DNA of 63,582 nt, the filler included, from Reticulomyxa filosa (taxonomy: Eukaryota; Protista; Foraminifera): assembly GCA_000512085.1 (NCBI GenBank). It is 25 parts of 25 records of this genome, joined end to end, with 100 filler letters (N's around TTAATTAATTAA, not from the genome) between each part and the next. Parts side by side here need not be neighbours in the genome. Positions count along the whole stretch, not along the records: positions 46,629 to 48,210 come from ASPP01023924.1; 24 more parts are not named here. One strand, written 5' to 3'. Below are positions 1 to 63,582 of this stretch, one piece after another. The notes below the pieces were generated by a model. The model did no database searches. It was not told the DNA's origin and was given only the letters and a program-made list of their open reading frames with translations. A program made the position numbers and the translations under genes. Numbering within the stretch: position 1 is the stretch's first letter; every line of letters begins with the position of its first letter.

Positions 1-1417
1 AGGTAATTGCATGATATTCCTCCGCTAAGTCACAAATTTTTTCACCATCCATGGAATACACCGATTCAAATGCAATGATTTTGGGAGCATTAAAAGGAAT
101 ACTACTTAAAATTTCTTTCAAGTGATCCAAGTCATTATGTCTCCACACATGTTTGGGAACACGAGCATTTCGAATGCCTTGGACCATGGAAGCATGATTA
201 CATGCGTCACTAATGATATGACAAGGGAGATTCGATTTGGACAGCAGCGTTCCGCACAGTGTAGTTAAAGTGGTATCATTGGCCACATAACCGCTGGAAA
301 ACACTAATGCGGCTTCTTTATCGTGCAAGTCGGCCAATTCTTTTTCCAAATTGCTAATGTCTTCACTGGTTCCACTAATGTTACGAGTTCCACCAGCACC
401 TGTTCCTGATCGTCGGATCGTGTCAATCATGGCTTCCATCACAACAGGATGCTCGCCCATATTTAAATAATCATTATTGCACCATACGGTTATTTCTTCT
501 TTTTTTTTATTTTTTAATGGTAAAGGAGAAGGAGGAGAAGAAGAAGAAATTGGTTCATTTACATTTTCAAATGACAATAATGACAATGATGGCGATGATG
601 GCGATGATGATGACGATGATGATGACGATGATGATGACGATGACGATAATGGCAATGATGATTCCATTAATTCCGTCATCTCCGTCTCAACCACTTCCGA
701 TGCGGGATGCGAACTTTCGTACAACTTTTTGCTTTTATGACGATACGCTTTTGGAAAATTCCCGCACTGTCTTTCCACTGATATAAACTCGCGATAATTG
801 CCATTCTTTTTCAAATGCTTTATTTTCTCGTCCAATAATTCATTCACTTTTTCCGGTGTTGCATTTACATGCAATGGTTTCATTTGACGATTTTCTACCA
901 ATTTTGGCAAGTCATCATTTTCAATATCATTGCTGTTTTTACTTCCCATTTTCTGTTGTTCGTGCTTTTCATTTACTGCTCGCACCAAACAACAATCTGT
1001 TTATTTTTTTAAGAAAAAAAGGGATCACTGTCCCACTATTCAACTCTATTACGAACACATGCACAAAAAGAATTCTTTTTTAATATCTCCCCGCCCACAA
1101 TCAACTTTCCACAGGACAGGCCTGGTCTTGCAATAATGCTTGGATCGATGAACCGTTCTCACCAGCCACGAATTGACCTTGTACTTTCCTTTTTATTATA
1201 ATAATATTTTGTTGTCCCAATCGCTTCCATTTAACTTTTTTCAAGCGAAAAAAGACCTACTTTCTGCCAAAAAAAACCATTGACCCAACTTTAAGAAAGG
1301 ACACAAGTGCTCAAAATTCTTCGCGAGAAAAGGTAATGAATCAACATTTACTTGTTTCATTTGATTCAAAAAAGGACAACGCAATTGCTGTCCCATTCGA
1401 CTTAAAGAAGAACTCAT
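1..1417 (-). CDS. ALAS: 5-aminolevulinate synthase, mitochondrial type, multi-exon, 3' end runs off the window
   Basis: Minus-strand translation gives [73 protein letters not shown] and [12 protein letters not shown]. The N-terminal exon (ATG at 1417) carries RCPFL and LCPFL, typical of ALAS presequences. Confidence 0.93.
580..662. repeat. (GAT/GAC)n microsatellite encoding the poly-Ser insert of ALAS
   Basis: Trinucleotide run, in frame with ALAS on the minus strand. Confidence 0.85.
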
Positions 1418-1827
1418 CCTTAAACTATTTGTTGAACGTTTCTCCAACTAAAGTTATTAACTCAAGGGGTTCTTACAAGTTAAATATTGCATCTCCAATA
1501 GTTCACAACAAGAAATATCCAGTTTTTTAGAAGAATAGGCACATTATCTAAAAATGTACAATTGAGAGGTACGTAACTCGACGTTAGAGGAAAAAAGCCC
1601 ACAATAAATAAGAGCTTCGCTAAAAACAATAAGCGTAAAAAAAAAAAGTAAACCTAATTATTCAAAGAAAGAGAATGTGATTGAAAACAATGTTTGATGT
1701 TACAGTTTCAAGAAATTTACAAGACCCATCAAATAACACTTGATCGAATATTAAGACCAACTTCGACACCACTTGATATTACAAAAGCTCAGGACAAAAC
1801 AAAAAAGTAAGAACATTGGTCCAAAAA

Positions 1828-4039
1828 TTAAACATTTTTATCATCTTTTGTTTTGGATCTTTCTTCATCAACAGTCAGCCCATGTTCTTCAGATGGATTG
1901 ATGTCAGCGACGTACAACGTCGGCACTTCGTGGAACGTAGTAGATTGTCTAGGGTCGATCTCGTGTTGACGTATAGTTTGTGACGAAGAATATTCTTTGT
2001 GATTTGGATTTTCATGGTTGTTTTCATTGTCATTATCTGAACTTTTGGAGTCGTTCTGATCGAGATTCAACGACGGCACTAGTTTGGTCCCAAAGGATTT
2101 GATTTGAAGAGTATCTGTTTGCAGACCTTTTTCAATTTGTGTTTGATTATTGATTTTGACCTCACTCACACTGTTTTCCCGACTTTCAGGAATTCCATTT
2201 AGTTCGCTGACCTGGCCTTGACGCACAAGACGCGACACTCGGGACGTGTTGATTTTTTCTAATGCATCTCCAGTTAAGGCGGAATTTTCTCGGTTTGTCG
2301 ATGGACTGCGTTGATCATTACCAAAAGAGTGCTTTTCGTTGGATTCATTGGCATTTAGTGTCACTTGTTGTTTGTCGGAGTTGTTTCCAAATGCTCGATC
2401 CTGAACAATGGAAGATGGAACAATATGGACATTGAGACTTTCGCTTTGTCCTTCACTTTTGATAATGCTTGTCTCTTTCGGGTATTGCCAATCAAGCGTA
2501 CCAAATGCGCTAACACCACGTCTGTGGAAAGAAGGTACTGATAATGGTCCAAATACCTGAGTAACACTGGTACGAAAATGAGGGGTTATCGGCGTCATAA
2601 ATAACTCGCGTCGTATATTAGAATTGGAGGTATCCAATGATCCCGAGACTTGCCCTTTTGCGGTTCGGTCTTGTTTTTATGTACATCACAAATGATAACA
2701 ACAATGATAAATATTCATTCACAGAAATAAACAAAACATATTTTTTCGTACCTGTGTCGATCATTGTATTGATTAACTCTGGCTGCTGCCGTACTCTCAA
2801 CAGCGAATTTGCGTAACTGCGCAATTTAATCTGGGATGGATTGGGCGGAAATTTTCTTCGAATCCAGCGTATTGGCATTTTACAACAGGTGTATGCGACA
2901 ATTGCGCGCAGAATTGGATGTAACCCGCCGATATACCACGACACGAACATGACATTCCATGGAAAGTCAATGTAACCGACATTGCGCTCGAGCCCGTCCC
3001 GAATTTCCTTCGCACACGCATCTGCTTCCAATGCAAACATCCAACGATAATTGGATGTCAACTTATCCAGCATTGGTGTTTTTACCCATCCTGGATTCAC
3101 GACTGTTACATCCAATCCCAGTCGACGCAAACACCATTCCAAATCTTCTGATAGCAACCTTTCATACAAAAAAAAATCGTATACGAATATAAAGGTACAC
3201 ATAATGTGTACATGTCACAAGTGCAATATTTAAAAAAATAAAAGTAAATATTCCTGTTCCTTTTTTTTCCCTTCTCTTTTTTGCAAGGAAAGACGAACAT
3301 AAAAGAAAAATCATTGAGACACCTAGCAAAAGACTTCGTTGCAGAATATGCGCTTGGAATAGATTGATTTCCGTAGCCAGCGAGACTGGCGATGACAGCA
3401 ATGTGGCCTCTTCCACGTGCTTGGAATCTTGGAATAATGGGGAGCAATGTGTTGATTACTCCCATTGTATTCACTTCAAACAGTTCACTTAATTGTGAAG
3501 CAAAATCTCTTCCCCATTGGGATGCATTAGTTGCGTCCATCCTGTGATAACAGGGACAAAAAATAATAAACATCATGTGTATCCCCTCTATTTTGTTGTC
3601 AATGTTTCAAATAATGTTACCAGCATTGGCAATAATCAAGTCTAATGGCTCTCTATCATCCGCTTCTTGAATAGCATGGATGATCGCTTCTCTGACCCGA
3701 ATGTCACAACGGTATGTTACTACTCTACTCATCCCAGATGTTTTTTTTTCGACATTTATCTGCCACTTGATCCAGTCTTTCTTTGTTGCGTCCGTGCAAA
3801 AACAATGTTACATCTTTTCCTGCAAACTCCATTGCCAATGCAGAACCAATTCCACTACTTGCGCCAGTAATGAAGATTGAATTAAATTTTTTACGTTTGC
3901 ATATCCAACCGCGGCTGATTACGTAATATGTCCACCAAATCGGTGATGTGATCAACACTACCAGGTCACACAACAGACGCAACAACAGCAACAAGAAGAA
4001 CACTCCGCAGTCACGGCACATATAACAGCCACAACACAT
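1828..4039 (-). CDS. Short-chain dehydrogenase/reductase with N-terminal hydrophobic anchor and probable long low-complexity C-terminal tail, multi-exon
   Basis: ITGASSGIG (TGxxxGIG), PLDLIIANAG, GHIAVIASLAG, YSATK (YxxxK), VVNPGWVKT. Apparent 1-nt frameshift in the T-run near 3740-3749. Joining of the 1828..2637 exon is inferred. Confidence 0.82.
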
Positions 4040-4449
4040 AATTTTCTGTTTTGTCAGCGCTGGCTCACGCGCTTGCTTGGTCCTGACAAACAGTGTTACT
4101 ACAAAACATTCATCTCAAAAAAATCTCTTTACTTAAAGCAGAAAGATTGTCTTTGTCATTTTCATTTATATTTTTTTGACAGTTAAAAATGTTAAAATAA
4201 GCTAAAAATATTGCTGTGGGCCAATGTATACTCTTTTCCACAAAATATTTCTTATTTTTGGTACGCGCAAATATGGTGAAAATACTACTTAGAAATCGCT
4301 AAAACTCAGATTTGACATTTTTCTAATAGATCAGAAAAGGTTTAAGCTCTGTTTAGTGTAGGTTTTCAGGAGTGTAGCAAAGACAGCACAGGGGAGTGAC
4401 AAATGCTTTTTTAAAATAACGCAAAATATTTCATTGCAAGATCGAAGAT

Positions 4450-5156
4450 ATGCAGAGTTTCTTGTTGTCTCACAATTTTTCGCGGCAATTTAGCCCTCTA
4501 CAGACACTAAGTAAGCGTTACATGAAAAAAGGAACCGACCAAAACTGACACGAAAACAGCGTAAATCTCGGACAGTAGAAGCTCGAAAATGGTCACAACC
4601 AGCACACTCAAGTAGCAACTACATCCCATTAACTCCTGATGTAACAACTAATCCAATTCCAGCAGCTATGTATCCAATGGCCATCGGCAACAAACAAAAA
4701 AAGGGCAACGCAGAATGGAAGGCCAGTGACAAATTGTTTCGATCATTGAAATTGGAAAATGAGACGTGGTTGGATTGGAAAAATGTAGAAAAAGCGTTGA
4801 ATTTCGATGTACTATTGAAAGAAATTGAATCAAGTATCAACAGTGTATTTGAAACATTTGACAATAATACTGAAATAAATTTAAACGATCCAATTGATAA
4901 ACATAAAGTGTTGTCCAAAATTTGCAAGGAGTTCAATATAGTCATTCCATCTAAGGATTTAAGTGGAATTCAAACCAAAACGGATATTGTTGGATGGATA
5001 TTTAAAAAAGAAAAAGAAAATATGATTAAAAAATGGAGAAGAGAGCGATACATGCCTTATAATTTGCCTGAAAATCTAATTGTCGAACTGCCATGGTATT
5101 ATTGTCTAGGAAAAGAAAGGTCTCCATGGACGCGACCAATGGGAACTAAGGCTTAA
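4450..5156 (+). CDS. Probable mitochondrial ribosomal protein mL50-like
   Basis: The LNDPIDKHKVLSKICKEFNIVIPSKDLSGIQTKTDIV...LPENL pattern resembles the mL50 domain. An R/S/L-rich presequence-like segment from ATG 4450 joins the ORF if the A-run at about 4525-4530 is one base longer. Confidence 0.55.
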
Positions 5157-5241
5157 TAACACAAAAAATTGTCTTAAGTGATAGGCAAGCAAGTAAAAAT
5201 CTTCTGCCATCAATTTTCAATTTTTTGATTTACATGATTCA

Positions 5242-7794
5242 TTATTCACAAAAGAATAACAGAAAATTTGGTTTTATTATTTTTTTCAAGTGCGCAGTCA
5301 CAAATGTTGTATTAATTGCATGCTTCTTCATTTCGAATATTATGCCAAATCTTACAACACTGACCAAAGATATAATAGATCCTTTTTTTGCATTTGGTTT
5401 TCGTTTAAAATTTACTGAACTTTCGCCCATGTTTCTTTGGTAGAGGTAATTTCTTTTGACAAACATACAATTCGTACTTGGTTTTTTTTTTGCAGTAGAA
5501 CAAAAAAAAAAGAATAAAAAAAATACAACAGCAAACAACAAGCAACACACTAAAATGGAACACATTAATATTTGTCTTTGCTGACTCTTTTTAAATATCA
5601 TGGGAAAAAAAACAAAACAAAAACAAAAACAAAAAAAGTGTTTATTCATTGTCCTCTGTTTCTGGACCCCAATACGCAAATGGTTCACAAGCGCAGTTTT
5701 TTTTGGATTGTTTCCACTTGTTCCATGTTCCTTCTGAACAGATCCCAGCATTGCTTTGACATAATTGTGCTACAGCCGAGTCGAATGTGGTTCGAAACGA
5801 TTTTTGCAAAGTCATTGATTGTCTTTGTCCATTTGGTTATTAGAAAAAAACCAACTTCGATAACGTTGGCAAAAAAAAAGAAGGAAAAATAAATCAAAAG
5901 AAATTAACTCATAAATAACATGATTTGGGGGATTATATGTTCTGGCATTGATAAAGACAAGTTCACAATCTCTCAAAAATTGATCTAAATTGGTATATTG
6001 TCGAGCGTCCAATTTTTGCCCAATTGTGCCAAAATCACTTGGCCAAGGACACACCAACGAGTAATTAGGAGCAGAGTGTTTGACTTCATCAACAGCAACC
6101 CAAAATGTGCCCTCCAAATGTCGGTTGTTGCTAGTGAATTTGTCATAAGCTCGCTTTAATTCGCCGTACCAAGAGTGTTTATCCGCCTGGTCACGTGCTC
6201 GTCGTGACCGCCGAGAGGAGTTGGCTGGTGGAGTCTCGGTAGTCGCAGAGGTGACACTAGCAGCACTCTCTTGCGGAGTTTCCACAGTCATTGCTGTTGT
6301 TGTTGTTGTCGTGGTAGGCGTGGGTGTCTTTGCATTGACATTTGAGGCAAGTGCTTGATCATTTTGGTCTTGGGAAAGAGTGCCCGAGGGAGAAGAAATA
6401 TGAGATGTGTTCATTTCAGAGTAAGTCCTTTTCTGTCCTTTTTTTTTTCGAACCGAGAGACTATCTTGCTCATTTTGTTGCTTTGTAGCTGTATTACCAC
6501 TACCTTCGTTTTGAAATTTCTCATTATTTTTTGTTTGTGCTTCTCCTTGCTCTTCTGTCTCTTCTCCATCGTCGTCCTCCTCTTCTTCATCTTCGTCATC
6601 CGCTTCTTCTTCTTCTTCTTCTTCTTCTTCTTCTTCTTCTTCTTCCTCTTCCTCTTCCTCTTCCTCTTCCTCCCCATCCTCGTGTCGTGTTTCTTCGTCA
6701 TGGACTTCTTGCTTCAATTGCGTGCAAGTATTTGCATTTCTCTCGTTTTCCACAGCATTTGATTGTTTAACAGAGTTATCAGCGACAGCACTATTAGCAC
6801 ATGATATTACATTGTTGTCTATTTTCACATCGGAAGACCGATGTGTCGCTGTATTGTAATCTGATGGCTTTGCTGATTGACTATTGTCATGGACGGTTGT
6901 CGTGGGTTCTTTTTTCAATATACTGTTATTGTGTTGATGTATATTGCCATGTTCGTTTTCCTTTGTTGGCGATGCATTTGTCCCCTCATTGCGTTTGGGG
7001 GATATATTATGATGACGAGGATGGGCATTATTACTATTAGTAGTAGTAGTGCTATTATTATTATGATTGTGTGACTCATCTTCCAAACCAGGACTATTGT
7101 CGGGAGACTTTGGAGAATACTCCGAAGTCCAACGCTCTTCCATCCTTTGATCATTGGTTGAAGAGTAACTATTACTCGTTGGTACCATTGAATCTGTTTG
7201 TTTGTTGCTCATTTCCGCTTTATTTTGCTCTGTTTGTGCTTCGCTGGCATTACGAGGCATTGTCTTTTGATCAGACGACACAGGAGTCGTCGTTGTTGCT
7301 ATCGATGAAGGCGTTGGTATTGGAATGGAATCTTGAACAGAAACAGCAAAAGGCATCGAAATTGGAACAGAGATTGGAGGCATTGGCGATTGATGACGAG
7401 CAACAAGTGAACTTGTTGTTGTGTCAACCATTGATTCATTGTGTTTGGATCCATTCTCCACTGAGGACGATGCCACTCCCGTTCCAGGGGATGCTGTCTT
7501 TGTCGTATTCGTCATTGATTTGCTATTCTGCGAAAAATCGTATGTTGCATTCGGATGACTTCCATTACTCCTTTTTGTATTGTGGTCATTGGTGTTATTG
7601 TAATTGTTATTGTTGTTATCATTTTTATTGTTGTGGGATGTTTCCATTGTGTTACGTTCAAGTGTCTCTTGTTTCAAACTGTTGTTTATTGTTTCTTTCA
7701 TTTCTATTGATTCGTCGCTATTAGGGTTTGTTGCTCTTTCTGCAATATCATCCTTGTGATTACTCATGCTATTCACATGCTCGGATTTAATCAT
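5242..7794 (-). CDS. Bromodomain protein with long N/S/T-rich and poly-Glu disordered N-terminus; further 3' exons probable to about 5242
   Basis: 660-aa ORF with PNYSLVCPWPSDFGTIGQKLDARQYTNLDQFLRDCELVFINARTYN, including the conserved bromodomain Asn. Confidence 0.82.
6583..6671. repeat. (TTC/TCC)n repeat encoding the poly-Glu tract
   Basis: Directly visible in the sequence. Confidence 0.9.
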
Positions 7795-8353
7795 CGTGCT
7801 AAATCCAATCTATTCGCAAACAAACAGTACTTTGTTTGCTTGGTTTATTCTGCTTCAAGCACACCACTGACCTCTTGCATATCCATAAGAGACTTGACTC
7901 ACCACTAATGCAAACCACCAAGGAATCGATTTATTGAGTTACAAAAAACAAAATGAGAAATTCAGAAAAAATTATAAAAAACAAAAAAATTTTTGAAGGT
8001 TGAAGGGGCCAAAAAAGGGAGAGGAACGTTTGGTGTTCATAAAGAAATTTCAGAAGCTCAACGTAAGTTTGAATTACAAGTTAACCAATTTGACGCAGTA
8101 AAATTTTATATTTACATAAATTACTCCTTAAAAAATTAGTAATATATGTTCAAATTTTTTGATATTGCAACTGTTTTGCGATATAGTTTTATGTGAGTAC
8201 GTTTTTTTTTACTAGCCCTCCTTTGTTTGAATTTTTTTCATTGTAATAGAAAAAATGTTTCCGTTAGACAAAAACGATGGATAACAAATTATTGAACAAA
8301 TGAAAACGTGAGAGTGATCATGTGATAGCTTTACATTTTCAATAAAAGCCAAC

Positions 8354-9540
8354 TTAATCAAGAGAAATCAACTGTTTGCCAAGGTTGACTTTTTGGAAAT
8401 CAACAGTATCTTTCATTAAGTCAATGTAAGATTCGACAAAGGGTTTTGGTCCACTAATCATGAGCCTATCATGAGGATGTAGGTCCTGCAGGTTGGATGA
8501 TTCACTCTTCAGTTTTCCAATTTCGATATCTCCGGCAGTATTGCCATCACTTTTGGTGGAAGATTGGGTTTCGTGAGGCGGTTCGCCATGTTTCAAAAAA
8601 TGTCTGATGAGTGTTCGATTTTGAGTATCTTCCCATTTTTTAAAATGCACTTGTGACCACTCTTTCAAGTTGTAGAGAGCATTCACATCAGTAACCTGGC
8701 CGGTTTCAGAAGCAGTAAAGCAAAAGACAAAATACAATCGTTTTGGGAACTGTAGTTGCAAGTATCGAAGATGACTGGCCACAAACAAGTCGTTGGGTGT
8801 GTTATTAAACCATAACAGTAATAATTTGTTTTCATCGTTCCCTTGCGACAAGTGATGCATTATTACATGCAGCATAGGAGTGACACCTATTTAAGAAACT
8901 GTGTCAATAGTTTGATAATATCGACAATTGCAAAAAAAAAAAAAAAGACCCCTTTTGCTCTATCACTTAACCAGTGCCACCACAAATCATGATCACTCTT
9001 CTCCAACATTGTAATCCAAATCCCTCGTCCGTATAAGTCGGTAGCATTGGTTTTCGCAAGAATGGACCGGTGATTCTCAATATTTGTCCAGGTTTGAGGG
9101 ATCGCAAAATATTGCTCATGTTACCATATTTGTACAATCGAACTAATAGAAACAGCCTTTGTGAGCGATCTTCGTCTTTGGAGTTCTTTGCTTGCGAAAG
9201 ATTCTTTTGATTGTGGGGCTGTTCGGTAATACTTTGCAAGCGCGCTCCACCCTCACACAGCACAAATTGTGGTGTTATCGGCGTGTACGCCCTTGTCGTA
9301 GTATCTTTGCCAAAGTAATGCAGCAATATGTACTCTCCAAGCAAGCATCCGCTTTTCATCGAGTAATCAAATTCCAATAGTATAACCGGCCGTGCGCAAT
9401 CAACTGGTGTGACAAAGTATTTGCTCACCAATGTTGTCAACTTGAATTGTTTCGCTTGTTTGTCCCTCTTTTGCAAAAACGCCATCTCATTCACGATTGG
9501 TGACACAATCATTTTATATGGACTGAATTCATTTATCTTT
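8354..9540 (-). CDS. FAD/NAD(P)H oxidoreductase of the cytochrome b5 reductase / FNR family, 5' partial
   Basis: RAYTPIT, VRLYKYGNMS, ITGPF, MICGGTG spliced to VTPML, and ISGPKPF. Confidence 0.87.
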
Positions 9541-9608
9541 GCCTATCATCGATGCGGTCATTTTTTTTTTTTTCATGTCCCTTCTGAAAGGATCTATAAA
9601 ATGGAAAA

Positions 9609-9708
9609 NNNNNNNNNNNNNNNNNNNNNNNNNNNNNNNNNNNNNNNNNNNNTTAATTAATTAANNNNNNNNNNNNNNNNNNNNNNNNNNNNNNNNNNNN
9701 NNNNNNNN
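9609..9708. other. Artificial contig spacer (44N-TTAATTAATTAA-44N), first of 24
   Basis: Identical spacers start at about 9609, 11716, 13029, 14976, 16374, 18551, 22197, 23535, 26617, 29024, 36273, 37373, 38706, 39854, 41671, 44670, 46529, 48211, 51872, 53314, 54871, 56261, 58589 and 60287. The core places stops in all six frames. Confidence 0.99.
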
Positions 9709-9859
9709 CTTGTATATATCTGATCTCGCGCAAAATCGCAATATCAGATATACGAAAGTTTTCAACTAGTAAAAAAGATTTTATCACGATACAAAAAAAA
9801 ATTTTACTAGTTAAAAAAAATTCTTTTTTTAATAGTTTGAAAGTATTTTCTTTGTTTCT

Positions 9860-10003
9860 GTTTTCGCCATTGTTAATAATCGAAGATTAACTTCGAACTT
9901 CTTTCAGATACTGCTAGATGTTGCAGTATCTAGTTGTTCTGTGCTTGTCTTCCTTCAAAATACAACTTTTTTTTCAAAAGTTTATCTAGATGATGAAGGA
10001 TGT
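9860..10003. repeat. Dispersed repeat; diverged inverted copy at about 38481..38620
   Basis: The reverse complement AAGCACAGAACAACTAGATACTGCAACATCT...TCTGAAAGAAGTTCGAAGTTAATCTTCGATTATTAACAA matches 38528..38595 with small indels. Confidence 0.85.
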
Positions 10004-10300
10004 TTAAATTAATTTTTTTTTTCTTGTCAATTTAATACTGTTTGCTTGGGTCATTTTTGTTTCTGCATTTTGCATCGTGATTTGCCATATGATTCAATCT
10101 GTAGTATTTTCTGCATTGCTTGAAATGCGACTTTGGACATGATTTGTTTTTGTCGAATGTTCTACTTTCACCATTGAATATCCAATTTGAATGTCACTGT
10201 CTTTCAATATCTTAACGACATCATCAGAATTGGATAGCATCTTATGTAATCGTTTCACTTCTTGAACATGATATACATAATCCTCCAATGTTTCTTTTAT

Positions 10301-10551
10301 TTCATTTTCACTTTCTTGGATTGATATACTTCGAGCTTTTTTTTTAGCAAAAATGAGATCTTATCCAAGTTAAAATGAGCACCTTGTCCCAAAAGGAACA
10401 CAGCACTCTAATAAAAACAAACAAAAAAAGGAAAAGATCACACAATCAACAACAAATAAAAAAAATTTTAAGTCTTAATTTAGGTTGTACAGCGAGATTA
10501 ATCAACAGTTGCGAAAACAAATTTGGCTCTTCCCTGTGGAATGCGTCAGGG
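10301..10551. repeat. 251-bp inverted duplication of 11465..11715
   Basis: ORFs 10375 (+) and 11641 (-) share an identical N-terminal translation, and the nucleotide ends match as reverse complements. Confidence 0.95.
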
Positions 10552-10557
10552 CCCCTG

Positions 10558-10965
10558 CATCCACCACCTTTCATAGTAGGGTTAGTAGTACGATTGGAAG
10601 TCATTTCATTAGGTCTTTCCAAAACGATTTATTTTCGTTTCATTGGAAAAAATTACTTTTCTCCACTCACTTTTGGTCCATGATTTGTGTTTTTTGGCGA
10701 ACTTTAAACGTAACTTTTTATGGCGCTTAGTTAACCGATGCTTTTTGATACGTATGCAACCATTTAAACCCTGAGATTTTAAAATGCTCTTCACAGTGCT
10801 CACGGAGAACGCTCTTTTATATGTTTGTGCGAGTAGTCACTACAAATCTACTGCTGTTTGCCTTTCCAGAGTAAATTAAGCGCCTCGCAAGCCTAGCATC
10901 TCTATCAGTCCACGTTTTCGGACATCCAGAGCATCTTTTTCGTATAATCGTTCCACTGTTGAGGA
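10558..10965 (-). pseudogene. Tc1/mariner transposase fragment (HTH region and start of the DDE domain)
   Basis: SGCPKTWTDRDARLARR, SVSTVKSILKSQGL, LTKRHKKLRLKFAKKHKSWTKSEWRKVIFSNETKINRFG and PTMKGGG. Stops and frameshifts are present, and the first catalytic Asp (FSDE) reads FSNE. Confidence 0.88.
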
Positions 10966-11815
10966 ACCGCAACTAAAGCAAGTCCAACAGGAAAACTACC
11001 CAATAACTTTTCTAAATTTTTGTTTATTGTTTTTACAAACTACTTATAGAAGTGTAAACGTATATCCAGTAAACCAGAAAAAATAATGCTACTAAAATTT
11101 TCGTTAGAAAAACAAAAAGTTCATATTTTAGGGGTGGGTCGCAACTCTAAAAAAAGAAAATTTTTTTTAATCAGTAAAATTTTTTTTACTAGTTGAAAAC
11201 TTTCAGATATCTGACATTGCGATTTTGCGCGAGATCAGATATATATACAAGATAACAAACGAAACACCCAAAATAATATTACAAGAAAGAATGACGAACA
11301 AAATTGAGCAATTTTCTATTAAATATTTAAATTTTATTTTTTGTTTTAGTTTGCTTTAATTTGTTAAAAATGTGAACTGAATCCCAATATTACCTGGTAC
11401 TTCAACACTTCAAAAACAATGCTAAGAGGATTCGGTTGAGCATTAGCATTGCCCCTGTAATTCCCCCTGACGCATTCCACAGGGAAGAGCCAAATTTGTT
11501 TTCGCAACTGTTGATTAATCTCGCTGTACAACCTAAATTAAGACTTAAAATTTTTTTTATTTGTTGTTGATTGTGTGATCTTTTCCTTTTTTTGTTTGTT
11601 TTTATTAGAGTGCTGTGTTCCTTTTGGGACAAGGTGCTCATTTTAACTTGGATAAGATCTCATTTTTGCTAAAAAAAAAGCTCGAAGTATATCAATCCAA
11701 GAAAGTGAAAATGAANNNNNNNNNNNNNNNNNNNNNNNNNNNNNNNNNNNNNNNNNNNNTTAATTAATTAANNNNNNNNNNNNNNNNNNNNNNNNNNNNN
11801 NNNNNNNNNNNNNNN

Positions 11816-12149
11816 TTTTAATAGCTGCAGAATAAATAATAATGTCTTGAGATGAACTCCCCTTGAGATATTGAATAATCTCTTTATCAGATTCCATTTT
11901 TTGAATTAATGATCGTTCATGTCTTGATTCAGGGGATGATATTGTTTTTGATAATGCACCTTGCTGTCCCTGTAATTTTTTCTTGCGTTGAGTTCTTCGG
12001 TGTTGTTCGTCCAATGCGACTTGACGTGTGTCGGACTGACGAAGTCGTCTAATGAGAACACAGGAAACAAGAATCCAGCTTGACAGCTTGCCCATTGTTC
12101 TACATCTAAGGCCGACTCTTTTGAAAGTTGTACTCATCATTGCTGTCAT
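11816..12149 (-). CDS. Hypothetical protein 5' fragment, possibly an organelle-targeted PPR-like protein
   Basis: Basic N-terminus. The ORF ends at the gap in DIIIYSAAIK, which resembles the start of a PPR motif. Confidence 0.35.
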
Positions 12150-13633
12150 TTGATTTTTTTATTATCAATTCAAAACTTGAACTTTGAGTTTTGTTGAACT
12201 CACTTTTAAACGTTACTTATGGAAGGAATTTGTTAAAGTGATTTTCAAAGATAATCTTAAATTATTACAAATGTGTGAATTATTTGATAATGATCGATAG
12301 ATAATGTTTTAGAAGAAAGTTTGGGATTAATTTTCTGTTGATCTTAATAGTTGACAGAAATGCATACTCAAAGAAAATATGTCCAAGAAAAAAAATGATG
12401 GAAACTGCATTTTCTTTCTTTTGTGTTTGAAAAAATTTAAGATAACTGATATTTTACGTTAAAATCCAAGATCACAAGAAATAACAGATGAAAGGTAGTT
12501 TTTTTTCTTGATATCCATTATAGGGAATTACTTTTTTTTTTTATTATTGAGGAAGAAAAAAATGAGGATATCCTTTTACTCATGTACAATTTAAAGACAA
12601 TTGGATCATTTGTCCATATTTTTTTCAATGAAAAAAATTCTAAAAAATGTTTTATCATTGCAGTTTATAACAGGGACAATTCATTTAACATATCTCTTAC
12701 AACAAAGACATGATCAAATGTCGTATATATATTAGAACATACCACTATTAATAAACTATTTTTTGAGGCATTTCATAAAGTTCTGTTATTGACAAAGAAC
12801 AAAAGTAATGAGTAAATATTTTTTAGAGTTGTATTTTCAAAGCACATGAAAAGATAAAATAACCAAAAAAAAAAAAAAAGTGAAAAACTTGAGAGATTAA
12901 TTAAAAACTAAAATAGTCTCATTCAAACATAAAATATTTGCCATGTCTCACATAAAAGAGTTAAAATTACAACAAAAAGTTCTTACTCCAAAATAAAACA
13001 TGGTTTAGTTCTTATGAAAAGCAAATTGNNNNNNNNNNNNNNNNNNNNNNNNNNNNNNNNNNNNNNNNNNNNTTAATTAATTAANNNNNNNNNNNNNNNN
13101 NNNNNNNNNNNNNNNNNNNNNNNNNNNNTACTTCTTTTGCTTTTAGTTTTTCTTTTTTTCCAAATTTTTAATTGAACACTTTCTAAAAATTTTTTTAAAA
13201 AAAAAAACCAAAATCACAACAAGTAACAACTGAAAAACAATGATTGATTAGGGAAAAAAAATAAATAAATTCGCACGTGGGACTCCTTTTTTTGAGCGTT
13301 GGCCGACTCTAATAAGAAACTCTTTTTTTTTTCTCTCCAACAGTAGTGAATCTGATTCTTTTTTTTCCCCCCCCCCCTCTCCACTCTTTGTTGGATTTCC
13401 TTATTCGCTCAAACATTGAAACTAGTCTTAGTTGGCTTTCATTCTCGTTCTCATTCTCATTTTGTACGGAGTCTCAGAAAAAAACATTTAAACTCCTTTC
13501 TCTTGTTTTGTTTTTTAACCACTTTTACTTAAGTTGTATACAAACTTGTTTCACATGTTTGTCACGGGTTTCAACCAGTTTTTTTTTTAAGAGTAAGTTA
13601 CGGAATAAGTCAATCTGTGACATTGAAAAATAA

Positions 13634-14565
13634 ATGGGCTCATTCTGTACAACAACCAATAATCAAGTACAAGAAGGACCCTCATCAAATGTGCGTCGTG
13701 TTCAATCAGAAGTGAAAAATACAGATAAGCAGTTGAAACGACAGTCAAGTTCTTCCCGAGGAACTGCAGTGGAGTCGGGCAAGGAAGTGGAAAGTTGGGA
13801 TAACATTGGGACGAGTTCAACGGAGAAAGTGTTGGCGAGCGGACAAGCAGCGGAAGTGGTGGGAACAAAAGCAAGCACAGTGCCATTGATCAGGGATGCA
13901 CTTCCGCCACACACGCCAACGCCAACGTTGACACAAGTGGGTACAATGTTGGACCAAGACGCAAGCATTGATTCTTCTTTTATCGTATGTGTGTATACGT
14001 CCAAGTTTTTTTTTTGTTTTTTTTTTTATTGCATACATTATTGAGACAATAGCCTCTCTCTCTCTCTTTTTCCAAACAAACAAAAAAAAAAAAAAAAAAA
14101 GAGGTTTGAAGACGACATTGAAGTAAGTCAAAGAAGAGACAGTAATGAGAAAATTGACATAGCTACAAACAACGAAGAAGAAGAAGAAGAAGAAGAGAAA
14201 TTAAATGAAACACAGGTTGAAAATGAAAATAAAAATAGATCAGAAGACCTGGTAGTAGATGCAAATGAGATCGATCAAAAACAAAAGACGATCGATACGT
14301 CTGAACTGCCGCAGATACAAAAGGCCTTGGAAGACAATACAGTGATCCGTGCAGAAGCAACAGACAATGGCCTTGCCGTCGCTGTCGCCGCCCTTCCGCA
14401 GACACTAGAAGTCACGCCCATCGAACATGTGTCGCCGCTCTTGCAAGTCGATGCCGAATACGTCGCCACCATCCAGCAAAAGTATCAAGCCAAGTTGACT
14501 GCCACTTTTGCACATCAGCCAGAATTGGTCTTGCGATTTGTTTTGGGATATGCTCATGAAAAAGT

Positions 14566-14599
<34 letters not shown>

Positions 14600-14948
14600 A
14601 GTTTTTTATAAATGAATTACATAATGAAGGTATGTACATAATGAAGGTATGTACATGAATGAAAAAAAATGACAGCCGAAAAAAAGAATGTCAGTAACGT
14701 GCGAGGCTTTGGAAAAGTATATGGACACGTATGAGAAACTCAAATTGGCCGACATTGTCGCCAGTGAGATGAGCGAGGATGAAAAAAAAGTGCACGAGTG
14801 CTGGACGGCGTACATCTATGGGATAGACAGAATGGGACACCCAATCATGTACGACCAGTTGGGATCGTTAGACTTGACCTCTTTGCAAACTATTTATACA
14901 AACAATCCTGCCGCCATTAAGTTGGCCAAATATAGAATTATGACCAAG
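13634..14948 (+). CDS. Sec14/CRAL-TRIO lipid-binding protein with MGxxC acylation signal, multi-exon, 3' partial
   Basis: MGSFC N-terminus, PELVLRFVLGY (CRAL-TRIO N) and YIYGIDRMGHPIMYDQLGSLD. Confidence 0.8.
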
Positions 14949-15094
14949 TTTGTCACTACTTTATTTTTTTTTTTTNNNNNNNNNNNNNNNNNNNNNNNNN
15001 NNNNNNNNNNNNNNNNNNNTTAATTAATTAANNNNNNNNNNNNNNNNNNNNNNNNNNNNNNNNNNNNNNNNNNNNTAATAATAATAATAATAAA

Positions 15095-16340
15095 GAAAAA
15101 GTGAAGACGGATGAATCTGGACTGACGGGAGAATCGCGAAGTGTCTACAAAGATATTTGCCATCCGCTACTGATGAAAGGTACCCAAGTGATCGAAGGGG
15201 ATGGACTTATGCTTTCTGTCTCCGTTGGTGATTATACTGAATGGGGACAACTTATGGCTAAGTTGAATCTTTTTGCTTTATATTATATATACATATATAA
15301 ATGTATATGTATACATATATATACACATATATATATATATATTGATATATTTGGTTGTGGTTTTAAAGATTGCAAGAGGACAGAGACGACACACCATTGC
15401 AAGAAAAATTGGAACGATTGGCGTCTTTGATCGGATGGATAGGATTTGGAGCAGCCGCGTTGCTGTTTATCGTGTTAGTGGTTCGATGGGCAATTGACGG
15501 ACACCAACAAATTGCCCAACATTTGGTGTTGTTTGTCATCATGGCCATCACTATCATTGTCGTCGCTGTGCCCGAAGGACTTCCTCTGGCTGTCACCATT
15601 TCCCTTGCTTATTCCATGAAAAAAGTTTTGTAAAAAAAAATAAAGTGATGACAAAGTAGTGACCAATTTGATCTAAATGTCCAAATGTCCAAATGTCCAA
15701 ATGTGATGGACAAACGACAATACTACAAAATATAAACAAAGATGGTGTACGACAAAAACTTTGTGCGACACATTGACGCTTGTGAGACGATGGGCAACGC
15801 AACGACAATTTGCTCGGACAAGACAGGAACATTGACGCAAAACTCAATGAAAGTAACGCGAGTGTTTATCGGTGGCACCAAATACTTCTCCGAAACGCCT
15901 TCCAAAGAATCTTTGGGGGCTCCCTTGTTTGACTTAGTCACAAGGGCTATCATATGCAATTCCAAAGTTTTGTTTTTTTTTTTTAATAATAATTTTAAAT
16001 GTATACATATATATATTTATATATATGTATACATTTATATATATGTATATGTATGTATATCATGTTAGGCATTTTACGACGAAAAAGAAGAAGAAGAAAA
16101 AGAAAATACAAAATTAGTCGGAGGCAATCAAACCGAGTGTGCATTACTTCAATGGGCATTGGACTTGGGTGCGAAGAATTACAAAGAGATTCGAACAGAG
16201 TTCCCAGTTACCAAATTCTTTCCTTTCGACTCGGCCATCAAGTCCAGCAGTGTCTTGGTCAAAGGAAAAGAGCCCGACCAATACTTTGTTTTCACCAAAG
16301 GAGCAGCGGAACAAGTCATCGATTGCTGTTCTCACTATGT
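15095..16340 (+). CDS. P-type Ca2+-ATPase (P2B/PMCA-like), internal fragment
   Basis: [60 protein letters not shown] and KGAAE. Confidence 0.95.
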
Positions 16341-16548
16341 TAAGTCCCTCTTTTTTTTTTTTTTTTTTTTTTTNNNNNNNNNNNNNNNNNNNNNNNNNNN
16401 NNNNNNNNNNNNNNNNNTTAATTAATTAANNNNNNNNNNNNNNNNNNNNNNNNNNNNNNNNNNNNNNNNNNNNAAAAAAGTTTGACATTCTTAAAAACCA
16501 TTTTGAAATAAAAAAAATCAAATACTGCTTCTATAATCAAGTTGTACA

Positions 16549-17691
16549 ATGGATACTGCTATGAATGAAAAGAGAAATATATCACAATTGGTAAGCATTA
16601 GTTTATGATACGCTTTGTCGTTGTGACCAGTTTTGTGCTTCTTCAACAAAACAGTCAGAAAAACAAGTAAAATTAGTAATTCAACATTGGCTTCAAATTT
16701 TCAACATTAAATTAGGATGGATAACCGATTTTGACAACATGATTGTCAAATATGTTAAGTTATTTGTTTTTTGACTTGATTAAAATTTACTGCTATTAAC
16801 AATCGACATAGGTCAAGTATTTTCAACTGATGAAAATTCTAAAAGGACACGATGATACAGTAAAGAGTGTAAAATTTTCATCAGATTGTCACGAGATTGT
16901 TTCATCATCACTTGATTACACAGTACGAATATGGGATATTGAATCTGCAAAAGAAATTCAATGTTTCTATAAACATTCTGCTTGGGTTAATTTTGCAGAT
17001 TTTTCACCAAACGGACAGACTGTTGTGTCCTGCTCACAAGACGGAGAAATTCGATTATGGGATGTGAAATCGGGCAAACAATTAATGAAGTTTGAAGGAG
17101 ATTTAAATGCAATATGGCATGTCAACTTTTCTCCAGATGGTAAATATATTGCATCAGGTTCATATGACAAAACAATAAGACTGTGGGATGTAAAAACTGG
17201 AAAACAGATCAAACAATTTGTCGGTTCTGGTGGTATATGTAATGTAGATTTTTCATCTGATGGTCAAATGATTTTATCTGCATCTTATGATAAAATAATT
17301 AGCTTATGGGATATAAAGACAGGTAAAGAATTGAGACAATTCATAGGACATTCTAATATAATACGATGTGCGAAATTTTCTCCAGACAATGAATTTATTG
17401 TATCATGTTCAAATGACAATACAATTCGTATATGGAATTCAAAGACAGCAAAACAATTAAAAGTATTGGAAGAACATTCAATGACTGTGACTGATGTCAA
17501 ATATTTTCCAGATGGCCAAAGTATTGTATCTTGTTCATGGGACAAAACTATCTGTTTGTGGGATGTAAATCAGGAAGTGTAAAACAAAAGTTGGAAGGTC
17601 ATTCTCGTTCGGTTGCAAGGATAGATTTTCACCGGATGGAAGTAAAATTGTATCATGTTCCGAAGACAAAACAATCGGGATATGGTGGTAA
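16549..17691 (+). CDS. WD40-repeat protein of an expanded lineage-specific family
   Basis: About seven GH...WD repeats and an N-terminal IQHWLQIFNIKLGWITDFD exon. The last repeat is broken by two apparent homopolymer frameshifts near 17567 and 17628. Confidence 0.9.
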
Positions 17692-18304
17692 CAATGCAAC
17701 ACAAGATCAAGTATATAATAAAATTAGAGCTGACATGTTGTTTAGCAGTTAGTAGCCAATCTTATTTGTGAGTTTTGTTTTTAGTTAGAAAAATTGTTCA
17801 GTAAAGCAATCATCATAAGTAAATTCTTTTCAATCTAATTTTATTCTAACAAATAGCAAAAGAAATAATCATTACGCGATACAAGAAATCATAAAAACGA
17901 TCACAAATGGATTGAATCGAAATATTTACCGAAATTTGCTTATTAAAGCATTGAATAGCATTTAATAATTGGAAATGCAAATGGCAAAAAATAATGCGAA
18001 TTGTGTATAATGATAAAGACCTTAAATTGATTTCATTATGATAAAACCTATTGGCATTCCTTTTTCAGTATTAGATTTTATTGTCTTTTTATTCTAAGTT
18101 TCGGGAACACTTTTTGCAAGGGTATGGCAAAATTTTGTTTTGATATGTGGATGCAACAGAAAAAGTGATTAAGATTTAAGTAAAAATGAATGTATTGACC
18201 TTGGTTGAGTTAACAAATACAGCAAGTTTTTTAAAACTTTTATTTTTTTGCCATCAAATAAAATGGCCAGTCAACAAGAACAAAACATGGAGCCAATTCA
18301 TGTG

Positions 18305-18550
18305 TCAATTACCTGAGTCGCGTTTGAACAACTCATAGAGATAGGCATAACTAGTAGCACAGTAATCCCAGGTGAGCGATTCTTTTGGGAAGAATTCCAA
18401 CTCGTTATCAAAGAAAAAAATATAGTTTAACCAGTCAATGAAGGGTTCCTTCTTGTTCAAATCTCTCATAGTTTGTCCCTGGCCTTTCGCGACTTCTCTC
18501 CAAGACTCTAAAATTTGCTTTACTATTCCCAAAGGTGTCTTTTTTATCAT
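18305..18550 (-). CDS. Hypothetical protein, 5' partial
   Basis: Open frame from the contig edge with globular-like composition. No motif recognised. Confidence 0.35.
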   Translation of the reverse strand: MIKKTPLGIVKQILESWREVAKGQGQTMRDLNKKEPFIDWLNYIFFFDNELEFFPKESLTWDYCATSYAYLYELFKRDSGN

Positions 18551-18650
18551 NNNNNNNNNNNNNNNNNNNNNNNNNNNNNNNNNNNNNNNNNNNNTTAATT
18601 AATTAANNNNNNNNNNNNNNNNNNNNNNNNNNNNNNNNNNNNNNNNNNNN

Positions 18651-19759
18651 AAGAAGGCGCAGATTCGCAATCTGGACTTTGCGATTCAGAAGCAGCTGAT
18701 AAAAAGCGAGTACTTGAATACGTTGGAACAGAAGCAAGGGGCGGAGGACTGGGTGAAGCGACTGAAACAGCAGACAAACCCATTAGTGGCACACGAAGTG
18801 CTGACGAATTTGATCCCCGCGCTGAAAGTGTCAAAGGCAGACTTTTTTGAAACGTTTGTGAACAGCGGCGGATTGGACGTGCTGATCACGATATCGCAAT
18901 TTGATAATAACAAAGACAAATTAAGACAAAGCTTGTTGGAAATCATCAAAGCATTGTTGGATGCGCCCAACGATGTCGGCTTTCACGTCGTGGCCAAACA
19001 TTCGCATTTGATCCAAGACATTGTGAATATCTTTGACAATCTAGACATTCGCACCAAGATGTGCTGCGTCCAAATCCTCTGCATCTTGTGCTGGTGGAAA
19101 CAAGACACGTATTCCCAAGTATGCGCCGCATTGGAGAAATTTGCCAGCACATTACATTACGACACATGGTGGCCCATCTTGCTCGACACTTGAGAAGATG
19201 CCCAAGACCGAGTGGGAGTTCAAGTTTTATATGGTCACTCATCAATGTATTGACCGAATCCGCCTTTGTCGATTTGGAAGATCGGGTATATGTGTTAGAC
19301 AACAATTAGATCATTATCAGATTGAAGATGTTTTGAAGTTCTTTTATATATGCATATATATTATACTTTTTACTTTTTTAAAATATGTGCAATGACAGAC
19401 ACTCGAAACAGACGCCGAAAACGCACAACTCGGTCCAGCGGGGAAGTCTTGTACGTAAACAAACTGCTATCACAATTTCATGTGTACGACTTGACCAACA
19501 GTCGGACGACTATCAAAAAATGATCGAGTCTCTGGATTTGTCCAATTCCGATGCGCTGTTTGATGTGACCAAAAAGGGTGCTGTCAGATACGTGTATGCA
19601 GACGACCTCACGCGCATTTTGCAAAACCTGGTGTTGATCCAATCACCAACTGTCGCTGTGACATTACCTCTGGGACAAATGCGCAAACATTATCAATTAA
19701 GTCTGCGCCTTGTGAGAGCGTCTCTTCGACAGCGACGACGCCTTAGCAGATGTATTTAA
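18651..19759 (+). pseudogene. Diaphanous-related formin GBD/FH3 region, frameshifted, no FH1/FH2 downstream
   Basis: FFETFVNSGGLDVLI, LLEIIKALL, RTKMCCVQILCILC, TLINVL...DLEDRVYVRQQL and ILQNLVLI. Three frameshifts lie at about 19188, 19236 and 19292. Confidence 0.75.
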
Positions 19760-22296
19760 AGACCAGCAAGATAAGATTATCTGAAGTGGAACACAAGGCA
19801 GCGTCTCAGGAAGAAAGCAAATATGATAACAGCAATAACAATGATAATAATAACAATATAATAATAATAACGATAGCAATATTGAATTCTACCAATTGAC
19901 AAAGAAAAAGCAAGCAGTCATGTATCGACAGACAGCTTGGTTAAAATCAAAATCGATATTATATCCTTTTGATTGGAAAGACCCCACAATTTCCAATGCT
20001 CAAAGATGCAGGACTCAATATGATGCCATCCAGACATCAGTTAAATAAATGATTGCGGGAAAAAATATATACACATATGTATATACATTCATATTGGATC
20101 ACTCAACAAAAAAATACAGCATCAAATAATCAATAGTAATTCAAAAGAAAAGAATTAACCTTGTAATATGTACATAAAAACTAAGATGAAAAAATCAAAG
20201 TTTCTACTTTGCATTTTTGTTACTGGCCACAACTAATACTAGTATATCAAACGTAATCAAAAAGAATTTTTGAACGCATTATTTTTATTTGAACAAATAA
20301 AAAATAAATCATATCACTTGCCACATATATTAATATGGAGATAACTGACATGAAAGAACAAATAGTGACAAACTTTTTCATATTGTTTGAAATACTGATA
20401 ATGATTATACGTTCTAATAACATCTTTTAAATTTTTTTTTTGTATTCAATGAATATGAATTAAAATTTGATGTAATTTTAAAAATTCAATAAAATTGATT
20501 CTTTAAGCAATGATTGTTAGTTTTTCTTCAATCTAAAAAACAGTTTTTAGGTACTTTATGCGAATTGCCGATTTGTTTGAATGTTGAAACTAAAATTTTT
20601 TTGTTATATAAAAACTGTACATACATAATTTTCTTCAGAAGAATAAAATAATTAAATTTGTTTAACGTACAATAATTGAATATATTGTTCCTTTGATATT
20701 TCGAAATAGCAGAAATTGTTTGCATATAAAATTATGCAAACAAAAGAGTTATTAAAATCAGAAAATTTGCAAGATATGAAAACGAAGGTAAGCAAAATGA
20801 TATAGTTCTTTAAAGATGCAATTTTAATTATTTTCTTGTAATGATTACAATCGTTTAAAAAAACATAAAGACTCCAATTTAAAAAAAAGCAAGTAAGGAA
20901 AATTCGTAAAAGAAAAATTTAAATCGGCTGAGCCTTCAGGAATATTCTAGTGCCGCCCAAACTAAATCTTTCTTTTTGGTTTTGTCTTACTTGCTTTTTT
21001 TTTCCAAAGTGTCATTTAGCTTTGCTGTATGATGTTTAGTATTGTATTACTGTAATGAATGATGACTCAAGAGCTAATTGTTTATTAAAAAAATGAATAT
21101 GGTTAAAAAATTCGACATGACCAAACCAGCATGCGATATGCAAATGAATTGCAAGCACATGATTGAAATTCAGGTGAAAAAATATTGATGTTGTACAGAG
21201 TTGGAAGGCAATTAGTTTTAAATGGGTCATAATGACCTTAAATAAGTATAATTGAAAATTAGCTTATAATGAAATTGTATTGAAAATTTTACAAATCCAC
21301 AAATATATTTGAGTAATCCCAGTGTTTTTCTTTCCAAAACGCCACTTGGTTGCGCTCTGGGACAGTGATATTATTTGGCAGCAGTATCTTTTTCTTAAAC
21401 TGATGATGTTGCTTGTCATGCAGAGCTATTTAGCTTATCTCCCTATCTGGAGCATAAAAATTAAAGGAGTAGTTAGTTTGTTCTCAAAGCAATTTTTAAA
21501 AATTTTGATTTTTTCATTGCTTATATGAAGGGAACTTTTAAAGTAACTGTATTGTAAAAAATGTACTTTTTTTTTTGTATTGGTGTAAATACTCACGCTT
21601 GAGGTAACATTTTGTTATTATGTACTCTTGCACTATTTCCTTTACATAATATTTACTTTGTTTTCCCTTTGGTTTGAAGATTTATTATTATATCATTATT
21701 TTCGTAAATATCATCCATCGATTTTCTTTTATGATGATTAGAAATACTCAACAATTTTCGTCATGGTAGTCATTAGTTTTGAAAAGAAAATGAAAGCAAA
21801 TTCATGAGTAATTATTCATTTTGTTTTTTCGTTAAAATCTCAGAAATAGGTATTTTCATTTGTGAACTCAAATAAATGATTTAAGTTAGTCTGCTTTGTT
21901 TTCGAAAAAAGGAGACAAGATAACAAGAAATATCTAAATGCTATATCAAGAATATTTACAATAACCAAATTTCTTCTTTATAGCATTAAATATCTTCTGC
22001 ACTTTCAAAATAGTGTGCTATGATTATGTTGTTGTGTAATACAATGACTATTGAAATTCTTTTATTTTTCTACTCGGATCGCTCCAAAAAATGTAGGATT
22101 CTTTTTTTCTGTCCTTCCCCTTTTTTAAAAAAATTAAACTACTTCATATTTCAACAACATTAACAACATGAGTAACCAAACTTTTCAAGTTTTGAANNNN
22201 NNNNNNNNNNNNNNNNNNNNNNNNNNNNNNNNNNNNNNNNTTAATTAATTAANNNNNNNNNNNNNNNNNNNNNNNNNNNNNNNNNNNNNNNNNNNN

Positions 22297-22809
22297 AAAA
22301 AAAAAAAGCATACCCAATGGCGATAATAACGTAACAATGAACTGCACATCTTCTGTAGTGGCATGCTTCCCAGCACAAATACCACCCGCCATACAATGCA
22401 CCAAAGCGGGGATATTTGGCATCAGTCGCAGCACTTTTTGCTTTTTTTGGAGGATTGATTCCACAACACTCAGTTGCACGCCCGCGGCAATCGACACAAT
22501 CAACTCGCTTCCCTTTAAATGGGGTGCAACTTGTTTCATCACTGGGACTATTAAATTTGGCTTCACACATAAAAATATAAGGTCTGAAGATTCTATTGCT
22601 TTGATGTTGTCTGTCATTGCAGTCACGCAATTTGGATGCTTCTTTGCCGCCGCTGGTTGAGTGTAGGGATCGCTTATCGATATGCGGCATCCTTTTGGTA
22701 AAACTCCTGACGTTACTAAGCCTTCTGCTAAAGCATTGCCCATGGCACCACCACCCAAAAATGTGACATGTCGCAGACTGCTTAATTTGGTTTGTCCTTG
22801 TCCAGACAT
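22297..22809 (-). CDS. proC: Pyrroline-5-carboxylate reductase, 3' partial
   Basis: VTFLGGGAMG, SDLIFLCVKP, LIVSIAAGV and VLRLMPNIPALV. Confidence 0.95.
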
Positions 22810-23223
22810 TAACGAGATCCTGGGAGATTTTTTTCAATCTCAGAAAGCACTGCAGGTCTGTAAATTAAATAAGTCTTGATTTTATAATAAAAGAGAAGAT
22901 ATCTGTGCTCAAAAATGGACTGTATATCCACAAGTCATGAAAACAAATAAACATCTTCGTCCAGCTGACATTAACAATTAAAAATTTTTGGAGCGCAAGA
23001 AATGCTAGTGTATTGCTCAATTACAGAAAAATAATCAACACTCAACATTTGAGAAAAAAAAAACAAAAAATGTTCAAGAAAAAAAAAATGGTGAAGTACT
23101 TTGAGGTACGACACAAAAGACAAAAGTACACCAACAAAACTTTTTTTCCATCACAAAAACGCAACTAACTTCTTAAAAACAAATAAGACCAAAAAATTTG
23201 AGAAAAAAAAAACAACCAAAAAC

Positions 23224-23427
23224 TCACAATTCTTTTTGCTGTCTGACCAATACAGTAAGCATTTGCTTAAGTGCGTCCAAGTCTGCGGCAACAGAGAACA
23301 GGTCTGCTTTACATTGCGAGAAATCCTTCACATTGTTTTCGACATACATTACCTCTTTAGCATTTCTAAGACACGTGTCAATTTTTTCTAATTTTCCTTT
23401 GACGTTTTCGAATTCGCCTTTGGACTA
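23224..23427 (-). CDS. Terminal exon of a coiled-coil protein
   Basis: Open frame SKGEFENVKGKLEKIDTCL...DLDALKQMLTVLVRQQKEL* after an AG acceptor. Confidence 0.45.
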
Positions 23428-23869
23428 GATATATTATATGTTTATATATTATGCACACACACACACATGTATATGCACCTTTTTTTTTTATTTTTAATTT
23501 CGACTTGTCACTGTTATGTAATAGATTGACAAAANNNNNNNNNNNNNNNNNNNNNNNNNNNNNNNNNNNNNNNNNNNNTTAATTAATTAANNNNNNNNNN
23601 NNNNNNNNNNNNNNNNNNNNNNNNNNNNNNNNNNAACAACATCAGCCTAAAAGTGTCAACTGCATCCACAGCGTCAACAGTATTAACATTACCATCAACA
23701 CCACCAGCAACAAGTGTGAAAAAAGGTAACGAACATAGTGTGTTGCCCTTTGAACTTAGAAGGAGGGAAAAAAAAAAGGGGGACCACTTCAAAAAAAAAA
23801 AAAAAAAATAGAACAAAAAGTGGACAGTGAACAAGGGGCAGAAAAAACAAAAAAGGACGCCCTAGAGGA

Positions 23870-24310
23870 GCGACAGTATCGCTAATGAGAAGTAACTCGA
23901 GTTTGGGTGACATCAGAGAGCAAGTGGGCTTTTCAAGCCAAAGTAAGCTTCGACCCAAGCGCAAACATACAAATACGGCGACCCAAGACTCGTTCGTCAC
24001 TCGCTTGACGACCGACTTAGTTCCAAACTTGCAAATCGCCGTTGGAAAAAGGTATTTGCTTAGAGACGATCGTTATGGCATTTGTCGCTTTTATGACGGT
24101 CGATCGATTGGAATTGAATTGGAAGCTGGTTGTGGAGGTTTGTTTCTTTTTCTTTTTTTAAAAACAAAAAGGACCTTTATATATATATATATATATAAAA
24201 GATTGTGATGGAACTCTTTCCAAAACTGGTAAGAGACATTTCACTTGCGATGCAAACAAAGGAATTTATGTGACCATCAATCAAATCGCCATGGATTGTG
24301 GAAAGTTTTG
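23870..24310 (+). CDS. CAP-Gly domain protein fragment
   Basis: IAVGKRYLLRDDRYGICRFY...IGIELEAGCG spliced to DCDGTLSKTGKRHFTCDANKGIYV. Confidence 0.75.
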
Positions 24311-25052
24311 TCTGTCTTTGTTTGTTTGTTTGTTTGTTTGTTTTCATTTTTGGATGGATTGCCTTTGTATATAGACCTTCGGATTAGATTCGCCAAATGA
24401 AACTCCATTTTTTTTTTGGAGTGCTAAACTACATTTTTTTTTTTTTTTTATAAAAAAATCCTTAAGTGCAACTTTAGGAACATCGTCGACTTTTAACTTT
24501 CGGTTTCTGTGTCTGGTTTTCGGGACTACAAGTGTTTGAAAAACGTTTTTTGTGAATTGGCACGTAAGTAATTTCAACACTTTTTTTTTCCTTTCTTCTT
24601 TTTTATTGTTCGAATCAAAAATTCAAGTTGATGTTCGAAATTCTTTTCCTCCTGCTGTGCAACTGAAAAATTGGAGTATGCATCTCCTTGTAAGTATTGC
24701 TTATGTCAACATCTAAAAAAAAAAAAAGGGGCATGACCCAAATAAACATTGGCGATTTTGGATACAATGGAAGAAGTCGATTTTTTTGTTCAGTTTGATT
24801 AGGTGAGATATTTATCATCTTTTTTATTTTTAATTTATGATTAAATGACACAAAAAAAAAATAAAAAAATAATCAAGGTAGTATTGTATATTAGAAAATC
24901 TGTCTTCTCAAACAAAGAGAGAAAGAGAGAAAAGGGACTTGTACAACAAGCGTGGTGTATTTAAAACATGAGTTATAATAACACCCAAGAGACCAATGAA
25001 CAAAAAAAAGATGACGATATAATTAACAACTGACAAAAAAAAAAAAAAAGGG

Positions 25053-26056
25053 CTAAAATAAGTTGGACGTTTGAATAGCATGAACGGAGCGACATGGAAG
25101 ATCGAGAGGATAAAGGAGAGTGTAAATTTGATAAAAGAAGGAAACAAGACTGATAAGAGTGATGACAAATGCCTGAAAGATGGCAAAGCGACGACGATAA
25201 GGAAATTTGTCTTTGGGGACCAAGCAAACAAAGAAGATGGCGGGCAAGACAAAGCCAATGGCAGGGAAAGTGGTAGCGCCAAGTAAGGCAAAGACAGTTT
25301 CGATATCGGTAAGAAGAAGAGACAACACCATAGTGAACAAGGTGAACAAAGTGGTAATTACGACATGTTTTTGCAAAGACAACTGTTTGACATCAAACAA
25401 CATTTCGGCGAGATTCATTCTCCACGCATACGTAGTAATCGGTTGAGCAAGCACCATGGAGACGCTAATGCACACAGCAGCAAGCATCACACTCCAATGT
25501 TCGTGATAGTTGTTCAGCAAGATATTGCCACACACGCCATCTAAAAACGTGAGATAGCCAAACGCGCCCACCATCACATACAATGCCAAGATCAGATACG
25601 AGGATCTGCGCAGCACCTTTCGCATGCGTCGATGCGACTGGTGTTGCAGCTCCACATAGATGGGCAGCATATACTGTTGCGCCGTGTAGCAGAACGTTAC
25701 CAGAGGATAGCTTATCAATAGTCCCTCGAGCCATTGCGTCCACGTTTTGTCGCTTTTGAACAGCGTGCGTCGTTGCCACCCTTCTTCCACGAGCCAATCT
25801 GTTTATGCCAAATGCACGTATCCACGACATCATCACCATTACTATTACTACTACTACTAAAAAAAAAAGTGCTAGTGCTGCTGCTGTTATTGCATAACAC
25901 CAAATACTCAATTCCTATCACTGTCGCCAAATACAATGAGCAACCAATTCCCAGCAAACTGGTGAATCTCAATGCACTCATTGAACGCAACAAGCTTAGC
26001 GGATAGATTATCCCCCCAGTTATCACAATTATTGCCCACACATAAATATCACCTTT

Positions 26057-26089
<33 letters not shown>

Positions 26090-26616
26090 ATAAAAAAAGG
26101 GGTTCATTTTGAAATAAGAAGAATGTTCACTTTTTTTCTTTTTCCCCCCTTTTTTTTTTTTTTTTGCGCTATAATGCGCTATTAACTCTCTTCTAACTTT
26201 GCGGGTTGACCAGAATCTTCCAAACCAAGTCCAACAGGCCGCCAAAGGCGATTTCGTAACTGATAAAACTCCCAAAGTTTTGCAGCAGCAACAGCACTTG
26301 AGTGAACGTGGCCAGATGCTTGCCCCACGACGGGTGGCACTCGTTACTGAAGGTCCAGTACGTGAGCTTTTGCTGCTGCTGGTGGCGCTTGGGAATGAAC
26401 TTGGACGCTGTCAGCAGCAAGTCGTTGGTGAAGTACGACAGCCAACAACTGGACACCAGCAGCAGTAGTCCGGGCACCAGTCCGATCTGTCGCATCCCAT
26501 AAGCCAACGACAGCATTCCACCGCCGACCGTGGACAGCACCATGTTGAAGATCGATCCTTTTATCGATCCCGGTTGCACTTTGTCTTGGATAAAAATTAC
26601 CGCACCTATTCAAGAG
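25053..26616 (-). CDS. Amino acid transporter (Aa_trans; SLC38/AVT-like), 5' partial
   Basis: GSIFNMVLSTVGGGMLSLAY, PLSLLRSMSALRFTS, FCYTAQ, GAFGYLTF, NILLNNY and many transmembrane helices. One frameshift near 25790-25870. Confidence 0.92.
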
Positions 26617-26716
26617 NNNNNNNNNNNNNNNNNNNNNNNNNNNNNNNNNNNNNNNNNNNNTTAATTAATTAANNNNNNNNNNNNNNNNNNNNNNNNNNNN
26701 NNNNNNNNNNNNNNNN

Positions 26717-26758
<42 letters not shown>

Positions 26759-26759
26759 A

Positions 26760-27397
26760 TACGAAACCCAAGAATCTCGAAATCTTTGGTATTGCTCTAA
26801 AAACGACTCTTCATTCAAAACGACAGGATTGAGGGAAGAGTGGTTGGTGTTGGCCCAAACGAATCTATGAGGGATACTTTGTTGCGGTTGACTGCAGTTA
26901 TTTGTCAAATCCTTGGTTTTGCCCAATTTGATATTCGCCTCAGACCATCCGCTTTTGCCTTGCTTGTAATCATTGCTCGATCGATCAAACCTTGGATGAA
27001 TCCACAACACCATGTTTTCCATATCTTTTTCGTAGATCAAACGGCGCAGCTCTGGCTTCAATTTCAAATTGGCAGTGTAAATGGTATCTTTGGTCCAATC
27101 TTCGCCAATCATAAACACCCATCGTCGTGGCAACAAAAACGCAAAAAGCGCTATTTTCAACACCTTTGGCGGAATTTGCTCAAAACTCTCGTTCAAGTGA
27201 TACAACGACACAAATATTGGACGGCGGTGATGTTTTTCAAATCGCAAAGATATCTTTTCCGTTCTTTCGCAAATGTTATTGCCACTTGTGGGGTCTCGTA
27301 CTTCGACCAGATCCGAATTGTTTTCTACAGAGGAGATCCCTGCTGTTTCCGCCGAACGGGTTCCATCCTTAGCATTGTCACTTGCACAGCCTCCCAT
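26760..27397 (-). CDS. Unknown protein with MGGCAS myristoylation/palmitoylation signal, 3' partial
   Basis: ORF over 200 aa from ATG 27397 with a Trp-rich globular region. No family recognised. Confidence 0.65.
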
Positions 27398-27934
27398 TGA
27401 TATATTCAAATTTGTTTTAAAACTTTTAAGACCTTTTTTTAAAAAAAGGGGCTTACTTACTTTTTTTACACTCCAGTATGATCCTAAACACTTAGATTGG
27501 TTATTCAAGGGTTAGTAAGAATAAAACTGAAAATTGTAAACAAAATAAAAAATTACTTTTTGGAGTTGATGAATAATTCATTTGTTAACCTTCTAATAGA
27601 CTCTACTTTTTAAAACAACTCAGGTGTTGCAAATAAATAAAACAATCTGTGTTTTTGACATGGCAATTGTAAAGATTCTACAACACTTTGGAGAACAGCG
27701 TATGAAGCTTCAAAACTGAAATAACTTCAATTGGGATTACAAAAGCATACATTATCTTTGAATGGCAAAATCTATTTTCAAAAAAATAGGCAAACAAATC
27801 CATAAAATGTCAACACTTGGTCATGAACTATATTTGAAAATGCTGTTTTTTGTTTGATTTGAGCAGTTGAAACAATACTGAAAAAGTCAACCGGTAAAAG
27901 TTTTAGAGTAAAAGAAAACAAACAAATTCTTAGA

Positions 27935-28971
27935 ATGATGACATTTCTTCCCACTTCAGCCTCTGGTGGAAATCAATCACGAAATTTTTGCATGCAATCA
28001 CCACCGCACACACCGTTATTCTTGCAGTTTGTGCCCACGTCTTTTGTGACTCCAAGTAATACTAGCAACACAGAACACAACACAAATTTTTTCATTTCGA
28101 CACCACCACCGACGATTGGAAGAGGAGTCAAGTTTGCAACGATGAGAGAACAGACAAATAACACATCAATGGTATAACATACTGTACATATGCACACATA
28201 CAAATACATATCAATGTATATAAGTATATGAACATCAAAATAAACAAATTTTTTTTTTGTTGTTGTGTTTTGCACTTTTTGTGGATTTTTTTTTTTTTAA
28301 TGTGACTGGCCGGTACTGAACACAAAGGACTGTTTACCTAATGTGGATCAAAGCCTGCCATGTCTAATTGTCGTTCCACCAGAATCTCAAAACAATGTGA
28401 CCAGTCACATGCCATCAGTTAATTCTACCACTTTCCTCCCTTTACTATCCAAAGCGTACCAATGACAAAAAAAAAAAAAACAAAAACACATCATTGAATG
28501 CAAACACCAATTGAAACAATAATTTGTTTGTTTTACTTTATTCTACCTATTTATTGATTGATTTTTTAAAATTTTGTAATTTATTTTTTTTTTTTATTAT
28601 TATTATTTTTTTTTTTTTTGTGCCACCCCCCCCTTTGTTAGCGACCACTCTACACAGTGCAGCTGCAGAATGACCGTCTGATGTCTCCCGTGTCGAGTCA
28701 AACGTATTACCAGCAGCAAAACGGCTACGTTTCGCTTCCGCTCCCTACGACCGCGCAGCAAAAGAATGTGAGTAGCAATGATGGAGGTCTTACTCGCGTC
28801 ATTATTTTGCAGAATGCTGACAAAGCGAATGCCAGCAACACTCGGCATTATTTGCATCGGTCGACCAATTCGTCGCTTATTGACACGTCCGGCAATTCTG
28901 CACCTTTGATCAATGTCTCGTCTGTCCCCCCCCCCCTTCCACGCCAAGAAAGAGTTTCCAACACAGTTTAG
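27935..28971 (+). CDS. Low-complexity P/S/T/Q-rich multi-exon protein fragment
   Basis: GC-richer exon-like blocks at about 27935-28170, 28327-28455 and 28640-28970, separated by AT-rich introns. Confidence 0.45.
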
Positions 28972-29267
28972 TGGTCAACTTTTTTATTATTATTATTTTT
29001 TTTTTTTTTTTTTTTTTTTTTTTNNNNNNNNNNNNNNNNNNNNNNNNNNNNNNNNNNNNNNNNNNNNTTAATTAATTAANNNNNNNNNNNNNNNNNNNNN
29101 NNNNNNNNNNNNNNNNNNNNNNNAAAAAAAAAAAAAATACCATTAAAGCAGTGCACATGTTATTGTATGGTACTTTTTTTTTTTTTTTGATGATCGTTAC
29201 ATATAGAAAGTGTGAACAACAACAATGAATAACAATTGTTTTTGCTTTTCCGAAAAAACCTTAGAAA

Positions 29268-30320
29268 ATGCCGCGACTGAGAATAGACGAATTGAAATGG
29301 AAAATCTTGCAAATATTTATTAATGAAACGACAAATCAAGTCGGTCCCAACAATAGCAATGACAATACTGACACTAATAATAATAATAATAATAATAAGG
29401 TGTTGTCATTGGCCGAGTTTGAAAATGAGTTTGCACGTCGTCACAAAGCATACTTAGATCCTCAGTTGTATGGCTACCACTCTTTGTATGACTTGCTATT
29501 GACACTGAAGGATATTTTATATTTTTCGCAAACTCCTTTGCAAACTCCACTCATCATGCCCTTGCCAAGACTAATACCGCTGTTGATACCTACAACAATC
29601 CCTGCACCAGCATCAACGTCAATACTAAATCAGGCATCCTCACAAATGCCAGCATCTTTCCCAATATCCGTGCCTGTACCAATGCCGATCCTTATCCAAA
29701 AACACGCGCAAGAGCACGAACAGAAACAGCCACATCAACATCATCATTATCAACAACAGCAGCAACAACAGCAATCATATCAATTACAACAGCAACTGCA
29801 GCTGCAATTGCAACAACAACAACTGGGGAGATTGATATTGAACCCTTTGCTGCCAACCCATTCTTCAATACCGCCTAACACTGCTCGAGTCGCTAAAAGT
29901 AATTTCGAAAATCGCTCTTTCTTCGTTTCTCGTTCACAGTCAGCAAATCCACTTATCGCTCCGCCCATGCCCATATATTTAAGTTTGGCTGCTTTAAAAA
30001 AAATTTGAACTGTAATCTACTATCCTCTTCCTCTCCTCTCTTCTCTTCTTTGTTTTTAGGGTAAGTATACCAACTTTTCAAACTACACAACAGATAATCC
30101 GTCAATAAGTTTTGCGAATTTACAACGCACTCAAACACATTCAGCCAATGCAATTTTACAATCTTCGAAACATACATCAAATGCTCTGCCGGCTGGATGT
30201 AACACTTCATCTTTCTATGGAATGCCTCTACAACAATCGCTTTCTTCGTCATCCGATTTGGCAGCACTTTCTAATCGCCCTTCAGGACGCCAGTCTCCTT
30301 CGGACGATCATACAAAGTAA
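29268..30320 (+). CDS. LOTUS (OST-HTH) domain protein with poly-Q/P tail
   Basis: LSLAEFENEFARRHKAYLDPQLYGYHSLYDLLLTLKDIL fits the LOTUS consensus L..YG..SL.DLL..L.D. Confidence 0.72.
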
Positions 30321-30697
30321 AGTGTATTTTTCCTCTTTTTTTTTCCCCCCCCCCTTTGCTCCTATTTCTTCATTTATTCGTTTTGCTTTGCTTTTTCAAG
30401 CTTTTGGAACTTTTTTTTAATGATTATATTGCAATCTTTTGATTGTGTTTGAGTGGCATCGTCTTTTTTTTTTTTTATCTTTTTTTTTTTATCTTTTTTT
30501 TTTCCTCTGTCCTTCAAAACCGTAGAATTCAATTATTTTTGGTTTTTTTGTTTTTTGATTTTTTGAAGAGGTAGATGTTTGGTTCAATGTCCAAACCTCT
30601 ATTTGCGTAGATATATTTCTTTTTGTTTAATCGTGTTCTGTAAAGTTCCTGGTTGGAACCTTAACTCGACAATAGATATTTGTTATATTATTTGCCC

Positions 30698-30848
30698 ATT
30701 TGCTTCGAGTTTTGTGTTGAGTTTGCTTCGAGTTTTGTATTGATTTTTTTTTTATGTTTGCTTTGAGTTTTGTTTTGTACCATTTTCGTTTGTTTCTGTT
30801 TAGAATAACTACAGCTTATTTTTGTTTAGAATAACTACAGCTTGTTTT
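30698..30848. repeat. Short tandem duplications (TTTGCTTCGAGTTTTGT x3; GTTTAGAATAACTACAGCTT x2)
   Basis: Visible direct repeats in intergenic/UTR DNA. Confidence 0.8.
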
Positions 30849-31207
30849 TGTTTTGTTATTTTATTTGTTTGCGTAACATCTCCTTTCTTTTTTTTTCCTG
30901 CTCTCTGAGCAATTTACTTGTTAACTTGAATTTACGTTTAGTATTTGAGGGCGGTTGTGAATTATACTTTCCCAAGGAAGAGATCGAAAATGCAACTTCA
31001 TGGATGCAATCGTATTACATTTTCGTTAATTTCATGTAACAAAGAAATCTCTTGCTACCTAAATTCTCCTTTCTCATCGTTTTTGAACATATTGCGTTCC
31101 ATGCTGAGTGATTTTGCACGTCAAGAAAGAACAAAATTCTCGTTGTATGATTGAATGATAGTTTAGATACAAAAAGCAAAACAAAGAACAAAATTATTTA
31201 AGTTTTT

Positions 31208-33252
31208 ATGAACTGGAAAAAAGAAATTCGAGAATGTTCAAGCACAAAAGAAAAACCTCAAACACCGATTCTTTTAAAATTAATTAAACAAAAACAACGT
31301 GGTCGTTACCGTGAAGATCAGCTTCAACTATCACATTTTAAGTGGTTTGAACAGCATACCAAACTTATACAACAATATCATAAAGTAGAAGAAGAGATTC
31401 AAGCGTTGATCAAAGATTCAGAAGCTAAAGATTTAATTTCTTCACATTACAATCAGTACAACACATGGCTGCAATCTTGGAGAGTAACTTCGAAGAAATT
31501 TTTTCCATCATAGTATAAAATATTCGGCTCTTTTTTCTTCTCTTTGCACAAGAAACAAATAAAAAAATAGCAATGGCCACTCAAAATCAAATCTCCTGGA
31601 AATGAAACAAAGTCTGCTCAATGAGATGTTAGCATTTCTCTTCTTATTTTAACAGTCGTTTATGATCTCTATTTTGTCTTCTTCAACGGTTTTCTTCCAG
31701 AAAACACTTAACAGCAGAAGAGGAACTTGTCGAAAAGGAAATAAAGATGCAACAACAAGAAATTTTTTTGCAACAAGATTTACTGGATTGGTCGATGTTA
31801 TCATCGTCCGAAAACGGACCTGAGTGTGAAAGTTCACAAACTAGCGAACTTAGCGACGACCTTGTCAACGAATTGTTTGTGTCGCAGTCACTAACAAAAA
31901 AATGCAAACAATTACATCAAAATTTTTGTAAAAATAATAGTATCAGTTTTAGCGATACGAATGGAGGATGGACACCTTCTGATCACCAAACGTTAGTATT
32001 ACAATTTTTTTTTACAAATGACATGACAAGTTGTAAAATTTGTCATAGATTTGAATTGTTAATGAATCAATGTCGAGAATTACCACCAAGACGTTTTTTT
32101 GATCAATTGAAGCTATACTTACCGCATGTTAATACTGTTGAAATGATGACCCATGCCGAATGGTACAAATTCTACCAAGGTTATTGCAGTGCTATTACCC
32201 AATTAAAAGTGAAATTACTTCTATTTTTAAATTATATGAGTATACTTTTTTAAACTTTGGGTTTCGAATGGTTTTGAGAGAGTAACAATAATAACACTAC
32301 ACAACAAAGAATCTGAAAGTACAAATCTTAAAAAATCAAAAAAAAGAAAAAATATCGAAAGAAAAAGTAGTTTCAGCTTTTTCTCGTATTACAAAACAAG
32401 ACGCGATTGAACAAGAAAATTTTTTAAAAAAATTGCAAATGCTACACCATGAAATGTCTAATATCAAAGATATTAAACAGTCCCAACTTGAGCAGGAAGA
32501 GAAAAGAAAAAAGCAAGTCTGTTTATTATCCTTAATAGCAAACAAATAATTAAATAAATAATCCAACTTAAAAAACACACAAATAATATAACTGCAAGCA
32601 AGAGGCTGAAGAACAAAAAAAGCAACGCCAAAAACAAGAAATATGGCAACATGATCATGAAATTCAAAAACAACAAGTAAAAGAATATCATGATTTACTG
32701 GAAAAAAGAAAAGAACGAATACTTTTTGAAAAGCAGCAGGCACTTGAAAAGGCTCTTCAAGAAAAACGTGATTTAATGAAACTAAACACAGCTAAAACAC
32801 AATTTAGATCACAGCTGTGGAACAGCAAAGTTTTGACTTAGATTTCTAAAATTTGTAAAATTAAATGAATATTGAATTGCATTGTTTGACAGCAACAACA
32901 GCGAAGAACCCTATCGCTACAGCATAAACTATTAGAAGAACAAAAAAAATGCAAATTGGAGGCATTTAGTGAACGTATGTCAAAAAAACTGAATTTAAAC
33001 TACAGTTGCGATAATTATTTACGCAAAACTTTTACTTTCCAAACAAAAGCTGATAAAAATAACTGTGACCTCTCCACAACATGTAATTTGTTTCCCAATT
33101 ATGGTTATACGGAAGATGAGTTGTTTGAAGATGCCAGATATCAGCTGCAGCATGAATTGTACAAAGCAAATTTACAAAATAGTAAATATGCCAAAGAAGT
33201 TATGGCTCGATTTGTTTCATTTGAAGAAAACAAACAGCAATTGTTATTGTGA
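31208..33252 (+). CDS. CCDC148/CCDC112-like coiled-coil protein, multi-exon
   Basis: HFKWFEQHTKL, GGWTPSDHQ, DQLKLYLPH...HAEWY and C-terminal YTEDELFEDARYQLQHELYKANLQNSKYAKEVM, which resembles the CCDC148 C-terminus. Confidence 0.65.
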
Positions 33253-33728
33253 AAAATCTTTGATCTGATGTTGTTAGTTTTGTACACTTTATGTTGGTTA
33301 CATTTTTTTCCGCCTGCACATTCCACGATTTTTAAGTATTTCGTGCACATACAAAATCCAAATAATTTCTTTGAATTAAAATTAAGAAAAAGTAAATCTA
33401 CATTTTCGAGTCTTTCACGACCTTATAGTCGGTTTAAAATATTTGTTTGTAAAAAATTAATTAGTATAATAGATCCATGCTTAAAAGGCACAACAACAAA
33501 GATGAACAGGAAAGAATGTGTTTCACATCACTTGTCGATTACTGAAAGTTCTTGAAACAAAAACATCAAAAGGCAAAATGACGCAAGGAAAAAATACTTG
33601 AATATGCCCAAAGAGGAAAAAAACAAAATCAAAACTATGCAACGTCTACAAAGTATCCTGTTCACCTACAATAAAAAACCCCAAGTCAAAAAAAACAAAA
33701 TCAAAACATTTTATTTATTGTATTGGTT

Positions 33729-35153
33729 TCAAAGAGGCAATATGCCGTTATGATCTTCTATTGATTTTTGGCCAACAACAAGATCAGCTAATGTTTCAAG
33801 ATGTGATTTATTAGATGACTGACTTGTTGACCAAGTCAATGTATTAGGTTCAATTTCTGGAAGGGAAGTGTTTGGCAACATTTCTTGAACATCACTGATG
33901 CCTGATGTCATTAGTGGTTGTTTTAGCGACATTGCATCAAAACAGAATTGGCTTGATTTTGCAAGTGACTTTCCATAATAGAATAAGCCAAGGAACAATC
34001 GGGATTTCGGGCCGTACAATCCACGAGATAATTGGCGAGCTAACAACTCGATATGGGAAAATGTTTCCTCATAATTTTTTAGAGATGAAGATTTGAGTTC
34101 ATGTTGTAACCATTCAAAATTGTGTCCCTATTTTTATTTTTTTTTATGTGCACGCCATTTTTTTTTTTTAACTTCACGAAATTTCGTTCCTAACAATTTT
34201 TTGCACACATAAAAAAAAACAACTTACAATTTGTTGCAACATGTGTGCATATTTTTCTGCTTTGCAAATGGCGGCCAAGTGTTGAAAGTCGTTGATCGAG
34301 GACATGCTGTTTTTAATTTTTTTTTCTAATTGATCATTAAACTCAATCACAACTGATGGTACTTTTTTGGCCACATCAAATAGTTTCCTTTGTGATTCAG
34401 TCAACAAAGTGGATGGTATTTTCAAATGTGTTTCTAAGTTGACATTGCCAATATCTTCCAATATCATGTCCTGTTGTTCCATCAAAGTTCCCAGAACATC
34501 AGGAAACTGCAGTAGATGCAAAAATTCGTTCAAGGTTTTGCAATCGCGAACGTCATTCCAAATGTGATTTGTTTGAGAATGACCAGGCGAGACTTTTGAC
34601 ATGGAGGAAGAAGTGGTAGGAATCATATTGGAGTTGAGAGATAGCGAAGACGTGAGTGGATATTGTGAGGCAATGGATGAAGAGGGCAAAATTGGTAGAA
34701 GATGTAATGTAGCAGGAGTACCGGGTATACCATTTGTGTTTGTGTGATTCGTCCAGCTTGAAACGCGCTTTTGTAAATATGTTTCTGGATGTGCAGATAT
34801 CTCTTGCATCTGAGAGCGGAATGTACTATTTGGATTGCCATTCGTTGTCCCGTAAGTCAACTCATTTATGTTTTCCGCCATTAGATCCACACTTTGATTG
34901 GTTTTCTTTTTTTTTTTTTTTGATTGTGGTTGCATGTTAAAAAAAAAAAAAAAAAAAAGCAAAAGTAATTTCGCTCATTAAGACAATACCAAACTGAGGT
35001 CAAGTGACGCTTGGGCAAATAAAGTGGTCGGTGCTCCAAGCGTAATGAACGGCTTGGATTCGGTTTTACAAATATTGAAATGACTATTCCAATTGTTTGT
35101 TGTATCTAGAGACGTTGTGCGATTACTAACACTATTATTGTTATTATTGTGAC

Positions 35154-35190
<37 letters not shown>

Positions 35191-36200
35191 GTTATTATTA
35201 CTATTATTATTGCTATTGTTATTATTATTGTTATTGTTATTTGCACTGCCATCGTGATTAGTGTTGCTATCGCCGTTAGTGTTACAAAAATGATTGATAT
35301 TGTTAGCAAGATTAGTAATATTGTGATTATTATTATTATTGTTGTTGTTGTTGTTATTGCCAGTAGCGGTAGTGGTCGCATTCGTGAAGTGATGAGTGGC
35401 ATTGCCATCAGAAGTACAATTGGTGGAAGCACATGCATTTGTCTCGAGATTGGAAACACAAATGAAAGAATCCAATTTGACTAAAGGGGCCTTGGAGGGC
35501 AGGGGTGGGAGTGAGTTGTTTGTTTCTTCTTGGTCGATTTGAGGAGGAATATACGGTATGCCACTCTTTCGTTTCGTTCTGTCGTGTTCGTCATTGCCAT
35601 TAGTCTCTACTCGAGTCATCTCGCTTTCGTCCCTTTCGAAGAGTGATTGTGGGTCATAATTGCTGCCATTACAGCTCTTGTGAGGGCTGTGTAGCGGGGA
35701 TGTGCTCGGGCCAATATCTATTATACCTTGCAGTATTTCTTGTCGAGATGCCATTGCCGTGTTCAATGCGATCCATTGGTATTTCTCAAATGCTTTTTCT
35801 TTATCGTTCATTTTTTCGTAAATGGCTCCTTGCAAACGTAATGCCTTTTTTTTTGTTCTGTCGTTGTTATTTGTTGTTTACTTAAATTAGCAAACAACAA
35901 ACACAAACAAAACAAAGCAAGACAAAATAACTTCATTGAGATACTCTGCCTTAGGTGCTTGCTGAATGAACTTGCTGCACTTACCCAAAGCATCAACAAG
36001 ATTACCATTTGCAAGCAGCGAAAGAATGAAATCCAGTGTCGCATTGAGAATAAAGTCATTGTTCATTTGGACCTGTTTTCCTGCCTTTTCAAAAAATTGC
36101 TCATATGCTTCACATGCTCCATTGAAGCAATGATATCGCAATTTCTCATTTGCCCGTTCCAACAGTTCTCTTTCATCGGGTGTCAACTTCAACCTCGATC
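33729..36200 (-). CDS. Multi-exon protein with TPR-like N-terminus, poly-Asn linker and SAM-like C-terminal helices
   Basis: FNGACEAYEQF, QGAIYEKMNDKEKAFEKYQ, a poly-N tract and LNEFLHLLQFPDVLGTLMEQQDM. Confidence 0.6.
35138..35358. repeat. (ATT/GTT)n tracts encoding poly-Asn
   Basis: Directly visible in the sequence. Confidence 0.9.
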
Positions 36201-36372
36201 TTTTTTTTTTTTTTGATAGCAATATTATTTATTTATTTATTTATTTTAAGCAATTGTTATAAACATGTATATNNNNNNNNNNNNNNNNNNNNNNNNNNNN
36301 NNNNNNNNNNNNNNNNTTAATTAATTAANNNNNNNNNNNNNNNNNNNNNNNNNNNNNNNNNNNNNNNNNNNN

Positions 36373-37340
36373 AAAAAAAAAAAATACTTTTTCAAGCAAT
36401 AGGTCCAATCACAATTGCAAAACGCAGATGAAAGGAAAGATGAACAGTCGCAATAACAGCAAATCATTGCAACGTGCTAAATTGAGTTTTTGCTGTTCGA
36501 GTGCGCACTTCGATTTCGATGATGATACTGTTAATCAAAGTTGAGTTTGCTTTTCATTTTCATTTGTCTTTTCCTCCATGGACTAACAATTGATCTTTGA
36601 CGAAATCGATACTGAAGATGCGATGTCCAAACTGACGATATCGAGTTCGACGATCGTGGATATACTCTTTGTGACTATCGTCGACGAGTGTGGTTTCAGT
36701 ATGCAATCCAACATAAGCCGATTTTCACATTTTGAGCATTGGAAAAGCCGACATTGTTTGATGAATTTGCTCTAATGACGATAGCCGTGGGTTCAATGGA
36801 TACAGAGGAAGATGGCATGACGGAAAAGTCAATGCAGTGGAAGTGTCGACAGTGACGATGACAGGATCGACACAAGAAACAAAAACATCAACATTGGCGA
36901 CCGTGTTGAATTGGATTGGGCTCGTACATGTATTATGAAATGGGTTGTCTTGGCTGCCTTTAGTCGAGTCGAAAAATGGGAACCGAACTCGATAATTGAT
37001 GGACCAATGGCTATGATTGAAGGAATATTCCAAATTCATAACAACAACAAAAGGTTATACTTACCTTGATTTTCAATTTGTGTGTGTTTCAATACAGTAC
37101 CGAAAACTGTGAATACTTGCTTGTTGACGTTACGTCGCAAACATAATAGCAATGGAAAAGTACGAAAGACAGTTGATCTGCAAAGATTCATTGTGTAGAC
37201 AATATCGAATTGTTGGATGAAAAGATCAATTCAAATAAGATTTCACTATTTGGAAACATCTCCTCCAACTCGCAGCTTGACTTGTGAAAAATAACGCGAT
37301 GGAAACTCGGCCAGTGAATGGAAGCAATGGCAAAATATCT
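36373..37340 (-). CDS. Hypothetical protein fragments
   Basis: GC-richer exon-like blocks and a GTAAGT donor near 37064. The frames are interrupted and no family was recognised. Confidence 0.3.
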
Positions 37341-37472
37341 TTGGACGAAAAAGCGATTAAAAATAAAAAACANNNNNNNNNNNNNNNNNNNNNNNNNNNN
37401 NNNNNNNNNNNNNNNNTTAATTAATTAANNNNNNNNNNNNNNNNNNNNNNNNNNNNNNNNNNNNNNNNNNNN

Positions 37473-38465
37473 GAGGAAGTTATTGATGCATTGAGACATT
37501 TGTCTCCATACAAAGCCCAAGGACCAAATAACATCCACATAATACAGATGACTTGTTATTGTGATTGACTGAGACGATTAACATGTCTTTCGATTGCAAT
37601 TCAGTGTGTTATTGGATATAAAATGAGAAAAGATGATGGATTGACAGCCTCTTATCAGATCGACTAGAAGAGTTGTATTGAATGGAACAAATTCAGAATG
37701 GACGGAATTCAAAACTGGTGTTCCAATATTGCCCCTATTATATATTCAGTGTGGCATCTTTGCTGATGACGTGGATATCAATATTTACAAGTGATGTTAA
37801 CGAGATGATTACGGTCGAATAAATGGAAGATGTTACTTGCAGTGCATTCCAAGTATGTTAATTACGTATACGGAAACTTGGATATTTGACATACTTATGC
37901 TCATACAAAGGAGTCAGACCAAGTTTATCTACGTACAATCTAGTATACAAGACCATCATCCGCCCGAGTCTTGCAGCAGACACTCATAAGAGGCGATTGG
38001 AAAGGATACAAAGGATTGCAATGTGTCGAATTCTTGGTGTAATGAACCAGACTGCTTATGACACTCAATGTAATCTCCCTCTCGAATGGCGACGAAGACA
38101 AGAAGAAGTAAAGCTATACAATAAGTGTATCAGATGGTCAGGTCGATTCAATGGTCATAATCTTGTTTTGGCATACAAGATTTGAAATGAATCGAGACCA
38201 AAGACATCTCTGAATTATATCTACTGGTAAATTGTCAGCATTATCTCGTGGATGTATCCTGCAGCTGAGACTGAAGTACCGATAGTCGAACCCACCAATA
38301 CAAGTTGCAATCCCACAATCTAACAAGTCACCATTTACAATCTTCTATGAGATTCGATTCTGGTATCGTCGGACAATGATTGCATTGTGATATTTTGCGA
38401 TGGAGCACATATCCCAATCCTGGTATTGGGGTGCAGGACTTGTAATTCAAGATCCAAATATGCCA
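37473..38465 (+). mobile_element. Heavily deleted non-LTR (LINE) retrotransposon relic with RT and RNase H
   Basis: In order: EEVIDALRHLSPYKAQGPN, IFADDV, LVYKTIIRPSL, LERIQRIAMCRILG, LPLEWRR, then IVIFCDGA..PNPGIG.AGLVI (RNase H). Confidence 0.88.
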
Positions 38466-39139
38466 GAAAAAAAAAATAATCATTCATCGTCGAGATAAAC
38501 TTTGAAAAAAAAGTATTTTGAATGAAGAAGCACAGAACAACTAGCTACTGCAACATCTGAAAGAAGTCCGAAGTTAACCTTCGACTATTAACAACAATTA
38601 ACAATAAAGAATGGCGAACAAAAGTAAACAACCATTCTATTAAATAAGCCGAAATGGCAATATCAACAACATTTTGAGATTGTTGTTCTTTATTATTTAT
38701 AATAGNNNNNNNNNNNNNNNNNNNNNNNNNNNNNNNNNNNNNNNNNNNNTTAATTAATTAANNNNNNNNNNNNNNNNNNNNNNNNNNNNNNNNNNNNNNN
38801 NNNNNTTACCAATGCTAGTTGTGTTGAAATTCGCTTCTCATTGCTAAGATTTGTCATTTTATTTTTTTCTTAAAATCGTTGATGATGTAAAATGGAAGAT
38901 TTGAACTTTTTTCCTCTTAAGGGCAATCAAAGGGGCTTTCAAAAATATTTTGGCAATATGAAAAATAGGATTTAACAATACATGCTGGGTTTTTTTCAAC
39001 GAAGATAAGAAATTTTTTAAAAAGAACTTATCCAAAACTGAGTATGCGCGTATATCACAAAATTTTTTTCCAAAAGGTTTCCAATTGTTCAACTTTTTGT
39101 AGTTTTAAAGAATGTTTGAAAACAAAAAGGAATTTTGAT

Positions 39140-39853
39140 GTTGAAATAAAAAGCGTAATTTATATAAATTAATACAACTATCACCATTTAATTTTTGTTC
39201 ATTGTTATTTGCTTTCTTTTTCAATTTTTATAAATTTAAGACAAAATATTCTTTCGTCTTTTTTTATTACATGTAATTCGTTTATATTTGATCGAATATC
39301 CCAAAAACGAATTGTACTATCACCTGACCCAGAATATATCACATTTGAATAACCATTCCTATTCTTTATCACAAATGGTGAATATCCACAGACCATACAG
39401 TATCTATATGTCCATTGAACACTTGAATTTGTTGACCAGATCGAATATCCCACAAACGAACACTTTTATCATTTGATCCAGATAATATTGTATTCACTAA
39501 TTCATTGAATCCATATTTTACACTCATCACATAATCTGTGTGTCCTTTGAATAAATTGAATTGTTTTGTTGTTTCAATATCCCATATTCGAATTGTTTAA
39601 TCATATGATCCAGAACAAATTGTATATCCATTACCACCAATCAAACCAATATTATTCATTTTATTATTATTATTGTTATTATTGCTTTGTAATGGTGAAA
39701 TATCAACACACCAAACAATATCTTTATGTCCATTGAAAACATGTAATGATTTTGATGTTTCAACATCCCATAAACGAATTGTTTTGTCATCAGACCCAGA
39801 ACACAAATATCTACCACCATTAAATGGTGAAAATTCAATACCATTAACACTAC
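39140..39853 (-). pseudogene. WD40-repeat family pseudogene
   Basis: SGSDDKTIRLWD, FNGHKDIVWCVDISP, ICSGSYD*TIRIWD (in-frame TAA at 39597-39599) and a later frameshift. Confidence 0.85.
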
Positions 39854-40397
39854 NNNNNNNNNNNNNNNNNNNNNNNNNNNNNNNNNNNNNNNNNNNNTTA
39901 ATTAATTAANNNNNNNNNNNNNNNNNNNNNNNNNNNNNNNNNNNNNNNNNNNNAAAGATATTGATAATTTGATAGAAGTGTATGTGTTATTGAATAACTT
40001 TTCAACCCCTACAACATGTTTTATGTTGCGTTATTTGATGACATTTCAAAAATACAGTCCAATGTTTGGATGAAAAAGATGTTCAATTGTTTTTTGAAAC
40101 AATACCTCCGGGTGAAGATTGTTTGAGAGTGAAGTGAAAGTGTACTGAATGTGGTAACATTAGGAAAAGAATTAATTGTGATTGATTTATTTTTGTTGAT
40201 TGAGCCAATGATATGTCTGAAATCATTCAGTTCAAAATTATTGTTTGTTTGTTTTTGTTTATTTGATGTTCACTTTAAATGAGGAACATTCATTATTTTA
40301 TCAAACGTAAAGGTTGGCATATTTTTTTGAAATATGTTTTTTTTAAAAAGTAATGATAACTCAAAATTGACGAAACTGAACAATTTCGTCACACTCT

Positions 40398-40470
40398 TTA
40401 TTACAAATGGTGAATATTCGACATATATTTGTATATGTCCATTAAACACTTGAATTTGTTGAATATTCCA
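40398..40470 (-). pseudogene. Small WD40-family relic
   Basis: QQIQVFNGH...VEYSPFVIK, closely similar to 39365..39435. Confidence 0.65.
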
Positions 40471-41334
40471 CTTTATAATTTATTTAGCTCTGTAGCTCAA
40501 AGTTTGTCTGCTTTAATATCTTTTAACTTTTCAGTTTTCTTCATTTAACAAAGATAAATCAAGAGTGAAATTTGAAATTAAATACTAAGTATATACTATC
40601 CAACCAAATTTATTTTAAAAGTGCAATAAATCACAATTATTTGGCTAGAAAATTGTGTCTTCAAGCTACAAGACCGTTATCGAATATGAATATCTTGCTA
40701 TCATTCACGTTATTTTTTTTTGGATGTAAAAGTCCTTATTTTTTATCATTGCCTGCGTTAATTGTTTTTAGCAAGTCCAGAGAGCAAATGTCAGCTCAAG
40801 ACAAAAATTTTTAAAGACATTCTTTTGTCTAATTAGTGGTTACTAGTTAGTAATTAAATGAAAACAAAAAAAACTTATTCTACTCCTTTTCTTTTGTAAT
40901 TCAAAAAAACTTTTCTATTTTCAAAAACTATTGTTGCATTAAAAGAAAAGATACAAACAAAACAAAAAAGTCCATTTGAATTTAGCATTCTATGATGTTT
41001 TATTTTTAACTTCAAAAAGGGTGACAGAAATTTCCATCAAATTGAATGCCAAGGCTTTTTTGAAGTAGATTTTTACCTTTTTAGAAGAGAGTACTTTTTT
41101 CCATATACATGATCCTAGTTGTTGTTATTTACATCAAGATATGACTCATTACAAACATTTTTATGCACTATTTGAACCAATTTCTGAAATAATACATATT
41201 GTTTTGTTCTCTATTTTTTTAACATAAGACAATCACTTATCATCACGTTTGCCATAGGATTTAAAACTACTTGTTATTCTTTTTGCAAACATAAAAAATC
41301 TCCTATCTTTAAAAAAACTTCAGCATTAATAACA

Positions 41335-41582
41335 CAAGAATCTCCTGAAAGAAAAACTCAACAAGTCAACATCTTACTACACTTTTTAAAAGTTTGAAGT
41401 CTTTTCCCACTCTACTTTCTGACTCTCGATGTATGTTGTACAAACACGAGATCTTCATCTGTGGAGGTGTATATAAAAGAGCTTGTTATTCTTATCATAC
41501 AATCAAAAACGAATACAGGTTTATTTATGAATATCCAAGCGATGTTACATTATGGGGACACTGTGTAGTGAAACTGGTAGAT
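41335..41582 (+). pseudogene. Truncated Kelch-like repeat family gene
   Basis: RCMLYKHEIFICGGVYKRACYSYHTIKNEYRFIYEYPSDVTLWGHCVVKL. Similarity ends abruptly. Confidence 0.75.
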
Positions 41583-42250
41583 ACACCAAATAAATCACTT
41601 AATTCTTCAAAGAAAAAAATTCATAAATGTTTTTACTAAATAAAATAAACCAGTGACAACTCTTACTTTCNNNNNNNNNNNNNNNNNNNNNNNNNNNNNN
41701 NNNNNNNNNNNNNNTTAATTAATTAANNNNNNNNNNNNNNNNNNNNNNNNNNNNNNNNNNNNNNNNNNNNAGTTGAGTTATTACAACTCTGGAGTCAGTT
41801 ATGACTCATGTATCGCTACAGTAGTGAACGTTTAGCATAGTTTTGTACTTGAAAAAAAGGTGTAAAACAAGATTTCAGTTGGGTTTCAATGGCCAAAGCG
41901 AAATTAATGATGCCATCAAAATATAAAATAATCAACTATAAAAAAACCTAACGAGTGAAAAAGAAATGACTGAAGTGCTTTACAATGTGTGCTTCGATTT
42001 ATCAGGTGTTGGAGGAGGCTAAAGATGAGTAAAAAATGCTGTTGCCTCGAATGTTATCGGCGTTGTAATATTTGATTATGGTTTTTTACAACATTTGCTT
42101 TCGAAGCTTTTTTTGCAAACTGTAAAAATGTAAAAACGTTGAATGAAAATTTGTGTGTACTTAAAACGAAAAACGGTTAAAAAAAAGAATTACCCCGTTT
42201 TTTAAAACTTTTTATTGCAGAGAGTTTCTACAAATTTTTACAAGCAGAAA

Positions 42251-42644
42251 ATGTCAAAACAAAAGGAACAAGCAAAGCCGAATCATGTTAGGGTGCATAG
42301 TGATTCAGACATTATTCAAAGCGTACAAGAGTCGTGGACGGTACGTGGTTTTTTTTTTTTGGGTGCTTTTTTGACGTTCTGTTTGCTGTGTGTAGGAGAT
42401 ATCGAAGCAGATAAATAAAGACAACTTTAGATTAACAAGAAACGGTAAGGTAATTAAATTCTCCTGGAAAATGCCAAAAGAAGATGGATTAGAAAAAATG
42501 AAGAAGGAGTTGATTTTCGGTATTAACCCTCCCACGACTCCACAAGAAATGGAAGAAAGGATGATTCAATGGTGTACAGAAAACAGTGACATAGTTCAAA
42601 AGAACGCAGGAGAAGCACGTCCTCGAATGTTATCGGCGCTGTAA
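42251..42644 (+). CDS. Two-exon 112-aa hypothetical protein ending in PRMLSAL
   Basis: Exon 42251..42340, GT-AG intron 42341..42395 and exon 42396..42644 give an uninterrupted frame. Confidence 0.6.
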
Positions 42645-44039
42645 TGTGTGTAGAATGCAGTTTTGGAAGTGTGAGTGTTCAATTCGATAACAAAGGTTTT
42701 ACACACGTGCCAAAAATTTCGATTGTAGTATATGTGATAAAAACTACTTTAAAAAAATTTTGATCCTTTTTAAAAAAGTGGCCCTTTTAACTTTTTCTTG
42801 TCATCAAAAAAGAGAACAAATTCAAAGCCTCCCCAATATGACAATTTACTTGGTCATTTCCTATAACATTTGTGTAATTGATCAAGCATAATTGACAATA
42901 ACATAAAAATTTGCACTATCGTATGGCGAATACATTACCATTAACTTTCTGTAAATCCTTCTGTTCTTTAGCTCCTAGACACACCTAAATGCGTTCTCAA
43001 ACTTTGTAAGTCTAAGTAAATCAAAATGCTGCGTCCTGTCGAACACGTAAAAAAAATGTACTGTTGAGAATGCCTTCAATACAATTATAAACACAAAAAG
43101 CCAAAAAGACACTCAAAAGGTGTTCCATTTTTTTTTATCTTTCATTTTTTGTGCAGTTAAATCTATTTTAGAAAACAAACAGCATTATTTGTGTTATTCC
43201 CATACATTTGTTCGAGCAGTTTACATGCACAAACGTTCAGGTAGTTTCTGTGCAGTAAAACGAAAAATGAAATGCATCTAAATATTTTTTAGAAAGCAAA
43301 CGAAAAAATGAATTACTACCAAATTCTTAAGTGTTATGTATTAACTTCTCTTTGGAGCGGGAAAGTACGTTTTTAAGAAAAATGAAAATGAATTTATGAA
43401 ATTAAATTAAAAGAAAAGTGAAATATTTCGGGTCATACTTACCCCATTGTGAAGTAAGTAGTGTTACTACAAAAGTACCATAAATTTGTATGACATTTCT
43501 TTGTGCAACGAAGAACTACGCCAAGAGTTATATACGTTCTAATACAAAAAAAAACCAACTTAATTAGTAAAGTTCAAGAAATACAAAAAGTAACACAAAA
43601 CAAGTTTTTTTTGTTAAAAGAGTTTCCAACAAAAAAGCAGATCAAATTTTACAAACTGCACTTTTTTCGAGATGATAATCATCAATTTACAACACTATCA
43701 ATATTCAAAAATCGCTCAAATAGAAAAAATTAGTGTTACAATGATTTTATTATTTTGTGCTAATATTTAATTGTCGACAATGAAAAAAGAAAACCTGTGA
43801 TAAGAATTAGCGCTCGGCTTTACTAGTTGTCTCATTTTTGAATAGCAAACAACAAGTAACATGCGCATAATGTCGATCTTTTTTGACGTTAAAAATCAAC
43901 AATTGTCAACATAAAATCTTGAAACAACAGCGATTTGAATACAAGTTGAAAATTTTTTCAAAAGAAAACTGCACATGAGCAAAAAAGCAATAAAAAAAGA
44001 CAAAGAAAAATTTCAACATTCCCAAAAAAAAAGAAAAAA

Positions 44040-44570
44040 TTACTCGTGTGACTGAGTAGTAAGCGACTTGTCACTAGTCTCTTCATCTGAGTCGGAATAC
44101 CCCACAACAATGACTAAATCGGGGTCTTCCAATACAGTGGAGTGATTATTGAAAGCGGGCCCTCTCGTGCTGAACTTGCGTTTCATGAGCCGATCAATTT
44201 CGACACTCTCTTGTGTTCTTGGATGATGAACAGGCGAATCGGGGCTGTCTACAGCCTGTTCGTCACCAGAATTGATCTCCTCTTCTTCGCTGCTGTCAGT
44301 GTAATCTGCAGGTTGGTTATTCTCATCGTGTTTGGATTTGATAAGGGACAATCTGGGCTGTGTTCCATTTGTGTCATCCATGTCCTGTGAGCCGACACTT
44401 TCAGCAGCGCTGATATTGTCTGCCAATGGCAGATGTTTGTTGGCAAGTTGGTTCCTTTCGTCGTCACTCTTGGTTTCAGGCGCTTTGATATCGCCACTAT
44501 TTTCACTACTTTGAGGTAACGACAATGGTTGTGAGTGGTTGTTGACTTTATCTGTTTTGGTTACACGCCA
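44040..44570 (-). CDS. Acidic/Ser-rich disordered exon of an unknown gene
   Basis: 161-aa ORF with coding-like composition. Confidence 0.5.
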   Translation of the reverse strand, partial: WRVTKTDKVNNHSQPLSLPQSSENSGDIKAPETKSDDERNQLANKHLPLADNISAAESVGSQDMDDTNGTQPRLSLIKSKHDENNQPADYTDSSEEEEINSGDEQAVDSPDSPVHHPRTQESVEIDRLMKRKFSTRGPAFNNHSTVLEDPDLVIVVGYSDSDEETSDKSLTTQSHE

Positions 44571-44914
44571 GCAATAAGAAAGAGAGGATGCACGTTTATT
44601 TAATTTTTAACATATATATATATACATATGTACATATTAATAGTTTGATTGATTGACATACAAACTAATNNNNNNNNNNNNNNNNNNNNNNNNNNNNNNN
44701 NNNNNNNNNNNNNTTAATTAATTAANNNNNNNNNNNNNNNNNNNNNNNNNNNNNNNNNNNNNNNNNNNNCTCTTCAGTACCATTTTCTTCAAATAAAATT
44801 TCATAAATTCATTAACACTAGCGAAGAATATAGCTATTATTCACATGTTTTGTTTTAAATAAATGTCGAAATACTTGCTATTATCATTCAAATCAAACCA
44901 ACATTTCATACTAA

Positions 44915-46528
44915 TTTACTTGTCTTTCAAACTTTTTTCTCAAATCAATGAAGGGCTTGATATTGTTGTTATGTTTGCTCAAGTGCCATACTTGTTTCAG
45001 GTCGGCCCAGTTGTCGAACGGACAGATTGGAGCTGGCATTGTCTTGGGACGGCTCATGTCGGCCTTGGACATTGACACAAAGACTCAAGTCAAGTGCAGG
45101 ATCGGACAATGTTTTCCAAAGTCTGCAAAGTCACTTGTCTCGATTATCTCTAGATTGTCTCTCATGCTCGCCATTGCCCTTATCCATCTTATCTGTCGTA
45201 TCAATCGTATCTGTTTTATCAGTCTTATCTGTTTTATTCGTGTTATTAATCTTCTCCATCTTGCTCATCGCACTTGCACTTGTATTTGCACATTCAGTAA
45301 ACGATAGCATTGATATCGCACGATCATTTTCATTAGTCTCCACTTTGACCGGGACTATTGTTTTTTTTTTTTTTTTTGCGATCTCTTGACTGTGATTTAA
45401 CCCGCCATCATTTTGCTTGTCTTTTTTTTTTTTTTGTTTCATTCACACACACACACACACACACACAACTCAAAAGTGATTGAAAAGAAAGAGGAGTGGT
45501 GTATCGATGCCAATGTAAGAACAAGCATATATACACATACACACACATTACTTACCTGTCCATTGATAATTTGAATCGCAGGCAATGTCGTCACGAAGCT
45601 CAACTTTGATCAACTCTGTCGTGGTCATGTGAAGGTTCCAAGCTATCTGCCTTCCGTTTCCTCGTATTTGATATTGTTGCCATTGTTGTTATTATTACTA
45701 TGTTAACCCCTCCCCCCCCTTTGACGGCAGGTTTGAGTGGGATAGTAAGTTGTTTCTTTTTTGGCCGACGTGAGTGTAGCATTGACATTGATATTGATAT
45801 TGATATTGATATTAGCATTGGTATTGAGACACACCCCGATGAGGATGAAGGTGGTAGAGAAGAGTATGACGACCTGCTTCAATGTTTCCAATTTGGCTTT
45901 GATTTCGCCATAAACGCATTTTGTAGTAAATGGTGCGCAATTTCGTCATGGTGATTGGCCAGCTTCTTGCAGACCCGCCACGTGTTTGGATTCAAAGTCC
46001 TTTTTCTTGGCTCATTTGCTGCAACTAGCTCCCTCAGCTCTTGAATAGTGTCCTTCGAGTACTTCCACTTGCGTTTCGTACTGCTCCAGCTTTTTGCTGC
46101 TCTTTGCCACGCTGCAGTTCACACTCGAAAAGTGCAGCGTATCTTCCATACGTCTTGCACTTTGCACTGCCACTCCTTCTCCACCACTCTCGTGTCTGCG
46201 TACACTCTTTTTTTTGGCTTCGCTTCAGCTCCGTCCTCAATCGTGCTATCTCTCTCTCTCTCTCTTTGCCGATCACACAAGCGTTGAATCACAGATGCTT
46301 TATTCCCTTCTGTCTTTGCTGCTGCTGTTGTTGTTGTTTTGGGCGTTTGTACAGATGCTTCTGTCGTCTCTTTGCTCTCTACTTTCACGTCTGCACTTTT
46401 CATCTTTTCTGTTGCCATGTTGCATTTTCCATTATCACTTAATTTGCATATTGGCTTGGCTTCATAGCCTTGATTTGCCATTTGCCCGATTGATTCCCAA
46501 GTTTTGCTATCCAAAGCATTATCGTTCT
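44915..46528 (-). CDS. Fragmented coiled-coil/low-complexity protein, possibly a pseudogene
   Basis: Exon-like blocks (EREIARLRTELKRSQ; TDKTDKTD repeats) in shifting frames. Confidence 0.35.
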
Positions 46529-46628
46529 NNNNNNNNNNNNNNNNNNNNNNNNNNNNNNNNNNNNNNNNNNNNTTAATTAATTAANNNNNNNNNNNNNNNN
46601 NNNNNNNNNNNNNNNNNNNNNNNNNNNN

Positions 46629-47620
46629 CAAAGAGTTTGAAGATGAACGCGCAAGAGAGAGATAGAGAGTCAATTTTTGTCCAAGTCAAAACTTTATTCA
46701 TTTTGTCCCCGAGCGTTTTACACTTTGGTTCCGGTCCTTTGGTATGATTATGTAATATAAACACAAATCCCCCCCCATACACACTAACCAAGCAATAGTC
46801 CAATTTGAGCCTACATAATGCAATGCTAACGGACTAACAAACACTTCATACAATTTTACTAAACCATACATAAACGGCACATAAATGTTCGACCATTCAT
46901 TTTCCTTCAATTCATACCTTTTTTTTTTTTTTTTTTTGTTTCATTATTTTGTTTCATTTGATTTGTAAAGCCGTTCCAAGGAACACACAGCTCATACAAA
47001 ACATGGTTTTAGAAAGCAAAGTGTGATCCATACAATCGTCTATTGTTTTCTCGTTTGAGAGCTTTCTGATTAGCTGTCATGTTGTCTCCAGTGTTGATTA
47101 TGCATCCGCCCTTTCTTTGGACATTCTGAATTTTGTCATTCTTTTCTTTGATACATTGTGGATCAATGTGCAAGTGAAAAAATTCTATTTTTTTTTTTTT
47201 TTAAAAAGAGAACTTTGGAGTATGGGTCTTCAACAATTGTTTTTTTTTTTTTTCTCCCTCTTCCTCAAACATATTAGTTCTCGTACCTGCCAATGATTGT
47301 TGGCCAAACAATCTTTGTGTCTGATTGTTCAATTGTCCGCAATTTTTAGCTGGAAAGTGCTTCATTATTTGTTTCCAATTTCCACAGCCATATCTTATTA
47401 ATGCAAAACGGAGTGCTTCAGCTTCTTCGTTTGTCCAACCTTTACATTTTTGAAAAAAATACTGCTTCCTTATTGTCATTTGCAACTTCCGTTCCCTTTT
47501 TTTGCTTGTTCTGGGAACATAGACGGAAGTCATAGTAAAACAGATATTACCTGGAGATAACGTGTAATTCCAGAGACTCTTTGAATCAGCAGAACTTTGC
47601 CACAAAGCACGACTTGTCAT
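46629..47620 (-). CDS. Homologue of p1 (AMTP1), the Myb/homeobox-like DNA-binding subunit of the MTA1c/AMT1 DNA 6mA methyltransferase complex, 3' partial
   Basis: Removing introns 47550..47440 and 47286..47185 gives SKSLWNYTLSPGWTNEEAEALRFALIRYGCGNWKQI...GQLNNQTQRLFGQQSLAEFFHLHID...RKGGCIINTGDN, matching the ciliate p1 N-terminal domain as I recall it. Confidence 0.85.
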
Positions 47621-48172
47621 TCTTGTCTTATTGTATGGAGAGATTAAATGTTCACTTTTTTCTTGGATTCGCCCTTGACCCCTTTTACTTTGAAAAGGCA
47701 AGTAATTCCCTGTTTCTGATTCTGTTTGAAATTTAGTATCTTACATATTTTTTGTTATGTAATTAATTTACAAAAGCATCTATTTGCAAGAATAAAAGCA
47801 TAAAAATAAATCTTTCTATCTGAATACGTAAAATAACTTTAAAGACGTTATTAATACAAAAGTATTCAAAAAGATCCGGTTCAAAGACAGGATTTTTTTT
47901 TTGCAAACAACGCCAAGAATCACACCCAATAAACATTAACGAAAGTTGCAAATGGAAAAAGGTAACAGCGTACCGTCATATCAGAAACAAATGGATTAGA
48001 CAAAAAGCGTCAAGGCAAAGACAGATATAAGCAGAGTTGTAAATTCATGAAAACATTGACTAATTTGTAACATAAACAAAAGAAGAGGGGATGGGGAAAA
48101 ATACGACATATCAAAATGTCGAGCCATGAGACACGAATTAAAAAAAAATGTTGGTTTAGTTTTTTTTTTTGG

Positions 48173-48207
<35 letters not shown>

Positions 48208-48774
48208 CCCNNNNNNNNNNNNNNNNNNNNNNNNNNNNNNNNNNNNNNNNNNNNTTAATTAATTAANNNNNNNNNNNNNNNNNNNNNNNNNNNNNNNNNN
48301 NNNNNNNNNNTTTGTTTATTTTTTGTTTTTGTTTATGTGTGCTGCCAGTGTCCGTTGCTGATACCTGAATGTTTCCAAAAAAAAAAAAAAAAAAAGTGTG
48401 GATATACAAAAAAATGTGCGTTTCACGCTTAAATTATTGACACAAAAAAATCTCCAGTATTGGTGAGTCATACAATTTTTAATTTACTTTAGTGTAAATA
48501 TCATACTTTTTTTCACCATGTCTCTCCGCATTTCCGGTAAATGTTTTCAAAAAATACGCACTTTTTTTTTAAGATTTCTCATACGAGCCACTTCTCATTG
48601 ATTTATGTTTTTTATTCTTATTTTAAAAAATTTTATTTTATTTTGGCTTTTTTTAATTATAGGCAAAAAAACGTTTACACTCCAAAATGATGCGTGATTG
48701 TTAGAAAAAGTAAACGAATTTCCAATGGCAATTGTTTTTAAAAAAAGACAAGCTCGTCTAGTAGTATTTTGAAA

Positions 48775-49428
48775 TTAAGTAAGAGAAGAAGGCTGTATTT
48801 TGAAAAACTGCAAATTAGGAAAAGTCATAGAAACGAAATTGAGGAGCTTTTGTTGATATTCTTGCAGATTGTACTTAGTGACACAATATACTTCCATGAT
48901 CTGGTAGTTTTTAGAACCAGACAAGTCTTCCATCGATTTTTGATCGCTCAAGGTGTAGATAAGAACTTGAAACAAATCCTGGACATTGTTGTACTGAACA
49001 CCTTTTTGGACCCATGAAAACTTAACAAAATGGCCCAAATAAGCAAGAAATGCATCCATGTCTCCAGAAAACACTTCAATTTGATCAATACTTCGAATTA
49101 AACATTGGTGTTTGTGATACACTAATTCCCTCCCGCTTACCTCCAAATATTTCGATTTCTTCCTGGGTGATTTTTCTGAGTTATCGTCCGACAATGATTC
49201 CACCGTTGTCACACTCCCAAACATTTCATCTTTGTCATTTTTAGGTTTGAACACTGTTTTTTTGTTGTGGATTACTGTTCGTGGATTTTTTTCTCCACAC
49301 AGCTTTTTGAGTTTGTTGTGAATCTCTTCTTGTGTAGATGGAATCACCAGTGTAAATAATGTAAGATGGTAATCACTACTTTTTGTGTTTGTTTCTTTTG
49401 CTGAGGACGATTTTAGTAGTTGGGACAT
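48775..49428 (-). CDS. MED18: Mediator subunit Med18 (Srb5)
   Basis: 217 aa with LKKLCG, CLIRSIDQIEV..DMDAFLAYLG, SWVQKG, IMEVYC and LLNFVSM..P.LQFFK, following the Med18 pattern. Confidence 0.75.
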   Translation of the reverse strand: MSQLLKSSSAKETNTKSSDYHLTLFTLVIPSTQEEIHNKLKKLCGEKNPRTVIHNKKTVFKPKNDKDEMFGSVTTVESLSDDNSEKSPRKKSKYLEVSGRELVYHKHQCLIRSIDQIEVFSGDMDAFLAYLGHFVKFSWVQKGVQYNNVQDLFQVLIYTLSDQKSMEDLSGSKNYQIMEVYCVTKYNLQEYQQKLLNFVSMTFPNLQFFKIQPSSLT

Positions 49429-49986
49429 TTTTTGTTGTTACGTGGGAGGCTAGACCTTTTGGAATGCTGTGTCCATATTTTTAACAGAACTTTTCAAAAA
49501 TATTGAATTGTAGCTAGAAAGCAAACAAATTGCACTTTACGAATATCAACATTAGTGTCCACGGAAACATAGCATAGTCGTTTCAAACTATGTAATTACA
49601 AAAAAGTTTTCTTTTTCCTTATCTATTCTTCTTTCCATCAATCAAAAAAATAAAATTCCACCAAATGCAATGAACAAATTGCTTTATCACATGACTATTT
49701 GAAGGGTACTATTGATAAAATCTTCGAAAGGGTGCTTTCGCAATAGCAAAGCAGAAAAAAAACTCTTAATTGACATTGTCACTACAAAACATGTTTTCGC
49801 ATTTATCCACTCTCGGCAAGAGATCCTCTTCTCTGGTGTCAGGAACAAATTTTGCACAGCTTTCCAAGAAGAGCTTTCATTTCCACATTCTGCCTGGAGG
49901 TTTTTTCTTTTTTTTTTTCTTATGAGCAGGGGAGGGGGGGGGAGAGCGTGTGAAAAAAGAACGAAAGAAGCGAACAAACACGAAAA

Positions 49987-50757
49987 ATGAACAACGGAAA
50001 TGATGGAACAGGTCCACAAAATAACAACGACAAAAGACACATATTATTGAACCTCCGCGCGTTAAAAAATCGCATAAAAGCAGTGGGAGTGTGGCAAACA
50101 ATTTTAGACTTTAACCAATCCAGTGAAATTAACTTTGGAGAAACCTTGGGTACATTGAGAGGAGTCGATGAATTTGGAAATAGATATTACGAAAACTTGG
50201 ACAACCAATTTGGTCTGTTTTTTTTTTATTTTTTAAAATTTGTAATCTTTAACCCCTTTTTTTTTTCTCAACACAAAACAGGAAGACATCGTTGGATTAA
50301 TTATGCGGAGAGACGACGTGAGCTCTCTCACGCAGGAACAATCCCTCCTGGCTGGTGGGGTTGGATTCACTTTTCCAACTCGCACATCCCTGCTGATGTA
50401 TTCATTCATTTTCTAATTTTTCTTTTTTTTTTTTAAAAAAATTAGTCTGCTTTGGAAAATATGCGAAAAGCAAAGATATTTATGTATACGTATATATATG
50501 TATACATATATACATATATGTTATGTAATGGGCTTGATGTGGTTGATGACTGTGAATAAAAGGAAGGGGCATTAAAACCTCCACGATGGGTATTATTGCA
50601 TCAAGAAAACTTCACTGGAAGTGACAAGCGCTATGTCCCAAGCAATTACGGAAGACATCGCGCCAACCTCAAGTATGAACCTTGGCAACCCAATCGTCCA
50701 AAACAAATCACCGCTCAAGAGTATAGAGCTTTGAATGCCTCATCAGACAACAAGTGA
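49987..50757 (+). CDS. NDUFA12: NADH:ubiquinone oxidoreductase subunit NDUFA12 (B17.2), three exons
   Basis: GTLRGVDEFGNRYYEN, GRHRWINY, IPPGWWGWIH, HQENFTG...YVP and YEPWQP. Confidence 0.92.
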
Positions 50758-51205
50758 AAGTCTTTTTAATAACCCGTTTTTGTTTAAAAAAAAATGGTGA
50801 AACAATTTCGATCGGCATTTTCTTTTTCAATATTTCGTCAACAATTACCATACGTTCCTCTTGTACTTACATCCATTCCTTCTTTTTTTTTTCCCATTCC
50901 TATCTTTTTCTGTGGGCAAGGCAGTCTTTCCTTCCAAGAAATTTAGCATGTCCATCATTTTCACTATGAAACTTGTTAACTTTTTTTTTTTTTTTTTGCT
51001 TTTGTTATCTTCTACAACTAGATACGAGTTGGATTAAAAAGCAAAATACTTATCTATTTTGAAATATGTTTCCACTTACTGTTTGCTGACAAGTTTAGAC
51101 CACATTGCCCAAGATCAAACAGCTGAGCTTGTTTAGGTGCAACCCGTAAATCATCTCAACGATAATTTAGTATCCTTTTCCAAGTGATTGCTTTCCATTT
51201 CCAGA

Positions 51206-51765
51206 ATGAGGTTTGTGCAACCTGAACTGGCTCTAACATTTTGAATGATGTTGAAAAAAAACAACATAAAACCACTGTAAACTCGTTCTTTAAAATAAAA
51301 CAGTATTTGGGCAAAAGTCGAGGAATTACCTCCAGATGCAATATTTCTGACAAAAACACTGTTCAACAAAGACACGAGCCCAGCAAAGATAAACTTGGGC
51401 ATCGGCGCGTATCGAACGGAAGAGGGTAACCCTTACGTGCTGAAAGTGGTGAGAAAAGTAGAACACGACATAATTAACGACGAGAAATTGGACAAAGAAT
51501 ATGCACCGATTTGTGGGGAACCACAATATGTGCAGCTGTGCCAATCAGTGATTTTGGGCAAGGACTCCCCTGCCCTCAAGGAAAAACGAGTTTCGTATCC
51601 AATAAAATTTATTTTTTTTGGTAACCCGCAGGATCGCATTTAGAAGAGAGAAGATTAAAAAAAACATTAGACTGCTGGTGCACAATCGTTGTCAGGAACA
51701 GGTGCATTGCGTGTGTTATGTGAATTTCTTAAAGTGAATTTCCCTGAAAGCAAGGTGTACTTAAG
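51206..51765 (+). CDS. Aspartate aminotransferase, probably cytosolic, 3' partial
   Basis: A 5-nt first coding exon (ATGAG) and intron 51211..51303 give MSIWAKVEELPPDAIF. Also INLGIGAYRTEEG, EYAPICG and QSLSGTGALR. Confidence 0.93.
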
Positions 51766-51832
51766 GTATGTGTATGTATAACAAAAGACATTGAACAAAA
51801 AGGGGGGGGGGGGGAAAAGAGAGGACTTCAAC

Positions 51833-51871
<39 letters not shown>

Positions 51872-52177
51872 NNNNNNNNNNNNNNNNNNNNNNNNNNNNN
51901 NNNNNNNNNNNNNNNTTAATTAATTAANNNNNNNNNNNNNNNNNNNNNNNNNNNNNNNNNNNNNNNNNNNNAAAAAAAATGAAAAAAAGAAAAAAAGAAA
52001 ATAAAAAAAGAATGAGAAAATAAAAATGAAAAAAAATTTTGGAAAGTGAAAAAAAAAAACAAAAATGACAACTGGAAAAAAGTGGAAAAAAAAGAAAAAA
52101 AGTGAAAAAAAAATGAAAATGGAAAAGTGGAGGGAAGAAGAAGGAGCAGCGGCAACAATACCAACAGCAACATAAGT

Positions 52178-53250
52178 TTGAGTGCGCACATTAGCGACTC
52201 TGAATTTGAATTGTGGATATGTTGGTCATAGGCATCGTCAGCGACGAATACATCAGAGAATAAAAAAAAAAGAATGGTACTCATTCACTAACTAGACCGT
52301 CAATCGAAACGTTGGCTTTAATGGAAATGCTCGTGCAAAGTTCGTCTCTCATTACAATGGTGACAATTGTTTTCAACTACAAAATCCATCTGCTCTAGTG
52401 GAACAGTTGGACAAGGACAAGCTGGATATTGGTGCCGACAAACGATGAAAGCAGGGTCTCCAAGAAGAATGAAAAAAAACGTAGTGATATCGCGCAAAGT
52501 GGTGGAGGAGTTGTGAGGAACTCCGTCAAGACACCAACAAGCAAGAGAAGAAAGAAAATCACAAAGTAACATTGTGTTGGATTTGTTTTTAAAAAAAAAA
52601 CAATACGTAGGGCTGGCTTTCTGTGTTTGTAGTATGAAAATTATCCTTTGTTCCTGGAAACGCGCAAAGTCGCCATTCGCTGACGTGGACTGGCTTCTCA
52701 TATCGCACTCTAATGGAAGATGGAGAACGAGTATTGCAATGTATGGAAAGATGTTCGCCATCAACATCGGTGCACACAAGTCTATGCGAAAAGTATTGAC
52801 TCGCAAAGCGCCAAAGTGTGTGTCGAATTGCTATCTACATGTGCCAAAACACAAGGAACACGATGTCGTTATGGAAATGGCGATAATTTAATGAACACAA
52901 AAAAATAATAGAAACTAGTTATGTGAGTGCGCATATTCGCAACTTTGGAGTTTGATCTTTGCATATGCCGATTATGATGAACCTTACGCAATGGATACGC
53001 CCAAGAATGGAAAAAAAATTTGGTAATACTTCCATCATTAGATAGCCATCAAAACTTTGAATGTAATGAAAATTCCCGCGCAAAGTGTGTCTGTCATCAC
53101 AAAGGAGACAATATTTTTCAAGTACGAAGTCCACCCGCTCTCGTTGAACAATTAGATAAAATTTTCCCAGAATCAATCCCGGAAAGTTGGATCCTGGCGC
53201 TGACAAACGACGAAAGCAAGCTCGTCAAGAAGAAAAAAAAAAATGTTGGT
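52178..53250 (+). pseudogene. Two degenerate tandem copies (period about 745 bp) of an unrecognised coding unit
   Basis: SAHISDSEFELWIC vs SAHIRNF..DLCIC; NARAKFVSHYNGDNCFQLQNPSALVEQLDK vs NSRAKCVCHHKGDNIFQVRSPPALVEQLDK; KLDIGADKR*KQ vs KLDPGADKRRKQ. Confidence 0.7.
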
Positions 53251-54129
53251 ATCATTGGACCATCAATCTAAACATTGTCGCATGGGTGCATAGTGACGAT
53301 GCAAGCGTCTCCANNNNNNNNNNNNNNNNNNNNNNNNNNNNNNNNNNNNNNNNNNNNTTAATTAATTAANNNNNNNNNNNNNNNNNNNNNNNNNNNNNNN
53401 NNNNNNNNNNNNNTTTTTTTTTTGACCAGTCAAAAGTATATCATTCATCTTCTCACAACTCCAACTTTATTTTAAAAATCAATGATCACATTTCTTTTTA
53501 ATTGTGAACTGAACTGTTATTTCATAAAACAGCAAAGATATTTCCTGTGAAAAAAATTATCTCTTTGTTCGGAACAGCGCAAGTCTATTGTTTTATTATT
53601 AATTTTGCAACTTTGTGAAAAAGAATTTTAACAATGAATCAGAAAAAATTATACGCCAATTTGACTCATCGTAAGGGAATGTGCTGATCAAACAAAAAAC
53701 AATTTAACGAAAATATTAAGTTACCTGAATTGCATCAGCGTTTCCGCAAAAAAAAAATAAATTTAAAAACATCTGGTCAAGGATACGGGATTGTCCTTGT
53801 TAATACAACTTGTTTCAAAAAAAATAATAAAACAATTAACAGTTTAACAAAAAAACAAAAGTACAAAACAGTTTTTGTCTGTGAAGAAAAACTCAAACAA
53901 GGGACTAACTTTAAAAAAATTATAATCCAATTTTTATAAACAAATTTTTTGCATTTTTTATAATAGAATAGAAACTTATTCATTTCGAAAATTAGTGGCT
54001 GAAATTATTTCAAATTATTAAAATTCATCGAATTGAATAGAGAAAAAAACATCTACAATATAACACCAATTCACAAAAAAAAAAAGTAACAACAAAGCGT
54101 CTTCAACAAACTGAAGATAGATCATTTAT

Positions 54130-54870
54130 TCAATAGCATTTCCTTGATATTGCCAACAAAAATTAATCCTGACCTAGATCTTGTCAGCATGACATTGACA
54201 CGAGCTCTTTCTCTCACAAACCCTACATTTCATCTCTTTGACTCTGACTGTAATGAAAATGATAACTTTACTTTCATTTCACTGAAATTTGTCCACAATG
54301 CAAACTTCGAAGCATTATTTACTATCACATATAAATCATTTAATTTTTCTTCAATGTTTTCCCGTTGAGCTCGATATGGTGTGATGATCATGTCTCCAGT
54401 TTTGCTGCAACATATACAAGTCTGCCGTTGTTGATCAAGCGCCCAAACAATAATGTGTCAAGTCCACGCTAAAAACAACGCATACACATATATATTTATG
54501 TATATATTATATTTATATACGATAATAATACACTATAACTTTTTTTAGCATGAACAGACATTGTTCTAATTGGTGATAACAAGCAGTTACCGCCAACGAT
54601 CAAGTGACCAAGCTGGCTTTAACTTTTGTAAAGGTGTCAACAGTACACTGATTTGATTATCATCGATGATAATCAAATCAACCTTTTTTTTTTCCAACAC
54701 CACATTTACTGCACCTACGCAGGTGCAAGAAATTATTGCCGACTGCTATACCACTTTGGCCCATTCTTTTTTTCAGTAATGGTGTAGCAATACTCCGCGA
54801 TACTTTTGCTCGTCCAAAATCGAACATACACCCAATCGCAAACAATCCATTTGGTGTTCTATCAGTCTCT
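54130..54870 (-). pseudogene. Rearranged SF1 (Upf1/DNA2/NAM7-like) helicase relic
   Basis: Minus strand: IISCTCVGA, VDLIIIDD, IITPYRAQ and NVGFVRERARVNVMLTRSRSGLIFVGN. Plus strand 54557..54604: DIVLIGDNKQLPPTIK. Confidence 0.85.
54649..54680. repeat. Perfect 32-bp palindrome
   Basis: TGATTTGATTATCATC|GATGATAATCAAATCA. Confidence 0.97.
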
Positions 54871-54970
54871 NNNNNNNNNNNNNNNNNNNNNNNNNNNNNN
54901 NNNNNNNNNNNNNNTTAATTAATTAANNNNNNNNNNNNNNNNNNNNNNNNNNNNNNNNNNNNNNNNNNNN

Positions 54971-56139
54971 TCTATAATGATGGTTATTATACAGATGCGA
55001 CTCAATTTATAATGGCATTGAAAGAAGGACAGTTAGATTATGTCTTTAAATGTTTGACTGGTCAATTATCCGATGAAAAAGAATACGATAATGTTCGTAT
55101 AAAATGTGCACAATTACTTGGAGAACTCTCCATTAAATGGAATGAAAAACAATTGATTGATGCTTTCAATTCTTTAATAGATATATTCAATGATATAGAT
55201 AATATCTTATAATGCGTTTAATGCTGTACGTGAGGCAATTGCAGCAATTAAGTGAAATTGCCTGGAAGACAATTCGATAATGCTTTTAATTATTTAATTA
55301 GTAGATTAAATTGTGGGAACAATGCATATTATCTACTTAAAGAAATTGCACAGAGATTGGATGAAAAACAAATGAACATTACATTGAATTATTTTATGGA
55401 TAAGAAAAATGATAAAAATGAACATCAAAATACTCGTATCAAGTGCATTCAATTAATTAACGAAATTTCAAATGAACAACAATTGAATGAAGCTTTTAAC
55501 TCTTCAATGGATATATTCACTGATAAAAATGATGATAAAGATGTGCGTAGGGAATGTGCAGAATTACTTGGGACAATTGCAGTGAATCTAAATGGAAAAC
55601 ATTTCGACGATGCTTTTAAATGTTTGATCAATGGATTCAAAGGTAGCAGTGAATGGAATCATAAATTGTATGCAGAATCTATTGGATATCTTTCAATGAA
55701 ATTAAACAAAAAGCAATTGGATAATGTTTTTGAATGCTTGAATGGATCAAAAGATGAAAATGAATGTATTCGTGAATTATGTGAAAAATTACTTGAAACA
55801 ACTTCAACAAAATTGAATGATCAACAATTGAATAGAGTTTACAATGCTTTCATTTATGGGTTAAAAGATAATTATATCTGGGGGCATAAATCATGTGCAA
55901 AACCACTTGGTAAAATTGCAACAAAAGCGAGTAAGAAACAGCGGGAAGAAATTGTCAACGCTTTGATGGGTGCAACATTCTTGTTGGGAATGAGTCAGAA
56001 ACAATTAAAAGAAATATTAATTGAAAATAATTTATTGTATTGGGCTGCTGGTCGAAGTATCATATTAATTAAAGCAGAAAATTCAAATGTAAAAAAATTT
56101 GATGAAGGATGGGATCCATTCTCATTTTTAACATTTTAA
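54971..56139 (+). pseudogene. HEAT-repeat family gene with frameshifts
   Basis: Repeated QLD.AF.CL..G..D....VR..CA..LG.I...LN.KQL units. The frame is broken near 55210-55252. Confidence 0.75.
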
Positions 56140-56373
56140 ATATTTTTGTTGTTTGAAATATGTATTAGATTAAGACAGGAAGAAACAAGTCAGATGCGAT
56201 TACCAAGAGGTTCAAAATTCAAACAAGTATATGAAAAAGGTGTGAAAGAATTGCAAGTACNNNNNNNNNNNNNNNNNNNNNNNNNNNNNNNNNNNNNNNN
56301 NNNNTTAATTAATTAANNNNNNNNNNNNNNNNNNNNNNNNNNNNNNNNNNNNNNNNNNNNACATGTATGTATA

Positions 56374-56404
<31 letters not shown>

Positions 56405-56491
56405 GAATATGTATATATTTCTTTTTTTTAAATGTCGCAATTGCTTTGCAAATAATAATAGATAAGTGACACATTTGTATATATGTATTAG

Positions 56492-57647
56492 ACGAACTGG
56501 ACTACGAGTCCGAGAACATGTTCCCGGCTATGTAAAGATCGGATTGAAGGCTATGTATGACGCATGGCTGGCCAGGTCGGACAAAACTCGTACTCAAAAA
56601 GTGTTGCAACACATTGCTAGTCGCAGAGTTAATTCATCAATTCATAACAATGATGATACGTAGATTGCGTCTAATGTGTTGCGTCCAAATTTAAAAAAAG
56701 TTATACACAACAATAATAATTTTCAATAGGCCAAACGATTGGAAAGTCAAGAAAGTGCTAAATACGTCAACGCTTTTGCGCGATTTAACCATGTGAACTG
56801 GAGTGAGTTTGATCCATCTTTTGTTTCCAGCTACCCCACTTTTTATTCACTCCTATGTCGAAAGATGATCCAAAAGCAACCCTCCAAAACTGAAAAAGAC
56901 TCCATCACTTGTCCTGTTGACGGAAGAGTTGTCACTTATCAAACATTACAAGATTGTCAAGACCTTTGGATTCGAGTTTCGAAACTTTGGTTTTTTTTTT
57001 TTTTTTTTTTTCAAAAAAATGTGGACATTGCATTTACTAGGGCTCCAAGTTTACAATGGACAAATTATTAGCCGGAGCCATCCCACCGTCATTGACTGAA
57101 CGGATTGGCAATGTCAATAAATGGGCCATTTTAGGAGCTAGAATAACGTCGTCCGAGTATCTTGGTGTACATATGCCTTATCCTGGAAAGATTTTACATG
57201 TGTTTGAAAAAGATGGAGCCTGTTATTGCCTCACACCCATTGTGCTATCCCAAGAGGTAAACGTGTTGACGGACAATACAAGAACCATTTTGATGGTCGA
57301 AGCAGATATCGGAATAATGATTATTGTGCTTTTTAACTCGTTGGACGCTTATTCATGTCAAATACCACACAAAATCGGAGATGAAGTAAAAAAAGGAGAA
57401 TTACTTGCCTTTTATGAGTTAATTCAATAAAAACCAAAACATTTTTGTCTTGAATACTCTAAAATATGGCAAAATACAACAAAATAAAACGGAAAAAAAA
57501 AGGTATGGTGGATCGTACGTATTAACCTTTTTCGAAAGTGAAAAGATTGAATTTGATAAAGACTTACTTACTTCAAGTACTTCTTGGAAGAGAATTGAAA
57601 CATGGGTGGAATGTAATGAGGTCATTGGCCGCAAGAACAAAATTTAA
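56492..57647 (+). CDS. Phosphatidylserine decarboxylase-like protein (Psd2/GGST type), divergent, 5' partial
   Basis: YPTFYSLLCRK, ITCPVDGRV, WIR/GSKFT, VHMP..GKI, NVLTDNTR, GDEVKKGELLAFYEYGGSYVLTFFE...IEFDKDL and ET.V. Confidence 0.85.
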
Positions 57648-58434
57648 ATTTTGTTTTGTTGTAAATTCAAATTTCTTGAGAAATGTTTTGTTTTTTTTTT
57701 CATTATGTGCAGTCGATAAAAAAATGTCTATTTGAAAAAAACATTTTGCACTTAAAATAACACAAGTTTTTTTTTTGCGACACATAAAGCGTAGTATTAT
57801 ATCTTTCAGCCTTTTTTACGTTAAATTAGTAAAACAAACAAATTTAAAACATATAAATACGCTGAAATTATCAATACTATCAGAAACATTATTTTTTGCA
57901 GACTGTGGTTTGCAAAAAAGACCAACATCTTCCAACCACAAATTATACCATTATTATTTTTATAAAAAAAAAAATAACACTCAAACTCAAACGTAGCTAT
58001 GCCTTCGAAGTTCTGAACGTGACCTGCGCCAGATAACAAGTTAAGTGATTCAAGCACATTTAAAATATTCATTTCCCAAAGTGGCAAATCACAGCCTCTC
58101 CTTTGAGTTACCAAATTTTTCTTTTTTTTTTATGACAAGGCCAAAACTTATTGTATGACAAAAAAGTGCCAATAAGATATAAACTTGAAATATGGATGCA
58201 ATTGTTTGAAATAAGTACGCAATGACAATTATCAAAGAAATAATGAGCATTGCAAAATGTTTTCAATTTTTCACGTATTATACTCCTTTGTTGTCACTGT
58301 TCTGCAAGGTCGTCTCAGAAGGTACAGCACAATCTGTGATGAATGTTCTCTCTTCCAGCTGTTGTTGTTTTTTGGAATTTTTTTTGGGACGATTTATCAT
58401 AAATAAACCAACATCAAATCAAAACAAAGTAATC

Positions 58435-58588
58435 ATGAGCACCACAAAACTCTTTGAGGAGTTGGCACCATTGCCTGGTGGACTTTTTCAATGTCAATAT
58501 GTGCCACATAAAAATGAAATTCTCGTTTGCGGAGGTTACGGTGTGAGAGACTGCTATTCCTATCATTTGATAAGAGATGAGTACAAGA
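58435..58588 (+). CDS. Kelch-like repeat family gene, 5' fragment
   Basis: FEELAPLP...HKNEILVCGGYGVRDCYSYHLIRDEYK. Confidence 0.75.
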
Positions 58589-58688
58589 NNNNNNNNNNNN
58601 NNNNNNNNNNNNNNNNNNNNNNNNNNNNNNNNTTAATTAATTAANNNNNNNNNNNNNNNNNNNNNNNNNNNNNNNNNNNNNNNNNNNN

Positions 58689-59137
58689 CCACCAATCAAT
58701 CCACGCACTCCTTGTAAATCATCTTCTAATTTTCCAATGTTGGTATCTTGATTATGTTTTACCCAAGTATTAAATGATTGATGAATAGAATGTTCAGATT
58801 TGGAGTCACTAATTTCCCATACACTTTTATATTTCATTGAAAATGTTTCTTTCATTTCATTTATACCTTGTCCTCCAAATGATAATAAATGAATTTAATT
58901 GGAATTGGTTTGTGAATCAATCAATTGTAGAACACAATGTCCAATTAATTGAACATGATTAGGATAAGAGCAGATGTATTTGTATTGTTTTTTGAGAGTA
59001 TGATAGGAATAACAGTCGTTAGTTTCATAGCCTCCACAAACAAGGAGTTCATCCTTGAACAAAAGACATTGTGAATTACTTAGTGGCTTGGGTAAGTCAG
59101 GCAAAGTTTCAAAGATGTTGTTGAGTTGAGTAGACAT
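58689..59137 (-). pseudogene. Kelch-like repeat family gene with in-frame stop
   Basis: FETLPDLP..LSNSQC..FKDELLVCGGY...CYSYH...GHCV...SN*IHLLSFGG, with TAA at 58895-58897. Confidence 0.8.
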
Positions 59138-60386
59138 GTCAGAGGTGCTTTTTTTTTTTTGTTGAAGTGTTCTGACAGTCCCTCTTTTTTAGAACGAATA
59201 TTTGGATACGAAAAATTGGCAATCCACTTGGAAATGATGGAATGTTTTTTGTTCAACAAATAATAATAATTTTAAAATTGATTTATTAAAATCTTGTTTT
59301 GATTTGATGAATAATGATTTGCAGATTTGTTGTTGAATTTCTTTGGATTATTCCTGTCTTTCTTGCTAAAAGATTAATTATTTCGTTGTGCTGAAAGAAA
59401 AAAGAAACAGGAACTGACTATTGGGGCAAGGGAGGCAAAAAAGAGGCTTTTATTTTAAAAAAATTTCAAGAAAGACAAAACTAAACTCAAGTACTGAAGC
59501 TTAAATTACAAATGATTTCTTTGTGAAAGAATAAATGCATTACTAGAAAAACAAAAGCAAAAAAAAGTAGTAAATATGATCTTTTTAAGTTTGGGTTGTA
59601 ATTCAATACGTGTTACTTTGTTCATTTATTAGACAGCTGTTTTCACTGCAAAAGTGTGATTAAAAATGTGTTTTATCAACTTTTAAGACAGCTCAGATTT
59701 GTTGATTTTCACACGACGAAAAAATAAAAAAATTGACAGTTTAGCATTGTACATGTCACATAATAATGTATTCGAAAATTAATTTCTCTGAAAAAGAAAT
59801 TTACAAAAAAACTGGAGTGTGACATAGAATTTTTTTTATGTTTGAAGAACCAAGAACTTCTACTCCAAGTTGAGGGGTTGACTAAAAAAAGCCTACTGCA
59901 TTGATTGAGATAAATAGATTTGGTTGTTGTATGAAGCATTCGCTGGATAATTTTTTTATTGTTTCAAGTCTGTGTTACCCACTCACTTTACGGTAAAGTT
60001 TTGTCGTTTCAATTGGGAATTTTTTTTGTAAATAATTTCAATTACCAAAAAGCGATTCAACGGATGACTGTTGCATGAAATCGTCAGGTCATTGTTTACG
60101 CAGACCAAACTGATGCAAAGAAAATACACATGTCTTTTTTTCTAAAAAGATGTGTTAACGCACAAAATCAAAGGCCCAAAACGAGAAGATACAAAATAGT
60201 TTTTACTTCGCCTCAGAAGAGTTATTTCGTGCACAAATATTCTTGCTAAACTAAATTTCAAGTAGTGTGAGAGTTGTGAATTAGACNNNNNNNNNNNNNN
60301 NNNNNNNNNNNNNNNNNNNNNNNNNNNNNNTTAATTAATTAANNNNNNNNNNNNNNNNNNNNNNNNNNNNNNNNNNNNNNNNNNNN

Positions 60387-60427
<41 letters not shown>

Positions 60428-60429
60428 GA

Positions 60430-61211
60430 CCAGAAGCATGTACTAATTCACCCAGATTCGCTTGACAACTGCCAACAAAGTCATGGTCTTTTAGGTTGGT
60501 GGAATTGTTTTTGTCTTGGTCGTACACGTCAAATCGAATTTCTTGCTCTTCTTCGAAGTAATAGTCCAATAAAAACTCTTTTTGAAACTTCGGATAATGA
60601 TTATCTCTTTTTGTTTGTTTGTCATTTTGCTAGTTATCTTCTTGAACATTGATTTTTTTTAATTTATTAATAATTGTAAACAAAAAATTAAAACTTGATT
60701 GTTTCAGTGCGGCCAACTTCTTCGAATTTTCCCGATTTTTGAGTTTTGATTAACACTTTTTTTTTTTTTTAATGACAGATAGTCAATTGCAAGAGTTCCA
60801 TTACGGGTCCAAGAACGTTAAACGTTGTTGTTTTGTGTTGTATTTTTTTGTTTTATTGTTTGGTTTGTTTTGTTATGGCTTAATTGATTACACTCTCCCT
60901 TTCTATCCTTTCTGACCCCTCTCCATTCTTGCAGTTCCTCTCCCTTTTTTTTTACCACTTCACAAATGCGGTAATGACTCTAAAAAACAAGATAATGACA
61001 CACTTTAAAGAGGGAGACGGTCACGACAAACACAAAAATCAAAGGCTTCATATTTTTTTCTGTGTGTCATTTGCTGTAATAACTCACCAACAACAAACGG
61101 ATCCGTTTTACCAAACACGTCCTTGCTGACGAGATCTTGGCAAGACAAAAACATTTGCACTTGCTCTTTCAAGGTGTCAGCATATTTATCATTCACAGAC
61201 GCTTGCGCCAT
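60430..61211 (-). CDS. Copine (C2A domain), three exons, 3' partial
   Basis: LSCQDLVSKDVFGKTDPFVV, EVGRTETIKDNHYPKF, DYYFEEEQEIRFDVYD and HDFVGSCQANLGELV. Confidence 0.93.
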
Positions 61212-61508
61212 TATTTTCGCTTGTCAAACCGTAAAAAAGATATACTCAAAAGTAAGATTATTAAAATTTCGAGTTGCGTCAGCGAGAAGGAGCTCACGCT
61301 GGACTGAGTGAAAGACACTTGGCACTGAAACTAAACTAGATCTCATTCAATAAACTTTCTGCAGTGTTTATGTATCCAAAGATTTCAAGTTTGTTATCAA
61401 AAATACGAAATTACAGTCTCAAACGGGCCAGTCTTGTCTCTAATTTATTGTGGGTTTTGCTAAGACAAATGCAAACTTAAAAGTTAAAATAAAGTTTTTT
61501 CCTCTCCT

Positions 61509-62849
61509 TTGGAAACTGATACTGATTCTAAGTCTAGGAGGGGATCGAATGAAGATGACAACGACTTGGAGATTGAAATCCGCGAGAAGACAGATCAATC
61601 ATTGGCGTTGCAAGAATATAATGATCGACCATTGTTGTTGAATGGATTCAAATTCGACTTCCGCATGTTTGCAATTGTGACATCCTTGGAACCCTTTGAA
61701 TTCTACGTGTCGAGAGAGAGAGAGGGACTGGCGCGCATCTGCACGTCGAAATACCAATCTCCGAATCTTGCCAATTATCAAAACACTTGTATGCATCTTA
61801 CGAATTTCCATGTTAACAAACACAATGTATTGTCACATAAACAAAACAATGACTCGAATAGAAACCTCGACGTCAATGCTTCCACATTATTGGTTTTGAC
61901 ATTCTATTGGACCAAGATTTCAAATTGTGGCTTTTGGAAGTCAACGACAATCCGTCGGTTAGGATCTCCTCGCTCGTCGATTTCCAAATCAAAAAGCGTG
62001 TTTTTAACACACACTGTGTGGCATTTACTTTTTGACAAAGCTAATCTATTCAATCCCAAATCCAATGACAAGCATTCTGATAACAAGCATTCTGATGACA
62101 AGCATTTGAATGACAATCACAACAGTGAACATAGTCATTCGTTCGATTCTGTCACTGCTGCTGCATTGCTACTCAACAAAAATATCTTAGACGATATGCC
62201 CATCGCTTTTCGACAAACACTGACTGATAATAAGCGTGCACGCAAATTGCTACACTATTTCATTGAGGATCGCAACAATTCCAATCCCACTTCTCTCTCT
62301 GATTTGTCAACCCACTTTCGCTATCAACGCTATTGTCTACCCAATTGCTCTTTTTTACTCGACGACTCCACTGTCAGAAATCCTTTGCAGACGCTCAATC
62401 AACTTCGAATTTTCGAACAATACTCCGTGTTGCGCTCCATCTTCTCCTATTACTGTGCCAAGAACGAACACATTTATTTACAACAGTTTATGAACTTTGT
62501 CGATGACTTCGAAGTGCTGCAATATCTTGACATTTCAACTGCCAATCGCAATCCTTCTTTCAACAACGCACGGCACAAGTTCAATTCATTATCTAACAAA
62601 CAAAATATGTCCGCTACTCAAAAAACTGCTATACTCATGAAGACCAAACAGATTTGGGACACATTTATGCAAAAACAATTGTTTGGTCGAAGTCTGTCGC
62701 ACATGGACTTGGAGTGCTTTGCTGAATTACTTCTTCACATGTTGGCATTGCCCAATTCACACATACAAGAATCTGTCCATTTACACACCAAATGGAAAAA
62801 TTTCATGACCTTTTTGACACAAAAATATCAACTTCTTCATCCGTTGTAA
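61509..62849 (+). pseudogene. Tubulin-tyrosine-ligase-like (polyglutamylase type) gene, truncated and internally deleted
   Basis: QEYNDRPLLLNGFKFDFRMF, EGLARICT and MHLTNFHVNK are in the long ORF. CFHIIGFDILLD...WLLEVNDNPS is in a different plus frame at 61871..62000. Confidence 0.8.
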
Positions 62850-62915
62850 TCCATTCAATACATATTGCATTACATATTTTTCAATTTTCTATCTAAAGTG
62901 TATAAAAAGGTTTCT

Positions 62916-63300
62916 TTACATCTCTTCCTGCTTGCTTAATTGTTTGTTGTTGAGTTGCACAACAGCCAAATCTTTTTTAATTTGATCGTCAGTCTTGGCT
63001 TTCGTTCTAAGAGAAATCCATTTTAAAATAACATAATGCTTAAATTCATCTTTAAAACTCACAACAGTGGTAAGCAACACTTTTTTTAAAAGCTTGTGAA
63101 CTTTTCGTGTGTGCGACACGAACGAGAAAATCTTGTTTGAGAAAAGCCTTTTCACTTTTTGTTGCTTCCGATACCAAAAGGAAAAATGTATCGATTCATC
63201 ATTTTTTTGTAAGGATTCTTTTCTTTGAATTATTTCGTCGCGACTGTCCGTGGGTGAAAAAATACTTTTGTTGCGGTGACGTACAGTTTCCGATGCCTGA
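62916..63300 (-). CDS. Terminal exon of a hypothetical protein
   Basis: Open frame after an AG near 63298. No motif recognised. Confidence 0.3.
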
Positions 63301-63582
63301 AAATTAAAAAAATAATTATTTAACTTTTTTTTTTCTTTTTATTTATATGATGGAAACTTAATACGTTTGATTAAAAAATAAAATGATAATTTCATGCTGC
63401 AACTGATTTTTAAACAATACAATACACTTTTTCCAATTTGTTCATTTTTTTAACATTGTTTAAAATTTCAAATGGACTTCATGTGAACTGAAATAGGTGA
63501 AGTGTTGTTAAAATCACTGGTGATTCTATCGTAGAAGGAACAAACTTATTCGATATCCGTGCCACTTGAATGGAGAGATAGA

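What the first reader, a model, noticed from the sequence alone, without database searches (positions are those of the whole stretch)
46629..47620. p1/AMTP1 homologue: a sign of an MTA1c-type DNA N6-adenine methylation system in a probable foraminiferan
Seen: splicing two GT-AG introns gives a clean domain, SKSLWNYTLSPGW..EE...L..AL...G.G.WK.I...QTQRL.GQQSL.EF..L.ID...RK..CIINTGDN. A third probable intron adds YELKENEWSNIYVP. Known: this motif series matches, from memory, the N-terminal domain of p1 in ciliate MTA1c (MTA1, MTA9, p1, p2), which writes symmetric 6mA at ApT in linker DNA. Inference: the organism may carry the whole complex and ApT 6mA. The ORF track hides the signature because the first intron splits SPG|W, so automated annotation would give only Myb-like. 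I cannot say whether this has been reported for this lineage.
Basis: partly seen in the sequence, partly recalled or inferred. Interest (0 to 1): 0.8.

Follow-up and report, generated by a model that had tools for sequence, protein, structure and literature searches.

The report
Foraminiferal p1/AMTP1 gene for 6mA complex
The piece holds the front half of an intact, intron-split gene for p1/AMTP1, the DNA-clamping subunit of the eukaryotic adenine-methylation (6mA) complex, from a relative of the foraminiferan Reticulomyxa; the reading is correct, but public data already show this pathway in foraminifera.

Summary
On the minus strand, from ATG 47620 to the piece's edge at 46629, lie five exons separated by four GT-AG introns of 111, 102, 116 and 128 nt. 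A fifth intron starts at 46692. Searched one exon at a time, exons 1-3 hit Tetrahymena p1 (PDB 7f4l_E, 7yi8_C, 8xyl_C) in order, at residues 12-24, 24-77 and 78-130. Exon 3 matches nothing else in the PDB. Exons 4-5 align in order with an intronless close relative (P0002), which itself hits p1 at 5e-34 against 5e-4 for the next family. The N-terminal loop SKSLWNYTLSPG and the recognition-helix residues Q67, R68 and Q73 are conserved. Third-codon-position changes dominate against Reticulomyxa filosa, which indicates purifying selection. R. filosa shares all five intron positions. In a tree, exons 2 and 3 each fall with R. filosa inside a clade that holds Elphidium, Bolivina and Nonionella. The presence of the whole AMT1 complex and of ApT 6mA cannot be tested on 1.6 kb. 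It is a reasonable inference: Nat Genet 2025 lists AMT1 and AMT6/7 in R. filosa and reports that p1/p2 co-occur only with AMT1. This is a new member of a known family. No 6mA measurement in foraminifera was found.

The parts
47551..47620 (-). Exon 1. Start codon ATG at 47620-47618. Encodes the N-terminal loop with SKSLWNYTLSP plus the first base of the split Gly codon.
   Evidence: 12 of 12 residues are identical to Tetrahymena p1 residues 13-24. The Met aligns with Met1 of P0001-P0004.
47440..47550 (-). Intron 1: 111 nt, GT..AG, phase 1, in frame and without a stop.
   Evidence: CTCCAG|GTAATATC ... GTAAAG|GTTGGA. p1 and all transcript-derived relatives have an unbroken SPGW. R. filosa has an 81-nt intron at the same place.
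47287..47439 (-). Exon 2: homeobox-like / Myb-like domain with the recognition helix QTQRLFGQQSLA.
   Evidence: PDB p1 residues 24-77, E 8e-9 for the stretch. Pfam PF00249, E 1e-6. 82% identical to R. filosa.
47185..47286 (-). Intron 2: 102 nt, GT..AG, phase 1, with an in-frame stop.
   Evidence: The p1 alignment runs 77 to 78 across this junction. R. filosa has a 78-nt intron at the same place.
47034..47184 (-). Exon 3: the p1-specific extension of the N-terminal region (FFHLHID ... RKGGCIINTGDN ... RR).
   Evidence: p1 chains are the only PDB matches, at residues 78-130, E 6e-8. 71% identical to P0002 and 67% to R. filosa.
46918..47033 (-). Intron 3: 116 nt, donor tt|gtatgg, acceptor preceded by a run of 19 A, phase 2.
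   Evidence: This is the only GT before the in-frame stop at 47011-47009. The split codon TTG gives Leu, matching P0002 residue 125. The R. filosa intron lies one codon away.
46865..46917 (-). Exon 4: YELKENEWSNIYVPFMY plus the first base of a split Gly codon. It is the linker after the N-terminal region.
   Evidence: Aligns to P0002 residues 126-142, 65% identity. R. filosa has the equivalent exon. It corresponds to p1 residues about 128-146 via P0002.
46737..46864 (-). Intron 4: 128 nt, GT..AG, phase 1.
   Evidence: TGTATG|GTTTAGTA ... CCAAAG|GACCGG. R. filosa has the same donor context.
46693..46736 (-). [quoted passage not shown]
   Evidence: Aligns to P0002 residues 144-159. A 21-nt stretch is 95% identical to R. 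filosa L001:4107-4127.
46629..46692 (-). Probable start of intron 5 (donor AAA|GTTTTG). The rest of the gene, including the AMT1-binding helix, lies beyond the piece's edge.
   Evidence: R. filosa has the identical donor context, and its next exon begins AMGLWECLY. Similarity to P0002 stops after the Lys-Val.
47621..48210 (-). Upstream non-coding region (5' UTR and promoter), AT-rich with long homopolymer runs. No other gene, tRNA or Rfam family was found.
   Evidence: Relatives start at the same Met, so no upstream coding exon is expected.

Best explanation
This is the 5' half of an intact nuclear gene for the orthologue of p1 (AMTP1), the non-catalytic DNA-binding subunit of the eukaryotic AMT1/MTA1 N6-adenine DNA methyltransferase complex. 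The organism is a foraminiferan close to, but distinct from, Reticulomyxa filosa. Shown here: the exon-intron structure, family membership by sequence, conservation of functionally tested residues, purifying selection, and placement among foraminifera. Inferred from published work on Tetrahymena: the N-terminal loop (SKSLWNYTLSPG) docks near the AMT1 active site; the homeobox-like domain and its p1-specific extension (exons 2-3) clamp double-stranded DNA against the AMT1-AMT6/7 heterodimer, with helix 3 (QTQRLFGQQSL) lying in the major groove; and a downstream helix-turn-helix-like motif, beyond the piece's edge, ties p1 to the N-terminal helix of AMT1 beside p2. If this holds, the complex would maintain symmetric 6mA at ApT sites downstream of the start sites of transcribed genes.
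For: 1. PDB phmmer of the unspliced 166-aa ORF: the top three hits are Tetrahymena p1 chains (E 1.7e-11). They match in two stretches that abut at p1 residue 24, exactly across intron 1. The next family, c-Myb, scores 3e-5.
2. Exon 3 alone matches only p1 chains in the whole PDB, at residues 78-130, E 6e-8, carrying on from the end of exon 2 at residue 77.
3. The five exon pieces align in order to P0002 at residues 1-23, 25-74, 76-124, 126-142 and 144-159. The four split codons supply residues 24, 75, 125 and 143.
4. P0002 is an intronless 1052-nt contig. It hits p1 at 5e-34 over residues 12-166, against 5e-4 for TRF2.
5. Q67, R68 and Q73, whose Ala mutants lower methyltransferase activity, are conserved, as are K101 and G60. 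So is the N-terminal loop around S15, whose deletion (residues 1-15) lowers activity (for the functions; for the alignment).
6. Differences from R. filosa by codon position are 31, 21 and 67 over 153 codons, with 36 codons changed synonymously only.
7. R. filosa shares all five intron positions.
8. Exons 2 and 3, entered as separate rows, both fall with R. filosa and P0002 (SH-aLRT 96). That group sits inside a clade (SH-aLRT 99) with Elphidium, Bolivina and Nonionella.
9. Literature: p1/p2 co-occur exclusively with AMT1, and R. filosa has AMT1=1 and AMT6/7=1 (PMC12695648). The p1 N-terminal region clamps DNA (PMC12485025). p1 residues 152-183 bind the MTA1 N-terminal helix (PMC9852454).
Against: There is no RNA evidence for this organism. 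No sequencing run was listed, so splicing and expression are inferred from homology only. The AMT1-binding helix-turn-helix motif lies outside the piece, so it cannot be shown that the gene is complete. AMT1, AMT6/7 and p2 of this organism could not be looked for. Some Tetrahymena DNA-contact residues are not conserved: K44, Y63 and M64 are all Asn here, and K114 and K118 are Ala. The 63-64 substitutions are typical of the whole foraminiferal clade, which has N-L there. No 6mA measurement for any rhizarian was found.
Confidence: 0.9

Rival explanations
1. It is a generic Myb/SANT or telomere-repeat-factor-like DNA-binding protein with no link to adenine methylation.
For: Pfam recognises only PF00249 Myb_DNA-binding, on exon 2. 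TRF1, TRF2 and c-Myb chains appear in the PDB list at E 1e-3 to 3e-5.
Against: Those hits cover about 35-50 residues of exon 2 only. Exons 1 and 3 match p1 alone, and the three matches are in order and adjoin at the splice junctions. The full-length relative P0002 separates p1 from TRF2 by 30 orders of magnitude.
Confidence: 0.02
2. It is a true p1-family sequence that is not working as an MTA1c subunit. It could be a silent paralogue or young pseudogene, or an orphan p1 kept after loss of AMT1, perhaps reused as an ordinary DNA-binding factor.
For: No expression data exist. The 3' half was not seen. Reading exon 3 unspliced gives a stop at 47011-47009. Exceptions to co-occurrence exist in the other direction: Trichomonas has AMT1 without p1/p2.
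Against: All five exons are open and all four complete introns have GT-AG ends in consistent phase. The strong third-position excess against R. filosa indicates constraint. Functionally tested residues are kept. p1 is reported to co-occur exclusively with AMT1, and the nearest sequenced relative has AMT1 and AMT6/7.
Confidence: 0.06
3. The piece is not from a foraminiferan. It comes from another eukaryote, or a contaminant, that carries a similar p1.
Against: The nearest named protein is from R. filosa. All five intron positions are shared with R. filosa. Both exon rows sit inside a well-supported clade whose named members are all foraminifera. The low GC (0.33) and homopolymer-rich style resemble the R. 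filosa contig.
Confidence: 0.03

Closest known systems
Tetrahymena thermophila p1 / AMTP1 (PDB 7f4l_E, 7yi8_C, 8xyl_C), a subunit of MTA1c / the AMT1 complex
   Same: The N-terminal loop motif SKSLWNYTLSPG is identical. The homeobox-like domain has QTQRLxGQQSL, with Q67, R68 and Q73 kept. The p1-specific extension has the RKxxCIINTGDN block. The alignment is in order over p1 residues 12-130, and to about 166 via P0002.
   Different: Identity is about 45-50% in the aligned parts. There is a two-residue deletion at p1 residues 52-53. K44, Y63 and M64 are Asn here, and K114 and K118 are Ala. The Tetrahymena protein is 360 aa with a long low-complexity tail. The foraminiferal relatives are 270-390 aa, and the tail of this one was not seen.
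Reticulomyxa filosa RFI_14517 (P0001; contig ASPP01010554.1), annotated as hypothetical / Myb-like domain-containing protein
   Same: It is the orthologue. It is 71% identical over 153 codons, shares five intron positions, and both have A-runs before acceptor sites.
   Different: It is a different species: exon DNA is 70-82% identical and the introns cannot be aligned. The public R. filosa model retains introns 1 and 2 and stops early. Its C-terminal half is called as a separate gene at L001:4291-4730.
p2 / AMTP2 (PDB 7f4l_B), the second homeobox-like subunit of the complex
   Same: It shares the homeobox-like fold family and gives a weak hit (E 0.018) on the exon 2 region.
   Different: It lacks the SKSLWNYTLSPG loop and the CIINTGDN extension. 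In the published structures p2 does not contact DNA. The window protein is clearly p1-type, not p2-type.
Myb/SANT and TRF-type telomere-repeat-binding domains (PF00249)
   Same: Exon 2 carries the three-helix W..EE...L / G.G.W..I signature.
   Different: They have no counterpart of exon 1 or exon 3, score 6-30 orders of magnitude lower, and work in different functional settings.

Membership tests
p1 / AMTP1 (DNA-clamping subunit of the AMT1/MTA1 6mA methyltransferase complex) | N-terminal loop motif (SKSLWNYTLSPG) directly before the homeobox-like domain | tested here: met
   12 of 12 residues are identical to Tetrahymena p1 residues 13-24, and the match abuts the domain match at residue 24 across intron 1. 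The motif is conserved in the family alignment.
p1 / AMTP1 (DNA-clamping subunit of the AMT1/MTA1 6mA methyltransferase complex) | Homeobox-like domain whose helix 3 carries Q67, R68 and Q73 (required for activity in Tetrahymena) | tested here: met
   Exon 2 aligns to p1 residues 24-77, and QTQRLFGQQSL keeps all three residues. Their function is taken from bioRxiv 2025.07.08.663716.
p1 / AMTP1 (DNA-clamping subunit of the AMT1/MTA1 6mA methyltransferase complex) | p1-specific extension of the N-terminal region (p1 residues 78-130, RKxxCIINTGDN block) | tested here: met
   Exon 3 matches only p1 chains in the PDB, E 6e-8, residues 78-130.
p1 / AMTP1 (DNA-clamping subunit of the AMT1/MTA1 6mA methyltransferase complex) | p1 is the best hit, clearly separated from generic Myb proteins | tested here: met
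   For the window ORF, p1 scores 1.7e-11 against c-Myb at 3e-5. For the full-length clade member P0002, p1 scores 5e-34 against TRF2 at 5e-4. Searching with P0002 returns only this family, from taxa reported to hold AMT1.
p1 / AMTP1 (DNA-clamping subunit of the AMT1/MTA1 6mA methyltransferase complex) | Helix-turn-helix-like motif (Tetrahymena residues 152-183) that binds the AMT1 N-terminal helix | not testable with these tools
   It lies beyond the piece's edge; only its approach (exon 5) is present. R. filosa and P0002 continue with a MGLWECLY... helix after the same intron. The HMMER alignment to p1 ends at residue 166.
MTA1c / AMT1 complex present in this organism | An AMT1-clade MT-A70 catalytic subunit (DPPW), an AMT6/7 pseudo-enzyme partner and p2 in the same genome | not testable with these tools
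   Only 1.6 kb of the genome was given. Indirect support: R. filosa has AMT1=1 and AMT6/7=1, and p1/p2 co-occur exclusively with AMT1 (PMC12695648).
MTA1c / AMT1 complex present in this organism | Symmetric 6mA at ApT, enriched downstream of transcription start sites in linker DNA | not testable with these tools
   No reads were available. No rhizarian is in the published Nanopore set. No paper on foraminiferal 6mA was found.
Myb/SANT superfamily (Pfam PF00249) | Match above the Pfam gathering score | tested here: met
   Exon 2 scores 29.1 bits against a cut-off of 24.4, E 1.1e-6, over residues 1-31 only. This is superfamily level; p1 is the specific family.

The most novel reading that the evidence does not exclude
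Intron 1 might be a regulated retained intron. It separates the AMT1-docking N-terminal loop from the DNA-binding domain. It is a multiple of three in length and free of stops in the reading frame both here (111 nt) and in R. filosa (81 nt), although the two sequences are unrelated. Retention would then give a p1 isoform with a 27-37-residue spacer between the loop and the domain, which could tune methyltransferase activity. The expected reading is more mundane: foraminifera, never profiled for 6mA, carry a working ancestral AMT1 pathway with ApT 6mA. I put that at about 0.75.
Probability: 0.05. Interest if true: 0.5.

Novelty: new member of a known kind. Interest (0 to 1): 0.3.

Why it matters
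The piece adds a correctly modelled foraminiferal p1 gene to a family whose public foraminiferal representative (R. filosa RFI_14517) is mis-modelled and unnamed. Foraminifera stand out in the published survey: of the four rhizarians sampled, only the foraminiferan R. filosa has AMT1 and AMT6/7, and 6mA has been measured in none. So Foraminifera are a candidate lineage for extending transcription-linked ApT 6mA to Rhizaria. The pathway's presence is already implied by published tables, so the finding confirms rather than surprises.

Tried and rejected
- The look-up of sequencing runs listed no run. Read laying was therefore not used, and splicing has no RNA support from this organism.
- The exon 4 / intron 4 read-through ORF, searched alone against the PDB, gave only chance hits to SLC22 transporters. 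Its weak ERG4/ERG24 Pfam hit (E 0.029) is also chance. Exon 4 was placed through P0002 and R. filosa instead.
- I considered an unspliced C-terminus for exon 3 (...RRLYGSHFAF, stop at 47011-47009). I rejected it as the main form because relatives continue in order into exons 4 and 5, and R. filosa has the same exons. A minor isoform cannot be excluded.
- All searches were exon by exon by reference, or used the natural unbroken ORF 47204-47701.
- No structure prediction was run.
- The large representative-protein search was not used, because the family scans and the word search had already settled the identity.
- AMT1 and p2 of foraminifera were not searched, because no tool-supplied query sequence for them was available. 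The published table was used instead.

Full report
**What is there**

The piece (46629-48210, GC 0.33) carries one gene, on the minus strand. Translation starts at ATG 47620.

| Part | Coordinates | Notes |
|---|---|---|
| Exon 1 | 47620..47551 | |
| Intron 1 | 47550..47440 | 111 nt |
| Exon 2 | 47439..47287 | |
| Intron 2 | 47286..47185 | 102 nt |
| Exon 3 | 47184..47034 | |
| Intron 3 | 47033..46918 | 116 nt |
| Exon 4 | 46917..46865 | |
| Intron 4 | 46864..46737 | 128 nt |
| Exon 5 | 46736..46693 | |
| Intron 5 (start) | 46692..46629 | donor AAA|GTTTTG; runs to the piece's edge |

All four complete introns have GT-AG ends. The four split codons read GGT, GAA, TTG and GGA, giving G, E, L and G. 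Intron 1 is in frame and has no stop, so the mechanical ORF list shows a single 166-aa ORF (47201..47701) that reads straight through it. The 590 nt upstream of the ATG hold no convincing ORF, no tRNA and no Rfam family.

**Checking the observation**

The third intron and the YELKENEWSNIYVP exon are also real.

**Identity**

Each was searched by reference, and the natural read-through ORF was used where one exists.

- phmmer of the 166-aa ORF against all PDB chains puts three Tetrahymena p1 entries on top (7f4l_E, 8xyl_C, 7yi8_C; E 1.7e-11 to 3.4e-11).
- They match in two stretches: SKSLWNYTLSPG (12 of 12 identical) at p1 residues 13-24, and the domain at residues 24-77. The two stretches meet at residue 24, exactly where intron 1 is removed.
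- Exon 3 alone finds only those p1 chains in the whole PDB, at residues 78-130, E 6e-8, carrying on from exon 2.
- Generic Myb and TRF chains reach at best 3e-5, and only on exon 2. Pfam sees only PF00249 there.

The word-index protein search gave Reticulomyxa filosa RFI_14517 as the best named relative, and an environmental 271-aa protein, P0002, as a full-length intronless relative. The five exon pieces align to P0002 at residues 1-23, 25-74, 76-124, 126-142 and 144-159, so each split codon fills exactly one missing residue. P0002 itself hits p1 at 5e-34 over residues 12-166, against 5e-4 for TRF2. A search with P0002 returned 63 relatives. Those with names come from foraminifera, ciliates, early-diverging fungi, amoebozoans and a cyanidiophyte red alga. 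The published survey lists AMT1 in members of each of these groups.

**Is it functional?**

- The exons are open and the splice sites are canonical and phase-consistent.
- Against the R. filosa orthologue, differences by codon position are 31, 21 and 67 over 153 codons, and 36 codons differ only synonymously. This is the pattern of purifying selection.
- The residues tested in Tetrahymena are kept: Q67, R68 and Q73, whose Ala mutants lower activity (Q73A also lowers 6mA in vivo). K101, G60 and the N-terminal loop around S15 are kept too (functions; alignments).
- K44, Y63 and M64 are Asn here, and K114 and K118 are Ala. The Asn at 63 is shared across the foraminiferal clade and beyond, where residues 63-64 read N-L.

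**Whose gene is it?**

- The R. filosa contig (L001, ASPP01010554.1) has introns at the same five places. One is displaced by a single codon. The donor contexts of introns 1, 2, 4 and 5 are nearly identical.
- Exon DNA is only 70-82% identical and the introns cannot be aligned, so this is another species.
- In a maximum-likelihood tree of 67 rows, exons 2 and 3 were entered as separate rows. Each falls with R. filosa and P0002 (SH-aLRT 96).
- That group sits inside a 30-row clade (SH-aLRT 99) whose other named members are Elphidium margaritaceum, Bolivina argentea and Nonionella stella. 'Probable foraminiferan' is therefore supported.

**How it most likely works** (inferred from published work, not shown here)

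- In Tetrahymena the p1 N-terminal region, which contains the homeobox-like domain, clamps double-stranded DNA against the MTA1-MTA9 heterodimer. Without it, DNA binding is unstable (PMC12485025).
[quoted passage not shown] - The window encodes the first three of these elements in full. The AMT1-binding motif lies past the edge.

**System-level claim**

AMT1, AMT6/7, p2 and 6mA itself cannot be examined on this piece, and no sequencing run was listed. The inference is nevertheless reasonable.

- Romero Charria et al. (Nat Genet 2025, PMC12695648) state that p1 and p2 co-occur exclusively with AMT1. Their table lists R. filosa with AMT1=1 and AMT6/7=1.
- The three other rhizarians they sampled have neither.
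- Wang et al. 2019 (PMC7145601) had already noted AMT1 orthologues in Rhizaria.
- I put the whole-complex-plus-ApT-6mA reading at about 0.75.

**Novelty**

The family, its mechanism and its presence in the nearest sequenced foraminiferan are already in the literature and databases. Transcript-derived p1 homologues of three more foraminifera are public, though unnamed. What is new is modest: one more orthologue, with a correct gene model. No 6mA measurement for any foraminiferan or other rhizarian turned up in the searched library, so the experimental question is open but its answer is predictable.

**Verdict**

The gene is a new member of a known kind. Interest is 0.3.

Noticed in passing
L001:3307-4730 (R. 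filosa contig ASPP01010554.1): The public R. filosa p1 model RFI_14517 appears mis-modelled. It reads through introns 1 and 2 and ends in what is intron 3 here. The C-terminal half (AMGLWECLY...) is called as a separate 111-aa gene at 4291-4730. Exons 4 and 5 (about 3935-3986 and 4080-4121) are in no model.
   Followed up: partly
window 47440-47550 and L001:3377-3457: Intron 1 is a multiple of three in length and stop-free in the exon frame in both species (111 nt and 81 nt), although the sequences are unrelated. Shuffles give stop-free odds of 0.036 and 0.146, each before a further 1/3 for length. Introns 2 are also multiples of three (102 and 78 nt) but contain stops. This may be chance, or tolerated or regulated intron retention.
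   Followed up: partly
window 46918-46937, 47185-47200; L001 about 3905-3930: Acceptor sites are preceded by A-runs, not pyrimidine tracts. Here A19 precedes the AG of intron 3, about A12 plus TAG ends intron 2, and AAAG ends introns 1 and 4. R. filosa intron 3 ends A16-TAG. This may be a general feature of introns in this lineage.
   Followed up: no
window 48177-48207, 46919-46937, 47190-47203, 47241-47253: Homopolymer runs are very long (up to 31 T on the plus strand) in the introns and in the upstream region. The R. filosa contig gave many short A/T-run matches to them by blastn.
   Followed up: no
P0059 (Cyanidiococcus yangmingshanensis), P0030 (Balamuthia mandrillaris), P0066 (Stylonychia lemnae): p1-family proteins appear under unrelated or empty names. 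One red-algal protein is labelled hypothetical, consistent with AMT1=1 in Cyanidioschyzon in the published table. A Balamuthia protein is named 'UBA domain-containing'. A Stylonychia 'glycoside hydrolase family 16' protein matches over about half of the query and is probably a fused gene model.
   Followed up: no
window 46698-46910 (minus strand ORF, 70 aa): This mechanical ORF is exon 4 read on into intron 4. Its weak ERG4/ERG24 (E 0.029) and SLC22 (E 0.6) hits are chance matches to hydrophobic, AT-rich translation.
   Followed up: yes
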